DNA of 62,094 nt, the filler included. It is 10 parts of 10 records of this genome, joined end to end, with 100 filler letters (N's around TTAATTAATTAA, not from the genome) between each part and the next. Parts side by side here need not be neighbours in the genome. Positions count along the whole stretch, not along the records: positions 25,618 to 37,906 come from SRR7504441_4948; 9 more parts are not named here. One strand, 5' to 3'. The notes under the pieces are model-generated. The model was not told the DNA's origin and searched no databases. It saw only the letters and a program-made list of their open reading frames with translations. Positions 1 to 62,094 of this stretch are shown here, piece by piece (position 1 is the stretch's first letter; each line of letters begins with the position of its first letter). The position numbers and the translations under genes were made by a program.

Positions 1-336
1 AACCACCGGCCTGCCCGACCCTAGGCCCGCCTGGAGCTCAGCGAGCTCCGTGTCAAGCTCAGCTTGCACCGGCACGTGAGAGTCGACGGTCTGGACCTTC
101 TGGAGCACTTGTTCTGGATCTCTACAGCACTGCAGGTACATGCACCTTGCCGGCCACCAAGCGGTGGAACGCCGCTCAAGACGTCCGCCGGCTACGTACC
201 GGCTACGGCTGTACCCCCTTTTAGGTTTCGGACCCGCGGACCGTCAGCTGACCGTTTCGGTTGGCCAAAAAATTTCCGTTGCAGGATCTCGTTCAGCACA
301 CACTGGCCGCCAGCCTCACCACTGCCAGGCGCAGAG

Positions 337-765
337 ATGAGTGAGGAGCAGCAGATCCGGCTCGCCCGGACGAAGATGACCCTCAGCTTCCGCGATGGAT
401 ACGCTGTTTACTCGCCCAAAGAAGGAGTGATGTCCGGTGACTCGCCCACTGATCTTAAAGGGCGGTGACCGGTGCCCAGCGCGCTATCCCAAGTTCTACT
501 TCCCCGAGGGCCAGTTCAGAGAACTGGTGGGAGAGCATCCAGGTGCGCCCCAGCCCTCTCGCCCCAACATCCCCGGCCGGGATCCGTTGCCGGCCGGGCT
601 GCTGGTTACCCTACTGCAGGTGCGCAGGGCAAGACTATCATCTATAAGGTGGTGAGCATGGAAGAGCATACCAGTCAACCAGATGACCCCAACCTGCCGC
701 AGCCCGAAGGTGCCGCACACGAGTTCAGGCTAATGCCCACTGGTCCTGTTGCGGCTGACATCTAA
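337..765 (+). CDS. Small hypothetical protein, probably two introns (~428-460, 543-619)
   Basis: ATG at 337 follows a CAACGGAA motif (274-281, minus strand). Removing GT-AG introns joins MSEEQQIRL...PKEG, GGDRCPARYPKF... and GAQGKTIIYKVV...ADI* in frame. Confidence 0.45.
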
Positions 766-1017
766 TGTGCGTCAGCAGGTGGGTTCAAGCTTTCCGATAC
801 AGTGTGTGAGATCATCAGTGTAGTCGGCGGAGAGGAATGAGTGCATCCGATAGATAGCCACGTGTGATGGCTGAAGCAGGAATCCGAACATCCCGATTTG
901 GGTACAGTTGTTTCACTGCATTACATAGAGCTCTAGAGTATAGCTATACATCACGCTCAAGCTATAGTGTACGAGTACACGTGTGTACAATAGCTACAGT
1001 TAGACCTAGGAAATACC

Positions 1018-2592
1018 CTAGCCCCGTCCTGCTTGCACTCGCGATATATCCGAATCGAGCACACGCTGCTTGAGCCCGGTGCCGATCTTGGAGGCCAGTG
1101 CCGCCATCTCCTCCTCCCCGACGGTGGGCGATGGGAAGTCGGTCAGTAGCGCCGGCCTCCGGTCGCCCTCGTGGCGGGGCACGATGTGAAAATGCGTGTT
1201 GAAAACCGATTGCCCCGCAGCTGATCCGTTGTTCGAGATGATGTTATAGTCCTTGGCGCCCACCGCGTCGCACGCAGCTAGAGCGAGCGCAGGGAGCACA
1301 CTGACCATCGCTAGCAGCACCTGAGGCGGCACCACGTCAAGAGACTGGTACAGCTTCTTGGGCGCCAGCAGCACGTGGCCCTTCTTGCACGGGTTGATGT
1401 CCATGAATGCGAAGCAGTGCTCATCCTCAAACACTTTGTGCCCAGCGATTTTGCCAGCCGCAATCTGGCAGAACACGTTGCTCGCCTCGGTATTTGCATC
1501 TCGCGTCTCGTACGTCCGTGCGTGCGCCGAATCGAGATCCGGGAGCGCCACCTCGATCTGCAGCTTGGTAGACACCTCGCCGGCCCGGTTACTGGCCGAG
1601 AACGTGTACCCTGTGAGAGCTGCTGGCTCCTCCGGAGTTCCGGATATAGACCCGTCGTCTGCCATGGTCAGCCCGGCTGGGAGCCGAGGCTCGATCATGA
1701 AGTCGAGCCCCGAGAGCGCTTCGGCCGGCAGCACGGTTGGCGGGCCGATAGCGACCGGCTCTCCCACGAGCAGCTTGAGAGGCCCGGGCTGCGCTAGCTG
1801 AATAGACTCCGGCTCGGTGGCCATCGAGCTCATCAGCTCGAACATGGCCACGGCCTTGATCAGCGCTTCGAGCTCCGGGCTGGTCAGCTGCAGCTCGCCG
1901 TCCCGGTGGTTGTTGCACGTGCGCCGAATCACACGCTTGGTCGCCTCGTCAAAGATCTCCTCGGGCACCCGCCTGATGCGCGACCTGACCTTCCGGAGCA
2001 GCTTGAGGTTGGTCTCAGGCTCCGGCAGCTTACCGAAATTGAGCTTGCCCACGTCGTGCCAGCCGCGCACCCAGTGGCCCGCCAGCTCACCCGCAGCCTC
2101 CAGTTGGCCGACCTCGGCCCAGGCGGACCGGTAGGCCGCCAGCTCCCAGTCGGGAATCGCCACCATCCCCACCCGTGTCCGTTGGCCCGTGAAGCTCACC
2201 GGGTTGACCCCGCCGCTCTCGGCCTCGGCCGCCTTGTCTACCAGCTCCTGGCTCACGCCGTTGGAGGTGACGAAGCTGTAGTGTGTGTGGCCCATGATCC
2301 GGAGCACGTTCTCCTTGTCGGACAAGGCCCGGCTGCGCATCATCGGGCCGCAGGTGGAGCCCACCCACTCCACCCGGGCCCGCTGGAACCCGTCGTCGCT
2401 CCGGAGCAACCCGTACATCACCTGGTCGTCCTCCAGATAGTTGACCAGCTCCGCCACGCAGCCGACCCCTTCCTCCACCAGGATCAGCTCGCGCTTGCCC
2501 GCGTACTTCATCAGCACGAAGTCGGTGTCCTCTTCCGGGTCGTTCAGGTCAGCAATCGCCGCTTGCAGCCCAGCACTCGCTGCGAACGGCAT
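1018..2592 (-). CDS. ADF-H (coactosin/drebrin-like) + putative Ig-like + HIT-family hydrolase fusion
   Basis: N-terminal DTDFVLMKY...DDQVMYGLLR...VEWVG resembles ADF-H. LPAGLTMADDGSISGTP...YTFSASNRAG resembles a putative Ig repeat. C-terminal FCQI...AFMDINP...GHVLL...GQSVFNTHFHIVPR is a HIT domain. Confidence 0.8.
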   Translation of the reverse strand: MPFAASAGLQAAIADLNDPEEDTDFVLMKYAGKRELILVEEGVGCVAELVNYLEDDQVMYGLLRSDDGFQRARVEWVGSTCGPMMRSRALSDKENVLRIMGHTHYSFVTSNGVSQELVDKAAEAESGGVNPVSFTGQRTRVGMVAIPDWELAAYRSAWAEVGQLEAAGELAGHWVRGWHDVGKLNFGKLPEPETNLKLLRKVRSRIRRVPEEIFDEATKRVIRRTCNNHRDGELQLTSPELEALIKAVAMFELMSSMATEPESIQLAQPGPLKLLVGEPVAIGPPTVLPAEALSGLDFMIEPRLPAGLTMADDGSISGTPEEPAALTGYTFSASNRAGEVSTKLQIEVALPDLDSAHARTYETRDANTEASNVFCQIAAGKIAGHKVFEDEHCFAFMDINPCKKGHVLLAPKKLYQSLDVVPPQVLLAMVSVLPALALAACDAVGAKDYNIISNNGSAAGQSVFNTHFHIVPRHEGDRRPALLTDFPSPTVGEEEMAALASKIGTGLKQRVLDSDISRVQAGRG

Positions 2593-2611
2593 CTCGGGCC
2601 ACCTGACTTCG

Positions 2612-2619
2612 TAACGGAA
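2612..2619 (+). promoter_or_regulatory. YAACGG Myb/MSA-like motif in divergent promoter
   Basis: TAACGGAA between ATGs at 2592(-) and 2758(+); recurrent motif. Confidence 0.55.
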
Positions 2620-2757
2620 CTGAAACAGCGCCAAATCGGGGTGTTGTGCCTTGGTCGCTGCCCTGCCCCACCTCGCCCCGGTCCGGCCCACCGACCCAGG
2701 CGCCCGAATTCAGGCTCACCGGGCAGCTGAGAGCCGGTCAGTCGTGATAAGCCCGAG

Positions 2758-3814
2758 ATGGCTCCGCCCGGGGGCCACTCGTACTGTCTGCCGCCGATCC
2801 CCAAGGACGCGCATGGGGTACCAATGACGTTCGAGGCCCGGATGGCCAAGGAGGTCGCCGTGGTGCGCCCTGGGCCCGGGTGGGCCGCTCATCCCGCGGG
2901 CAGATGGAACAGGCGCGGCACAAGGCAGCGGGGGCCCTGGTAGGGCTGGCGAGGGCCCAGAACAACTCCCGAAACATCATGAGCACCACCCTGTGAGCCC
3001 GAGACGGCGGCCGGTGCCGACTGCGGAGGGCCAGACCGGCCGGGCTCCGAGCCAAGGCCAAGAAGGCCGGGGGCATGCTGTGTTTCGGGGGATACGAGCC
3101 CCCGGTGGTTGTGCCTCCCAAGCAGGCATTCTGGTGCCTAGCCGGCGGCCTGAGAGAGTGCAGGCCGGCCCGTCGGCGGGGAGCATCCGGCGGCAGGACG
3201 AGAGCCACTCGCTGCTCAAGAGCTGCGCAGCCGGTCGGACCAACTTTGTCACGGTGCCCGGCACAGCTGCAGCGTAACTAACCCCGGGTGCTGCAGCTGC
3301 TCAATTCGCTCCAAACCGCAAAGTCGCCGCTCACCCGCAACCAGCGGACTCTGAACGCTACGATGCAGATCCCACAGGCGCGGGCTGGGCCTGTTTGGTG
3401 CGCTCACTCGGTGGCAGTTGACCAGGAACGAGAGAGCGGAGCTGCATGCTGGGGCAGTCAGGCTGGCCAACGACCGGCAGCTTTGTGGGTACAATATCAA
3501 GACCGTGTGGGTGTCGGGCGTGGGGGTCGTCGAGCACACCGTGGACCCACCCGAGGATAAGTCTGTAGATACACAGGCGATCGAGTATCATGCAGGAATC
3601 CAGCGACGCGGGAAGGAGGTCGGGCCCAGCTTTAGCGTGCAGTAAGCGCCCGTGGCAGGTGGGTGATTTGATTTGCGGCTTGGGCGACATCAAAAGGCGG
3701 ACATTAGAGACGACTAGAAAAGCGAGGCGGAAGGCTGTGCAGAGGACACATTTGGCGGAGTATTTGGACCCAAAGCCTGAGGCCCAATCAGGAGGGATGC
3801 TGTGCTTTAACTAG
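2758..3814 (+). CDS. Hypothetical protein with ~6 short introns, two with GC donors (3126-3163, 3378-3417)
   Basis: Frame is restored by ~40-nt introns. The GGMLCF motif occurs twice in the spliced product. Confidence 0.55.
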
Positions 3815-3998
3815 TCCACATGTACAATCATAAATCTCGAATTGAAACCTAACACGACAGTAGCAGTACTTGGAGACGTCTCCTCATTGGAATTCGCATA
3901 CACGTCATTACACGACGAGGTGTGGATGAGTGCAGCAAAGTGTGTGTGATTTGATTCCAATCCTCTTACGAACGCTCAATTAGTAACCGGCTTACCCT

Positions 3999-5067
3999 TC
4001 AGCTAACTGATAGGAGCTCCAAGGTGAACTCTAGCGTGGCATTGGGGGGGATCTTCCAAGCCTGCCCCAACGGATCAGCCAGACTCACCGGTGCAACTTA
4101 CTGGGAATCCTTCAACTCCATACGCCTCAGCACCAGGGATCACGAGCACACGAGTCTCCCCAACCGCCATCCCGAGGCATCCCTGGTCCCACCCCCTGAT
4201 CACTTTACCCACCCCGGCTTTGAAGCTGAACGGCTTGTTGCTATCTTTGGTACACCAGAACTGCACACCGCTGTCTTGCAGCACACCGGTTGCGTGCAGC
4301 TCTGCTGTACACCCCTTGCGCACCACGCCCTTGGCCTCGTCTCCGATCACAACCGACTGCCGAGTGGTCCGCAGCCCCGCAACGGGCTCCGGCCGGGACC
4401 AGGCAGTCTTGCCCGACTCAGCGTGCTCATAGTACGTGTACCCGTTCGGATCCTGCTTGGCCTCCCAGCCATCCGCTGACCGCTCCACACGGGCCGCCTT
4501 GCTCGACACTGCCAGCGCCTCCTCCGCCGGCCGCTTGATCCCGCCCTGTTCGAGCGAGCCGCAGTCCGTTATCACCACAGGCGATCGGGGCTTGCCGCTG
4601 GCGGTGCCCAGGTTGTCCAGGCGAGTGACCAGGTGCATCGACTCGTCCAGCACCCGCCCAAACACGACGTGCTTGTCGTCCAGCCAGGCGGTCTTGGCTG
4701 TGCACACAAAGAACTGCGATCCATTCGAGTTGGGGCCCGAGTTGGCCATGGACAGTACCCCGGGACCAGTGTGTTTCAGCTCGAAGTTTTCGTCCGGAAA
4801 CTTCCGGCCGTAGATACTCTCCCCGCCGGTGCCGTCGCCCTTGGTGAAGTCGCCGCCCTGGGCCATGAATCCGTTGATGATCCGGTGGAACTTGCTCCCT
4901 TTGAATGTGAGCGCCCGGCCGCGCTTGCCGGTGTGCGAGCCTGTGCAGAGTGCCAGGAAGTTGGCACAGGTCTTGGGGGTCACATCCGCCCGCAGCTCGA
5001 TCAGCAGCCGGCCCACCTTGCCTCCGTTGATCGACAGCTCCAGCCACACCCGTGGGTTGCTGCTCAT
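3999..5067 (-). CDS. Cyclophilin-WW-FKBP multidomain peptidyl-prolyl isomerase; intron 4062-4101
   Basis: Cyclophilin motifs [16 protein letters not shown] and [17 protein letters not shown] motif [16 protein letters not shown]...TAWSRP; FKBP motif VIRGWDQG...AYG, completed after a 40-nt GT-AG intron by [20 protein letters not shown]. Confidence 0.92.
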
Positions 5068-5114
5068 TGAGCCCCTCCGGTGCGCCGTACCTCGAGCCCG
5101 GCCGGTTTCCAAAT

Positions 5115-5122
5115 GTCCGTTA
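5115..5122 (-). promoter_or_regulatory. YAACGG motif in divergent promoter
   Basis: TAACGGAC between ATGs at 5067(-) and 5151(+). Confidence 0.55.
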
Positions 5123-5150
5123 TTCGCTGGAGACGCTGTTCCGCCTGTTC

Positions 5151-6176
5151 ATGGGGTCTGGGCTGAGCGCGGAGGAGGAGCAGGCGCGGGCGGCCACCGC
5201 CCCCACGATCGCCTGCCCGTACCTGGCATCAATGTACCGCACTGGCCGGCTGCACCCGGACACCACCGGCCGTGTGGACTACAACGGCATCTGGACGGCG
5301 CTCCGGGCCGGCGGGATGAGTAAAGCCCTGGCGCTCTTCCAGACGTTGGGGATCTGCGCCTACAAGGAGGAGGACCCGGATCAGCTGGAGCGGTCCCGGC
5401 TGGGGCTACTGAAGGCGCTGCTGCCCCGCCGGCCGTGGGATGACCGTTATCTGAACATATTCAGACTCAATTCGGGCGACTTCGCGCACTCGCAGGAGGT
5501 GCAGCACGGCAACTCGACCACGATCCGGGACCGGCGGTTCGACGAGCCGACCGACCTGCTCGGCTCCCGGCGGGCCAGGTTTGAGCGCTGGCTCGGGCCG
5601 GTCCTGGGATCCGTTGGCAGACTCGACGCACGCGGGCTGGCCCGGCTGCTGGTTACGTTGCGGGACGAGGGCGCCCAGGAGGGCGAGTGGAGTCTCCGGC
5701 TGATCGGGCGGCACCACCCGGGCGCACTGGAGGCGGACCCTGCCGCGCTGAGCGAATGGCAGTCCACATTCGCCTGGGCCGCGTTCTTGTTGGTGTTTGG
5801 CCGGCCCGGCCCCGGACTGGCCGACCTGCACCTGACCCGAGCCGACCTGGAGGGGTTATTTTTAGACTCGCTCACCCCGGAGGGCTGGGAGCCCCGGTAC
5901 GTGGCGTTTGACGACGGGATGGAGTACCTCGGGCTGTTGGCTGAGTTCGAACCGGAGCTTCGGTTTGCCAGCGAAATCCAGAAAGAGTTTGAGACATCGA
6001 GCCGCGAGTACCGTGAGCGCGGGCGGACACACGCGTTCCACGGGTACGGCGACTTTGGGACGTTGAGCCGTGCGGCGGGAGTGCTGGACAAGATAGGGAT
6101 GAACAATGGCCAGTACATGGCGTGGGACGAGTCTATGATCAGCGAGTTAGCTCAGGATCCGCACAGTCTGTGCTGA
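5151..6176 (+). CDS. Hypothetical protein, divergent heme-thiolate peroxidase/peroxygenase-like
   Basis: Long intronless ORF. ACPYLASM, QHGNSTTIRD and FLLVFG...LFLDSLTPEGW echo the PCP, EHDxSxSRxD and FFxxERLPxGW motifs of chloroperoxidase/UPO proteins. Confidence 0.45.
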   Translation: MGSGLSAEEEQARAATAPTIACPYLASMYRTGRLHPDTTGRVDYNGIWTALRAGGMSKALALFQTLGICAYKEEDPDQLERSRLGLLKALLPRRPWDDRYLNIFRLNSGDFAHSQEVQHGNSTTIRDRRFDEPTDLLGSRRARFERWLGPVLGSVGRLDARGLARLLVTLRDEGAQEGEWSLRLIGRHHPGALEADPAALSEWQSTFAWAAFLLVFGRPGPGLADLHLTRADLEGLFLDSLTPEGWEPRYVAFDDGMEYLGLLAEFEPELRFASEIQKEFETSSREYRERGRTHAFHGYGDFGTLSRAAGVLDKIGMNNGQYMAWDESMISELAQDPHSLC

Positions 6177-6345
6177 CATGATCTTGGTGCCGAGCTCGAG
6201 CTCCAGAGCTCGTTCAGTTGGTATAATTGCGCCTCTCGTCGCTCTCGTCATGCCTGCCTCTTAACAAGAGATTCTTGCTAATTCATGAGCACTTCTTAAA
6301 GTCATGCTATCTCATTATCGGTTGTAGCGAAGGCCGTTGATTCTG

Positions 6346-6445
6346 NNNNNNNNNNNNNNNNNNNNNNNNNNNNNNNNNNNNNNNNNNNNTTAATTAATTA
6401 ANNNNNNNNNNNNNNNNNNNNNNNNNNNNNNNNNNNNNNNNNNNN
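6346..6445. other. Artificial contig linker (N44-TTAATTAATTAA-N44); also at 13169-13268, 17722-17821, 21367-21466, 25518-25617, 37907-38006, 43575-43674, 49804-49903, 56068-56167
   Basis: Identical 100-nt spacer with stops in all six frames; several genes are truncated at these points. Confidence 0.99.
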
Positions 6446-6488
6446 GCTACCTCGTAATGATTCGTATCATACTCTAGTACTGTACACA

Positions 6489-8019
6489 TCACAACTTTGC
6501 AGGAGTCAGCGCGTCCACCCTGCGACGCAACCCGGCCACCGCTCTATCAACCTGCACATCCCGCTCTTTCACCGTCCCGTGGGTGCTGATCAGCAGATCG
6601 GCCCGGCCTATCCGCTCCCTGTTGCTCATCTGCGCAGCGAGCACCGCCTCCGCCGCCTGCTGGCTCTTGCTGTCTCTCTCGACCACTCTCTCGACCACCA
6701 TCCGCCTCGGGGCAAACACCACCCAGCACTCGTCCACCAGCGAGTCCCAGCCGGCCTCGAGCAGCACAGCCGCCTCGAGCACGCAAACCCGGTGCCCCGC
6801 CGCCCGGAGGCTCTCCAGCTCGGTGGCCACCTCGCGTTCTATTTCAGGCCACACAATCTGCTGCAGCCGCTCCCTCGCCTTGGGGTCCCCAAACACTATC
6901 CCGCCCAGCTTCCGCCTGCACACCGGTCAGCCGCCGGCTGGCATGCAGCTACCGGTCGATCTGGCCGTCCGGTTGGACGATCTCTGGCCCGAATTCATCG
7001 CTGAGCCGCTGATTGCATCTGCTGCCCTTGCGGTAGGTGCGATGGCCGACCTTATCCGCATCAATCTGGGCTATGCCGTACTCCTTCGCCATCATCGCCG
7101 CCACCGACGACTTGCCCGACGCGATCCCGCCAGTCAGCCCGACGCAGTAAATCCTCTCAGGGCTCGTTGCAGCAGGCCTCGTCTCACGAAGCCACCACGC
7201 TCCGGCAGGTCGGAATGTGCCTAGCCAGCTTTCGCGGAGAGCCGACGACGAGAGCTTGCCGCCCGAGCTCAGCTGCGGGTTGAGCGATTTGGGCACAAGA
7301 GGGATGCTCATCCCCGCCAAAGGCCGGACAGCTCGCTCGGCCCTCGCCTGGTTGACCATCCGAATGCCATCAAAGGTCTCCTGGGAGACCACCAACAGGT
7401 CAACTTCCGGGAGCGCCGCCGGCCCAATCGGGTCAGTGATTGGCAGCACCTGCAGCTGGGTGCTGGGGCTGACCGCCTTCAAAAACTCGCGTACCGTCTG
7501 GGCGCGCAGCTCCAACGGTTCTACCAGGTCGCCACACGGCTTGTCGGTCAGCATCGCCGGGTCGGTCACGCCCACTATCAGCCGGCGGCTGAGCGCTGCG
7601 GCGGCGGTGAGCAGCAGCTTGTGCCCGAGGTGCAGCTGGTCCCAGGTCCCCCCGACGCACCCAGTGCCGTGCTGCCCAGACAAGGCCGAGCCCCAGCCGG
7701 TCCGTGCCATCGCCGACTCAAACCCCGCCTGCCAGTCCGGGCGCGGCTGGATCGGTCGGTCGTCAGGCTCCGGGCTCGGGTAGACGGTTAGCAGCCCGGG
7801 GTCTCCGTCGGGCCCGGGGAGGAGCACGTAAACCTCGGCGGAGGGCCGGTGCTGCGAACAGCTGCCGTAGATGGCCATCGCCTGGGCGAGCTGATCGGCC
7901 GGCCGTGCGCAGCAAGCCGGGAGCGCGATGAACAGCCGTGGGCATTCAGCCAGCGCAGCGTGTACCGCCGCCTGCGCCGACTGCCCGAACCCGCCCCGCA
8001 GACGCACCAGGCCCGCCAT
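6489..8019 (-). CDS. COASY: Bifunctional CoA synthase (phosphopantetheine adenylyltransferase + dephospho-CoA kinase); intron 6916-6952
   Basis: GGTWDQLHLGHKLLL and KLSSS (PPAT); GLTGGIASGKS P-loop; IDR|RKLG joined across a 37-nt intron; LEAAVLLEAGW (DPCK). Confidence 0.92.
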
Positions 8020-8147
8020 TCTGTTACTTGCGATGGACCGGCTGATCCTCGCCCTATCCTGCGTGCGCCTTTGGTGGTCTTGAGGCTCTGCTATGGCATC
8101 GGGCGGAAGAGGAATGCCGCCTCAGGTGTCCAAGTGCGTCGTAGATC

Positions 8148-8155
8148 TAACGGAA
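8148..8155 (+). promoter_or_regulatory. YAACGG motif in divergent promoter
   Basis: TAACGGAA between ATGs at 8019(-) and 8161(+). Confidence 0.55.
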
Positions 8156-8160
8156 GAGGA

Positions 8161-9396
8161 ATGCTTATCCTCGCCGTGGCGCTGGCTGCGGCTGCTTCTG
8201 GACAGAGTGTCCGGCCGGAGCCGGCTCAGCCGACGATCCAGGCTGGATTCGAGACGCACAACGTCTTCTGGCCGTACGAGGCCGACAGCCAGGGCACGGT
8301 CTACGCCTGCACCTACCTCCCCACCGTGGTGCTGGCCAACCGCTCCAGGCTGGTGGCCCACGGCAACTGCGCCACCACACCGGCCGATTGCAACGGGCTG
8401 CACCTGGCGTCCCGCGGTCTCGGAACCAACCCGAACAGCGAAGGAAAGATCTGCCAAAAGCACAGCGACGACGGGGGCAAGACTTGGTCGCAGATCAGAC
8501 TGATCAATCCTTCGGGCCCGGGAATGCAGACTGGTCAGATCGTGTGGGATGAGCTCCGCGGGGCGCTCCTGATGCAGTACAGCGGGATAGTGGCTGGCCG
8601 CCCGAGTGGGACGGTACTTGAATGGAAGAGTGTGGACCTGGGCGACAGCTGGGGTTTCAAACGCAACCTCACAGAGCATCTCACAGGCCCAGAGGGCGAG
8701 GCAATCCTCGAGACTGGCACTTCGGCGGGGGCAGCACTCCAGCTGGCCCCGACTAATCAGTTCCATCCCGGCCGACTGGTATTTGCTGGATATGTCAAGA
8801 ACGAACAGTGCAATGGCCAAACATTCTGGTACACAGACGACGGCGTGAGCTATAAAGTAAGCAAAAACGCGACGGGAGGGCCTCTGTGCGTGCCTGGCAT
8901 CGGAGAAACTGGGCTGGGTGAGACTCCGTCGGGAGGAATCACGAGTTCGTCGCGTAACCAGATGTTTCACGGGCCGGGCAAATGCGACTGCAGAGCCACA
9001 ATGCACTCTGCGGATGGCGGAGACAGCTTCGGGCCGCTCGGATTTGACCCAGCGTTAGTGGAGCCCGAGTGTATGGGCACGATGGTCAATGGTGATAGCC
9101 CGAGCTTGTTGTTTCATGCAAACCCCGGCCACGGGACGGATCGTGAGTCCAAATCGCCGCCTGACGGCCGGGCATCCGGCACCGTGAGGCGATCCTCGGA
9201 TGGCGGCAAAACTTGGGATGCGAGTGTGGTTCTGAACGAGCACGATGCGTATAGCTATTCGTGTCTCAGCAAGTCTCCAAAGCCGGGCTTTGTCGGGCTA
9301 ATCTGGGAGACCGTACTTCCCGGGAGCGGGGTGCCAGCGAGCTGGAGTACCAACAACGTCGTCTTTACCCTCATTCCGCAGAATTTCACGAAGTGA
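8161..9396 (+). CDS. Secreted sialidase-like BNR/Asp-box beta-propeller protein
   Basis: Signal peptide MLILAVALAAAASG; Asp-boxes SDDGGKTW, SVDLGDSW, TDDGVSY, SADGGDSF and SSDGGKTW; C-terminal YSYS. Confidence 0.8.
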   Translation: MLILAVALAAAASGQSVRPEPAQPTIQAGFETHNVFWPYEADSQGTVYACTYLPTVVLANRSRLVAHGNCATTPADCNGLHLASRGLGTNPNSEGKICQKHSDDGGKTWSQIRLINPSGPGMQTGQIVWDELRGALLMQYSGIVAGRPSGTVLEWKSVDLGDSWGFKRNLTEHLTGPEGEAILETGTSAGAALQLAPTNQFHPGRLVFAGYVKNEQCNGQTFWYTDDGVSYKVSKNATGGPLCVPGIGETGLGETPSGGITSSSRNQMFHGPGKCDCRATMHSADGGDSFGPLGFDPALVEPECMGTMVNGDSPSLLFHANPGHGTDRESKSPPDGRASGTVRRSSDGGKTWDASVVLNEHDAYSYSCLSKSPKPGFVGLIWETVLPGSGVPASWSTNNVVFTLIPQNFTK

Positions 9397-9567
9397 TGAA
9401 TGAATGAATTTTAATTTAAAACATGTAAGATTAATTTATCATTTTAACTTCGTTTGTTTGAGGTTAGTTTGAGATGTTGTCGGTGAACACACGTACTCGT
9501 ACATGATTGTACGAGTCTACATGATAATAGCATCAGAATTGTATCTGCTAATAGCATCAGATTGGCG

Positions 9568-11358
9568 TTAGTTACCCTCGTTCCAGCCTCTATCGTCGTC
9601 CTTTTGCACAAGGTTCTCATCGTCTCTTTGCACCGCTACTTGGCCCACCCCATCCACCTGCACTAGATACGGCACCACGAGCCTCTCTGGCCAATGCGAC
9701 TGTCGAAACCCAACTTGCTCCACCTTCCCCGCCAGCCATCGGATAGCCCTCCCCTCATCCGGCCCACCGGCCACGCCAATGCAACAGCGCACGCCATCTC
9801 CTTGTTTGAATCTGAGCTGCGTGGGCTCAGTTGCCTCAGCGGATGGCTGCGTGGGCTCAGACGGAGCGACGCACCACTGCAACAGTTTCTCGGGCGCCAC
9901 GTCCTGCCCTGACAGACTAGTGTTGCATCCGATTGGGACACAGGCTTCCCGCCGGCATATCCGAGGATGATCGATCATCACGCTCTTCAGTTTGGACAGC
10001 GGCGGGTCCATCTGCACTACATACGGGATCTCCATCGGTGGCCTCGACCCACTCGGGCAAGTGAACGGTCGCGCAGCTGCGAGCTGATCAATCGGGACTT
10101 CATTCACCTTCTTCACGGTCCCTGTTGCCCACTTGGCCCCCAGATTGACCAACGCGCGATCGCCCACGGCCAGCCCGACAGGAGGCTGGAGCGTGACCTT
10201 GGTGGCGGTGAGCAGCTGGCACTTGTAGTCAGTTGCAAGCATCGAGCGCTCGTTTTGACCAAACTTGCAACAAAGCTCGGTGCACTGATCCACTCGGAGC
10301 CCGATCCCGTTAGCCGCCTGCACGAGCTCGTCCATGCACAACTGGGCAGTTGGCGTCTCGCTGAGCTCGTTGTGATGCCATAGCAGAGGTCCTAGATTGA
10401 CCCACACGCCACCCTCGCGCAGGCACTGGTAGATAGTATGCAAGTAGTCAAATATGTCGTGCGCGGTGTCGATGAAGAAATGGGTCACCACTGCGTCCCA
10501 TAACCCAGCCTCTTCCGACTGGCCGGCAGTCTCTACGAAGTCTCCCAGGTGGTATTCTAGCGACCCGGCCCGATGCAACAGCTCGCCTGCCGGCACGTCC
10601 GGCACTTTAAAGCTTTGCAGGCAGTCCTCCACCTTGAGGCAATTGGCAGGCGAGGTGACCCACGGGTAAATCGTCACGCATTCGGGATTCCGGACCATGT
10701 TTAGTATAAAGTGTGCAGGTAGCGCCATATACTGAGACAGCTCGATGGCCCTCACATGGTACCCATCGGCTGCCAGCTCCGATGCTAGCCGCCCAAGCCC
10801 AGCACCCGGCACGAGCACCCGCGCCCCCGTGCTCTCCTGCTCTAGCGAGCGTTGCAGCGCTCCCAGGATCGCCTCGTGCTGCTCTTGCCGCTCCTGGGCG
10901 CCATGCACGCTCCACTCGCGCGCTAGCTGTACAATCACCGCACGCACCAGCTCCTGCTCGTCCAGTTCCTCCGCCAGGCCTCCCTGCTCAGGCGGCGGCC
11001 GGCCCTCGTTGGACGGACTACCGCACGACGCAGCAATGTCCTTGAGCAGATCGGCGTTGGACTTGACGGCGGTCATCATCCGTCCCACCCGCTCGCTCAG
11101 GTCGGGCAGCAGCACATAGTTCCGCGGATTCATCTGGAGCTTCTGGAACGGCAGTATCACGCTCCGGTGCGCCACCGCCGCGTACCGCCCGAATGCCCGA
11201 GTCACCAGCTGCAGGTCTTCGTTTTCATCCGGAGGCTGGTCCCCGCCGTCGCTCTCGCTGCGACTCCTGGAGCGCTTTGGCTCCGGCGGCGCGGCAATGC
11301 AGGTCGCCCCACCATTCTCTCCGCTCGGCCCGAACCTGGTGACTCGACCGGACAACAT
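9568..11358 (-). CDS. CARNMT1: Carnosine N-methyltransferase (N2227 family) with C-terminal SH3/Tudor-like repeats
   Basis: REWSVHGAQER, VLVPGAGLGRLA, VVTHFFIDTA and WVNLGPLLWH motifs; extra ~200-aa C-terminus. Confidence 0.85.
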   Translation of the reverse strand: MLSGRVTRFGPSGENGGATCIAAPPEPKRSRSRSESDGGDQPPDENEDLQLVTRAFGRYAAVAHRSVILPFQKLQMNPRNYVLLPDLSERVGRMMTAVKSNADLLKDIAASCGSPSNEGRPPPEQGGLAEELDEQELVRAVIVQLAREWSVHGAQERQEQHEAILGALQRSLEQESTGARVLVPGAGLGRLASELAADGYHVRAIELSQYMALPAHFILNMVRNPECVTIYPWVTSPANCLKVEDCLQSFKVPDVPAGELLHRAGSLEYHLGDFVETAGQSEEAGLWDAVVTHFFIDTAHDIFDYLHTIYQCLREGGVWVNLGPLLWHHNELSETPTAQLCMDELVQAANGIGLRVDQCTELCCKFGQNERSMLATDYKCQLLTATKVTLQPPVGLAVGDRALVNLGAKWATGTVKKVNEVPIDQLAAARPFTCPSGSRPPMEIPYVVQMDPPLSKLKSVMIDHPRICRREACVPIGCNTSLSGQDVAPEKLLQWCVAPSEPTQPSAEATEPTQLRFKQGDGVRCCIGVAGGPDEGRAIRWLAGKVEQVGFRQSHWPERLVVPYLVQVDGVGQVAVQRDDENLVQKDDDRGWNEGN

Positions 11359-11433
11359 CCGTCCGGCTCCTTGTTCCGTTTTTTTTCGTTACTCGCCGGT
11401 CGGTGAGGAGATCACTCCGGAGCAGCTTGAGTA

Positions 11434-12983
11434 ATGCGTTCGAGCGGCGTCCTCCTCGGGTTTCTTCTGGTTGTCGGCGCACGCGCAGACAGGCGGTCGG
11501 ACCGTGTGCTCCACTTCCCGGGCGTGGATGGCGAGCTGCCGAGCCCAATGTATTCAGGTGAGCTCGCACAGCAGCGAGCCCTCACCTGCTCGGGGCAGGA
11601 TACCTCAAGGGCCGCGCGGGCAGCCAGACCTTCTACAGCCACTACACCTTCACACACAGCCAGCGATCACCGGCCGCCGACCCAGTGGTGCTCTGGCAGC
11701 AGGGCTCGGGCTCCTCGTTCGGGGTGGGCTTCCTGACCGAAGTCGGCCCCATGCGGCTCGATCGCGGCGCCCTCGCCCGCAACGCCTCATTACCCCGGGC
11801 CGCCCACAACCCGCACTCGTGGGACCGAGTGTCCAACCTCCTCACCTTCGAGCATCCGCCGGGAGTGGGCTTCTCTTATTGCGTTGACAGCAGCGGGCAG
11901 CGCACAGCGTGCCACTGGAACGACCAGACGCAAGCGGCAGCGTTCCGCGAGAGCGTCGACCAGTTCTACAGCGCCTTCCCTGATTTTAGCGCCAACCGGC
12001 TCGTCATCTTCGGCGAGAGCTATGCTGGACTTTACGTCCCCTTCCTGCTCCAGGAGCTGCTGCGGCACCCTGAGAGCGTGGCTAGCCAGAGGCTGCACAC
12101 CTTTGCGATTGGCAACGGCTGCACAGGCACTCGCGGCTCGTCTGAGGCGCACCGCGGCACATGCAATGGTGACGCCTCGCCGATGGGTTCGCCGATGGCT
12201 TTTTGCGGTGCAGTCGAGCATGTCGTGAGCTTCCTGAGCGCTCACGCTGCACTGCCGCCGAGCACAGTGTCTAGCATCCAGGCAGCATGTGGCTTTCCCT
12301 GTGCCAACGCCACTAAGTGGGGCACAGCCTGCGGCAGCTTTGGTCCGGGCTGCATGGCTGAGCTGGAGCGAGCCAAGCAGATTGTGGGCGAGTTCTACCT
12401 TTACAACTTCTACGACACCTGCGGCGCAGGCGATGAGCTGAGTGTGGATACGGCTGAGGGTCCTCCAGTGGACGGTTCGGGAGGCTCGCCATATCCATGT
12501 GACACTATGAAGGCAGCGGCTGCGCTGTGCAACAACGAAGAGGCGAGGGCGGCGCTGCACATGAAGCCTATCTCGTTCTACGGCAGAGAGTGGGCTGCTG
12601 ATGCCTTTGGGCACAATGATTCGATGGTGTATGACACTTACAGCGGATGCTCATACTGCCTTTACCCCGAGCTGCTCAAGCACTACAACGCGGTGATTTA
12701 CAACGGCGACTTCGACACCTGTGTGCCGTGGAGCCAGAATGCGCAGTGGACGAGCACCCTGGCTGAGGAGGAGGGCTATGCGACCCTCAGCCCTTGGCAC
12801 GCATGGCCGCAGAGTCGGCGGAGCGGCCAGGCTGCGTCCGGCTACGCAACCAGCTACCGGGCTGGGCCGACTACCAACCTCACCTTTGTGACGGTGAAGG
12901 CCGCAGGTCACATGGTGCCGACCTACCAGCCTGCCCTCGCATTTGATTTGCTGGTGCGCGTGTTGGCTGGCACCGGCTTTTGA
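11434..12983 (+). CDS. Secreted serine carboxypeptidase (family S10); intron 11558-11598
   Basis: Signal peptide; MYSG|YL across a 41-nt intron; PPGVGFSY, GESYAG, YNGDFD and AGHMVP motifs. Confidence 0.92.
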
Positions 12984-13442
12984 TTCCTACGGTTCATTTT
13001 TCCACTACTGCTCGCTCGTAAGGTTAGCTTTAATAACAGAAATAAACTAATCAGTGACACGTGTATATGCAAGATATGGTACGTACTTGCGTCGACGCTT
13101 GTTTGCTTCATTCTAGCTTCATTCAGCAACCAAGCACGTTCTTCGCCCCTGCCGGCGGGGCCCTGGCANNNNNNNNNNNNNNNNNNNNNNNNNNNNNNNN
13201 NNNNNNNNNNNNTTAATTAATTAANNNNNNNNNNNNNNNNNNNNNNNNNNNNNNNNNNNNNNNNNNNNTTAAATCGATCCCTGAATCTCTTGTTTTAATT
13301 AAAAACGCGTGGATCTACGTAGTCTACTGTACTTTAGTACAGGTACGGCTGTACATGCCGTAAGTTTTACAGAGCTCAGGCAATTTTAAACCCCGGCGCC
13401 ATCCCGGGACGAGAGCACCGCGGGTCGCGGTAGCAGCAAGCG

Positions 13443-16400
13443 ATGGGGGCGCGGATCCAGCAGCTGGAGGTGAATAACTTCAAGTCGTATCACGGCGAGA
13501 ACGTGATCGGGCCCTTCTCGGACTTCACTGCCATCATCGGCCCGAACGGGGCCGGCAAGTCAAACTGTATGGACGCTATCTCGTTCGTGCTGGGGGTGAG
13601 CTCGGCCAAGTTGCGCGGATCTCGGATCACCGACCTGATCTACAGGCCCGAGGGTGAAGAGCCGGAGGATCAGACCCGCAAGGCGGCGGTCACACTGGTG
13701 CTGGTGGAGGAGAGCGGCGCCGAGGTGCGGATGGGGCGTACCGTGGCGCCGAATGGGAATTGCGACTACCGGCTGAACAACAAAGTGGTGACCCATGAGG
13801 CGTTCGACGCTCAGCTCAAAAGCTACGGCATCCTGGTCAAGGCCCGCAATTTTTTGGTCTTCCAGGGCGACGTGGAGGCTGTGGCGCAGAAAAAGCCCAA
13901 AGAGCTGACGGGCCTGCTGGAGATCATCTCCGGGTCGGGCGAGCTGAAGGACGACTACGATAGGTTGAAGCAGGAGAAACTGGAGGCGGACGAGGCGCTG
14001 ATACTGGCCAGCGGCAAGACTAAGAACATCAGGGCTGAGCGGAAGGTGGCCAAGGAGCAGAAGAAGGAGATGGAGAGGTTCAACGAGATCCTGGAGCAGG
14101 AGGCTGAGCTCAAGAGCAATCATATGCTCTGGAAAATGTTCCACGTCGAGACTGAGATCGCCGAGGTGGTCGAGGAGATTGATTCGATGCGCGAGTCTGT
14201 CGAGGATGCCAAGGCGGAAGTGGAGGCCGCGGAGGGCGAGGTGCAGGGCAAGATTCAGGAACGGGCGGCGTTCCAGCGGGAGGAGAAGCAGCAGCAGAAG
14301 AAGATCGAGGAGAAGCGGAAAGCGATTGAGACTCTGGCACCAAAGCGGATCGAGCTCGAGGAGAAGATGGCGCACACGGAGAAGAGGAAGAAGTCAGCTG
14401 AGTCCAACCTCAAGACGCTTCGCAAGAGCGCGGATAAGCAGGGCAAGGTGGCCCAGAAGATTGCGGCCGATCTGGGTCAGCTCAAGCAAGCGTTTGACGA
14501 GTTTGAGGAGCAAGCTGCGGTCGAGCAGGGCAGCAAGGGGCTCAAGCTGGGCGCCAACCAGCAGGCCGAGTACAATAAGCTTAAGGAGCGGGCAGGGCTG
14601 GAGGCGCACGAGCTCAAGGCGGACCTTAAGAAGCAGACCCAGCTGCGTGATCGGCTGCAGAAGGACTTTGACAGTAGGTCGACAGGGATCAAGCAGCTAC
14701 TCAACCAGAAGCAGCAGCTGCAGGAGAAGGTCGTGGCCCTGAACGACAAGCAGCAGGCCAACGCGCAGGAGACGGCCGACTGTAAGGATGAGTTGACCAG
14801 CGTGACCAAGGAGCTCAAGGCGATCAGCTCCGACGACGGGGCCGCGCGTGAGCGTGAAGCCAAACTCGAGGAGCGTCTGGGCAAAGTAGACCAGGTACTA
14901 CAGAACGCTAGAGCCGACCGGCACGAGAGCCGAAAAGAGGCTCAGCAGCGCGAGGCGCTTGAGACGCTGAAGCGGCTTTACCCTGGAGTGCATGGCCGGC
15001 TGTTTGATCTATGCTCGATCGTGGACCGCAAGTACAACGTGTCTGTGACGATTGCACTTGGAAAGAACATGGACGCCGTGGTGGTGGATGACGATAAAAC
15101 AGCGATTGATTGCATCGACTACCTCAAGGCCCAGCGGCTTGGCCGGATGACATTCATCCCGCTGGACATCCGAGCCAAGCCTGTGAACGAGCAGCTGAGG
15201 GCCGACTGCGCCAACAACAACAACAGGAACCTTGTGCTCGATGTCATCACCTACAACAAGAAGTTTGAGAATGTGCTCTGCTTCGCCTGTGGGGACACAG
15301 TTGTTTGCCCCGATCTGAAGGATGGTCGGAGCTTCTGCTTCGGCAGCTCGACGAGGTACAGAGCTGTCACACTTGATGGTATGATGATCTCAAAGAACGG
15401 CAACATGGCCGGGGGCAACAGCAGTGAGACCATGCGCTCGAACCGGTGAGCTGAGCGGCCGGCGCAGTATGTGACTGCTGGTTTGGCAGGTGGGAGGAGA
15501 AGGAGATGACGGAACTTAAGCAGAAGCGCGACAAGTGGAGGAATGAACTGAATGAGATTCGACACTCAACCGCCTCAATTGAAAAGCAGACCGAGCTGCG
15601 CGGGCAGATGGGCTCGCTCGAAAACAAGGTGCAGATGCTCCAGCATGCTCAGAAGCAGGACGCAGCCAAGCTCAAGGCACATGAGGAGAATATTAAGTCT
15701 TACAATAAGCAGATCAAGAAGCTCAGCCCGGACCTGGATCAGACAGGCGAGCAGCTCAAGCAGCAGGAGGACAAAGTGGAAGAGCTCGAAACCCAGATTG
15801 GTGCCATTGAGGAGCGTGTCTTCCGCAAGTTCTCTGACAAGGTCGGGGTGCGGAATATCCGAGAGTACGAGGAGAACACGCTGGTGCAGCAGCAGCAGCA
15901 TAGCGAGAAGAAGCTGACCTTTCAGAAGAACATTCGCCGGCTAGAGGCGGCAATGAAGCTGGAGCAGACCCGTGACAAGAGCGCCGAGCTTGGCAAGATT
16001 GAGAAGCAGGTTGACGGGTACGCCGACACGCTTCAGGAGCTCAAGCAGAAGCACGAGCAGTACTGTGAGCAGACTGCCACGCTCGAAAGCGAGCTAGAGG
16101 AGCAGCAGTCAGCTACAGAGAGCAAGAGCGCTGATGTGAAGCGGTTCGACAGTGAGGTCAAGGAGCTGCGTAAGGCGCTTGATTCTCAACGGAGTGCTAT
16201 GGCAGGGCAACAGAAAAAGGTGGACAGCAAGGAGACGCTGGCGGAGCAGCTGCGTTCCAAGCGCCACTCCTTGTTCCAGCAGACACGACTAGAAGAAATT
16301 CTGCTGCCGCTGGCAGAAGGAAAGGGGGAAGCCGCTAAGGAGGCGGCGCAGTCACGACGAGGTGGTGCCCGTGATGGCCCTGCAAAGCGGCGTCGGACGA

Positions 16401-17275
16401 GTGATGGGCACCACAAAACTGGCTTGCGTCGTGACCTGGACCAGACGGAGCAGTTCCTGGAGCTGGACGGCTCAGTGGACGTGTCCAAGGCAACCAAAGA
16501 CAATGGCTGCGTGAGTGTGGCCCTGAGCTCAGTGCCTGATGATAAGAGGAGACCTGTCACCCAGCAGGATATTGAGCGCGAAGCTGACAAATACCGAGAG
16601 CAACGCAAAGCGCTCATCATGGAAATGGAGAAGATATCCCCCAACACCCGGGCGCTAGATAAGTTTAACGAGGCTGAGGGTCGGCTTAAGACCATGGTGG
16701 ACGAGTTTGAGACAGCCAGAGACAAGTCCAAGGAAGCGATGCAGGCATTCGACACTGTAAAGGCCAAGCGACATGAACTGTTTGTTGCTGCATTCAAGCA
16801 TGTGGCTGGTTGCATCGACGATGTGTACAAAGAGCTGACGTCGTCAGCCAAATGCCCGGCTGGCGGGACTGCTGTCGTCACATTAGAGAACGAGGATGAG
16901 CCCTACTTGCATGGAATTCGATACTATCCTCAGCCGCCCTTCAAGGGCTTTAGGGATATCGACCAGCTCTCGGGTGGAGAAAAGTCGATATCGGCACTGG
17001 CCTTGCTGTTTGCGATCCACAGTTTCAAGCCAGCGCCTTTCTTTGTTTTGGATGAGGTTGACGCGGCTCTAGATACTGCCAACGTCTCGCAAGTTGCCCA
17101 CTTCATCAAGTCGAAGAAAAACGAAACACAGTTTGTAGTGATTTCTCTCAAGGATCACTTCTACGAGAATGCTGATGGACTGGTTGGCGTTTGCAAAAAC
17201 CGTCCAACCCAGAGCTCTGCCATCTTCACGATGGATCTTGCCCCCTACCAGGAAGCAGTCATTCCGAATGCATGA
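13443..17275 (+). CDS. SMC1: Cohesin subunit SMC1; intron 15446-15489
   Basis: Walker A GPNGAGKSN, ARNFLVFQGDVE, hinge region, LSGGEK signature, PAPFFVLDEVDAALD. A 44-nt GT-AG intron joins the two ORFs (NR|WEEKEM). Confidence 0.97.
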
Positions 17276-17821
17276 GCAGCCTGTGTTAGTCACCTACGAT
17301 AACTACTACGTTCAAAAATTTCATGTTTTGCTTACTGCACTACAACCATTTCCGGAACACAGATTGCCCGTTTACTACTTTGCTATGCCCAGGCGCGCTG
17401 CAATATTTGGATTTGTAAAGCCCGTATGAAGTCTGCTCCATGTTCTCTATGCTCGGCAATCGAGCCAGGCGCAGGACAACAGTTGAGTCGTTGGGCTGGC
17501 AAGCGTCCAGCTACTACCGTTAGACCATAAGATTGAGGCAGCTCCATTGAGTGTCGTACGTGTACCACTCTTCATGCGCTCTTACGGTGCAATCGCCTTA
17601 GAATTACTCAATAGTCCTCATGTCTAACATCAATACTTATTATACATGTGCCATAGGATAAAACAGTTTTCATAATTAGAAATATCTCGCAGATTTTAAT
17701 GTTTTTCAAACAAATCGTGCGNNNNNNNNNNNNNNNNNNNNNNNNNNNNNNNNNNNNNNNNNNNNTTAATTAATTAANNNNNNNNNNNNNNNNNNNNNNN
17801 NNNNNNNNNNNNNNNNNNNNN

Positions 17822-18255
17822 GGGGATTCGAGCTCCTGCCCTCTCGCCAGGATCCTCTCGAGCCTGCAGGCCAGTCCGCCAGCAACGAACCGCACCCGGC
17901 TGTCCGACTCGCACTGGGTGTTGCGGACTGCGTACCCCGAGCTCAGCAGCGGCCCCGCCGGCCCCGGATGCTCGGGCAGCGAGTCGTCGCACTCCTCAAT
18001 CCGCTCGGCTGGCGGGGCGCACCGCATCCCCCATCGGCGGATCGGGGCCTCAGTCTGCGACATCGAGCCGGTTGGTCGGAACCGATCGACCGGGGCGCGC
18101 GGGCCGGGCGAGGGGGTGGCCCGCGACCGCTTCATCGGCCTGAACCGCTCGGCCGGGGTCGGGAGGTCCAGCACCGGCTCCGGCTGTCCACCGCGGCCTC
18201 CGCTGGACCGCCGGGCGCGCGAGTGGGCAAACAGCCGGTCTCGGACTTGGTCCAT
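17822..18255 (-). CDS. Hypothetical protein, 5' part (truncated at linker)
   Basis: Open frame from ATG 18255 to the contig end, divergent from the G1PDH-like gene. Confidence 0.4.
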
Positions 18256-18401
18256 CCAGCCCGCCGCCCAGGGAGCTCGCCTAGACCCGGCACGGTAAGG
18301 CCCAGCCGCGGTGGTACGTTGCTGCTTTCGGAGTGCTGTCGCCCCCAACACACCGGCGGGCAGCTGCACGACCGGTTGGCTGGGGCTGCCCGCTGCTGGC
18401 A

Positions 18402-19499
18402 ATGCCGTGCACAGGCTGCGCGCACCGGAAGAGCCCGTTCGGGGAGGTGGACAGCTTCCCTCGAATCCAGTTCCGGGCGCTCGCCCAGTTCCCGGACCCG
18501 GAGGAGCTGGCCGGCTGGCGGCGGCCCGGGCTGGTCTTCTCGCCCTCGGGGCTGGCTGCGTGCGTGCCGCTGAGCCAGCCGGCCGACTCGTTGTTCGCCT
18601 GCCGAGTGGCTGCGCCACCCGCCACCAAGGCGGCCTGGGAGGGACTCGCGCGGGAGCTGGTGGCTCACAGCGTGGACCTGGTGGTGAGTATCGGGGCCGG
18701 CAGCTGCATCGACGCGGCCAAGTATGCCGCCGCCAAGCTGCAGGCACGGCTAATTTGCCTACCGTCAGTCCTCTCCATGGACGCGTTCTTCACTGGCTGG
18801 AGCGGGCACCGAGAGGGACAGTGCGTGCTGTACGAGAGAACCAAGCCGCCCGATCTGATCGTCTGCGACCTCCAGCTGCTGGCGGCTGCACCGCAACACC
18901 TGGCGGCTGCTGGACTGTGCGACGTGCTCTCGATCTCTGTCGGGCTAGCCGACTGGAAACTGGCTGAGGAACGGGGACGGCAAGCGCCGGATCAGCCATG
19001 GGATCCGATGGCAGCCAGAATCGCCGAGCAGATCCTCGAGGCAACGCTGGAGTGTGCCGAGTCGGCCGGCCGGGGCGAGTTGGGCGGGATGCGGCGGCTG
19101 GTGGATGTGCTGAGCCTGGAGGTGACGCTGTGCAACCAGATCGGACACTCACGGCCAGAGGAGGGCAGTGAGCACTACCTGGCCTATTGCCTGGAAGGCC
19201 TGCAAGCCGGGGAGCCGGGGAGGTCCTACACACACGCTGAGTATTTAGGGCCCGGGCTGGTGATAATGAACCAGCTCCATGGGCAGCCGGATATGGCCAA
19301 TCGGATCAAACAGGCATACCGCGCTGCTGGGCTGTCATTCCAAGCCTTCTCTGCTGAGGCTGTGCGTGTGGCTTTGCGGCAGCTGCCGAGCTATTGCGCC
19401 GCACACGATAGCCTACCTTATGGGCTGGCGCACGAACTCACATCAGACCAGATTGAGGAGCTAGACGTGGAGCGATTACTCGAGTTCGATTCCGATTGA
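18402..19499 (+). CDS. sn-glycerol-1-phosphate dehydrogenase-like (EgsA/AraM, Fe-ADH superfamily)
   Basis: IGAGSCIDAAKY, PSVLSMDA, AGLCDVLS...ADWKLA, SRPEEGSEH and HAEYLG match the order of G1PDH motifs. Confidence 0.8.
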   Translation: MPCTGCAHRKSPFGEVDSFPRIQFRALAQFPDPEELAGWRRPGLVFSPSGLAACVPLSQPADSLFACRVAAPPATKAAWEGLARELVAHSVDLVVSIGAGSCIDAAKYAAAKLQARLICLPSVLSMDAFFTGWSGHREGQCVLYERTKPPDLIVCDLQLLAAAPQHLAAAGLCDVLSISVGLADWKLAEERGRQAPDQPWDPMAARIAEQILEATLECAESAGRGELGGMRRLVDVLSLEVTLCNQIGHSRPEEGSEHYLAYCLEGLQAGEPGRSYTHAEYLGPGLVIMNQLHGQPDMANRIKQAYRAAGLSFQAFSAEAVRVALRQLPSYCAAHDSLPYGLAHELTSDQIEELDVERLLEFDSD

Positions 19500-19716
19500 T
19501 TTAAATTTAGAAAATGAAACTAACTAAATCAGGGTGTCTGTTGGCCATCTTCGACTACCTGCGTATATACGTAGTATATACGTAGACTAGCTATCGTAGA
19601 CCGGTGCCCAGCGTTGCTGATCATGCTCCGTGCCCTCCAGTAACGGACAAAACGAGCCGAGGACAGCCCCGGAGAGGACAGCGAGACTGCGTTCGCTCGC
19701 CCGGCTAGTGAGGCTG

Positions 19717-20835
19717 ATGCCAGCCAAGAAGCGGGCGGCAGAGGCCGCGTCGGCCACCACCAACAAGAAGCCGGCCCCAGGCCCGCTAGCCCGGGACCCG
19801 ACCCCGCGCCGGGCCAGCCCCGAAGGTTCGCGCCGGGTGCGGATTCTTTCGCTGAACGTGGCCGGACTGCGGGCCGTGCTGGCCGACTCCGAGGCCGGCG
19901 CGAGCAAGCGAGAGCTGCTCAAGGGGCTGGTGGCCCGGGAGGCCCCGGCGGTGCTCTGCCTGAACGAGCACAAGTTGCAGGAAAGCCACTTGGAGACTGT
20001 GGAGCCTGGGCTGCTCGAACTGCTCGGCCCGGGCTGGGAGGCCCGCCAGTGGCAGTTCTCGGGCCCGCCCGCCAAGAAGGGTTACTCGGGCGTCGCCGTG
20101 CTCGTCCGGTCCGGCGGGCCAGAACCTCCGCTCCAACCGACCGAGCTCAGCTGGCTCGAACCAGGCTTGGGCTCGTTCGGGTCTGACGACGAGATTGCGA
20201 GCTCGGAGGGGCGGGTGGTCGGGCTGGAGCTGCCCTGGTTTGTGCTGCTGGCGGCGTATGTGCCGAACGCTGGCCAGACGCTCCAGCGGCTCGATTATCG
20301 CGTGCAGCAGTGGGATCGGAAGGTGGCCAAGTATATCAATCAGCTACGCGAGGAGAAGGCCAAGCCCGTGCTGCTGATCGGGGACCTGAACTGCTGCCAC
20401 GGTGTGCGCGACATTCACAACTTCTACGACCATCCGGAATTTCCGGACCAGCTCTCCATCAAGCCGTTCGCAGACCAATACAAGGGCAAGAGTGCACTCA
20501 AGAAGGGGGCCGGACTCACAATCCAGGAGCGCGAGTCGTTCAGCGCGATGCTCCAGGAGGCCGATCTGGTCGACACATTCCGCTGCATCCACCCGACTGC
20601 CTCGGGCGCCTTCTCTTATTACTCAGGCAGGTTCCCTATCAACAAGACGCTTAACAAAGGCCTGCGGCTCGACTATGCGCTCGCCTCGGCCTCGATGTGC
20701 ACTGGCCTGGCCCCGGAGAGCAAGGCTGGGCCCGAGCTGCCGCGTGTGCACGACAGCTGGATCTGCCAAGACGACGTGGTGGCCGACCATGCACCGGTCG
20801 GAATCGATGTGCTGGTGCCGGCGTCGAGCGACTAA
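19717..20835 (+). CDS. Exodeoxyribonuclease III / AP endonuclease (APE1-like)
   Basis: SLNVAGLRA, CLNEHK, KKGYSGVA, EGR, YVPN, GDLN, GLRLDY and DHAP motifs. Confidence 0.93.
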   Translation: MPAKKRAAEAASATTNKKPAPGPLARDPTPRRASPEGSRRVRILSLNVAGLRAVLADSEAGASKRELLKGLVAREAPAVLCLNEHKLQESHLETVEPGLLELLGPGWEARQWQFSGPPAKKGYSGVAVLVRSGGPEPPLQPTELSWLEPGLGSFGSDDEIASSEGRVVGLELPWFVLLAAYVPNAGQTLQRLDYRVQQWDRKVAKYINQLREEKAKPVLLIGDLNCCHGVRDIHNFYDHPEFPDQLSIKPFADQYKGKSALKKGAGLTIQERESFSAMLQEADLVDTFRCIHPTASGAFSYYSGRFPINKTLNKGLRLDYALASASMCTGLAPESKAGPELPRVHDSWICQDDVVADHAPVGIDVLVPASSD

Positions 20836-21466
20836 GCGGTCTACTACCTCGAGAATACCAGTCTCGATCGAGCGCCGGTTCTATCACGTGCATAGTCAAC
20901 GCATAGTTGGACGTATTAACTAGGATTGGTCACACCCACGTAATTACGAGTACGTACTCGTATTGTACCATGCAAACGTGATCGTGAGTACGAGTACGTA
21001 TCAATCAATCAATCGATCAATCGTGAGTATTTAATCATGATCATGCGTAGTAATAACCAGCCAACAGCCTAAGCTCCGGTAGGACTGAGCTAGTAAAGTG
21101 CGTCGGTAGAAGGGTTTGCAAGATGATACTTTTAGTTTGATTGCAATCTTACATGCATAATATGTACGTATACATGCATAATGTTATGTCGTATCATAGT
21201 CGTATCACAAGGCTCCGGAGATCTGCTTAGCCTGATACACAGAACGTGAACGTGGCCGGCGTCTGTGCTCTCGCCTCTTTGCTAACTCATCCATCTAGGC
21301 AACTGGCATCAGGCCTTGGCCCTTCCGATCCGATGACGGTGTCTCCTCGGTCGGTGCAGCCGGTGTNNNNNNNNNNNNNNNNNNNNNNNNNNNNNNNNNN
21401 NNNNNNNNNNTTAATTAATTAANNNNNNNNNNNNNNNNNNNNNNNNNNNNNNNNNNNNNNNNNNNN

Positions 21467-22090
21467 CTGTCGACCAGGACTTCGCGCAGCTGACAGGCCT
21501 CCTGGACCGACTCGGAGAGCATCTCGTGCACCCCGGCCGCCCGGTCCACCCGCGACCTGGTCCGACACTCCATCGCCTTGCGCTGCTCCCTAAGCGACTC
21601 CTGCTCCCAAAGGAAATCATCGAGCCGGAATGCGATCGCCGTCCGGAACTTATCCTCATACTGCCGGGTCACACGGCCCACCCGCTCCTCCGCCGGCACC
21701 GAGGCCACCTCCCGGCTCCGCTCCCGATCGGCCCGGCGCTGCGGCCGGCGGCGGACGGCCGAGAGGACGGGCAGGCCGTGCGTGGAGTCGCAAGGGATGT
21801 CCCGGATGAGCATATCGTCCGTCAGCTCGAACGGTGTGCCGTCGTGCTCGGTGTTGATCTGTAGCTCGTCCGGGCTGAGCACCACGTCGCCCGACACCAC
21901 CAGCAGCTTGCTCTTCAGCTGGCGCAGCGTGTTTGCCTCGGACATCTGCAGCTCGGCGGTGTCCACCTGCCCAGCAGCGCTCGGCCGTGCTGGCGGCCAG
22001 CGGGCGCGCCTTGGGCGGGTTCAGGTAGTTGGTCACCCGGAGCGTCACCTGCCTCGGCCCAGGCTTCCGCGAAGCCAGGATGGAGGCCAT
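21467..22090 (-). CDS. Hypothetical protein with ubiquitin-like N-terminus, truncated; GC-AG intron 21967-22009
   Basis: VTLRVTNYLNPPK|VDTAELQMSEANTLRQLK is in frame only after removing a 43-nt GCGCGC...GGGCAG intron. Confidence 0.55.
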
Positions 22091-22152
22091 CGTGGCTGCC
22101 TGCTGCCGCCTGCTGAGAATGCCACCTGCAGCCGTTGTTTACGTTGTAAAAC

Positions 22153-23017
22153 ATGGGGCTGGACGGTGGGATTCTGCCCCGGGCTCATCTAGCCTCGGCC
22201 AGGGTATGAGAACGTGATGCGCTCGTGCGGAATGCTGTACTTCCACTTCGGCTGGGGGCTGGGGATGATCCTGCTGGGGTGAATGCCCGAGCCGGGCCAG
22301 CTGAGCGCTGGTGCAGAGCCGTGGTGATCGCCACCCGGCTGCCCTGCCTACCGCACCGGTTCCGCTCTTGGCACCCGGCGCTGGCCAGCTGTTGGATGTA
22401 CGGCTCGATCGTGCAGATAGCCACCTCGCTCTACTGCCGGAATAACGGTGCGCGTTCGGGCGGGCAAGCCCAACTAGCTGTGGCAGGCTTCAAACCGTTT
22501 GTATTTGGGTTTCTAGTGGTATTCGTCTTGGCGATGGTAGTCGGCCACGCCGCAATCCGTCAATACCAGCGCCTTGTGGCGGAGGCCGCACTGGCCGCGG
22601 TCAAAGAGCGTGGCCTTCGCCACCAGAAGCTGGTATTGGAGGCGAGCGGCTCGAAGGTGGAGATTAACCCTATGGCGGAGCAAGAAGTTTTTGGGCATCA
22701 AGTGGCCAGCCTTACGGGCCTACTGAGTGGCATGACTGCAGGCGGAGGCCGAGACTCACGACGTTGCATCGGATGGGCAGTGGTTCGGCTTTCCTGTACA
22801 CTATCTCAAGTACACTCACGCTGTGTGTATGGTACTGTCCTATGCGATGCTGTTCGGGGCTGGCGTGATGTTTGTTAAACGCAGCGAGCAGCTGAAGAGC
22901 TGCTCCAATTTCTATGCGTCACATGACAGCGACGCGGTGTCAGGCGCGGTGATTTTTGGGTACGGCGGTGACTTCATGTTAAAAATGGGTGGAGTGGTGA
23001 CCAATTTGTGTAGGTGA
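22153..23017 (+). CDS. Hypothetical multi-pass membrane protein, several short introns (3' end uncertain)
   Basis: Hydrophobic exon segments separated by ~38-nt GT-AG introns. Confidence 0.45.
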
Positions 23018-23363
23018 CCTCTACATGGGTGGCGCCAATTTCACTGAGCCCTCGGACTTGTAGCTTACATGTACTAACCCTTGGAAGCCTTGGAACATAT
23101 GCACGAGCCCAACAAGTACAGTTTCCACTAAGTCGCCCTAAGCACCTACAGTGATTGTGAAGTCCTAAAGCTATACCTTCGATATCATCCGCAAGTGCTC
23201 ATGAGTATTGCGTAAGTGTTGTGAGTAGTGAGAGTCATGCTGGCTATATCGGCTTGGTGTGCATGACGCGTGTGTAGTCTATCGAATGATTCGAATGTGA
23301 TGAAGTGTACGCATAGTGTACGCAGTACACGCCGGGGAATATTAAAAGTTCTATAGTTTATGG

Positions 23364-24918
23364 TCAGCTGGTTAGCATATGCATGCGCTCTTGCCACTCG
23401 CTCTCAGTCGCTTCGAGCTTGGCCGTCCACTTCTCCTCAGCCTCAGCCATGGCCTCTGCAACATCAACGAGTAACTAAGCTGCATTCTAAGCCAAGATGG
23501 CTGCATACCTGCGTGCTCGGCCTCTTTGGTCTGTATCAGCGCGTCGGTCCGCTTGATCGACGATTCCTTGAGCAGAGCCTGCTGCTGCTCAGCTCGGGTG
23601 CGTTCCCCGTCTAACTCCGCCCTGTGGCTCTCTTTGGTGTCCTTGAGCTCGTTCTGTGCACTTTGGAGCTTGCCCGTGAGGAGGAAGCCAAGCGCGAAGT
23701 CAGTAGATTGGAACATGAGCGCCAGATGACGATGAACGAAGTAAGCACAAGGTTTGCGTCACTATTACGGCTACTGGGCCAGTCAGAACCTGCTGAAACC
23801 ACCTGGCAGCTAATGTGTACGCAGGTCGAGGAGGCCAGTAAGCAGAGCATCCTAGCATTCGCTACTGCTGTCATTTCCTGCTGCGCAGCTGCAGCTTGTT
23901 CGAGAGCTTGTTCATATCCATGCAATCGGTGAATATGCTGCTCTTGTTGGTGCGCCTCGTTCGCCTCTTGGATCGCCTGAGCGTTATCCAGCGCAGCTTG
24001 CATCCCCTCCAACGCCTCAGCCTGCCACACCAGGTAATCACCCAGAAAGCAGTCACAAACCTTGGTGGCGGACTCGGCCAGCTGCTTCGTGAGCTGGGCG
24101 ATCGCCTCTTCCTGCTCAGAACACCGAAGTCTGGTGCTCCTCAATTCCGCCGCCACACTACGGTCAAACAACTCTTGGGAGGCCTCCAGCCCAGCTGCCT
24201 CACTGCCGCTCTGGTTCAACCCAGCCATTATTGCAGCCATCTCCTCCACTGCAGCCTCTGCAGCTGTTCGTCTTGCCTCTGCAGCCGATCTGTGCTCCTC
24301 CTCCTGGCGCAGTCGCCCCTGAAGCGGCTCCAACGCGTTAGCCTGCACCTGAGGTCACCAGAGCCAACGCATCAGGGGTACCCTGACAGTGGCCTCGTCG
24401 AGCTTGGCTTGCGTCTCCAAGAGTGCCTTCTCGTCTTGCTCCCGCTTGACGAGACACTGCTCCACCTCACGCTGCAGCTCCGGCACTGTCCGCTCCAGCC
24501 ACGCCACAGTGTGCCCCGGCGGGCAGTCCGGCAGTCCGGCGTGGCCAGCAACTGACCGGACGCGATCGAGCAGCTCCTCAGTGCCGGTGCTCTCTAGCAG
24601 CAAGTGCTGCAGTTGGCCAGTCAGCTCACCCACCACCCGGTCATGCCCTGTCTGTGCCCCAGCCAGCCGATGCAGCACCGCCTCCAGGCACTCAGCAGGC
24701 GGCCGGCCCGCGCCTGGTTGCTCCTCTGGCAGGCCGTACTGTCGGCAGAGCGACTTGAGCTTGTCAGCTAACTGCTGCCACTCGCCTTCCACCTCCCCGC
24801 GCAGCTTGTCCAGCTCCTCTTCGGCCCGCCGTTTGTCCTCCTCCATCTGTTCAGCCTGCGCCAATTGCTGGTCGACGCGCCGCTGCTCCGCCGCGAGCCC
24901 AAGCACAAACTCGGCATG
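23364..24918 (-). CDS. Coiled-coil protein, 3' part only, with an apparent internal inversion
   Basis: E/Q/A/L-rich exons with short introns. There is no 5' end, and segment ~23672-23855 codes on the opposite strand. Confidence 0.55.
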
Positions 24919-25517
24919 GCGAGTCGTACCAGACCCCCATCATCTGCTTGGACCGCTCACTCCGCCCATTGTGATCGTAGCCAGCCGGGTGCGTCGGTGC
25001 AGGGAAGGCCGACCCCCAGCGCTGTGCGCTCATATAGCCTACAGTCAACGGCTCCACTAGCCCCAGCGCCGCCGTGAATGCCGCAACCAGATCGGAGGCC
25101 GGCTTCTGGAGGTAGGCCGGATCCTGCGGTATGAAGCTGCCGGTCTCAGGGTCTTGCATCGGCACCCGCTCAATCTCTTGTGCCGCGTACGCAGCGGTCG
25201 ACACCAGCGTCCAGCACTCGCCGGCGAGCTCCCTGGGCTGCGCCCCAGGCTTGGAGGCGGTGCGCGCTGCAAACCAAATCTGCGGGTGATCAAACGCTAT
25301 CCCATCGAGCTCGGTGGGCACGGGAGCCTCAAAGGCAACGATGGCACTGAAGAGCGCTACCCGAACTCTGTCACGCACACGCTGCGCTGCATTATCGATG
25401 AAGGCGCGCGGCAGCCCTGCGGAGGCACGGTGCCATCCGTCCATCGCGGCGGATGCATCGGTGACTATCACAAAGTCGAAGGTGCCGAGCGCATCTGCCG
25501 CCCGCGCAGCCACCACC
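24919..25517 (-). CDS. Renalase-like FAD/NAD(P)-dependent oxidoreductase, internal fragment
   Basis: FDFVIVTD, IWFAARTASKPG, ECWTLVST and AQRWGSAFP motifs. The 5' end is cut by the linker and the expected C-terminal GD motif is absent. Confidence 0.65.
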
Positions 25518-25806
25518 NNNNNNNNNNNNNNNNNNNNNNNNNNNNNNNNNNNNNNNNNNNNTTAATTAATTAANNNNNNNNNNNNNNNNNNNNNNNNNNN
25601 NNNNNNNNNNNNNNNNNCCTATTAATAAACTCGATTCAGCCCGATACAATGCGGTGCGGCGGCTGCTAGCCTAGCACCTCTGCTGGCGCTGTTGGAAGCC
25701 CTTGCTTCCTCGTGTTGCGCCCCCGCGTCCCTTCTGATCATGCTGTTTTTGCTGATTTTTTTCTGGCGGCGGCCGTTACTTCGCAGCGGGTACACCAGCA
25801 CTCGCG

Positions 25807-27050
25807 ATGAGTTTTGGGTCCAGCACTTCGCCGCGGTTCAAGGTGGCCCGGAACCACAACCCGGCCCCCGGGAAATACCACAAGGAGAAATCGGTCCGCC
25901 CGCCCGGCCGGCCACGGGGCTCACCGCCGGGTTCAGCGCAACAAGGCGCTGCCTGGGCCGCCGTCGGCCGCCACCTCCCGCTCCCAATGGCTGCACGGCA
26001 AGATGGAAGTGGAGCAGCACATGGGACTGTCGCGCGAAGGTCGCCCGGCCCCACCCGCCGACCCAAGATGAACCGTTGGCCCAGGCTTCGTCGGCAGCCA
26101 GAAGTGCCTCGAGTCACCTGGACCAGGCTCGTACAACGCTCGGTATGCCCTCCCGGGCTGTGCCGGGCCGACCGAGGGGCAGATCCACGTTCGACACCCG
26201 CCCAATCCCATCGCGGGAGACGGGGTTCCTCACGAGCAGCAAGCGGTCCGCCCCCGCCCCGCCGCGCGAGCTCATCCGCCGCAGGTTCACAGGGGCCCAA
26301 CCGGGCGGCGAGACCCCTTACCGGGGCCACGAGACGTGGCGAGCCGGCCAGCGCCGTTCGACCGGGTGTGTCGGCCGTCGGGCCGGCGGCTGAGCCCGGT
26401 GCAGCGCGCCTGGGTTTAACCAGTCTAACAACGGCGCTCGAGGCAGCTGGCTGCACGGGGACGTCGTCGACCAGTACGCAACCCGGCCGGCCGGCTACCA
26501 GAGCAGACAGCACGTGCCCGACACCCCGGGCCCCGGTGCGCTCGACCCCGCCCAGCCCGGTGGACGGTGGTCGCAGGTTCGTACGAGTCGCGCGTGCAGT
26601 CCGCGCCGGCACCCAAGCTCGGGACCCAGCAGCGCTTCCAAGCCGGAATCACAAACCCACAAGTCGGGCCCGGTGCGGCTGCCGCGCGGCGCAGTGGGCG
26701 AGCTGGGAGCAGGCTCTTACCAAGTGGGAGCTCGCCCGGCCAAGTATGAGCCGACCCCTGCAGCCACCCAGGTGCTGGCCTGAGGGCTGCACTCCCGAGC
26801 GCGGGCAGGTGAACAGGTCCAACTGGCTGCACGGCGCGGTGGGCGGACCGCAGGTTGTGTCCGGCTCGCAAGTGCAGCACGTCTCGCGGGAGAGAATGGC
26901 AGACAGCCCTGGCCCGGGCAACTACAACCAGGTGCCAGGAGCGGCCTTGAGCTAGGGCTGAGCGCGGGGCAGCGGTCGAGCTTCGAACGGGCGATCAAGG
27001 CCCCGATCCACCAGATTTCGCTCGAGGAGCGGTTCGCGCGCGGGATCTAA
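25807..27050 (+). CDS. STPG/SHIPPO (PGPGxY)-repeat protein, multi-intron
   Basis: NPAPGKY, DTPGPGALDP, VGPG and DSPGPGNY repeats across exons. Confidence 0.7.
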
Positions 27051-27357
27051 GTGCCGACTGTCTAGATTATTATATGCTGGTGCCGAGGATTCACGGATGT
27101 GCCTTTGCGAAAGAGTACCTGTATTATAGTGAGCATGTACTACATGTAAGCCTGAGGTACTATTAAACTGAGATTAAACTTCAACTGATTTTCGTTACAC
27201 ACGTCAACTATACTTGGTGTGTCGCTTTATTTCATTGATGAATCCTCGATAATCTTAAAAATGCGTGGTGGACCATGTGGTGGACACGTGACCTAACGGT
27301 GAGACCAACTTGCTAACTACGAGTGTAAGCTGCACGTGTCATCAAGATCTGAACAAT

Positions 27358-29806
27358 CTACTGGTCCGCTCCATCCGGGCCGCGCAGGTATGTCTCCACA
27401 CCAGTCACAGCCTCTCGGCTCAGCTCTGAGCTCAGCCTCTCGACCTCAGCCCTAGCCCGAAGCAGCCCGCCCGCTGGCGGCATCCCTTGCACAGCCGCGT
27501 TGGCCCTCATCGCGTCCTCGATCCTGAGCTCCTCGGTCAGCCGCCGGTCCATGTGGTCGCCCCGCACTGCGGCGTCGAACGCAGCCCGATCGATATCTCC
27601 GTGCCTCGCGTCCCTAAGAGCCAAGTCCATCTCCGCGGCAGAAAGCCGCGGTGGAAGGCCCGGGATCACGCCACCCGGCAGGCCGGCGCCCTCGAGCGCC
27701 ATCATCCGGCTAGCCTCGGCGTTGGCGCTGAGAGCATCCCGGACTGCAATATCGCGCGCAGCGGCGGGCGAGAGGTACGGCGCAGTCGCTGCTGATCCTT
27801 CGGGGCCTTCGCCCATCCGGCGCTTGATGCTAGAGGCGATGCCCGAGACCATCCGGCCGGCCGAGTCCTGCAGCTCCCGCCTGAATTGTTTCTCAAGCAA
27901 CGCACGGTGCGGCGAGGCCGGCAGGTCGGAGCTGCCCTCAGGGGTGGCGACGGCGTCGGCGAGGTCCTTGGCCGTGTCCGAGATCTTGTGGCCGAGCTGG
28001 GTCTGAGCTACTGCCGAGTGCAGCGCCGCAGTGGGCGCGGATGAGAGCTGTTCTCCTACCGTCTTCCGCTGCTCCTTCAGCAGCGCTGCGGCGTGCTCCT
28101 CGGCGGCACGGGCGTCAAAGTCCTCAAGCGCGCGCTGCTCCTTCTTGGCGGTGAGGGCCGACTGGAACTTACCGAGGTCGATCGCCGCCTGGTCCTGCTG
28201 CTTGTCGGCGATCCCGGTCTTCCACATCCGGACCGTCCGACGTGCGACTTGCTCCTCGGTAGGCTTGTCGACCTTGCGAGCAAGTGCGTCCTGCACCTCC
28301 TTGACCGCCGTGTTGAGCTTGAGGTCCGACAGGTTCTTGGCCAGTTTGACTGCGGTCTCCAGCTCCATTGGCCGCACCCTGTCCTTGCGCACGATCCCGT
28401 CGATCCTGCCCTCCATCGTGGCGAGCCGCTCAATCACGTCGTCCTCATCCACCTGAAGGGCGGTGAGCTGGCCCAAGCGCCGGCCGGTCGGGAGAGGGCA
28501 GTCCGGCCAATCAGAGCTAATTAAAGGAGAGACTCTCGTCACGGCTGATCCGAAGGCCAGGAACAAGTGGACTCCAATCATCACGTAGCGGCAGGAGGGC
28601 ACGGCTCGGAGGGAGAAGCGCACCTGGAGCAGGCGCTGCTTCTTGGCGTACTGCACGAAGAAGTCCCAGTCCTCCATCCCGCGCTCCAGCTTGCGCAGGT
28701 TCCGGTACCTGCAGCGCGGGCTCGACGACACGCAGCCAAACGCTCACTTGGTGGTTCGGGCCACGAGCCCGCGGTGGCGCTTGCGGGTCTCGACGTACTG
28801 GTTCCAGGTGCCGAACACGTTGAACTTGGTGGTGCGCGACCGGCGGAATTGCTTATACGCGAGCTTCGTGCTGAGCACTCTGTTGAAGTCGACATAAAAC
28901 TGCCGAGCGGTCTAACGGAAAACAAACGAAAGCAGCGGCACCTTCCAGGCGGTGACGATCTTGCTCTGAGTGCGCACCTCGCGGGTGTCGGTCACCTGCC
29001 CGGCCCGATCGCATCGGCCACGTGGCCGGTTGGGCGACCTTCTGCACGAGGAAACGGTGGCGCTTCTTGCGCTTCCACTGGTTGAAGAAGCCCGCTATGC
29101 CCTTGAGCTTGTGCACCTCGTTTCGCCGCTCGTCCATGTTCCGGATAATGGTCCGGTGCCGCTTATTGTACTGCCACACCCAGAACCTGCCTCATCCAGT
29201 CACACTGCGCTGCACAGCCGTCGACAGACCATATCCCGAAGCCACAGTCCATCCTGTTCCTGCGGAGCGATCGGAGCGAGAACTTGACCAGGTGCCGGCA
29301 CTTCTTGTTGTACTGCCAATCTTCCTCCCACAGCCGGATCACCTTGTGAATGTACACCTGCCGCCCCCGCTCGCCCGCAGCCCAGCTGCAGTCGGCCCGC
29401 CTTGCGCTGGTGGCGGCACGACTTCTTCCACTTGGCGCGCTCATCCTTCCCGACGAGCCACTCCCGCCGGAACGCTTCGAACCCGTCCGCAGAGGCCTCT
29501 CGGACGTACTTCTCGTACCGTTTGTTCACCACGAAGTGGCTGCCGCCCGCCGGGTGAGCCGACGGCCGGCGGGGCGGGCGGACCGCAGTTTCATGTTCTG
29601 GAGGGCCAGCCTGGGGAAGTCGGTGTCGTGCCGGGCCTGGAGCGCCGCGATCTCGTCTTGGTGCCTGCCGGGCGTCGGGCCGCGAGCGAGGGGCCGGGGG
29701 ACCTGTGGATCTGGTTGACCACCCACACCACGGTCTCCTGCAGATGGGAGAGGTCGACCAACGACTTGGCCGCCACATTGAAGTCCGCCAACCGCGGGGA
29801 CGCCAT
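27358..29806 (-). CDS. Large hypothetical basic/helical protein with periodic Trp (Sfi1-like), 8 introns; snoRNA host
   Basis: A continuous frame is obtained by removing ~40-nt introns (one GC-AG at 29358-29400) and a 171-nt intron at 28453-28623. Confidence 0.65.
28507..28589 (-). ncRNA. Putative intronic box C/D snoRNA
   Basis: Box C GTGATGA (28584-28578), D' CGGA (28552-28549), C' GTGACGA (28542-28536) and D CTGA (28514-28511). It spans 74 nt from C to D, inside an oversized intron, ~58 nt from the 3' splice site. Confidence 0.75.
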
Positions 29807-29980
29807 GGCGGGGGCGAGGCTACGGGGGCGCGAGGGCTATGCCGACGGACCCGGAGCAGCAACTGACAATCACAACGGACGACACAGCTTGCCTTCAGTT
29901 CTGGATTCACAGTGAGGCACGGTGGACAGACACGGTGGACAGACCGTGGGCCATTGGTGTACCGGCTGGTCCGCTGGTCT

Positions 29981-31273
29981 ATGCTGTCGTCACAGCGCGT
30001 CATGCTGTCGTCACAGCGCACATCGTCGCGCGCCGTCCTGCCAGGCCCGGGGTTGCCGTTGTGTACCGGTGGGGAGGACGGAGCCAAGAACGGCGCAGAG
30101 CTGGCGAGCACTCTGCTGGCACGCGCGGCCCGGCTGATCGATTTCGGTGGCGACACCGAGCAGATCATCACCCGCCTTGCTGCGGAGCACATCAGCTGGG
30201 CTTGGCAGCTACGGCAGTTGAGCGAGCAATCGTGGAGAGAACTGGGGGCGCCGCTGGGACTCATCGCGGCGGTTCACGAGGAGCTCAACAGACAGCCGGA
30301 TCCGGCTGGCGCGCCCGCGGTACATGGTGAGCAGCCGCCCGCACACCGGACACCTGAGTCCGTGAGACCGCACACCTGGTGCCAGGGCATGTCGTGGGCG
30401 CTCAGGAGCTACTTTAAATGCTGGCGATTTCAAGACTTTTACATGCCACGCGACCACCAGCGTCTGTACAAAGCGTGCCAGGAGAGGGCGATGGACGGCC
30501 CGCGGATGAAGGAGCACTACCTGCGAGCGGCCGAGATTTGGTGTGTCATCCATACACTTTTAGCCGGTGTCAACGCGCAGCTCTGGGCATATGCCCCAAC
30601 CTCTGCATCAACAGGCCGGCTATATGCGAACGAGATGATTTCTTCGATCAGTATAATCCTGCAGTGCATCGTTGCGGTCGAGTTGACCATTTTCATCGTC
30701 ATCGGCTCTGCCGTCTCAGAGGCTAACTTCAGAGCCTTCATGCTCGCGGGGCACGCTTGCATAGCAATTCCGCAAATTCTGCTCATGGCTGCCTTGTACG
30801 CATTCTTTGCACAGGTGGCTATCAGATAGTGCGTGCCGGAGCGATTGTGACGCTCACGCAGGTGTTTCTGCTCATGTACATTCGGCTGGAGGATATTTAT
30901 CCGTGTGACGCCAATCTAGTCATCGTGGTCTCGCTCGCCGGCGTGCTCTGCTTACCCATGTATGTTTTCTACGTCAACCCACTTTGCATCATAGCTCAGC
31001 ATGGTGGCTGCTGCTTTGGCCGAGTTAATGAGCTGACTGCTAGTGGAACTAGGTGGACTCATGAGAGAGGCGGCTATATCGAGTCATTACGACAAGGATC
31101 AAGTTCTAGATGACCTGGCCAACCAGATCGGCAGCCATAGAAGTCAGAAGGAATGCCTCGCGTTTTATTATTCATGCGCGGAACAGGGGACTGCATACAC
31201 TCCAGACAGTCCTCACTCCCCGGGCATCAAAATGCATGAAAACCTGCTCACCAAGCGCACCTCAAGCACATGA
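29981..31273 (+). CDS. Hypothetical membrane protein with SAM-like N-terminal domain, two introns
   Basis: LAAEHISWAWQLRQLSEQSWRELGAPLG is SAM-like and is followed by several hydrophobic helices. Confidence 0.6.
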
Positions 31274-31661
31274 ATTCAGCTGCAGTACCTACATGTACAA
31301 TGGAAATAAATAGTGTGTTCTAAGCGGATCCGGATCTGAGCACACCGGGCTTCGCTCCGTGCACTCGGGACCTCGGGACAACACCCTAAACATCCCCCTC
31401 GTCGATTTACTCGAGAGGTGCAAGCCGATCAAACCGATCAAATGTAACTCGGCATTCTGTTATCAGTCCGTGAGAGGATCTGACCACCTCCAAGTGCGTC
31501 GACGAGTCGAGAGCCGAGTAGCAACAGAGCCCGCCACTAGTAAAGCATCCGGCTGCACGTAGGCTGCACGCACATTGCAGTGCCGCACTCGCCGCCGGCC
31601 GGCGCACGGATCGGAACTCGGCCCAGTTCAATGCTACGCATGCGTTCCAGATGCAGGAGTC

Positions 31662-32042
31662 TGGGACACACTAGGAATCAAGTACACGGTGCAGAAGCAG
31701 GAGCACACGGAGATCGAAGATGTGCCAGAGGATGGCGTGATGGTGTACGGCATGTTCATGGATGGGGCTAAGTTTAACTGGGAAGAGTCCAAACTGGAAG
31801 ACTCCACTCCAGGGGTGATCTACTCGACGCTACCTCCAATTCATATGGCACCATGTGCAAACTTTGTGCGCAACAAGGCTGATTATGAGTGCCCGTTGTA
31901 TAAGACAACAGTGAGGGCCGGGACATTGTCGACAACTGGGCACTCGACAAATTTTGTGGTGGCGCTTGACATACCGAGTGACAAGGAACCAAACTACTGG
32001 GTGCTGAAGGGCGCAGCTGGGGTGTGCTCCTTGAACGACTAA
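31662..32042 (+). CDS. Axonemal dynein heavy chain, extreme C-terminal fragment only
   Basis: PEDGVMVYGMFMDGA...YECPLYKT...RAGTLSTTGHSTNFV...YWVLKGAA...LND* is a DHC C-terminus. No upstream dynein sequence is present in the contig. Confidence 0.85.
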   Translation, partial: WDTLGIKYTVQKQEHTEIEDVPEDGVMVYGMFMDGAKFNWEESKLEDSTPGVIYSTLPPIHMAPCANFVRNKADYECPLYKTTVRAGTLSTTGHSTNFVVALDIPSDKEPNYWVLKGAAGVCSLND

Positions 32043-32191
32043 AGTGATTTCGTCACTTCAAAGCTTTACATCTCTGCTCTAAACCACTCACAGAACGATA
32101 ACTACAGTATATTTAATTAAAGATCCTTTAACTTAAACGGGAGCAGAATATTGATCCAAGTCGATGTCACTTGTGGCATGGACAAAATTAA

Positions 32192-33022
32192 TTAGCCGCG
32201 ACCAACAAACGGCATCTTAGAGGCCATGACAGTCATAAACAACACATTCGCATCCAGAGGCAGGCTTGCCATGTATACCACCGCATCGCCCACATGGGTC
32301 ACATCAAACACAGGCTCTGACCCATCATCCTTCATCCGTTTGGTCATAGCGGTTTCAGCATTTCCGATATCAATTTGGCCACACGCAATATCGAATTCGC
32401 GTCCATCCAGCGCCACGCTCTTGGTCAGCCCGGTTAGCGCGTGCTTGGTGCTGGTGTATGGGGCTGAGTTTGGCCGCGGGGCGGTGGCGCTGATGCTCCC
32501 ATTCATAATGATGCGACCGCCCTGCGGACTCTGGGCCTTCATCACCCGCATGCTGTGGCGTGTGGTCAGGAACGACCCGGTCAGGTTGGTGTCTACACAC
32601 CGGTGCCACAGCTTGAGCGGAAGCTCGTCTATGGCGATGGGGGGCGCCCCGACCCCGGCGTTGCAGAACACGCAGTCCACCCTCCCAAACTCCTCCACCG
32701 CCTGATCGAAGAGCGCCTGGACCGCGCTGTCGTCGGTGATGTCCGTTGGGACCACCAGTATTCGGCTGTCCGGCACCAGTCGCCTGATCTCGTCGGCGGT
32801 CTCCTCCAGCTTATCCCGCCGTCGGCCCGCCAGCACGGTGCACGCGCCCTCGTTGGCAAACGCTAGGGCCACGGTCCGGCCGATCCCTGAGCCCGCGCCG
32901 GTGGTGACCGTTACCTTGTGGTCCAGCCGGCGGACGGGAGCCTGGGCTTGGCAGCTGGAAGCGAATGGGACCGCGCCGAGGGCCGACAGCCCGACAGCTC
33001 GGCGAAGCACCACTGGCCACAT
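32192..33022 (-). CDS. Short-chain dehydrogenase/reductase with possible targeting presequence
   Basis: [12 protein letters not shown] and YTSTKH (YxxxK) motifs. Confidence 0.92.
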
Positions 33023-33047
33023 TGAGAGGAGTGACAGCCTGTTATTT

Positions 33048-33055
33048 TAACGGAC
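33048..33055 (+). promoter_or_regulatory. YAACGG motif in divergent promoter
   Basis: TAACGGAC in the 56-bp gap between ATGs at 33022(-) and 33079(+). Confidence 0.55.
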
Positions 33056-33078
33056 TTTCGCTCGGTGACGCGGTCGAA

Positions 33079-34461
33079 ATGGAACGCAAGCGCCGGCGGG
33101 CAGAGAGGGACAACGACGTGCATCCGTACGGGGCCCAGCCGAGCGGGAACAAGCTGCTCGGGCCCGACGGGTCTGAGCCCGGGGCTGGGCCGCTGCTCGG
33201 GCGACTGACCGACGAACGGCTGCTCGACTTGCTGGCCGCGCTCACTCCGGGGGGGATGAGCCGGCTGGGCGGCACCTGCAGGCGGCTGTACGTGTTCTGC
33301 CACCACGAGCCGCTCTGGCGGGTCCGGGTGCTGTCGCGCCAGGCCGGACGTTTCCGTTGGGCCGGCAGCTGGAAGGCGACTTACCTCGAGTGCGTGTGTG
33401 GTCTGCCCGGCTGGCGGCACCGGCCGATCGCAGTGGACCGGCTGTTCTCGGACCAGCTGTACCTGCCGTGGCGGGCAGCGACCATGCCGATCGACCCTGC
33501 ATGGACTCAGGCGGACAACATCCAGCGGTGCCACCGGCCGTCGGCCGAATCGTTCCGCCAAAAGTTCGTCCAGCCCAACAGGCCGGCGGTTCTCACCGGA
33601 CTAGTGGCCGAGTGGCCGGCGTTCGGCAACTGGTCGCGCGAGTCGCTCGAGCGCCGCTACGGCGCCACCGATTTCCACGTGGCCGGGCTCGACATGCGGC
33701 TGAGTGACTACTTTGACTATGCCGACTACGCTGTAGAGGAGCAGCCGCTCTACCTGTTTGACAAGCAGTTCGCGGCTAAGGCGCCCGGGCTGGCTGGCGA
33801 GGTGGTCACCCCCGAGCCGTTCCGCGAGGACCTGTTTGAGCTGCTGGGCGAGGAGTTCCGCCCGGACTGGCAGTGGCTGATCATCGGACCTTCGAGATCG
33901 GGATCCTCGTTCCACCAGGACCCCAACGCCACCTGCGCCTGGAACGCCTGCGTCCGAGGGCGCAAAAAGTGGGTGCTGTTCCCGCCGCAGCAGACCCCCC
34001 CGGGAGTGCACCCTTCATCGGACGGTACGCACTTGCACTCGCCAGCAACCATACAGGAGTGGTTTGGCTCGTTTTATGAGCAGGCACAGGAGCTCAACCC
34101 GATCGAATGCATCCAGCACCCCGGCGAAATCGTGTTCGTCCCACGCCGCTGGTGGCACTGCGTCATCAATTTGGAGGAGACGGTTGCTCTGACGCAGAAC
34201 TTTGTGCCTGCGTGCTCTGCCAAGACAGTGCTCAAATATCTCCAGCTGCCGAACCCAATAGACAGGCTATCAGGGATCCCGGAGGAGCTCCGTGCCCAGT
34301 TCGCAGAGAGGTTTGAAGCCGTGGTCAAGGCTGCGAGGCCGGAACTATTAGTTAACGAGGAATCGCCATCGCTTTGGCAGAGCCTAAAGAGCGAGCCGCC
34401 CGCGATTGCAGGGGCTGCTAGCAGTGGATTCTCATTCGGGTTTGTGGCCGACGAGGACTAG
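33079..34461 (+). CDS. F-box + JmjC domain protein (JMJD6-related)
   Basis: F-box-like LGRLTDERLLDLL; JmjC motifs PLYLFD, GPSRSGSSFHQDPN and WWHCVINLE. Confidence 0.9.
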   Translation: MERKRRRAERDNDVHPYGAQPSGNKLLGPDGSEPGAGPLLGRLTDERLLDLLAALTPGGMSRLGGTCRRLYVFCHHEPLWRVRVLSRQAGRFRWAGSWKATYLECVCGLPGWRHRPIAVDRLFSDQLYLPWRAATMPIDPAWTQADNIQRCHRPSAESFRQKFVQPNRPAVLTGLVAEWPAFGNWSRESLERRYGATDFHVAGLDMRLSDYFDYADYAVEEQPLYLFDKQFAAKAPGLAGEVVTPEPFREDLFELLGEEFRPDWQWLIIGPSRSGSSFHQDPNATCAWNACVRGRKKWVLFPPQQTPPGVHPSSDGTHLHSPATIQEWFGSFYEQAQELNPIECIQHPGEIVFVPRRWWHCVINLEETVALTQNFVPACSAKTVLKYLQLPNPIDRLSGIPEELRAQFAERFEAVVKAARPELLVNEESPSLWQSLKSEPPAIAGAASSGFSFGFVADED

Positions 34462-34752
34462 GCTAATTTGATTTGGATGCATGGTGCTGGGCTTCTGCAG
34501 ACCCGACTGCAAAGCTCAAGAGACTTATCGGTTTAGAATCTCAATTTATTTACTTATAGTAGGAATTTCAATCAAACTCCAAACGGCGACGGCGACGCTG
34601 GAGACGAACCGCCGCTCACCAGCAGGTGCAACTTACTGCGTGTGGTATTTGTACGTACGTAAGTATTAATAAGTTCAATCCGGACATCATTCGGGCAAGC
34701 CACATTATGGAGGCGGAATCTAACGGCTTCGTTTGTGTCGGTCCACCCCGCA

Positions 34753-35531
34753 ATGAACGGTGCTGACAGTGCTCAGTTCGAGGGGCCGGGTTCGCTGGAA
34801 GCCCACGGCCTTTCCGTCCAGCGCGGGTCGTGCCCGGGGGCGGCGTGCGCCGCCTGTCTGGACGAGGTCGAGTGCGGTCTGCGCGTCATGCTCCAGGTGC
34901 CACGCGGGCGGCGGCTCGTGGTGTGCTGACTGCTCCCCAGCTCCCAGGCACCCTCGCCGGCGGGCCGCCAACCCGCCACTTCCTGCCCGTGGCCATCCGG
35001 CTCATCTCTGAGCCGCCCACCCACCGGCGGGACTTCCGGCTGGCGTTAGAGGCGGTCGAGCCGGTGCTGCGTCCGCTGCTCTCCAGGGCCGGCCCTGTGC
35101 TGCGCGAGCGCCTCGGGCCCGGGGCCGAGCTGATCGAGCTGACTGTCATTCAGAGTCTGCCCGGCGCCGGGGCGCAGGCGTGGCATGGTGACTCGGAGTG
35201 GTCCGCTGCCGGCCCTCGCATGTGCACGGTCTTGTTATGTCTGCACGATCTGCTAGAGCCCGCTCTCGGGCCCACCGGGTTTTGCCCGGACACGCACGCC
35301 CCCCGGTGCTTCCCCGACGGCTGCTGGGCGCCACCGACCGAGGCCGGGCTAGCGGAGCGGGAGCCGGTGTGGTTTGGGATGTGTGCGGGGGACGCTGTGC
35401 TGATGGATGCGCTGTGCTGGCACCGAGGCGGCGCCAATACCTCCGACAAGCCGCGCACACTGCTCTCGGCCACATTTGTTCAAGGCACGGCAGGCAAGCC
35501 CGACGGCCTCATGTTAGACGATTTCTTATGA
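34753..35531 (+). CDS. Phytanoyl-CoA dioxygenase (PhyH)-family 2OG-Fe(II) oxygenase; intron 34897-34940
   Basis: QAWHGD, GPTGFCPDTH and GDAVLMD...WHRGGANTSDKPR motifs. Confidence 0.82.
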
Positions 35532-35759
35532 GCCGCGCTCAATGTACTAGTACTTGTAATACTTTTATACGTATCATCGTGGCCTTGCAGGCTCATAGCA
35601 AGCACAACACTCAATAACCACTATTGATACTCATATTTGCATACAAGTATAGCCTTTGTTACTTTGCACATACCCACTAGAGCTACACTAGAGCTGTGCT
35701 AGGGAGACAAACGTTGACACGGACTGTGCATACAACACCTGTTTGCGACCTGCGAGTCG

Positions 35760-36292
35760 GGAAGTTCGTTACTCGGAGGTGCTGCACGCTGGCGGGGGGC
35801 CCTCCCCACGCGGCGGCCCCGCCCGGCCAGTTCATCTTGCTGAATGGACCCTCCGGCGACGAAGCGCCTGCCCTCTCCCGGCTGCTCCACCGCGCCCGCG
35901 AGCCGGTGATCTTGCTCCAGGGTCCCTCCGAGGCCGAGCAGAGCCCTGCGCTCAGCCGAGCACTCCAGAGCCCCGGGAGCCACCAGATGCGCCTGGGCGA
36001 ACTGAGCAGCCCTGATGGCCTGGCCACTGCCCGCTGCTTCAGCGCCAGCTCTCTGGCCGCACCCGACAGCCCGCCCGCCCCCCCATTCTCGTCGCTCGCC
36101 ACTGCGCGCTGTTTCGAGGGTGGGAGCCGCCGGCGGGCTGAGCGCGCCAGTTGCGAAGGGCTCACTGTCGCGGAGCTCGGCGCGGCCTTGGCAACAGTTA
36201 GAGTGGCGCTGCGAGCAAGGCCCGCGAGCCCGACGCCACGGCAGCCGGATGAGACGAGCAAACCCGTAAACATATCGGGATCCGTGCGGTGA
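35760..36292 (+). CDS. Hypothetical protein with internal repeats; start not identified
   Basis: Duplicated peptides ILL(N/Q)GPS...PALSR and LATARCF in one frame; stop followed by AT-rich DNA; no in-frame ATG seen. Confidence 0.3.
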
Positions 36293-36530
36293 TCAGTGCG
36301 GTGAGTGCATTAGATCAAGGACATCGGGCGTGGGATGACTCCGCTCGATGACCGCCATGTAGAGATATTGTAACAGGATTGCTGTCATTGAATTTTGCTC
36401 CAATCTCATAGAAAAAATAACACAGCTACGTCTAAAGGAGTCAGGAGCTTGCTTACACAACGAACGAACGGACCAATAAGCTCTCTAAACGTCTAGGGAA
36501 TCTTTCCAGCATAGCCGGCATCCTCCAAAA

Positions 36531-37906
36531 TCAATCAGCCAGGTTCCCAAGCAGGAGGCTCGCATCGTTCTGGCTCGGCGTCAGCCCAAAGGACAGCTGC
36601 CTATCCGAGCCCTTTTTGCCGTCTTTCGAGGCCCGGCTACGCTTGGGTTGGGCCGGCCTGAGAATCGCCGTCAGCACGCGCGCCAGCCGGCCGGGGCACC
36701 TGTATTCCTCTGGCCTAACGAACATGGTGCCATAGAATTCGAGCTGATACGCCACGCCTTCCACTTGCACCTGGCCACTGCTCGGCCAGAGATCGAACAC
36801 CGGCCGACCTGATACTTCTTCTCCGTCTTGCCCAGGACAAACGCCGTGCGGCCCTCGTACTTGCCTCGCGTTAGCTTGACCGTCTGGCCAATCCAGTCGT
36901 CCTGCCGCTATCCGTCACAGGCCCAGCTGTGCCCCGCCCGCACCCCGCCAGAGGTGTTGTTGCCAGTCCTCGACCCCTTGCTGCCCGCCTGCGACTTCTT
37001 CTCTTTGTGCGGCCTCTTGGCCTTGCCGCCTGGATCCTGCTTATTATAGAAGCGCGCGCAGGACCACCTTCACTGCTTCTTTTCCTCTTGTCCCCAGCAG
37101 CCGGTGGCTGCTCCTCCGGCTCCGGTTGCTTCTCCTGGGGAAGCTGCTGGTTGCTACTCGACGCGCCAAAGTCCACTCCGAGCAAGTCTGCGCGCGGCCT
37201 GTCAGCCGCCGGCCATGTCAGCCGGCTAAGGACCGGCTATATTGAAGTCTACAGAGTTGAGCAGAGAGTCGGCCCTGATCAGGTCGGTGCTGTTGGTCTT
37301 GCCGCCCAGCTGCTCCTTGGACACCGATCGAGTCAGCCGTGTGTCCGACCCTGCCCGTCCGTCAGCCTCGGGCGGCGCCACCTCTCGGTGCTAAATCGGG
37401 CGCCGGGCAGCGGAGGGGGCGGGGGGCGGCCCGGAGGGGGTGCGGGTTCGGGCGCCGCAGGTCGATCAGATCAACACACTGCTGGTGCTGCGCCATTGGG
37501 CCGCGCCCGGGGCTCGGGCAGCGGTGAGGGTTGCGACCTGAGGCCTCCTTCTCTTTGCCCTTCTCTTTGACCTTGTCCGAGACAAGCGTGTGCAGGCACT
37601 CCTTGGACTTGCTGCGGGTGAGCGGCTCCTCGGCCATCCGGCCCAGCAGTTCCTTGGAGTCGCTACGCATCAGCAGTGTGTTGATCTGATCGACTGAGGG
37701 CGCCCGTACCTCCTGCTGGGCCGCCCCGCTGAAGAAGCCGCCCTTGCCGCCCTTGGGGGTTTCGAGCTCGTCGGGTCCCCAGAGCCCGGTGAGCTGCTTG
37801 GCGAACGTCCCGAAGGACAGCTCCCGCTTGAGGTTCAGGTCCACCATCCTGACAGCCTGCCCGAACCTGCGCGCCGGCGCCTGGTGCAACGAGTTGTGAT
37901 CAACTT
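36531..37906 (-). CDS. Hypothetical protein with RSxSKE repeats and a KOW-like domain, multi-intron, 5' truncated
   Basis: Repeats MRSDSKE, LTRSKSKE and LTRSVSKE; KOW-like WIGQTVKLTRGKYEGRTAFVLG; includes the 187-nt intron 37351-37537. One junction near 37040-37070 could not be phased with canonical sites. Confidence 0.6.
37445..37710. repeat. Exon-intron inverted repeat: arms 37445-37488 (intron) and 37667-37710 (exon), 24-bp perfect core
   Basis: 37461-37484 GTCGATCAGATCAACACACTGCTG is the exact reverse complement of 37671-37694. Pairing extends through 37445-37456/37699-37710 (11/12) and 37486-37488/37667-37669. Confidence 0.95.
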
Positions 37907-38006
37907 NNNNNNNNNNNNNNNNNNNNNNNNNNNNNNNNNNNNNNNNNNNNTTAATTAATTAANNNNNNNNNNNNNNNNNNNNNNNNNNNNNNNNNNNNNN
38001 NNNNNN

Positions 38007-38526
38007 CTTCCAGGTCCAGCTCCAGCAGCGTGGTATTCACTCGCAGCATCGCCGCTAGTGCCGCCGCTCCCTCGTCAGCGATGCTGTTGCCCCGCAGATC
38101 CAGAACCGCCAGGCTGCTGTTCGTCAGCAGAGCCTCCGCTATCATGCGCGCCCCCTCGACCCCGATGCCGTTGTCTGGCAGCGTGAGCACCTTCAAGCTC
38201 GTATTCGACTTCAGCATCTTTGCCAGCGCCGTCGCGCCAACATCGCCGATCCGGGCTATACCAAACAGTCTGCCCAGGTGTAGCTCCTGCAGGCTCGAGC
38301 TGTGCTCAACCGCCTCCGCCAGCGCTGTTGCCCCGAGGTCGCCGATCTGGTTACCAAACAGATTGAGCTTGAGCAGGCCGGAAGCGGACCGCACACCCTG
38401 CGCGAGCGCCACCGCACCGCTGTCACCCAGAGGGACCGCGTTATTGCGGCCAGCTTGGTCGCATTCCAAGTTCAGCTCCGACACTTCAGCTCCGATGCTT
38501 CCCAGCTTGGTCGAGTCCCACTTCAT
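38007..38526 (-). CDS. RI-like leucine-rich repeat protein (NLRC3-type repeats), truncated
   Basis: Repeats LNLFGNQIGDLGATALA and LDLRGNSIADEGAAALA. Confidence 0.85.
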
Positions 38527-38621
38527 CCTGCCGAGCTCGCCCGCGGGACACCTAACCTATCGGCCGCCACTGCCAGATCCAGGCCGTGCCAACCGTTCTG
38601 TTGAGCAACGGAACTGTCTCG

Positions 38622-39069
38622 ATGGTTGTGCAGGCCCGGGTCCGGCTGGCGTCGGCGCACCGCTCGGTGCGGCTCGCTCACTCGCTGTCGCTGCTCGGGC
38701 TGTGCCTCGGCCTGGCGCTGGTGCCACACCCAGCCGTGCAGTGCCGAGCCCTGGGGGCTAGGCTGTGCTGGCCTCCGCAAGCTGGCTCACTCTCGCCTGT
38801 ATCGTCGCCGCTGCTGCCCTCTGCGCCAGACGCGGTGCGCAGTCGTGCGAGCCACCGATTTGATGGGTGCAGGGGCGCCGTGGGTGCACGCTGCGATTCC
38901 TACAATCCTCCAGCGCGACAACCCCCTGAGCGAGCGGGAGGTGACCAGCGCGCCGGTGGGTCTTTTCGGCTTGGATCCGATACGCTTAGGCCTGACGGAT
39001 GCTGCTTTGGAGGAGTGGGAGGTGCACCACGGCCGCTGCGGCTGCCGCCATCTTTCGGCCTGTAGGTAG
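38622..39069 (+). CDS. Small hypothetical membrane protein, two introns
   Basis: Splicing two ~40-nt GT-AG introns gives a hydrophobic hairpin followed by APWVHAAIPTILQ...; CAACGGAA lies just upstream. Confidence 0.45.
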
Positions 39070-39477
39070 CACTGGAGAATCTCGCATTCGCCTGCACGTA
39101 TGGCAAGAGCAACTGTCTGACCCGTGATATGTACACCGGTGCGGGCCGGCCCGATCGGGCTCAACCAGGGCGTCTCTAGGCGAGCTCTCTCTCGGCAAGA
39201 TTGTAGCTCTCGTGGGAGACAAGCTCAGTCAAGGTATTGCCATTAGGTCCCGAGCTAACACTGTAGCTCGCAGGCACTGTGGCCTGCCGTTGAAACATGT
39301 GGCTTGCATTGCGCCGGTACACGTGTTTCCTAGCCTAGATTATCGAGTATTAGACAGTGTCCTAAATGGCACTATTGTGGGCTACGATGAAAATAGAGAG
39401 ATAAATTGTGCATGTATTGTGCATGTGCGTAGCATGTACGAGCAATCAGACTCTATAGCCATGTATAGCCATCAATA

Positions 39478-40584
39478 CTATACAAACCAGCTCTCCAAGA
39501 ACGCATCGAGCGGCATGTCCGCCACCGCCAGGCCCAGCCCATTGTCATAGTGTTGCTCGCCCCAGTTGAAATACATCACCGTCTTGTTCCCAAACTCACA
39601 CAGATCTAAGTCGCTGCTATTCACATCATCCACTTTCTCATAAAAGCTCTTCAGCTTGCTCATCAGCCCATACTGCGCCGGCGTCAGCCAGCCTCCCGCT
39701 CGCCCGTCGGCCGGGTCCCCTGCCTGCTTGACCATGGGCGCCACAGCCTGGTCGCGTGTCCCGTTGGGAGCAAGCATCGGAGTGCCTACACTAGTCGTGC
39801 TGCCCATACCCGGCGCAGGTCTCCAGCTCTTGAGGTCTCGACTGCGGTAGATTTCACTGAAAAAGTACCACGAGCCTGCCGGGTCGCGCCGAGCGCTCAG
39901 GCAGTACCACCAGCCGTTGCTGTATCGGATCGTAGGGTCTGCGTGCTCTGTTTCAATCGGCATCCTGAAAATCGCATCGTCCAGCACGGTCCACGGCCCG
40001 ACGGCCGACGGCGCGGTGGCGAACGCGGTATTCCAGCTCCCAGGGGTGCCGGCCAGAGCGGTCTCGTATGCCATCACCCAGACAGGCTTGCCGTCAAGCA
40101 CTCCCCGCCCGACGGAGGTGTTGAATACCTTCTTCTTCAGCTTGCCGAAGTCGATGGCCAGCTTGCTGGCCCAGCTCTTCATTCCATCCGTTGACCAGAA
40201 CACCGACACGCTGCTCCCGCCACCGGAGCTGCTCGCCGACGTCGCCCAGGCGTACACGGTCTGCGAATCCGCAGCATACGCCGCGCACCCCAAGGCATGA
40301 TCTATCCCGAATCCAGGAGTGGCCGCGCCGGTGGCCACGTCGACCAGCCTCAGATACGAGCTGCCGGCTGGCCCGAGCGATTGTGTGTTGGCCCAGTATT
40401 CGGGCCGGACTGACTCGAACCTGTACAGCCTGCCCTCGATCACTAGAGGGGTTGTCTCGACCAGCAGCAGGTCCACCGTGCCCAGCACCCGCACTGCCGG
40501 CCGAGCTGACCCAGGCTCGACGGACAACCAGCTCGCCAGCAGCAGCACCGCGGCGGACGAGCGGCTCAGCCGGCCGATAGACAT
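39478..40584 (-). CDS. Secreted beta-propeller glycoside hydrolase-like protein
   Basis: Signal peptide; ETTPLV, HADPTIRYSNGWWY, YRSRDLKSW and NSSDLDLCE motifs; intronless. Confidence 0.6.
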   Translation of the reverse strand: MSIGRLSRSSAAVLLLASWLSVEPGSARPAVRVLGTVDLLLVETTPLVIEGRLYRFESVRPEYWANTQSLGPAGSSYLRLVDVATGAATPGFGIDHALGCAAYAADSQTVYAWATSASSSGGGSSVSVFWSTDGMKSWASKLAIDFGKLKKKVFNTSVGRGVLDGKPVWVMAYETALAGTPGSWNTAFATAPSAVGPWTVLDDAIFRMPIETEHADPTIRYSNGWWYCLSARRDPAGSWYFFSEIYRSRDLKSWRPAPGMGSTTSVGTPMLAPNGTRDQAVAPMVKQAGDPADGRAGGWLTPAQYGLMSKLKSFYEKVDDVNSSDLDLCEFGNKTVMYFNWGEQHYDNGLGLAVADMPLDAFLESWFV

Positions 40585-40645
40585 GCTGAGAGGACGGCCG
40601 GAGTGCTGGAGTGGAGTGGGGGACCTTGCGGATTGGCCGGTAAAT

Positions 40646-40653
40646 TTCCGTTG
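40646..40653 (-). promoter_or_regulatory. YAACGG motif in divergent promoter, flanked by CCAAT boxes
   Basis: CAACGGAA between ATGs at 40584(-) and 40713(+); ATTGG at 40632 and CCAAT at 40681. Confidence 0.55.
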
Positions 40654-40712
40654 AGTAGGAGGCCCGCGGCTGGCGGCAGGCCAATTCAGAGCTCCAGGCC
40701 AAGCGCGGCGCG

Positions 40713-41967
40713 ATGGGCAATATCATCGGGCGGGGGCGGGGCGGGTCGCAGTGGTGGGTGGCCACCCTGATCGCACTCGACGTGCCGGGTGCGCCGCGCC
40801 CGGGGCGGCCGCTGAGCCGGGGGCAGCCACGCTGATCTTGATTAGCTGGGTGAACGGAGTGACGCTGGAGGAACTGTTCGACACCTATCCGGAGAACCGG
40901 AACTTCCACACGCACAACCTGGACGTCATAGTGCGCCGCCCGCCCGGCCCCGCGGTCACCCTCCGGCAGTGGGCAGCCTCCGGTCGAGTGCTGCTCTTCA
41001 CGGTCGCCTACAGCCTGCTGCGAACCATCAGCTACATCCCACTGATGGTGCCTCAGCCGCTACGCACTGACCGACCGGGCCGGCAGCTCGGGTGCGGGCT
41101 GTCGCTGGTGTATCTCGGGCTCAAAGCCGGAATGACGTTTGGCGACATCCAAAACATGCAAGGCGGGAGCGGCAACTTTGCGGTGCTCGGGCTGCAGCTG
41201 TTTCTGGTGCTCAGCCAGAGCCTGCTTCTCCGGCGACGGCTGATCAAGCGGCGGATTGAGGACTTTGAGGCCATCGCCGAGGCCGAGCACAAGGCTGACC
41301 GGCTGCTCGAGCGCGGAGAGGTCTTATTCCCGCAGGGCGGGCTCGCAGGGTGCGATTCATTGTCAGAGAGCCCAGGGCGGCTGACCCCTGAGTCGGCGGC
41401 CCTACCGAACATGCAGGTGCCGGGTGAGCGGGGGGGGGCGCTGACTGGTGGGTAGTTGTCTGGTGCGGTGAGGCTGGTGCCGGAGATCTCGGGTGTGTGG
41501 CGTCATTCGTACGATGTGAGCGCCGGATGGGACGGCTGGGCTGATCGGAAGGCCAGGACGAGCCGGCGATAGATGCCATGCTCCAAGCGGCCGATGTGGG
41601 GTTCATCAAACGGACGCTGTTCAAGAGCTTTCACCCCACCTTGATTATTAGGCAGCGCGGGGAGAGATTTCATGTAGTGTTTCACGGCGCAGTGGGCACC
41701 ACAGAGACTGAATATTCCTTGGGCGAGCGGTTCACGCAACAGGACAACACTACTGACCAGATGGTCACGTTTTGCACTCGAATAGAGCAGATTCCTGGAG
41801 AGCCTTGCAAGCTGCATCAATACAACGAGGCCTCGCCGGCGCGCGGGCTGCGGCGGTGGACGGAGTGGCAAGGCGGGCGGCTGGTGCTGGTGGAAGAGGT
41901 GGAGGACGGCAAGGGGAACCGGGCCAAACGGTACTTCCATAAGGAGAAAGAAGCCGCACGGCTCTGA
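40713..41967 (+). CDS. Membrane protein with C-terminal FABP/lipocalin-like domain, multi-intron
   Basis: Hydrophobic N-half; IDAMLQAADVGFIKR...PTLIIRQRGERF...KRYFHK resembles the FABP pattern. Confidence 0.5.
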
Positions 41968-42014
41968 CGATGCAAGTACTCGTATGACAAAATAAATAGT
42001 TCATTTAAAGGTGA

Positions 42015-43006
42015 TCAATGAACGCAATTGTTCACGGCTTTCCCTTTGCTCCCCTTTGCTTTACCGCCGCCCCGGTACGCCGCGCCCTGCGGATCCAGTT
42101 CCGAGGCCTCTAGATACACTGGCTGGTCGGCCATCTGCGCCTGGCCTTCGCTCCAGAATAACGGATCCATTAGACACATGGCCTTCTCGTCCAGCATCAC
42201 GCCCTCGTCCAGCTTGCTCAGCTTGGCGCGCACCGGCATGAACCAGACCCTCCTGAGCTCGGGTGCCTCCAGCTGTACAAACACGCCATCCTGCGCTCCG
42301 AACCCCCACATGCTCTTCGGCTTGCCCTCCCACACCTGCGGGAACTGCACCACCGCCCGAGGGATCACTAGACAAACGAACCCCAGCTGTCCCTCGAGGA
42401 CTTTCCGTCGCAGGAATCCCGTCCCCTGCTGCAGCTTATCGGGCGCGCTCCAGGCCTGTTCGATCCCCACGAGCGAGTCCTTTAGTTCCGGGAAGTAGGC
42501 CGCAGCCTCGGCTTTCCCGTCAAAGTTCCGTTGGAGCAGCGCCATCACCGCCCGGGCGAACTCGGTCGGGTCTGCTGTGGTCTTGAGCGTCAGCTCCGGG
42601 TCGCTCGCCGCCAGAGCTGCCCACACCTCCATCCACGCCCGGCCGGGCGGGTTCACCTGGATCGATCGCCGCAGCCGCACCGAACGCCTCGGCCGCCTGC
42701 GTCCGATCAGCCCGCCCGGGGCTCTCGCACCTCGCTCAGCCTCTCCAAGGCTTGGAGGGCCTCGCCCCGCCGGTGGTGGCCCTTGGCGCACTCAGGGTGT
42801 GCAGCCAGGCAGGCGTCGGCGTCGGCGAGGGCCTTGGCGAATTTGTTGAGCTTGAGGAGAGCGGCCGATCTGTTGCAGAGAAGCGCCGCATGCAGAGCGC
42901 CGTCCGGCTGCAGCTTGAGCCCCTTGGTGAAGCAGGCGGCCGCCTTCAGCCACTCGCCCTCCTGGAACAGCCGATTGCCTTCAGCCTTCAACTCCTCAGC
43001 CGCCAT
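42015..43006 (-). CDS. TPR-repeat protein, two introns
   Basis: AEELKAEGNRLF...CNRSAALLKLNKFAKALADA...KGHHRRGEAL TPR motifs. Confidence 0.8.
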
Positions 43007-43089
43007 ACGCCTTCAACTTCCCAGCGTCGCCGGCATGCCTGGCGAGCTGGACGTTGGGACGAAGAGGCAACAAAGGGCAACACTTCGTT

Positions 43090-43574
43090 ATGGAGGTGTG
43101 TAGATCTAGATCCCTCTGTTGCTGCGCGGACCGCGGGTGGGCAGGGCTGTAGCGTGGAGGACCACCTGACCAGCCCAGACTGCCCCGCCACCCTGATCCA
43201 GCAGGAACTGCTCACGCTGGCCGGGTACACCGCCGGAATTGTCTTGTGCTTCGTGCTCTGCGTCGGCATCTCGCCTGCTGACCTCGCAGGCAAGCCCCGA
43301 CGAGACTTTGCGGCCGCTTTGCTCTGGCTGCCGCTCACCCCAGCCCTGCTGTTCTACGCGGCCACTGCGGTGTCGGAGCTCGGCGGCAGCCTGGAGAGCC
43401 GGGTGATGGGGGAGAGCGAGGTGGGGATCGTGTTCTGCCACCTGTACATTGCGGCACAGCTGTTGGGGATCTGTAACGAGCTGCCCGGGCGGTGGAGCCG
43501 GGGGAAGATCATGATTCTAACCCACCACGTCTTCTCCATTATCGCCTGTACACTCCCGCTCTTCTTCACCCGCC
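43090..43574 (+). CDS. TLC-domain-like membrane protein, 5' part
   Basis: Hydrophobic helices with ILTHHV motif; truncated at linker. Confidence 0.5.
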
Positions 43575-43739
43575 NNNNNNNNNNNNNNNNNNNNNNNNNN
43601 NNNNNNNNNNNNNNNNNNTTAATTAATTAANNNNNNNNNNNNNNNNNNNNNNNNNNNNNNNNNNNNNNNNNNNNACCACAATTAATTTTAATGTACATAC
43701 TTTTCGCATAAAGGGCTTCGCCTAGCTCTTACCTAGCTC

Positions 43740-45282
43740 TCAAGATTGCATATCCTCGTCGCTGCTGACGTCAAGCGCCATGATACCGCCCAAATGCGTG
43801 TCTGCCCCAAGTGCTGCCACGCTCCCACGCTCTTTTTCAGTTTGCTTTGCCGGGATTGGCTGACTTGTCGGTTGACTATTGGCTACTGACTGGCTCATTT
43901 GGCTCATCTGCCGGCATCTGGCACCTAGCAGCTCAGCCAGCGGTGGGCGCTCCTATCGCACCGGCGGGCTGCTGTGTAGCTCCCTTGCAACCTCTGCTCG
44001 CCGAAAATGGTGGGCGGTGCAGCTGGGAGCTCTGTCAACTCGGAGGTCGGGCTTCGGTGCTTCTTGGCTGCCCCATCCAGCGGTTTACGGCCGGATCAGC
44101 TGGCAGCACGGACCGTGCAGCTTGTTCTCGGCCTTGGAGGCCACCACCAGGCGGTTGCCCTGCCTCTTACTTCCGACACGACTCTGCACACAGAGTCCGC
44201 CAACAGAGGCCCCGGGCCTGGGCACCTGGGTCTGATCCGCCATCTGAGCCGGGTTCTGTCGCTTGCGCTTTGGCGCTTTGTCGTGCAGCGGACAGAACGG
44301 GCCGGTCGCCATCTTTAACACTAGCTTGTTGCACCGCTGCTCCGTCCTCTTGCACACGTGCGCGCAAGCCCTGGCCAGAATTTGCTCCAGCCCGGCCCGC
44401 CAGGGTACCGATACTCGGCCGCGGCCCCAAGCAACAACAGCTGCTCTCCCTCGTTAATCGACATGCTTACGCGGCCCCCCTTTTGATCGTTGCGGCGTGC
44501 GTCCAGCGGCTTAGGATTTAGTACCGCAACTACCGACCTGCCAACCCCTCAGCCGCAGTCCGCCTGTTCGCATACCCGGCGGCCATTCTCCCGTGCTCCA
44601 CGGCGCTTCCAAAAAGCAGAAGCGAGAGGGTCTCGTGCCCTAGTTCACTCAGTTCTAGTATAGCGTACTGCCGGCCGCTCGAGCCCATAGTAGGGAGCTT
44701 CTTGGCGGCCACCACCCCAATCAGCAGGCAGCTGGTCGGCGCGTAGCTCCCGGCACGCACCATGTCCAGCAGCTGACCAACCCTGACTGCCCGACGGCCC
44801 TGGCAGAGCCGATCAGCCTCCTGTTTGTCCACCGTCCGGCTAAGCATGGCGATCCCGGCCTGGAAGTCGTTACAGGTCGGCTCGGCCTTGACCGCCAGCT
44901 GCTTGTGCTTCCGTTTGGACGGCTCCCGATGGAGCACCCGGAAGCATTCCTCGCAGAAGTTCTTGGCGCACTCGTCGCACCGCACCGTCGCCTTGGCTTC
45001 GGGATGGAACCACTCGCAGACAAGTGCCGTCGGCCCGCGGGCTGGCTCCGGCTTCTTGGCCGGCCGCGGCGCCGCCGTTGGAGGCACCGCCTCCCTTTCT
45101 CGCCCCGACAGCGCCGGCTGGCTGGGTCGGGCCACCGGCAGGGTCGGTCGGGCCGTCGGTGGCTGCGGCCTTTGCTCGGGCCGGGCCGGCGGGCGGGCGG
45201 CCGGCGGGCGGGCAGGCGGGACGGCCGGCTCGTCCTCGTCCGACGATCCTAGCCCGTCCAGCAGACTGTCGTCACTCTCCAT
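43740..45282 (-). CDS. MCM10: MCM10 replication factor with N-terminal B-box-like zinc finger, multi-intron
   Basis: OB fold LIGVV...SSGRQYAILELSEL...LLLFGSA...VAVLNPK followed by CCCH finger C...C...FCPLH; upstream CEW...CDECAKNFCEECF...H...H. Confidence 0.75.
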
Positions 45283-45368
45283 TATTCCCCGCGCCACTCA
45301 AATGCCCGGCGCCCCACTCAAAAAAAAGCGGCCTCGAGCACGTCCCACCAACCACACCGGTGGGTTGG

Positions 45369-46616
45369 ATGGCGTGTGAAGAGCCGGCGGAGCCAGAGGC
45401 TGGGCACCGGCTGTACCGGTGTATACACAGCTTCGCGGCCAAGGAGGAGGGCGAGTTCGATCTTGAGCCTGGCCAACTCGTCCGGGCGGCCGAGCCCGAG
45501 CAGGGCGGCTGGCTGCAGGTGACCGGCCCGGCCGGGGGCGGGGCGGTGCCCGCAAACCACCTGGAGTTAGTCCAGCCGGAGCTTCCGTTAAAGTACTCGC
45601 TGGCCGAGTGCCACGTGCCGGAGGAGGCCCTGCTCGACTTGACCATGGCAGATCTGTCCAGCCTTCCTATGGATAGCCTCACGCAAGTGCCGCCGCTCCG
45701 CACCTTGCTGCTCCGGCAGAACCCATTCGCCTTCACCGAGCCCGGGGCGCTCGCCGAGTTGGTCAAGCTGCACCCGGGGCTCACCAACCTCGACCTGTAT
45801 GACAACCAGATCGGCGATGCCGGGCCGCTCACCAGGCTGCCCGGTTTGACTCATCTGGACTGCTCATTCAACATGCTCCGGAATACCGAGTGGGCCAGTG
45901 AGCTGCCGCTGCTCGAGCAGCTCTACCTGGTCAAGAACAAGATACAGGCGATCGGGCCCGAGATCGGCCGTCTGGAGAAGCTGACGCTGCTAGAGCTGGG
46001 CGACAACAGGGTTCGGCAAATCGAACACGTGAGCTCTCTGCCCAAACTCGACTCGCTGTGGCTTGCCAGGAATAAAATCACCTCGCTCCAGGTGCGCCGA
46101 GCGCCCAGGCCCGGGGAGCCGGCGAGCAGGGCCTGGAGGGGATGAAGCAGCTGAGGGTTTTGAGCATTCAGTGTAATCGGATCGAGAGCATGCAGGGGAT
46201 ATCTGGGCTGTCGGGACTAGAGGAACTGTACCTCTCGCATAACGGAATACAAGAGATGGACAATCTGGATCAACTGGTGCCGCGGCCATTTGGTGCGATT
46301 AACTGCGTTGGGCAGCCGCGATTGCGCACCCTGGACTTGGCATTCAATAGAGTTCAAGATCTGGGCGACATGTCGGCACTGACCGACCTTCAAGACTTTT
46401 GGGCAAGTGTCCGCCCCTGCTGGCTTGATCCGGTTGTGCCAGTTTAACGGCAATCCTTGGTCTGACATGAGCCAATTGGAGCCGCTGGGCAAGTTGCGCC
46501 ATCTGAGTACAATTTACCTGCACGACACACCTGCGCAGCATCAGGCTGGGAATGCTTACAAAACTCGAGTCCAAGCGATGATCCCTTCGGTCAAGTCCAT
46601 CGATAGCTCCAATTAA
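45369..46616 (+). CDS. SDS22: SH3 + SDS22-like LRR protein (PP1 regulatory subunit 7); introns include 46092-46129 and GC-AG 46403-46442
   Basis: SH3 YRCIHSFAAKEEGEFDL...GGW...VPANHL; LRRs LDLYDNQI, LLELGDNRVRQIE, LSIQCNRI and LEELYLSHNGI. Confidence 0.78.
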
Positions 46617-46759
46617 TCGAGTGACCGAAAATGTCTCAATAAACAAGTATTAGTATATATAGAGTCATCACACAGATCTTGGACAAAGCGTTGACTTCGG
46701 TTTATAAATGAGGTTGAGGATCTCAGCATTACGTACCGGTCCAGATCAGCCGGAGCGGC

Positions 46760-49700
46760 CTAGCGAGTATCTGGCACGGATGGCGCTGGTAACAGAATGT
46801 CGCTCATTTTAGACGGCGAAGCTAGCTGTGAATTCGTGCTTGGGCTGCCAGCAATTGGGATCATGAACTGACTCGCATTGATTTGTGGCGACCCAAACGG
46901 CTTACTCGTAATCACTGGCGATCCGCCCGCTTGCCTTGGAGGCAGGGTGGGCGTGTCCACACAAAACAGCTCGAGGAACTTGCGCACTTGATCCGGGTCT
47001 TCCACATAGTAAGAGGCCTCGGTGTCGGTTGTGAGCGGCTCCTCTCCAACATACACTCCGATCCCACCCAGCGGCCCGAGAGACCGGAACGCATCCTCGT
47101 CAGTCACATCATCGCCGATGTAAATTGGGATGATTTCTAGCCCCTGCTCGTTATCTTGCTTGATAACGTCAAGCAGCCACTCGACGGCCCGGCCCTTATG
47201 CCAGTCTACCTCCGGCCTGAGCTCGTATACCATCTTACCTGCCACCCTGCAGCTCACGAATCCATGGGACTCGCTCAACACCCAGAGTCCAGCTAAGACC
47301 GCACACTAGCCCAAACGAACCGACCGCATAACTGCCTATAGAGAGGGGCATTCGCACCGTCCGTTTTGCGCAGCATCGGCCGAGTGCTGAGCACTTCTTC
47401 CACTGCAGCTTCCACAATGTAACGTTCCTCCTCCGCGACGTTCCTGTAGTGAACCGAGATCGAGAACGTGTTATCCTCGACCAGCATCCCCTCGCAGTCC
47501 TTGAGCTTGACAGCCAGCTCTGTCTTAGCTTCGAGCAGCGCCGGCTGGTAGCTCGAGGCTACAGTGTATCCAAAGTCCACATCCTGGTCCCCACGCCCGA
47601 TGTCGAACCCGTGGCTCCCTGCATACCTGCCCCGATTCAATCTCGAGCACGGAGCACCGCCACCCACCAGAGGTCGTCAATCTGTACAAAGCCGTGCGCT
47701 GTGGCTTTGGTCCGGCCCGTCACGATCGCAGTCGGGTAAAGCTGGGCTAGCGTGCGCACGACGCCTCTCGTCTCCTCTGTCATGATCGCCATTTCAGGGG
47801 TCGAAACTATTGGAGTGAGAGTCCCGTCATAATCCAAGAAAAACGCCACCTGCCCACTGTTCAGCGCCCGCAGCCGAGCCATTGGAGCCACCTGCTTGCC
47901 GGAGCATGTCTCTTTGATAGATTGGTACTGCGTAAGCGCGCTGGGCAGGTATTGAGGCACAATAGGTTGCTCAATGTAGTCTGCTTCGTCACCACTGGGC
48001 GCAGCAGACTCCGTTGCATCCTCTCTTGCGACACTTATGCTCGCCAGCGAAATAAGTATGCTCTCTACATCCTCCGGCTCCAGGCTGTACTGTGACGCCG
48101 AGAGTGTGTGACCCACTTTGACTGTGTACAGCTTGTTGTCCTTAGGCAGGTGAGCCGAGTACGGGAAATCTTCGCTAAGCAGGTTGGTGTAAACGTCCTC
48201 GTCACGCATCGAAAAGTTGCCCATGCACAGCACAAAGTCGAGTGGATCAGGATCCACCTGCCCGCTGTCAGCCAATCAGCCAGCCGGCCGCTCACCGAGT
48301 CCATAGACTTAATTTTCTGGATGAGCAGTGGCGAATTGGAATCCAGCTGCGATTGGCTGCTAGTCCGCCTTCTAATATCAAAACCCTTGGACTGCCCCTC
48401 ACTCTCTGCATGTGCAGCAGACAGAGCGTCCACTGATACGCTGCGGGACATCTCCGCCAACCCTTCGCTGTTTGCGCCTGCAGTCACATTCAGTGCCTCT
48501 GAGGTGCTCTTCTTTCTGTCGTGGTGTGCCCGGATACGTTGCTTACGCCTATCGGCCAGGCTTTGGCTCTCGGCCGGAACAGGCTCCACAACTTCCTCCA
48601 CGCCCTCGTCCAGCTCACCCTGCTCCTCAGGCTGCTCCATTGGCTGCTCCTCCCTTTCACGGTACCCTAGCTCTTCCATGATCAAGTCGAGCGTCTCACC
48701 CTTAGTGATCCCGTGTGGCCTTACTTCCACCTTTGAGCTGTGCATTATCACTTCGACAGGCACGTTTGCAAGCACTTTCTCCACATGTGTGGTGAGGTCG
48801 CTAGCCTGCAGCTCGGCAAACTCGTCCTCCGCTTCCTTGTAGTGCCACGTTATTGAGCACTCCTGCACCTCTAGAAAGGTGTTGGGAGTCCTCTCCTCGA
48901 AATACTTGAATACAGGCTTGACCGACTCGGACCAAGAAGGGTCCATAGGCTCCTCGATTGATTGCCAGTCCTGCTCTCGACCCCCAAACCGATACCATAG
49001 CCCGTTCTCTGCCACCAGCCACACAGGCAGCATCCCCACCCAGTCGTCCAGCACAGCCCGCTCGCGCCCACTCATCACTACCACTGTGTTGTGCGGATCC
49101 TCCGCCAACGTGCGCAGCGCTTCGTGCATGTTGTCCTCGAGCAGCCCTCGCGCCTTAAATTTCTGGAAGCTGAGCAGGCAGTCGACCAGCCCGAATATGA
49201 GCAGAGACTTCTTGCCGCGCTTGTAATTCTTGTACATCATCTTCTTGACGTCAGGCGCCAAGTTTTGGGGCTCCTGCACCTCGACAGGAACCCCTGTTAT
49301 GCCCTCGAACTGCTCCATGTATTCAAGGTTCTTCAGGTCAGACAGAAAGTTGCTCGCCCACGTCTGAGCTGTGTTCCTAGAAATGTACTGAAACAAGTAA
49401 TCGTGTCGCTGCTCGCGCTCGGCTTTGCTCATATTCAGTCCGTCGTAGATTGCTGTACTCATCTCATCAATGTTGAATGGATTAACTAGCAGTGCCCCAG
49501 CCCCAAGCCCCTGGGCTGCCCCGGCAAGCTCTGACAGGATCAGCACGCCACAGGTCCCCTCCTGGCACGCCACATACTCCATGCTGACCAGGTTCATCCC
49601 ATCGCGCAGCGAAGTCACCAGCGCAATGTCCGCCAGAGCATACCTACCAAGCTCTCACCGCCAGCGCCAAGCTGTGCCTCACATGGCAGCTAATCTATTG

Positions 49701-49803
49701 TGCTCAATGTGCTGATCCAGGTAGTGTATGGGGACGTCCTCCAGCGTGCCGTGCTTGCCGTTAATCCTCCCAACCAGTTTATGCACCTACCCAAGCCTCT
49801 CCC
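46760..49803 (-). CDS. Trehalose-6-phosphate synthase/phosphatase with two TPP domains, 5' truncated, multi-intron
   Basis: TSLRDGMNLVSMEY and LILSELAGAA (TPS); degenerate TPP domain (SGR, AENG, VEVRP); second TPP domain with FLDYDGTL, YAGSHG and GDDVTDEDAF. Confidence 0.9.
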
Positions 49804-49903
49804 NNNNNNNNNNNNNNNNNNNNNNNNNNNNNNNNNNNNNNNNNNNNTTAATTAATTAANNNNNNNNNNNNNNNNNNNNNNNNNNNNNNNNNNNNNNNNN
49901 NNN

Positions 49904-51381
49904 GCCATCTTGTTCTGGGTGAGCGTGCCGGTCTTGTCTGACACGACGTACTGCACTTGGCCGAGGTCTTCTATCACGGAGCTGTTCTTGACCTGGGCAG
50001 ATTGGTCCATGTCCTCGTCGTACATCCCGAGGTCCCAGGCCACCCAGTTCCCGACCAGCAGCTTGATCCCATCAATCGTGAGCGGGAGCACAAGCGGTAT
50101 CATAACAGACTGAAGGATCATCCAGGTCCCGAAGCCGATGATAGCCACCAGCGCGGGCGAGTCCGGGTTGAAGTATCCGATCTCGAGCTCAGTGAACAGC
50201 TCAGTCGGGTTGTATTGGAGCTGAAGGTACCAGTGGCCTGGTCCGTCAATGTTACTCCAGAATGCCATCGCGACCGATAGAGTGATGCAAACGCACACCG
50301 TGACAGCAAACACCCACATCACGATCAGGTTCATCCTGTGCTCCACCTGGGTCACTTTGCGGGCGATCGTCATCCGGTTGTTCATCACCAGTTTGGACTG
50401 TTCGCCGGTGTAAAGCACCATTCCCCACACCTTGTGCGTCTGCTCCACTACCGTCCCTCGCAGCATGAACCCGGACCGGTAGATGTGCACCTTGCGCCCG
50501 TCGTTCAGCACCGCCTCGCCCTCCAGATTATCGATATCGCCGTTCGGGGCCGGGATGTCCACATACCTCACGTGCTTCTGCAGGGTGCCCACATGCGGCT
50601 CACGCCAGAACGCCTTGCGCAGATCTTGGACCCCGGCTTGCCGGGCCTTGAGGGTGGTCTCGCCATCCAGCCCCTTGGTGCTCACGTTGACCGCCCCGTT
50701 GTCGTTCAGAAAGGCTTCGGGGTCTTCATGGTTGAACTTCAGTGAGCCGAGAATCATCATGTCCGCTGGCACCTGCTCGTTCTCGTGGACTTGGATCAGG
50801 GTGCCCGGCCATAACGAGCCCCAGTTCCGCTCCTCCCACTGCCCGGACTCCTCCGAATACACCACGCACGGGCGACTGTTGGTCTCGGCATCCGATGAAG
50901 CCCGGCGCGCATCCTCATACCCGTCCTTTGCCATGGTAGCGCCGACCATCGCGGCCAGGCCGCCGATGTTGGGGTAGCCGTTGGAGGCGGGCGAGATGAT
51001 CGGGATCATGTAGAGTACCGCGATGCACAGTTGATAGATGTTGGCGACCCGGCAGAATTGCTCGAATAAATTCATCGGCACAAAGAGCAACCAGCTGGGG
51101 TACTTGCGGGAGCTCAACCGGTTGTCCACGCACAGCTTGATCAGCTTGTTGTCCCCCGGCCGGTCGCACCGCACCAACCGCCGGTCCAGCCCGGCATCCT
51201 CGGGTTGCTCGTCCATTTCGCCTAGCTCGACGGCGGGGAGTGGCTCGTCGACCGGCAGCTCCTCGTCTTGCTCGGGCAACGGCTTCAGCTTGTCGGCCCC
51301 ACCTGGCCCGCACCGGCGTTAGTCCAAACCGCCCACAGCCGCCCGGCACGCACCCATCGTCGCCCCGAAGCGCGAGCTCAT
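49904..51381 (-). CDS. P4-type ATPase (phospholipid flippase), 5' part
   Basis: NLFEQF, LDGET, IEDLGQVQY and SDKTGTLTQN motifs. Confidence 0.92.
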
Positions 51382-51434
51382 GCTGTCGGGCTTCGCTCAC
51401 CAAAGCGTTGTGCTCACCAGCCAACCGTAAAAAA

Positions 51435-51442
51435 CAACGGAA
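51435..51442 (+). promoter_or_regulatory. YAACGG motif in divergent promoter
   Basis: CAACGGAA between ATGs at 51381(-) and 51499(+). Confidence 0.55.
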
Positions 51443-51498
51443 GACTTCCTGTTTCCTGAAGGAGGTCCTTCTTCCTTCTACGGCGACATCACTGGTAG

Positions 51499-52695
51499 AT
51501 GGGTGCCATGATGCAGGCCACCCGCGGGCTGCTGCTGGGCATCGGCCTGATCCAGCTGGTCCACGGGTCCGACCGAAGCATGAGCTGCGCCGACGTCCGC
51601 CGGCTCTACAGGAACACCGGCGACCCGGCCCAACCAGCCTGCTGCGGCCACAAGAACAGCAGCTTCACTCCGGCCAACATCTCGGCCGCCGCCGCCGTGT
51701 GCGAGCCGCTGGCGCTCGAGATGCAGCTGGTGCACGGCTTTATCTTCCTGCGCCAGATCGAGGACAAGGCCGTGGACAGCCAAAGCCCGGCCACATTCGG
51801 CAAGATCGCGCCAAACGGGCTGCGGGTCTCGGGGTGGTCGGGTGAGTCGAGCAAGCTGCTGAAGAGCATCGGGAGCGGGGAGACGCGGATGGCGATGCAC
51901 ATGCTGGTGTACGACTCGTCGGAGCACCCGCCGCTGAGCCTGTTCTCCGAGTTCCCTTTTGGGTTGTGGCCAGACCAAATGGAGGAATTCCTGGAGAATC
52001 GGGGCGGGACCGAGCTGCTCAACCAGTATCTGCAGGAGACGCTCGGGCTGGACCTGGTGGCCTTCCCCGCGGCGGTGATGGAGTCGTCTTCGGGCGGCTG
52101 GAGCACAAAGCGTCTCGACACAATCGAAGACTTCTCCGGGCTGAAGGCAAGGGCAATCAACATCATGGCTGAAGTGCTCAAAACAGCCAACGTCACCACC
52201 TTTCCGCTAAGCGCCACCAAAATCGCCCCCGAGGTGGCCGCCGGGAATCTGGATTTTGTCGAGTTCAACAGCCCTGCAGTTGACTACTCTTTCCGAGACT
52301 GCTGTAAGTTTGAGTTTGAGGATGCGTTCACATACTATTACCTGAATACCTGGTCAGAGCGGTCGAATGTGTACTACTGGATGATCTCCAAGCCGTTCTA
52401 TGACTCGTGGGATTCAGACACCCAAGCTAAGTTCCATGCGGATCGCAAGGCAGGGCTGGCCAGCAACACAGCCTGGCAGAAGCAGCAAAATGCGGAGAAG
52501 TTTGCGTTGATGGCTCCCAATGTGACTGCGTTACAGATGAACAGCTCAATCATAGAATGGTTCCGGCAGAAATTCGAAGAGAGCATTCTGCCAGATCTGC
52601 TTGCTGATGAGGATTTTGCTAAGATATACGCCGTGTACAACGAGACCCGAACAGCCGTGACCACACAAGGTTACCCTGTAGCCTACCAGCAGTAG
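51499..52695 (+). CDS. Secreted TRAP-transporter substrate-binding protein-like (DctP/TakP family)
   Basis: PFGL...GGTELL, GGWSTKRLDTIEDFSGLKAR and GNLDFVEF...DY...YYY motifs; signal peptide; several NxS/T sequons. Confidence 0.72.
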   Translation: MGAMMQATRGLLLGIGLIQLVHGSDRSMSCADVRRLYRNTGDPAQPACCGHKNSSFTPANISAAAAVCEPLALEMQLVHGFIFLRQIEDKAVDSQSPATFGKIAPNGLRVSGWSGESSKLLKSIGSGETRMAMHMLVYDSSEHPPLSLFSEFPFGLWPDQMEEFLENRGGTELLNQYLQETLGLDLVAFPAAVMESSSGGWSTKRLDTIEDFSGLKARAINIMAEVLKTANVTTFPLSATKIAPEVAAGNLDFVEFNSPAVDYSFRDCCKFEFEDAFTYYYLNTWSERSNVYYWMISKPFYDSWDSDTQAKFHADRKAGLASNTAWQKQQNAEKFALMAPNVTALQMNSSIIEWFRQKFEESILPDLLADEDFAKIYAVYNETRTAVTTQGYPVAYQQ

Positions 52696-53003
52696 CCTTC
52701 TCCCGCCCATGAAATCATCTCGGCTCAAAATCACGCGATCTGGGTCGTTCTCATTTCTTGTTACATGTACTTTCTCGTAGATCTTGATCTTAGAGATCTA
52801 CTTACGACGTTCGAATGTAGAAACATCAGCAGAGAGCTCTATAGAGTTTCTGACATCATATTTGTGCTAATAGACAGATAAACAACGCCGAAGTCCTCTG
52901 CTCAAGTACCAACTTGTAAGCGCCTCGCTTGCAACCGAGGCGCCGAGGCCTGCTGTAGGACTACCGGTAATGCGACACTGACTGAAGGTAACATAAATAG
53001 AAG

Positions 53004-53916
53004 ATGGCGGGAGCTGGACTGGCGCCGGAGCTGGCCGGCGCGCTGTCGGAGCTCGGGCCGACTGTGGACGGGCTGGGTGTGGCTTTCACCAAGCTATCGC
53101 TCTCCGAAGCCGAGTCCGGCGACTGGGCCGGCCAGCTGCCCCGGCTGCGGCACGTGAGCCAGCTGTCGGTCGAGGGGGCACAGCTGGCCGACTCGGAGGC
53201 CGACGGGATCAACGAACTCGACTTGCTCACCACCGTCTCGCTCAGCCGGAACGCGCTCACGGCGGTGAGCTGCCGGTGCTCTGGTGGAGCTGAGCCGGCT
53301 GGACAGCTGCCGTTCAAGCCTGAGAGAGTGCACAGCTACCTGCAGCGGCTCGACCTCAGCCACAACCAGATCGGCGGGGCGGTGCCGGCGGGGCGGGGCG
53401 GTGTCGGGAGCTGGTTGGGCAGGCGCTGGACTTGGGGGCTGTGTGTCCAGTGCTCCGCTCCTTGGACTTGAGTCACAACCAGCTGAATGGATTGCAAGGA
53501 CTGCGCTGCCCTGGAGGGATGACGGTGCCCAGCAACGGCAACGGCAACGGCCAGCCTGGGGCAGGAGCTGAACCTGGCGAATAACCAGCTCGAGTCGCTT
53601 GTGGGGCTGCAGGCGGGCGGGCTGGTCCAACTGAATCTTGCGAACAATGCAATCCAACAGCTGCACGACGTAACAAGGCAAGATGACCCTGCGTACCACG
53701 GTGCCGCGGCGGCCGGATCCAGAGCTGAGCGGGGGCAGATGAGTGGGCCGCCGGATTTGGTGCCCTTGAGGATTTGGATCTTGAAGGCAATGCGATCGGA
53801 GCCGTGCCGATGCCAGAGTTGGTAGCCAGGCGGTGTTTGAGCCCCAGGTCAGGTCAAGGTGCAAGAGGCTATTGGCAACAATAGCAGAAGTAGCGGAGCT
53901 CGAAGGACCCCGCGAT
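53004..53916 (+). CDS. Leucine-rich repeat protein, multi-intron (3' end uncertain)
   Basis: LDLSHNQI, LNLANNQL and LDLEGNAI repeats. Confidence 0.7.
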
Positions 53917-54138
53917 AAGCAGCTGGTCCTATCATTTGCACGGTGCGCTTGATGGTGCTTGGACTTCCCCACATTTCAAGTGATCAAAACTCAATTTAGC
54001 TACTCGTGATTGGACGCCGCTTGTCAAATATGTAATAAAATTAATGTATGTAATACCGTCTGAGTTCGTATTTTATTCAGCGTTTCAAGCACTTGGCCAT
54101 TAGGCGGCCGTAGCAAGTACTTGAGCAAGTACTACATA

Positions 54139-54161
54139 GTACTCGTACTCCGTACGAGTAC
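54139..54161. repeat. GTACTCGTAC-tcc-GTACGAGTAC hairpin in a convergent 3' intergenic region
   Basis: Perfect 10-bp stem; the same decamer core recurs at 969, 9493, 20945, 20988 and 61330. Confidence 0.6.
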
Positions 54162-54239
54162 GTAATTGTTACACAGCATCCAAATCACAAACGCAGCATC
54201 CTATCGTATGCTGTTGGCAACTCTGCCGAGAGCCCCGGC

Positions 54240-54878
54240 TCAATACTGATTTAGTGTATTGCTGTAGAACTTGTCCAGAAACTCGGAATTGGTTGCCTGC
54301 CCCCGGTGAGCCCAGCGTCAGCCACTCGCAGGCACCTTTGTGAGAGCGGCTCTGCCACCATAGATCTTCTCGACTTCCATGTAGCGGTAGACGTGCGTAG
54401 GGGTCTTCCACATCATTAACGTCTCCTCCAGCTCTTGCGCAGCTCTGCGGCCCCACACTGAGCACCCAGCGGCCGGTTCGACTGGCCACAGACGCCCCCT
54501 TTCCAGACCCTCCCAGTCGACTGTCGACAATCCCCACGAACAGCACAAGGGGCGCAGGCACCGGAAGAGGCCACGGTCGATGCGCTCCACGTCGTCGCCG
54601 TTGGCCGCGCCCGCCGCCCGCCACTCGCCCGCGATTCTATCCCGGAAGCTGGCCACAGGCACCTGCACCCGCTCGCGCTGGGCCGGGCCGGGGCGGTACA
54701 GTGGTCAGCTTATAGTCCGAGAGGATCTGGGGCACGGAGCGCAGGATCTGGCGGTAGAGACGGACTGACCGCTGCTGCGCGTCGGCCACTGGCGCAGCCG
54801 GTCAGGGGGAGGGCAGGGGGCGGGCTCACGGCTGGTCGAGCTGGTGGCACGGAGCGCCTTGGGGATGATCGGATTCAT
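54240..54878 (-). CDS. NDUFA6: Complex I subunit NDUFA6/B14 (LYR family), four introns
   Basis: Spliced product RSVRLYRQILRSVP...IDRGLFRAAQELEETLMMWKTPTHVYRYM...SEFLDKFY. It is not visible as a single ORF in the track. Confidence 0.85.
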
Positions 54879-55009
54879 CGAGGCCGGCCCGAACCAAACT
54901 GATTGACGCCCCGGGGTCGGTCACAGGCCTGCTCCACCACCTCCGAGGGCCGAGGGCTCGGCAGCGCACCTGGGTGGTGCCTTCGCCTTGGCTGAATAAC
55001 GGACATATC

Positions 55010-55828
55010 ATGGCTGGGGCGACTGGTGAGGCTCATCCAGGAGAGCAGACTGTTCGGCACCGGCTGGCCGAGGCGCTGCTGCCGGAGGACGGCTTGCTCA
55101 ACAGCATTGACCGCCAACCGGAGGTCTCCATGTCCACGCAGTCGTTGCGCGGCGCCAAGGCCATTTCGCTCTTGTTCGGGGTGCTGGTCCTGCGCGAGTA
55201 CCGGGGGCTGATGTACCCACACCCGGGCTGGCTGTTCCACCTGCACATCACGGCGGCGACCGGGTTCGTGGTGCTGCTGGTGCACGCCACCTGCTGGTCT
55301 GTCGAGGCCGGCATGCTGCAAGGGGACGAAAAGCTGAGGCGAAGCAAGCTGGTCTGGCACCGGTACGGCATGTCCGGGTTGGTGTTCGTGCTCACCGGGG
55401 GCACCGCCGGGCTGATGCTTTACAAGAAGTGGAAGGGCGGGCTGGGCTTTCTGTTGCTCTCCGGGCGGATGCCGTCCTACCACTCCTGGTCCTGGCTTGG
55501 CTGGGCCGGGCTCGCCGTATTCATGGCGCTCTCCGGCTTATTGATACACACCGCCGTAGATCCTCCCGCGGTGCTCAAGTCGTTGGCCGTGCGGGTATAT
55601 GGGTCGATTGGGAAGGCTCGGCTGTCGCTCCGGGCGTTGCACAATTGGGTTGGGCTTGTGGCGTTCTCTGTCGGTCTGATGCTCGCGGGACTTGGTTTGA
55701 CCGAGAAGAATAACGACCCGTCCAAGGAAATGCTGGCCTGGTTCTTGGGACTGATCTGGATCATGGTGACGCTGCCGGCGGTAGGCTCACTCATGAATCG
55801 TCCCACTAAGGCCAACAAGGCGAACTGA
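55010..55828 (+). CDS. Cytochrome b561-family membrane protein
   Basis: Multiple TM helices with spaced His residues: HLH, VWH, SYHSW and ALHNWVG. Confidence 0.65.
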   Translation: MAGATGEAHPGEQTVRHRLAEALLPEDGLLNSIDRQPEVSMSTQSLRGAKAISLLFGVLVLREYRGLMYPHPGWLFHLHITAATGFVVLLVHATCWSVEAGMLQGDEKLRRSKLVWHRYGMSGLVFVLTGGTAGLMLYKKWKGGLGFLLLSGRMPSYHSWSWLGWAGLAVFMALSGLLIHTAVDPPAVLKSLAVRVYGSIGKARLSLRALHNWVGLVAFSVGLMLAGLGLTEKNNDPSKEMLAWFLGLIWIMVTLPAVGSLMNRPTKANKAN

Positions 55829-56167
55829 TCAGCCGGAGCTGACTGATCAGCCGGAGTGGTGCGTTCCCTAAGAACCCCCTCCAGCACCCACTGTATGTAC
55901 CACTGTAATAAACCTGATGAGATCTATCTATGATTTTACTAAACGAATGAGCGTGAGTAACTAATTAATTTAATCAATTAACGACCGAAGAAGCTTCTCA
56001 TCTTATCTACGAGCCTGTCACTCCTCTCCACGCTCGCCTGCGAGGCCGCAATCTGCCCGCGCCGTCANNNNNNNNNNNNNNNNNNNNNNNNNNNNNNNNN
56101 NNNNNNNNNNNTTAATTAATTAANNNNNNNNNNNNNNNNNNNNNNNNNNNNNNNNNNNNNNNNNNNN

Positions 56168-56877
56168 GTTGTCGGTGAAGGCGAACCACTCCAGCCCGCC
56201 ATCTGGCGACTTGCCAATCACAGCGAGGCAGACCACCAGCATCGCCACCACGTACCCAATCGAGGCAATCGCCGTGATCGAGAAGAAGCGCAGGTGGTTG
56301 ATCCGCGGCCAGAGCGAGAGCGGGAGCACTACCGCCGCCACTGTGACTACGGTGGGCAGCGTGCGCTTTGACTCGTCCAGACCTAACCCCGGTGGGCGGC
56401 CGGCCGGTGGGAGGGCACACCGAGTATCTGGCATTCGAGCTTGCCGATGAAGATGAAGTAGCTCATCAGCGTACCGATCCCGCCCAGCACAAACGTGCCC
56501 TGGGCGTACACGCTCCCGGCCGGGCCGCAGGTTTTATATCCGAGAGCTTCGAACGACCGCGCCCCACCCACCGCGTCTGCCGTGACCGCGAGCAGCCAGA
56601 CCGCGTACAGGCCCAGCCCGAGCGTCACGGCGGTCACCAGGCTCACTGGGACAACCCCGCCGGCCGCGTATATGTACGGCAGGGTCAGAGTGCCCGCCCC
56701 GACCGCCGTGTGGGTCAGCGAGGCCACCGCCGCGTAGAAGGGCATGTCCTCGGCCGCAGAATCGCCCGGCAGCAGCGGCTTATCGTCCAGCCCGCCCGGC
56801 CCTGGGTCGGCCAGCTGCCGGAGCTCCTCTGACCCGGAGCTGGCAACAGAGGAGTACTCCTCTGCGCGATTCTCCAT
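56168..56877 (-). CDS. Amino-acid transporter (AAAP/SLC38-like), 5' part
   Basis: SLTHTAVGAGTLTLPY, SFEALG and LMSYFIFIG motifs. Confidence 0.82.
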
Positions 56878-56923
56878 CTTGCCGTTGCTTTGGCCGTTGT
56901 GGCTCCGGCAGCAGCAGCCAGAG

Positions 56924-58292
56924 ATGTTCTTACGGCGCTGCGCTCGCAAGGTGGGCGCCGCGACGGTCTCTCTGTCGCTGGGCTGGGCGCCGAGCCGGTC
57001 GGCGTGCGACGGGCCCCGTATCAGCACCGCCTTCCTGAGCGAGATCCCCAAGACCGACCTGCACGTGCACCTGGACGGCTCGCTCCGGCTGCCCACCTTG
57101 ATAGAGCTCTCGGCCGACCAGGGCGCCCCGCTCCCGGCCGACACCCCGGAGGGGCTCAAAAGGCTGGTGTACAAGTCCCAGTACGCCGATCTGGTTGAGT
57201 ACCTGGCCGGGTTCCGTTACGCGCTCGCGGTGATGGGCCGGCCGGAGGCGCTGGAGCGAGTAGCCTTCGAGTTTGCGGTGCGTGGCAGGCCGGGCCGACC
57301 GACCGGGGGCAGGCGGACAACTACGCCGAGGGCGTTCGTTACTTTGAGGTGCGGTTCGCGCCGCAGTTGCACTGCCACCCTGGAATGGACATCGGGGCGT
57401 GCGTGCGGGCAGTCAACCGGGGGCTGGACAGGGCCAAGCGCGAGTTCAACCAGGGCAACCCGCCGGCCACCCCGGGGTACGACTACGGGATCATCGTCTG
57501 CGCGATGCGCACGCTGGAGCCCGAGTGGAGCCCTTACTATGAGCAGCTCTGCCAGGTGCATGCAGGACAGCCGCGCGCAGTGGTGGCCGGGCTGGCTGGC
57601 GAGGCGCTGGTGGCTGCCGTGGTGGAGGCGCGGGCAGCCGAGCCGCTGCCAGTGGTCGGCTTCGACATCGCCGGGCCGGAGGCGGGGTTCCCGGCTGTCA
57701 CGTTCAGCGAAGCCTACAAGGCCGCACACAAGCATGGGCTGGCGACCACTGCGCATGCGGGCGAGGCCTGGGGCCCGGGGTCGGTCAGCCAGGCGGTCAC
57801 CAAGCTGCACGTGGAGCGAGTGGGACACGGGTTCCATCTGTTCTCCGAGGGGCTGGCCCCGGAGAACAAGCCTGCTGAGCAGTATGTGGAGGGGCTTGTG
57901 AGAGTGGTAGGGCGGCGCGGCGTGGTGATGGAAGTATGCCCGACTTCCAACCTGCAGACCATGCCAGAGCTGGCCGAGGCCGGCCTGGCCGCACACCCGG
58001 CTGGGCGGATGATCCGGGAGCAGATTCCAGTGACAATCAACACCGACAACCGGCTGGTGTGCGCCCGTGAGAGCCTCTTGCTGAGTCCGGGCAGGTCTCC
58101 GATACCGACACGGTGCGAGAGCTGCGCAAGGCAGTGGACGCGTTCGAGCTGTCGCCAGCCGAGCTGCGGCGGGTGGTGCTGTGCGGGTTTGAGCGTAGCT
58201 TCTTCCCGGGGTCACACAAGCAGAAGATAGAGTATGTTGCGAGTATTAGCCGCTATTACGATCAAGTGGCGGCCAAGCATGGGCTAGCTTAA
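56924..58292 (+). CDS. Adenosine deaminase with possible mitochondrial presequence; introns 57278-57312 and ~58057-58094
   Basis: [42 protein letters not shown] and INTDN motifs. Confidence 0.92.
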
Positions 58293-58373
58293 GTTAGGAT
58301 CGCAGTAGATAAAATTGATGTAATAGATCTATGCACAAAGCCGATTCGCTACTCTATCGTAATCTATCGCTAC

Positions 58374-59864
58374 TCAGTCGCTCACACACTCCGGCAGCCT
58401 TTTGAACTTGTCCATGCACTGCTCAGTACGCGCAAAAATGTGAGCTTGCGCTTGGTGCTCGTTGGACTCATCAAGAAGCCTGTTCGCCCCGTTGGATTCA
58501 GCAAGCGGCGCGGCGTCCTTCACAAGCCAGAACGAGTCGACGACCGTCCCGTTGATGTCCTCTACTTGCTCCCACTGGAGGTGGGTCCGGTTTGCCACTC
58601 TCAACCGCCCGTAGCCCCACTCAGAATTCCGGACCGCAGACCATGGCCCTCGAGGCCCGTTGTCGTACCGACCCTGGTTCTCGCGACATCCCGCAGCCCC
58701 GGAGATCACATGAACAGGCGCTCCTGGGTTGCGGTACGGCTGGCCTGGGTGCGAGCTGCCGTTGAAGACACGGCCATCGAACGTAGGCCAAAGCCGCTCG
58801 TACGAGTGCTCGTGCGCCCAGAACGCCAGGTCGACCCGGTGCTGGTTGAGCAGCTTCTCGAGCTGGAAAAATCGGGCGCCAAACGCTGGAATGCCTGTAC
58901 GGAGCACTGAATCGTCCTTGGTGCAATCGTCTCGGTCGTCGCTGTTGGAGCAGTACATCGGCCTGTGCGACATGGTCACTACGAAAGGTGTGCGGGTCCT
59001 ATCCACAGCAGCAAGGTCTCGCTTGAGCCACTCGAACTGCCGCTCTGTCTCCCAGAGCTGCCAGAACCACGCTTCGCTCGAAAACGAGATAAAATGCACC
59101 GGGCCCATCTCCCAAGAGAAAAAGTTGTTGCTGCTGTGTGCCTTATTCGGCATGTTGAAACGCTTGACATAGTGGTGCAGGCAGCCAAATTGGTTTGTCC
59201 CGCCCTCGTGATTCCCCGGGGTGACCATGTACGGCACCTCGGCCGCGATCGGCTCGATCTGCCTCATGAAGCTGTCGGCAACCCGTCCTCCCTGCTCCCA
59301 CAAATCGTATGCAAAGTCTCCAACGTGCAGCACAGCGTCAATCGAGCCCCGCTTGACCTCCTCGGTCAGCAGGCCCACAGAAGGGGCGGTCTGTCCGGAT
59401 GGTTCGGTCAGTGGCGCCCCCATGTCCCCATACACGGCGAGAGTAAACCCGGCCCAATCGGCGCTGGTGTTCTTGGCCCTAAATCTGTGCTGCGCGGCGC
59501 TGCCCTCGACCTGGTACTGGTAGACGGCCCCGGGGGTTAGCTGTGTCAGCACAGCCACATGCAGGTACTGGGCAACGCAGCCCGGGCAGATCAGCGACTG
59601 CGGGCATTTGAGCGGAGTCTTGATCGAGCACTGTTTGGCGATCGTGGCGTTCATCGGCTCGACGAACCGCTCCTGCGAGCCCACGGCGGTCTGGTCCAGC
59701 TTGCCGCTCCGACCGTACCGCACTAGCGAGCTGGCCGCCTTCTCTGCTGTGACCCAGCCGACGACCATCGAGTCTGGGGAATCACCATAGGAGAGATGCA
59801 CTTGTTCACCGCCCATGCCGCCGGCCAGGGCGACCAGTGCGAGAGCCACCGCGCGCCGGTGCAT
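58374..59864 (-). CDS. Secreted purple acid phosphatase (ACP7/PAPL-like)
   Basis: EQVHLS, GDMG, GDFAY, GNHE, HRPMY and AHEHSYER motifs. Confidence 0.93.
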   Translation of the reverse strand: MHRRAVALALVALAGGMGGEQVHLSYGDSPDSMVVGWVTAEKAASSLVRYGRSGKLDQTAVGSQERFVEPMNATIAKQCSIKTPLKCPQSLICPGCVAQYLHVAVLTQLTPGAVYQYQVEGSAAQHRFRAKNTSADWAGFTLAVYGDMGAPLTEPSGQTAPSVGLLTEEVKRGSIDAVLHVGDFAYDLWEQGGRVADSFMRQIEPIAAEVPYMVTPGNHEGGTNQFGCLHHYVKRFNMPNKAHSSNNFFSWEMGPVHFISFSSEAWFWQLWETERQFEWLKRDLAAVDRTRTPFVVTMSHRPMYCSNSDDRDDCTKDDSVLRTGIPAFGARFFQLEKLLNQHRVDLAFWAHEHSYERLWPTFDGRVFNGSSHPGQPYRNPGAPVHVISGAAGCRENQGRYDNGPRGPWSAVRNSEWGYGRLRVANRTHLQWEQVEDINGTVVDSFWLVKDAAPLAESNGANRLLDESNEHQAQAHIFARTEQCMDKFKRLPECVSD

Positions 59865-59968
59865 TTGTTCCCTCGAGGTGCTGCTGGTAAAAGCTGGTGG
59901 ATGGCAAGGCCCGCTGCGCTTCCGAAGAGGCTTTGAGTCCGTCGTCTTGCCGTTAAAAAAGCGCTGAG

Positions 59969-60985
59969 ATGGCTCAGCAGCTCAGCGGTCTCCCGGGCGC
60001 CCAGCCCCCGCTCGGTTGGGCGCCGCCGGCCTCCTGGACTATGGTTCCCGCACCCGATGCGGTCCCAGAGTCGGCCCTGGTCCCAGCCCCGGCCGCTAAC
60101 CAGCTGGCGGTCCCCGATCGGAGCCCGCCTGCCGCCGCCCCCGAGCCGCCTCGTGAGATCAAACCGTTCAGGGACGCGCACCCCTGGAACCCTCGAGAGG
60201 CTAACCCGCCGGTGCCGGCCGTGGCCCCGGGCCCGCTGACGCCGGCCACAGAGCTGGTTCGGGTACAGGGAGCATCGGGAGCGGGAGCACGGCTGGAATG
60301 ACTCGCGCTGGCACAAGCCGTCGCTTACTGTGCTGGATGTGCGCAGCGCAGGCACGGCCGGCCGGTGACGGGTGCCTGGGTGCAGGTCGTCCGGCCGACG
60401 GACAGTCCGGTGCTCGCGATGCGCCGGGTGGAGGGCGCCTACCTTGACCACCTCCAGACGTGCATACACCGTCTGACAGCGGACGCCTCGGCCGACCCAG
60501 CTCTGTCAAACCTGGAGCCGATCCTCCACCGTGATCTGGTCGAGCCTCGCTGGGTGCAGTTCCTTGGTCTCCCTCTAGCAGACAAGATCAGCCACTGCCG
60601 CTGGATCGAGCCCAAGGCCGAGCAGCTGAGGCTGCTGTCCGACAGGGTCCGTTTCGACCGCTGGCGCGAGTTCGGAATAGAGACTCGCCCGCTCGAGCAG
60701 AGCCGGATTTTCCGGCTGGCCGGGCAGGCACTGCTGCAGGACGTGGAGGCGATGAGGCGGGTTGCGATGGAGGAGGAGCTAAGCCAGTCCGGTCCAGGCG
60801 CACACGAGCGCTGGGCCAAGCAAGAGAGCGAGAGAGTCCAGCCGAGCCTCTCGCCGCTGCTGATGAAGCACATATACATGGGGACGTATCTGCCTGGCCG
60901 ACGGCCGTGTATTCAGAACGCCAGGTCTCAGTCGATCCAGAAAGAATCAGTAGGCCGGTTTCATGTGAATACTGCTTTCTCATGA
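59969..60985 (+). CDS. Hypothetical protein, Pro-rich N-terminus, multi-intron (3' end uncertain)
   Basis: Frames join through ~40-nt GT-AG introns; divergent partner of the phosphatase gene. Confidence 0.5.
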
Positions 60986-61345
60986 GCCGGCTTGAGATCC
61001 TGATGGCGAGGCGTCCGCAAAGCACACAAGCACGGCAGTGGCATAGATGTGTCAAAGTAAGTCCTAGAACTAGAATGTATACTTGTAATTCGGGCCAATA
61101 AACAAATAATAATTTAATTGACTTAAAATTGATCATATCATAAAGAACAACGGAACAATCCATGGATCTGTTCACTTTGATGTGCTTTTATATAATGTAC
61201 ACGCTCTGCATAGTTCCCATCCATCTGAATACATGCAGCATGCCGGAATCGTGATTGGCAATCTTGAAGGCATGCATCAAGGAGGGTACGGGCACCACTT
61301 GATAGAGCAATCAGAACTTACCGTAAGATGTACGAGTAAGCTCAA

Positions 61346-61749
61346 CTAATACTTGGGTTGATGCGCTCGGTACATGTCTTGGCCATAGAGCGGTGGCTGA
61401 GGGAAGACGGCTTGCACAAACTCTGCCACGTCTATCGAGCCGCCGCCGTCCTGGTCATACTTGTTGAGCTCGCGTCCTGAGCCTCGGCGCTTCGGGGTGA
61501 AGGCGGTGACTTGATGCCCAACTCAGCATTGTGCCGATACCGTGGGCCTGGCACACCATTAATCTGGGGCGAGCCGCAGGGCCGGTACCCATCGTCACGC
61601 CTCGCGAGCTTGCGGAGAACGATGTATGCCAGGGGGTGTCCGAGCCTGCCGGCCGCTTGGGACGAGAGCGCTCAGGCGCACGCAGGCGCACCGTCTGTGG
61701 CCGCCTGAACGTACTGGCCGTCCCCAGTTTTGCGGTACATGGTGCCCAT
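61346..61749 (-). CDS. Small EF-hand protein, three introns (one GC-AG, 61477-61517)
   Basis: The last exon encodes KYDQDGGGSIDVAEFV, a canonical EF loop, and ends ...HQPKY*. Confidence 0.55.
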
Positions 61750-62094
61750 CCGCAGCCCGTGACCTCGATGACCGTTTTTGGTCGGCGGGCAACGTCTGTC
61801 GATCTTCACCGCAAGCTGACCAGTACATTACATGTACTTAAAATGTCTCACTTCAAGCCCACCCCCAGGGCTTTAGAGTTGGATCCATTTTGATGCGTGT
61901 TTTACATGATTTTAAGATCAACTTTAATCAAATTGATGACGACGGACCAAGCACGCTAATATCACGCTTCCAAGTAGTGACTGGTAGTCTACGCATGATC
62001 CTACTTCCACGCTACCAGGTACTCAGGTACTCCGGATCCGCTCCTGCCTCTGAAAGCGCCTTCACTACCTCGGTCTGACCGGCATCGAATGCCA

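Follow-up and report, generated by a model that had tools for sequence, protein, structure and literature searches.

The window, by which we mean the whole stretch of DNA analysed (62,094 bases), consists of ten contigs, with the same 100-nt linker (N44-TTAATTAATTAA-N44; Table 1) between each and the next, so that genes on the two sides of a linker may lie far apart in the genome. The contig at 25618-37906 carries a gene for a KOW-motif protein whose first intron contains an antisense copy of part of the preceding exon; the exon-intron duplex that the two copies can form sits about 200 nt from the right end of this contig. An LRR reading frame (38007-38556, Pfam LRR_6) lies beyond the linker on another contig and is no part of the KOW-motif gene. 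Elsewhere in the window, two adjoining long open reading frames on the plus strand (13434-15449 and 15455-17275) correspond to the N-terminal and hinge part and to the C-terminal part of one SMC protein, with a single stop between them, probably at a tiny intron.

The sequencing runs that match the stretch are all seawater or marine metagenomes or metatranscriptomes, the share of sampled words being at most 0.20 in each. Among 5.8 billion proteins, the best match to a 473-aa carboxypeptidase encoded in the window is just 58% identical, and an entry from Phaeocystis antarctica shows 50% identity over 51% of the query. Telonema subtile contributes an entry to the homologues of the KOW-motif gene, and comparison of the SMC reading frame with a protein atlas was uninformative for taxonomy. 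Given protists as the named relatives, marine runs and a distant best match, we take the source to be an uncultured marine protist.

The KOW-motif gene starts with the ATG at 37847, its product beginning MVDLNLKRE, and ends at 36531. Along its length the 307-aa model protein aligns with nine homologues (P0002-P0010) at 53-57% identity; these are about 300 aa long and share the same starting Met (MVDLNLKRE), from which we conclude that the gene starts at ATG 37847 and is complete on its contig. The KOW motif is placed in the C-terminal part of the protein through homologue P0002, which reaches 22.5 bits in Pfam against a cut-off of 22.3; the Pfam scan itself was run on the homologues, P0007 gave no match, and the KOW region of the window protein aligns closely with that of P0002. 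Together, P0001-P0010 make up a small family of proteins of about 300 aa with a KOW motif, an invariant MVDLxLxRE start and two LTRSxSKE motifs, found only in marine metatranscriptomes and in EukProt transcriptomes (one being that of Telonema subtile) and with no Pfam match other than KOW. Three sequences of the P0004 cluster that come from longer contigs of 1347-1487 nt (P0145, P0146 and P0150) depart from the family directly after KKYQV, at the place of the window's fifth intron (36808-36771), a pattern compatible with intron retention in a relative at a position that is conserved; the same three are continuous through the place of the 187-nt intron described below. In contigs of public runs, here numbered X1, X2, X3 and X5, two short pieces of the gene (36736-36771 and 37543-37575) are matched at about 89-91% by X2 record 3 and X5 record 9, with unlike sequence on both sides. 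These probably come from members of the gene family in other organisms that the samples contain.

Table 1. Coordinates, in the window, of the KOW-motif gene, its introns, the elements of the exon-intron duplex and the artificial linkers.
Feature	Position	Strand	Remarks
Coding region, 307-aa KOW-motif protein	36531-37847	-	7 exons, 6 GT-AG introns; model by coordinates and homologue alignment
Exon arm	37667-37727	-	codes GAAQQEVRAPSVDQINTLLM; in exon context in RNA contigs of X1, X2, X3
Cryptic donor-like GAG/GTACGG	37704-37712	-	from sequence; within exon arm, phase 0
Core, exon side	37671-37694	-	pairs with 37461-37484, probability 1.0
A of Met codon ATG	37670	-	opposite C37485, unpaired in fold
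Intron 1	37351-37537	-	187 nt, GT..AG, 76% G+C, phase 1 after codon 104
Intron arm, antisense copy of exon arm	37423-37488	-	in intron context in X5 contigs, 0 differences
Intronic C opposite A37670	37485	-	seen in X5 record 8
GGCTGAC, branch-site-like motif	37361-37367	-	from sequence
Introns 2-6	37233-37188, 37067-37030, 36943-36902, 36808-36771, 36699-36658	-	gene model
Artificial linker N44-TTAATTAATTAA-N44	37907-38006	.	separates two contigs
Other linkers	6346-6445, 13169-13268, 17722-17821, 21367-21466, 25518-25617, 43575-43674, 49804-49903, 56068-56167		

A first-pass annotation had singled out intron 1 as oversized, 187 nt against about 40 nt elsewhere, and had described it as a GT...GGCTGAC intron whose removal restores the frame. 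Both statements hold. The other five introns of the gene measure 46, 38, 42, 38 and 42 nt, which leaves intron 1 as an outlier of 4-5 times the length of its neighbours. An RNA contig, X2 record 5, joins 37349 to 37537 with 187 nt skipped and 0 mismatches; exon 1 contributes 197 nt to it and exon 2 contributes 24, the shorter side being below the 31-letter bridging rule. Removal of the intron restores both frame and homology (...EASG/SDTRLTRSVSKE), including the second conserved RLTRSxSKE motif. Since the joint falls at the predicted GT..AG and both the frame and this second motif are restored, we count the intron as real: 37537-37351 is a true spliceosomal GT-AG intron. RNA contigs join across three of the six introns, namely a 42-nt one (X1), 37067-37030 (38 nt, X2) and intron 1 (X2), and the few RNA contigs compared contain neither intron retention nor an alternative splice form.

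The frame open from exon 1 continues into intron 1, where it is ended by the TGA at 37364-37362 inside GGCTGAC; an open reading frame at 37362-37958 is listed over exon 1 and intron 1. Retention of the intron would yield a 161-aa product (37362-37847, minus strand) that lacks the nuclear-type basic stretch and the KOW domain. A further suggestion of the earlier annotation concerned a cryptic donor, GAG/GTACGG, covered by the duplex. The motif is present at 37712-37704, and splicing from it to the real acceptor would shift the frame; its use was seen in none of the three RNA contigs (X1, X2 and X3), all of which run through it unspliced.

A repeat search and a scan of the window bear out the antisense exon copy. 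The arms at 37445-37488 and 37667-37710 are 44 nt long, 86% complementary and 178 nt apart, and they share a perfect core of 24 nt (37461-37484 with 37671-37694); across all 62,094 bases scanned, no other inverted repeat within 1 kb has a perfect core of at least 16 nt. In a gapped alignment the inverted homology runs over 61 nt of exon (37727-37667) against 66 nt of intron (37423-37488). The intron arm is an inverted copy of codons 41-60 and lies 50 nt into intron 1. Short direct repeats also occur in this intron, at 37387-37419 and at 37439-37457 and 37508-37530 (two families, 78-79% alike), and one of them partially repeats the GGCGCCCGA end of the intron arm.

Folding of the pre-mRNA brings the two arms together. 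The region has a minimum free energy (MFE) of -213.4 kcal/mol against a shuffle mean of -180 (z = -5.54, with 0 of 100 shuffles as good), the duplex is part of the MFE fold, and when a longer stretch (37847-37300) is folded, exon and intron bases pair with probabilities of about 1.0. Opposite the intronic C, the Met-codon A stays unpaired, just as the annotation had it; 24 perfect pairs adjoin it on the 5' side, while in the 3' direction three pairs (37669-37667) lead to the 178-nt loop. This loop, closed by the helix, contains the 5' splice site, and the cryptic donor is within the helix. With a G at 37670 the perfect helix would grow to 28 bp, and the MFE drops from -281.2 to -287.9 kcal/mol. 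No Rfam family was found on 36400-37906 at E up to 1.

The inverted repeat is not an artefact of assembly or amplification. A fold-back was ruled out, the arms being imperfect, 178 nt apart and each present in its own context in contigs of other public runs. Two X5 contigs of 151 nt each (37303-37453 and 37459-37609) carry the intron arm and run into exon 2 and exon 1, respectively, with no difference from the window; X5 may be the source sample of the window, and its support for the intron arm is therefore not certainly independent. The first-pass annotation was right about the structure of the locus: the intron is oversized yet spliced, part of it is complementary to the exon, and an A.C mismatch falls on a Met codon.

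The same annotation proposed that this A might be recoded from ATG to GTG. Over the 1465 bases of contigs that match the gene at 99% identity or more (1163 of RNA from X1, X2 and X3 and 302 from X5, the kind of which was guessed as DNA), the sole difference is T>C on the plus strand, or A>G in the mRNA, at 37670. Two matches with loose ends on both sides were dropped from this total: X2 record 3 (36 nt, 4 differences) and X5 record 9 (33 nt, 3 differences). The contig cover leaves out 37165-37266 and 36808-36909, and the presumed DNA cover, which comprises 37303-37609, leaves out 37610-37906 with position 37670. The G, which changes residue 60 from Met to Val (ATG to GTG), occurs in one of the three RNA contigs that cover the site: X1 record 2 (37575-37818, 244 nt, depth 3.4), in which the site is 96 nt from the contig end. 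The other two, the spliced X2 record 5 and X3 record 6, read the genomic base. X1 record 2 was also considered as a chimera of the two arms and rejected as such, for it follows the exon rather than the intron arm both in the 3' flank and at the 4-nt loop 25-28 nt upstream, an argument that leans on our assumption that the contigs of these runs were built from 31-letter words.

How much weight can be given to this one base depends on its setting. A difference in a single contig of depth below 5 may be an error, and in metagenomes and metatranscriptomes, which sample mixed communities and here come from different studies (three runs of three studies for X1, X2 and X3), differences between strains or alleles look like editing. 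By our own arithmetic, a change unrelated to the duplex would hit this site in this direction with a chance of about 1 in 1000 (3/1163 RNA bases, 1/3 changes); for a polymorphism exactly at 37670, given the mismatch, our own estimate is about 1-3%. Editing and strain polymorphism look alike in these contigs, and the difference may be either. For the proposed recoding, the expected G is seen in one of three RNA contigs, and it may equally reflect a strain allele.

Homologues give some perspective on residue 60. The column varies between M, H, L, Q and E, with Met in the closest homologues (P0001-P0004) and in 14/14 covering members of the P0004 cluster, so that G is not evidently the older state. 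Transcripts of relatives show no M/V dimorphism (Met in 14/14 of the P0004 cluster, His in 4/4 of the P0006 cluster), which says nothing about a lineage-specific site. A search of the protein collection found no same-species fragments with M or V at residue 60.

Taking these observations together, we see about an even chance that the locus is the relic of an inverted duplication, the mismatch being a polymorphic site in the DNA. The exon sequence would have been copied by local inverted duplication or by templated (snap-back) repair insertion, an event that created or lengthened intron 1, and the copied segment would have been tolerated because it is spliced out. Templated repair insertions can give rise to introns, and one of these two events is the simplest origin of the intron arm. 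In unspliced RNA the two copies would, as judged from folding, pair over about 52 base pairs and leave A37670 opposite C37485; splicing would then remove the intron arm and give a mature mRNA free of the duplex. The A/G difference would be a DNA polymorphism between strains at the very position whose substitution made the mismatch, and nothing would change at the RNA level.

An origin by duplication is suggested by a genuine repeat, without equal in the window, that loses its match towards the ends through mismatches and indels in the manner of a duplicated segment, and by contigs of other runs that show each arm in its proper surroundings. At the two boundaries of intron 1 a short string recurs in similar form outside the splice consensus, which is weak evidence. 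In a blastn search of intron 1 against the 62-kb window only the intron itself and the exon arm were found, with no second copy, and no terminal inverted repeats were seen in the intron; being single-copy as far as 62 kb can tell, it is unlike a multi-copy introner. Searches for genomic relatives gave none: neither the exon-1 protein in metagenome_contigs nor the 28-nt arm pattern or the family alignment in genome_contigs found one, and the five loci recovered with the family alignment (L001-L005) are all spliced transcripts of 1.1-1.2 kb.

That the G is a polymorphism is argued for by the genomic A in the spliced X2 record 5 and in two of three RNA contigs overall, by runs from mixed communities of different studies in which alleles mimic editing, and by the conservative nature of a Met to Val exchange in a column that varies among homologues. 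Furthermore, mismatches of a duplicated repeat mark mutated sites, which would make a polymorphism likelier than average at 37670, and both the G neighbour on the 5' side and the mere three pairs between the site and the loop point to a polymorphism rather than to editing. Against it speaks that the lone difference hits a site named beforehand in the direction named beforehand, and that the species is otherwise invariant among four runs of four studies, which would make an allele at this place a coincidence. The Met of the closest homologues is a further point on this side. Nor was a DNA read with G seen, the presumed DNA cover from X5 stopping at 37609.

The next reading takes the intron arm for an editing complementary sequence (ECS), so that a deaminase would convert A37670 to inosine before splicing. 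We think this unlikely, though well within consideration, and hold it equally doubtful that part of the mRNA encodes Val rather than Met at residue 60. The architecture resembles that of animal editing sites in which an exon pairs with the downstream intron, with a 24-bp core and the A opposite a C, and a target A opposite C is favourable for editing by ADARs. The predicted change is the sole difference, it is seen in RNA, and one contig in three is what partial or condition-dependent editing would give; Met in the closest homologues makes A plausibly the genomic state, and the G extends the perfect helix and lowers the MFE. Yet the difference comes from one contig of a depth at which differences may be errors, and the other adenosines of the core are unchanged in X1 record 2. 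Editing by ADARs is inefficient close to the 3' end of a helix, and a site 3 bp from that end is a poor context for the known enzymes. The same is true of its 5' neighbour, G37671, which departs from the ADAR preference for U or A at this position; according to PMC9989829, a 5' G is disfavoured by ADARs in all animals examined.

The prior for a dsRNA-directed deaminase in this organism is also low. Proteins with an ADAR-like deaminase domain are reported from 24 protist species, which speaks for a possible enzyme, but they lack a dsRNA-binding domain (PMC11946409). No A-to-I editing of mRNA turned up in four unicellular animal relatives (PMC9989829), and the literature we found does not report ECS-type editing outside animals. 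Relatives' transcripts, with their uniform Met or His, likewise offer no sign of a second state. As a whole, the editing interpretation of the first-pass annotation is partly supported, by a striking though single, low-depth and unmatched RNA observation.

Less probable again, in our judgement, is a duplex kept by selection for its effect on splicing, in which the helix would shape recognition or timing of the 5' splice site or mask the cryptic donor at 37709, and the G would be a compensatory change in DNA. The position of the 5' splice site in the helix-closed loop and of GAG/GTACGG inside the helix would suit such a role, as would a core that is perfect over 24 bp between decayed flanks, and the G variant restores a pair. 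The frame is also open into the intron, and retention would lead to a 161-aa product that lacks the KOW domain, in a genome otherwise set for introns of about 40 nt. However, alternative or retained forms are absent from the few contigs compared, the sequences searched hold no comparative evidence of conservation, and a perfect run of 24 nt may also point to a young or imprecisely copied duplication.

It is very unlikely that the G arose by error, whether in reverse transcription, PCR, sequencing or assembly, and that the repeat is a neutral relic: the depth of X1 record 2, below 5, would allow it, but the error would need to strike one named base in 1163 with the named change, in a contig that is not a chimera of the two arms. 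Least credible of all is a hairpin serving as small-RNA precursor and Dicer substrate, since the near-perfect stem of 24-28 bp stands beside a 178-nt loop, one arm is a coding exon of a conserved protein and no Rfam match was obtained.

If the difference is a DNA allele, as in the duplication reading that we prefer, the locus would provide a clean example of an intron that, among 40-nt introns, owes its existence or its extra length to an inverted copy of the gene's own exon, with a polymorphism on the mismatch of a long pre-mRNA helix. Introns borne by transposons are described in many protists (PMC9860276). Intron 1 is like introners and templated repair insertions in being an outlier in length with sequence copied from nearby DNA, and it differs from introners in that no second copy in 62 kb and no terminal inverted repeats accompany it and in that the copy comes from the gene's own exon.

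Among known editing systems, the closest parallel is offered by the Q/R and R/G sites of GluA2 (GRIA2), where a target in an exon likewise pairs with a stretch of the downstream intron, lies opposite a C and is changed before splicing with recoding as the result. Here, in contrast, the organism is a protist, the 5' neighbour is a G, 3 bp separate the site from the end of the helix and editing is only putative. In fungi, stage-specific A-to-I editing of mRNA is carried out by relatives of tRNA deaminases at sites in hairpin loops preceded by U, and is not known to use exon-intron duplexes. This resembles our case as recoding of nuclear mRNA outside animals, whereas the A considered here forms a 1x1 mismatch within a long helix and follows a G, unlike the fungal type of site. 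Editing sites formed by exon and intron pairing are linked with splicing (PMC1920255).

Outside animals, the only candidate class of enzyme would be that of the ADAR-like deaminases of Symbiodinium, paradinids and other protists (PMC11946409, PMC5357065); those of paradinids are proposed to act in mitochondria, and none is known to be tied to a duplex-guided nuclear site. The view taken in PMC9989829 is that the duplex-guided A-to-I recoding of nuclear mRNAs was invented by animals. It is improbable, on present evidence, that a non-animal marine protist directs recoding of Met60 to Val by an intronic editing complementary sequence. If it did, recoding of the animal type would either predate animals or have arisen independently, presumably with an ADAR-like deaminase that follows different neighbour rules; the view of an animal invention would be overturned, and the orphan ADAR-like proteins of protists would gain a substrate.
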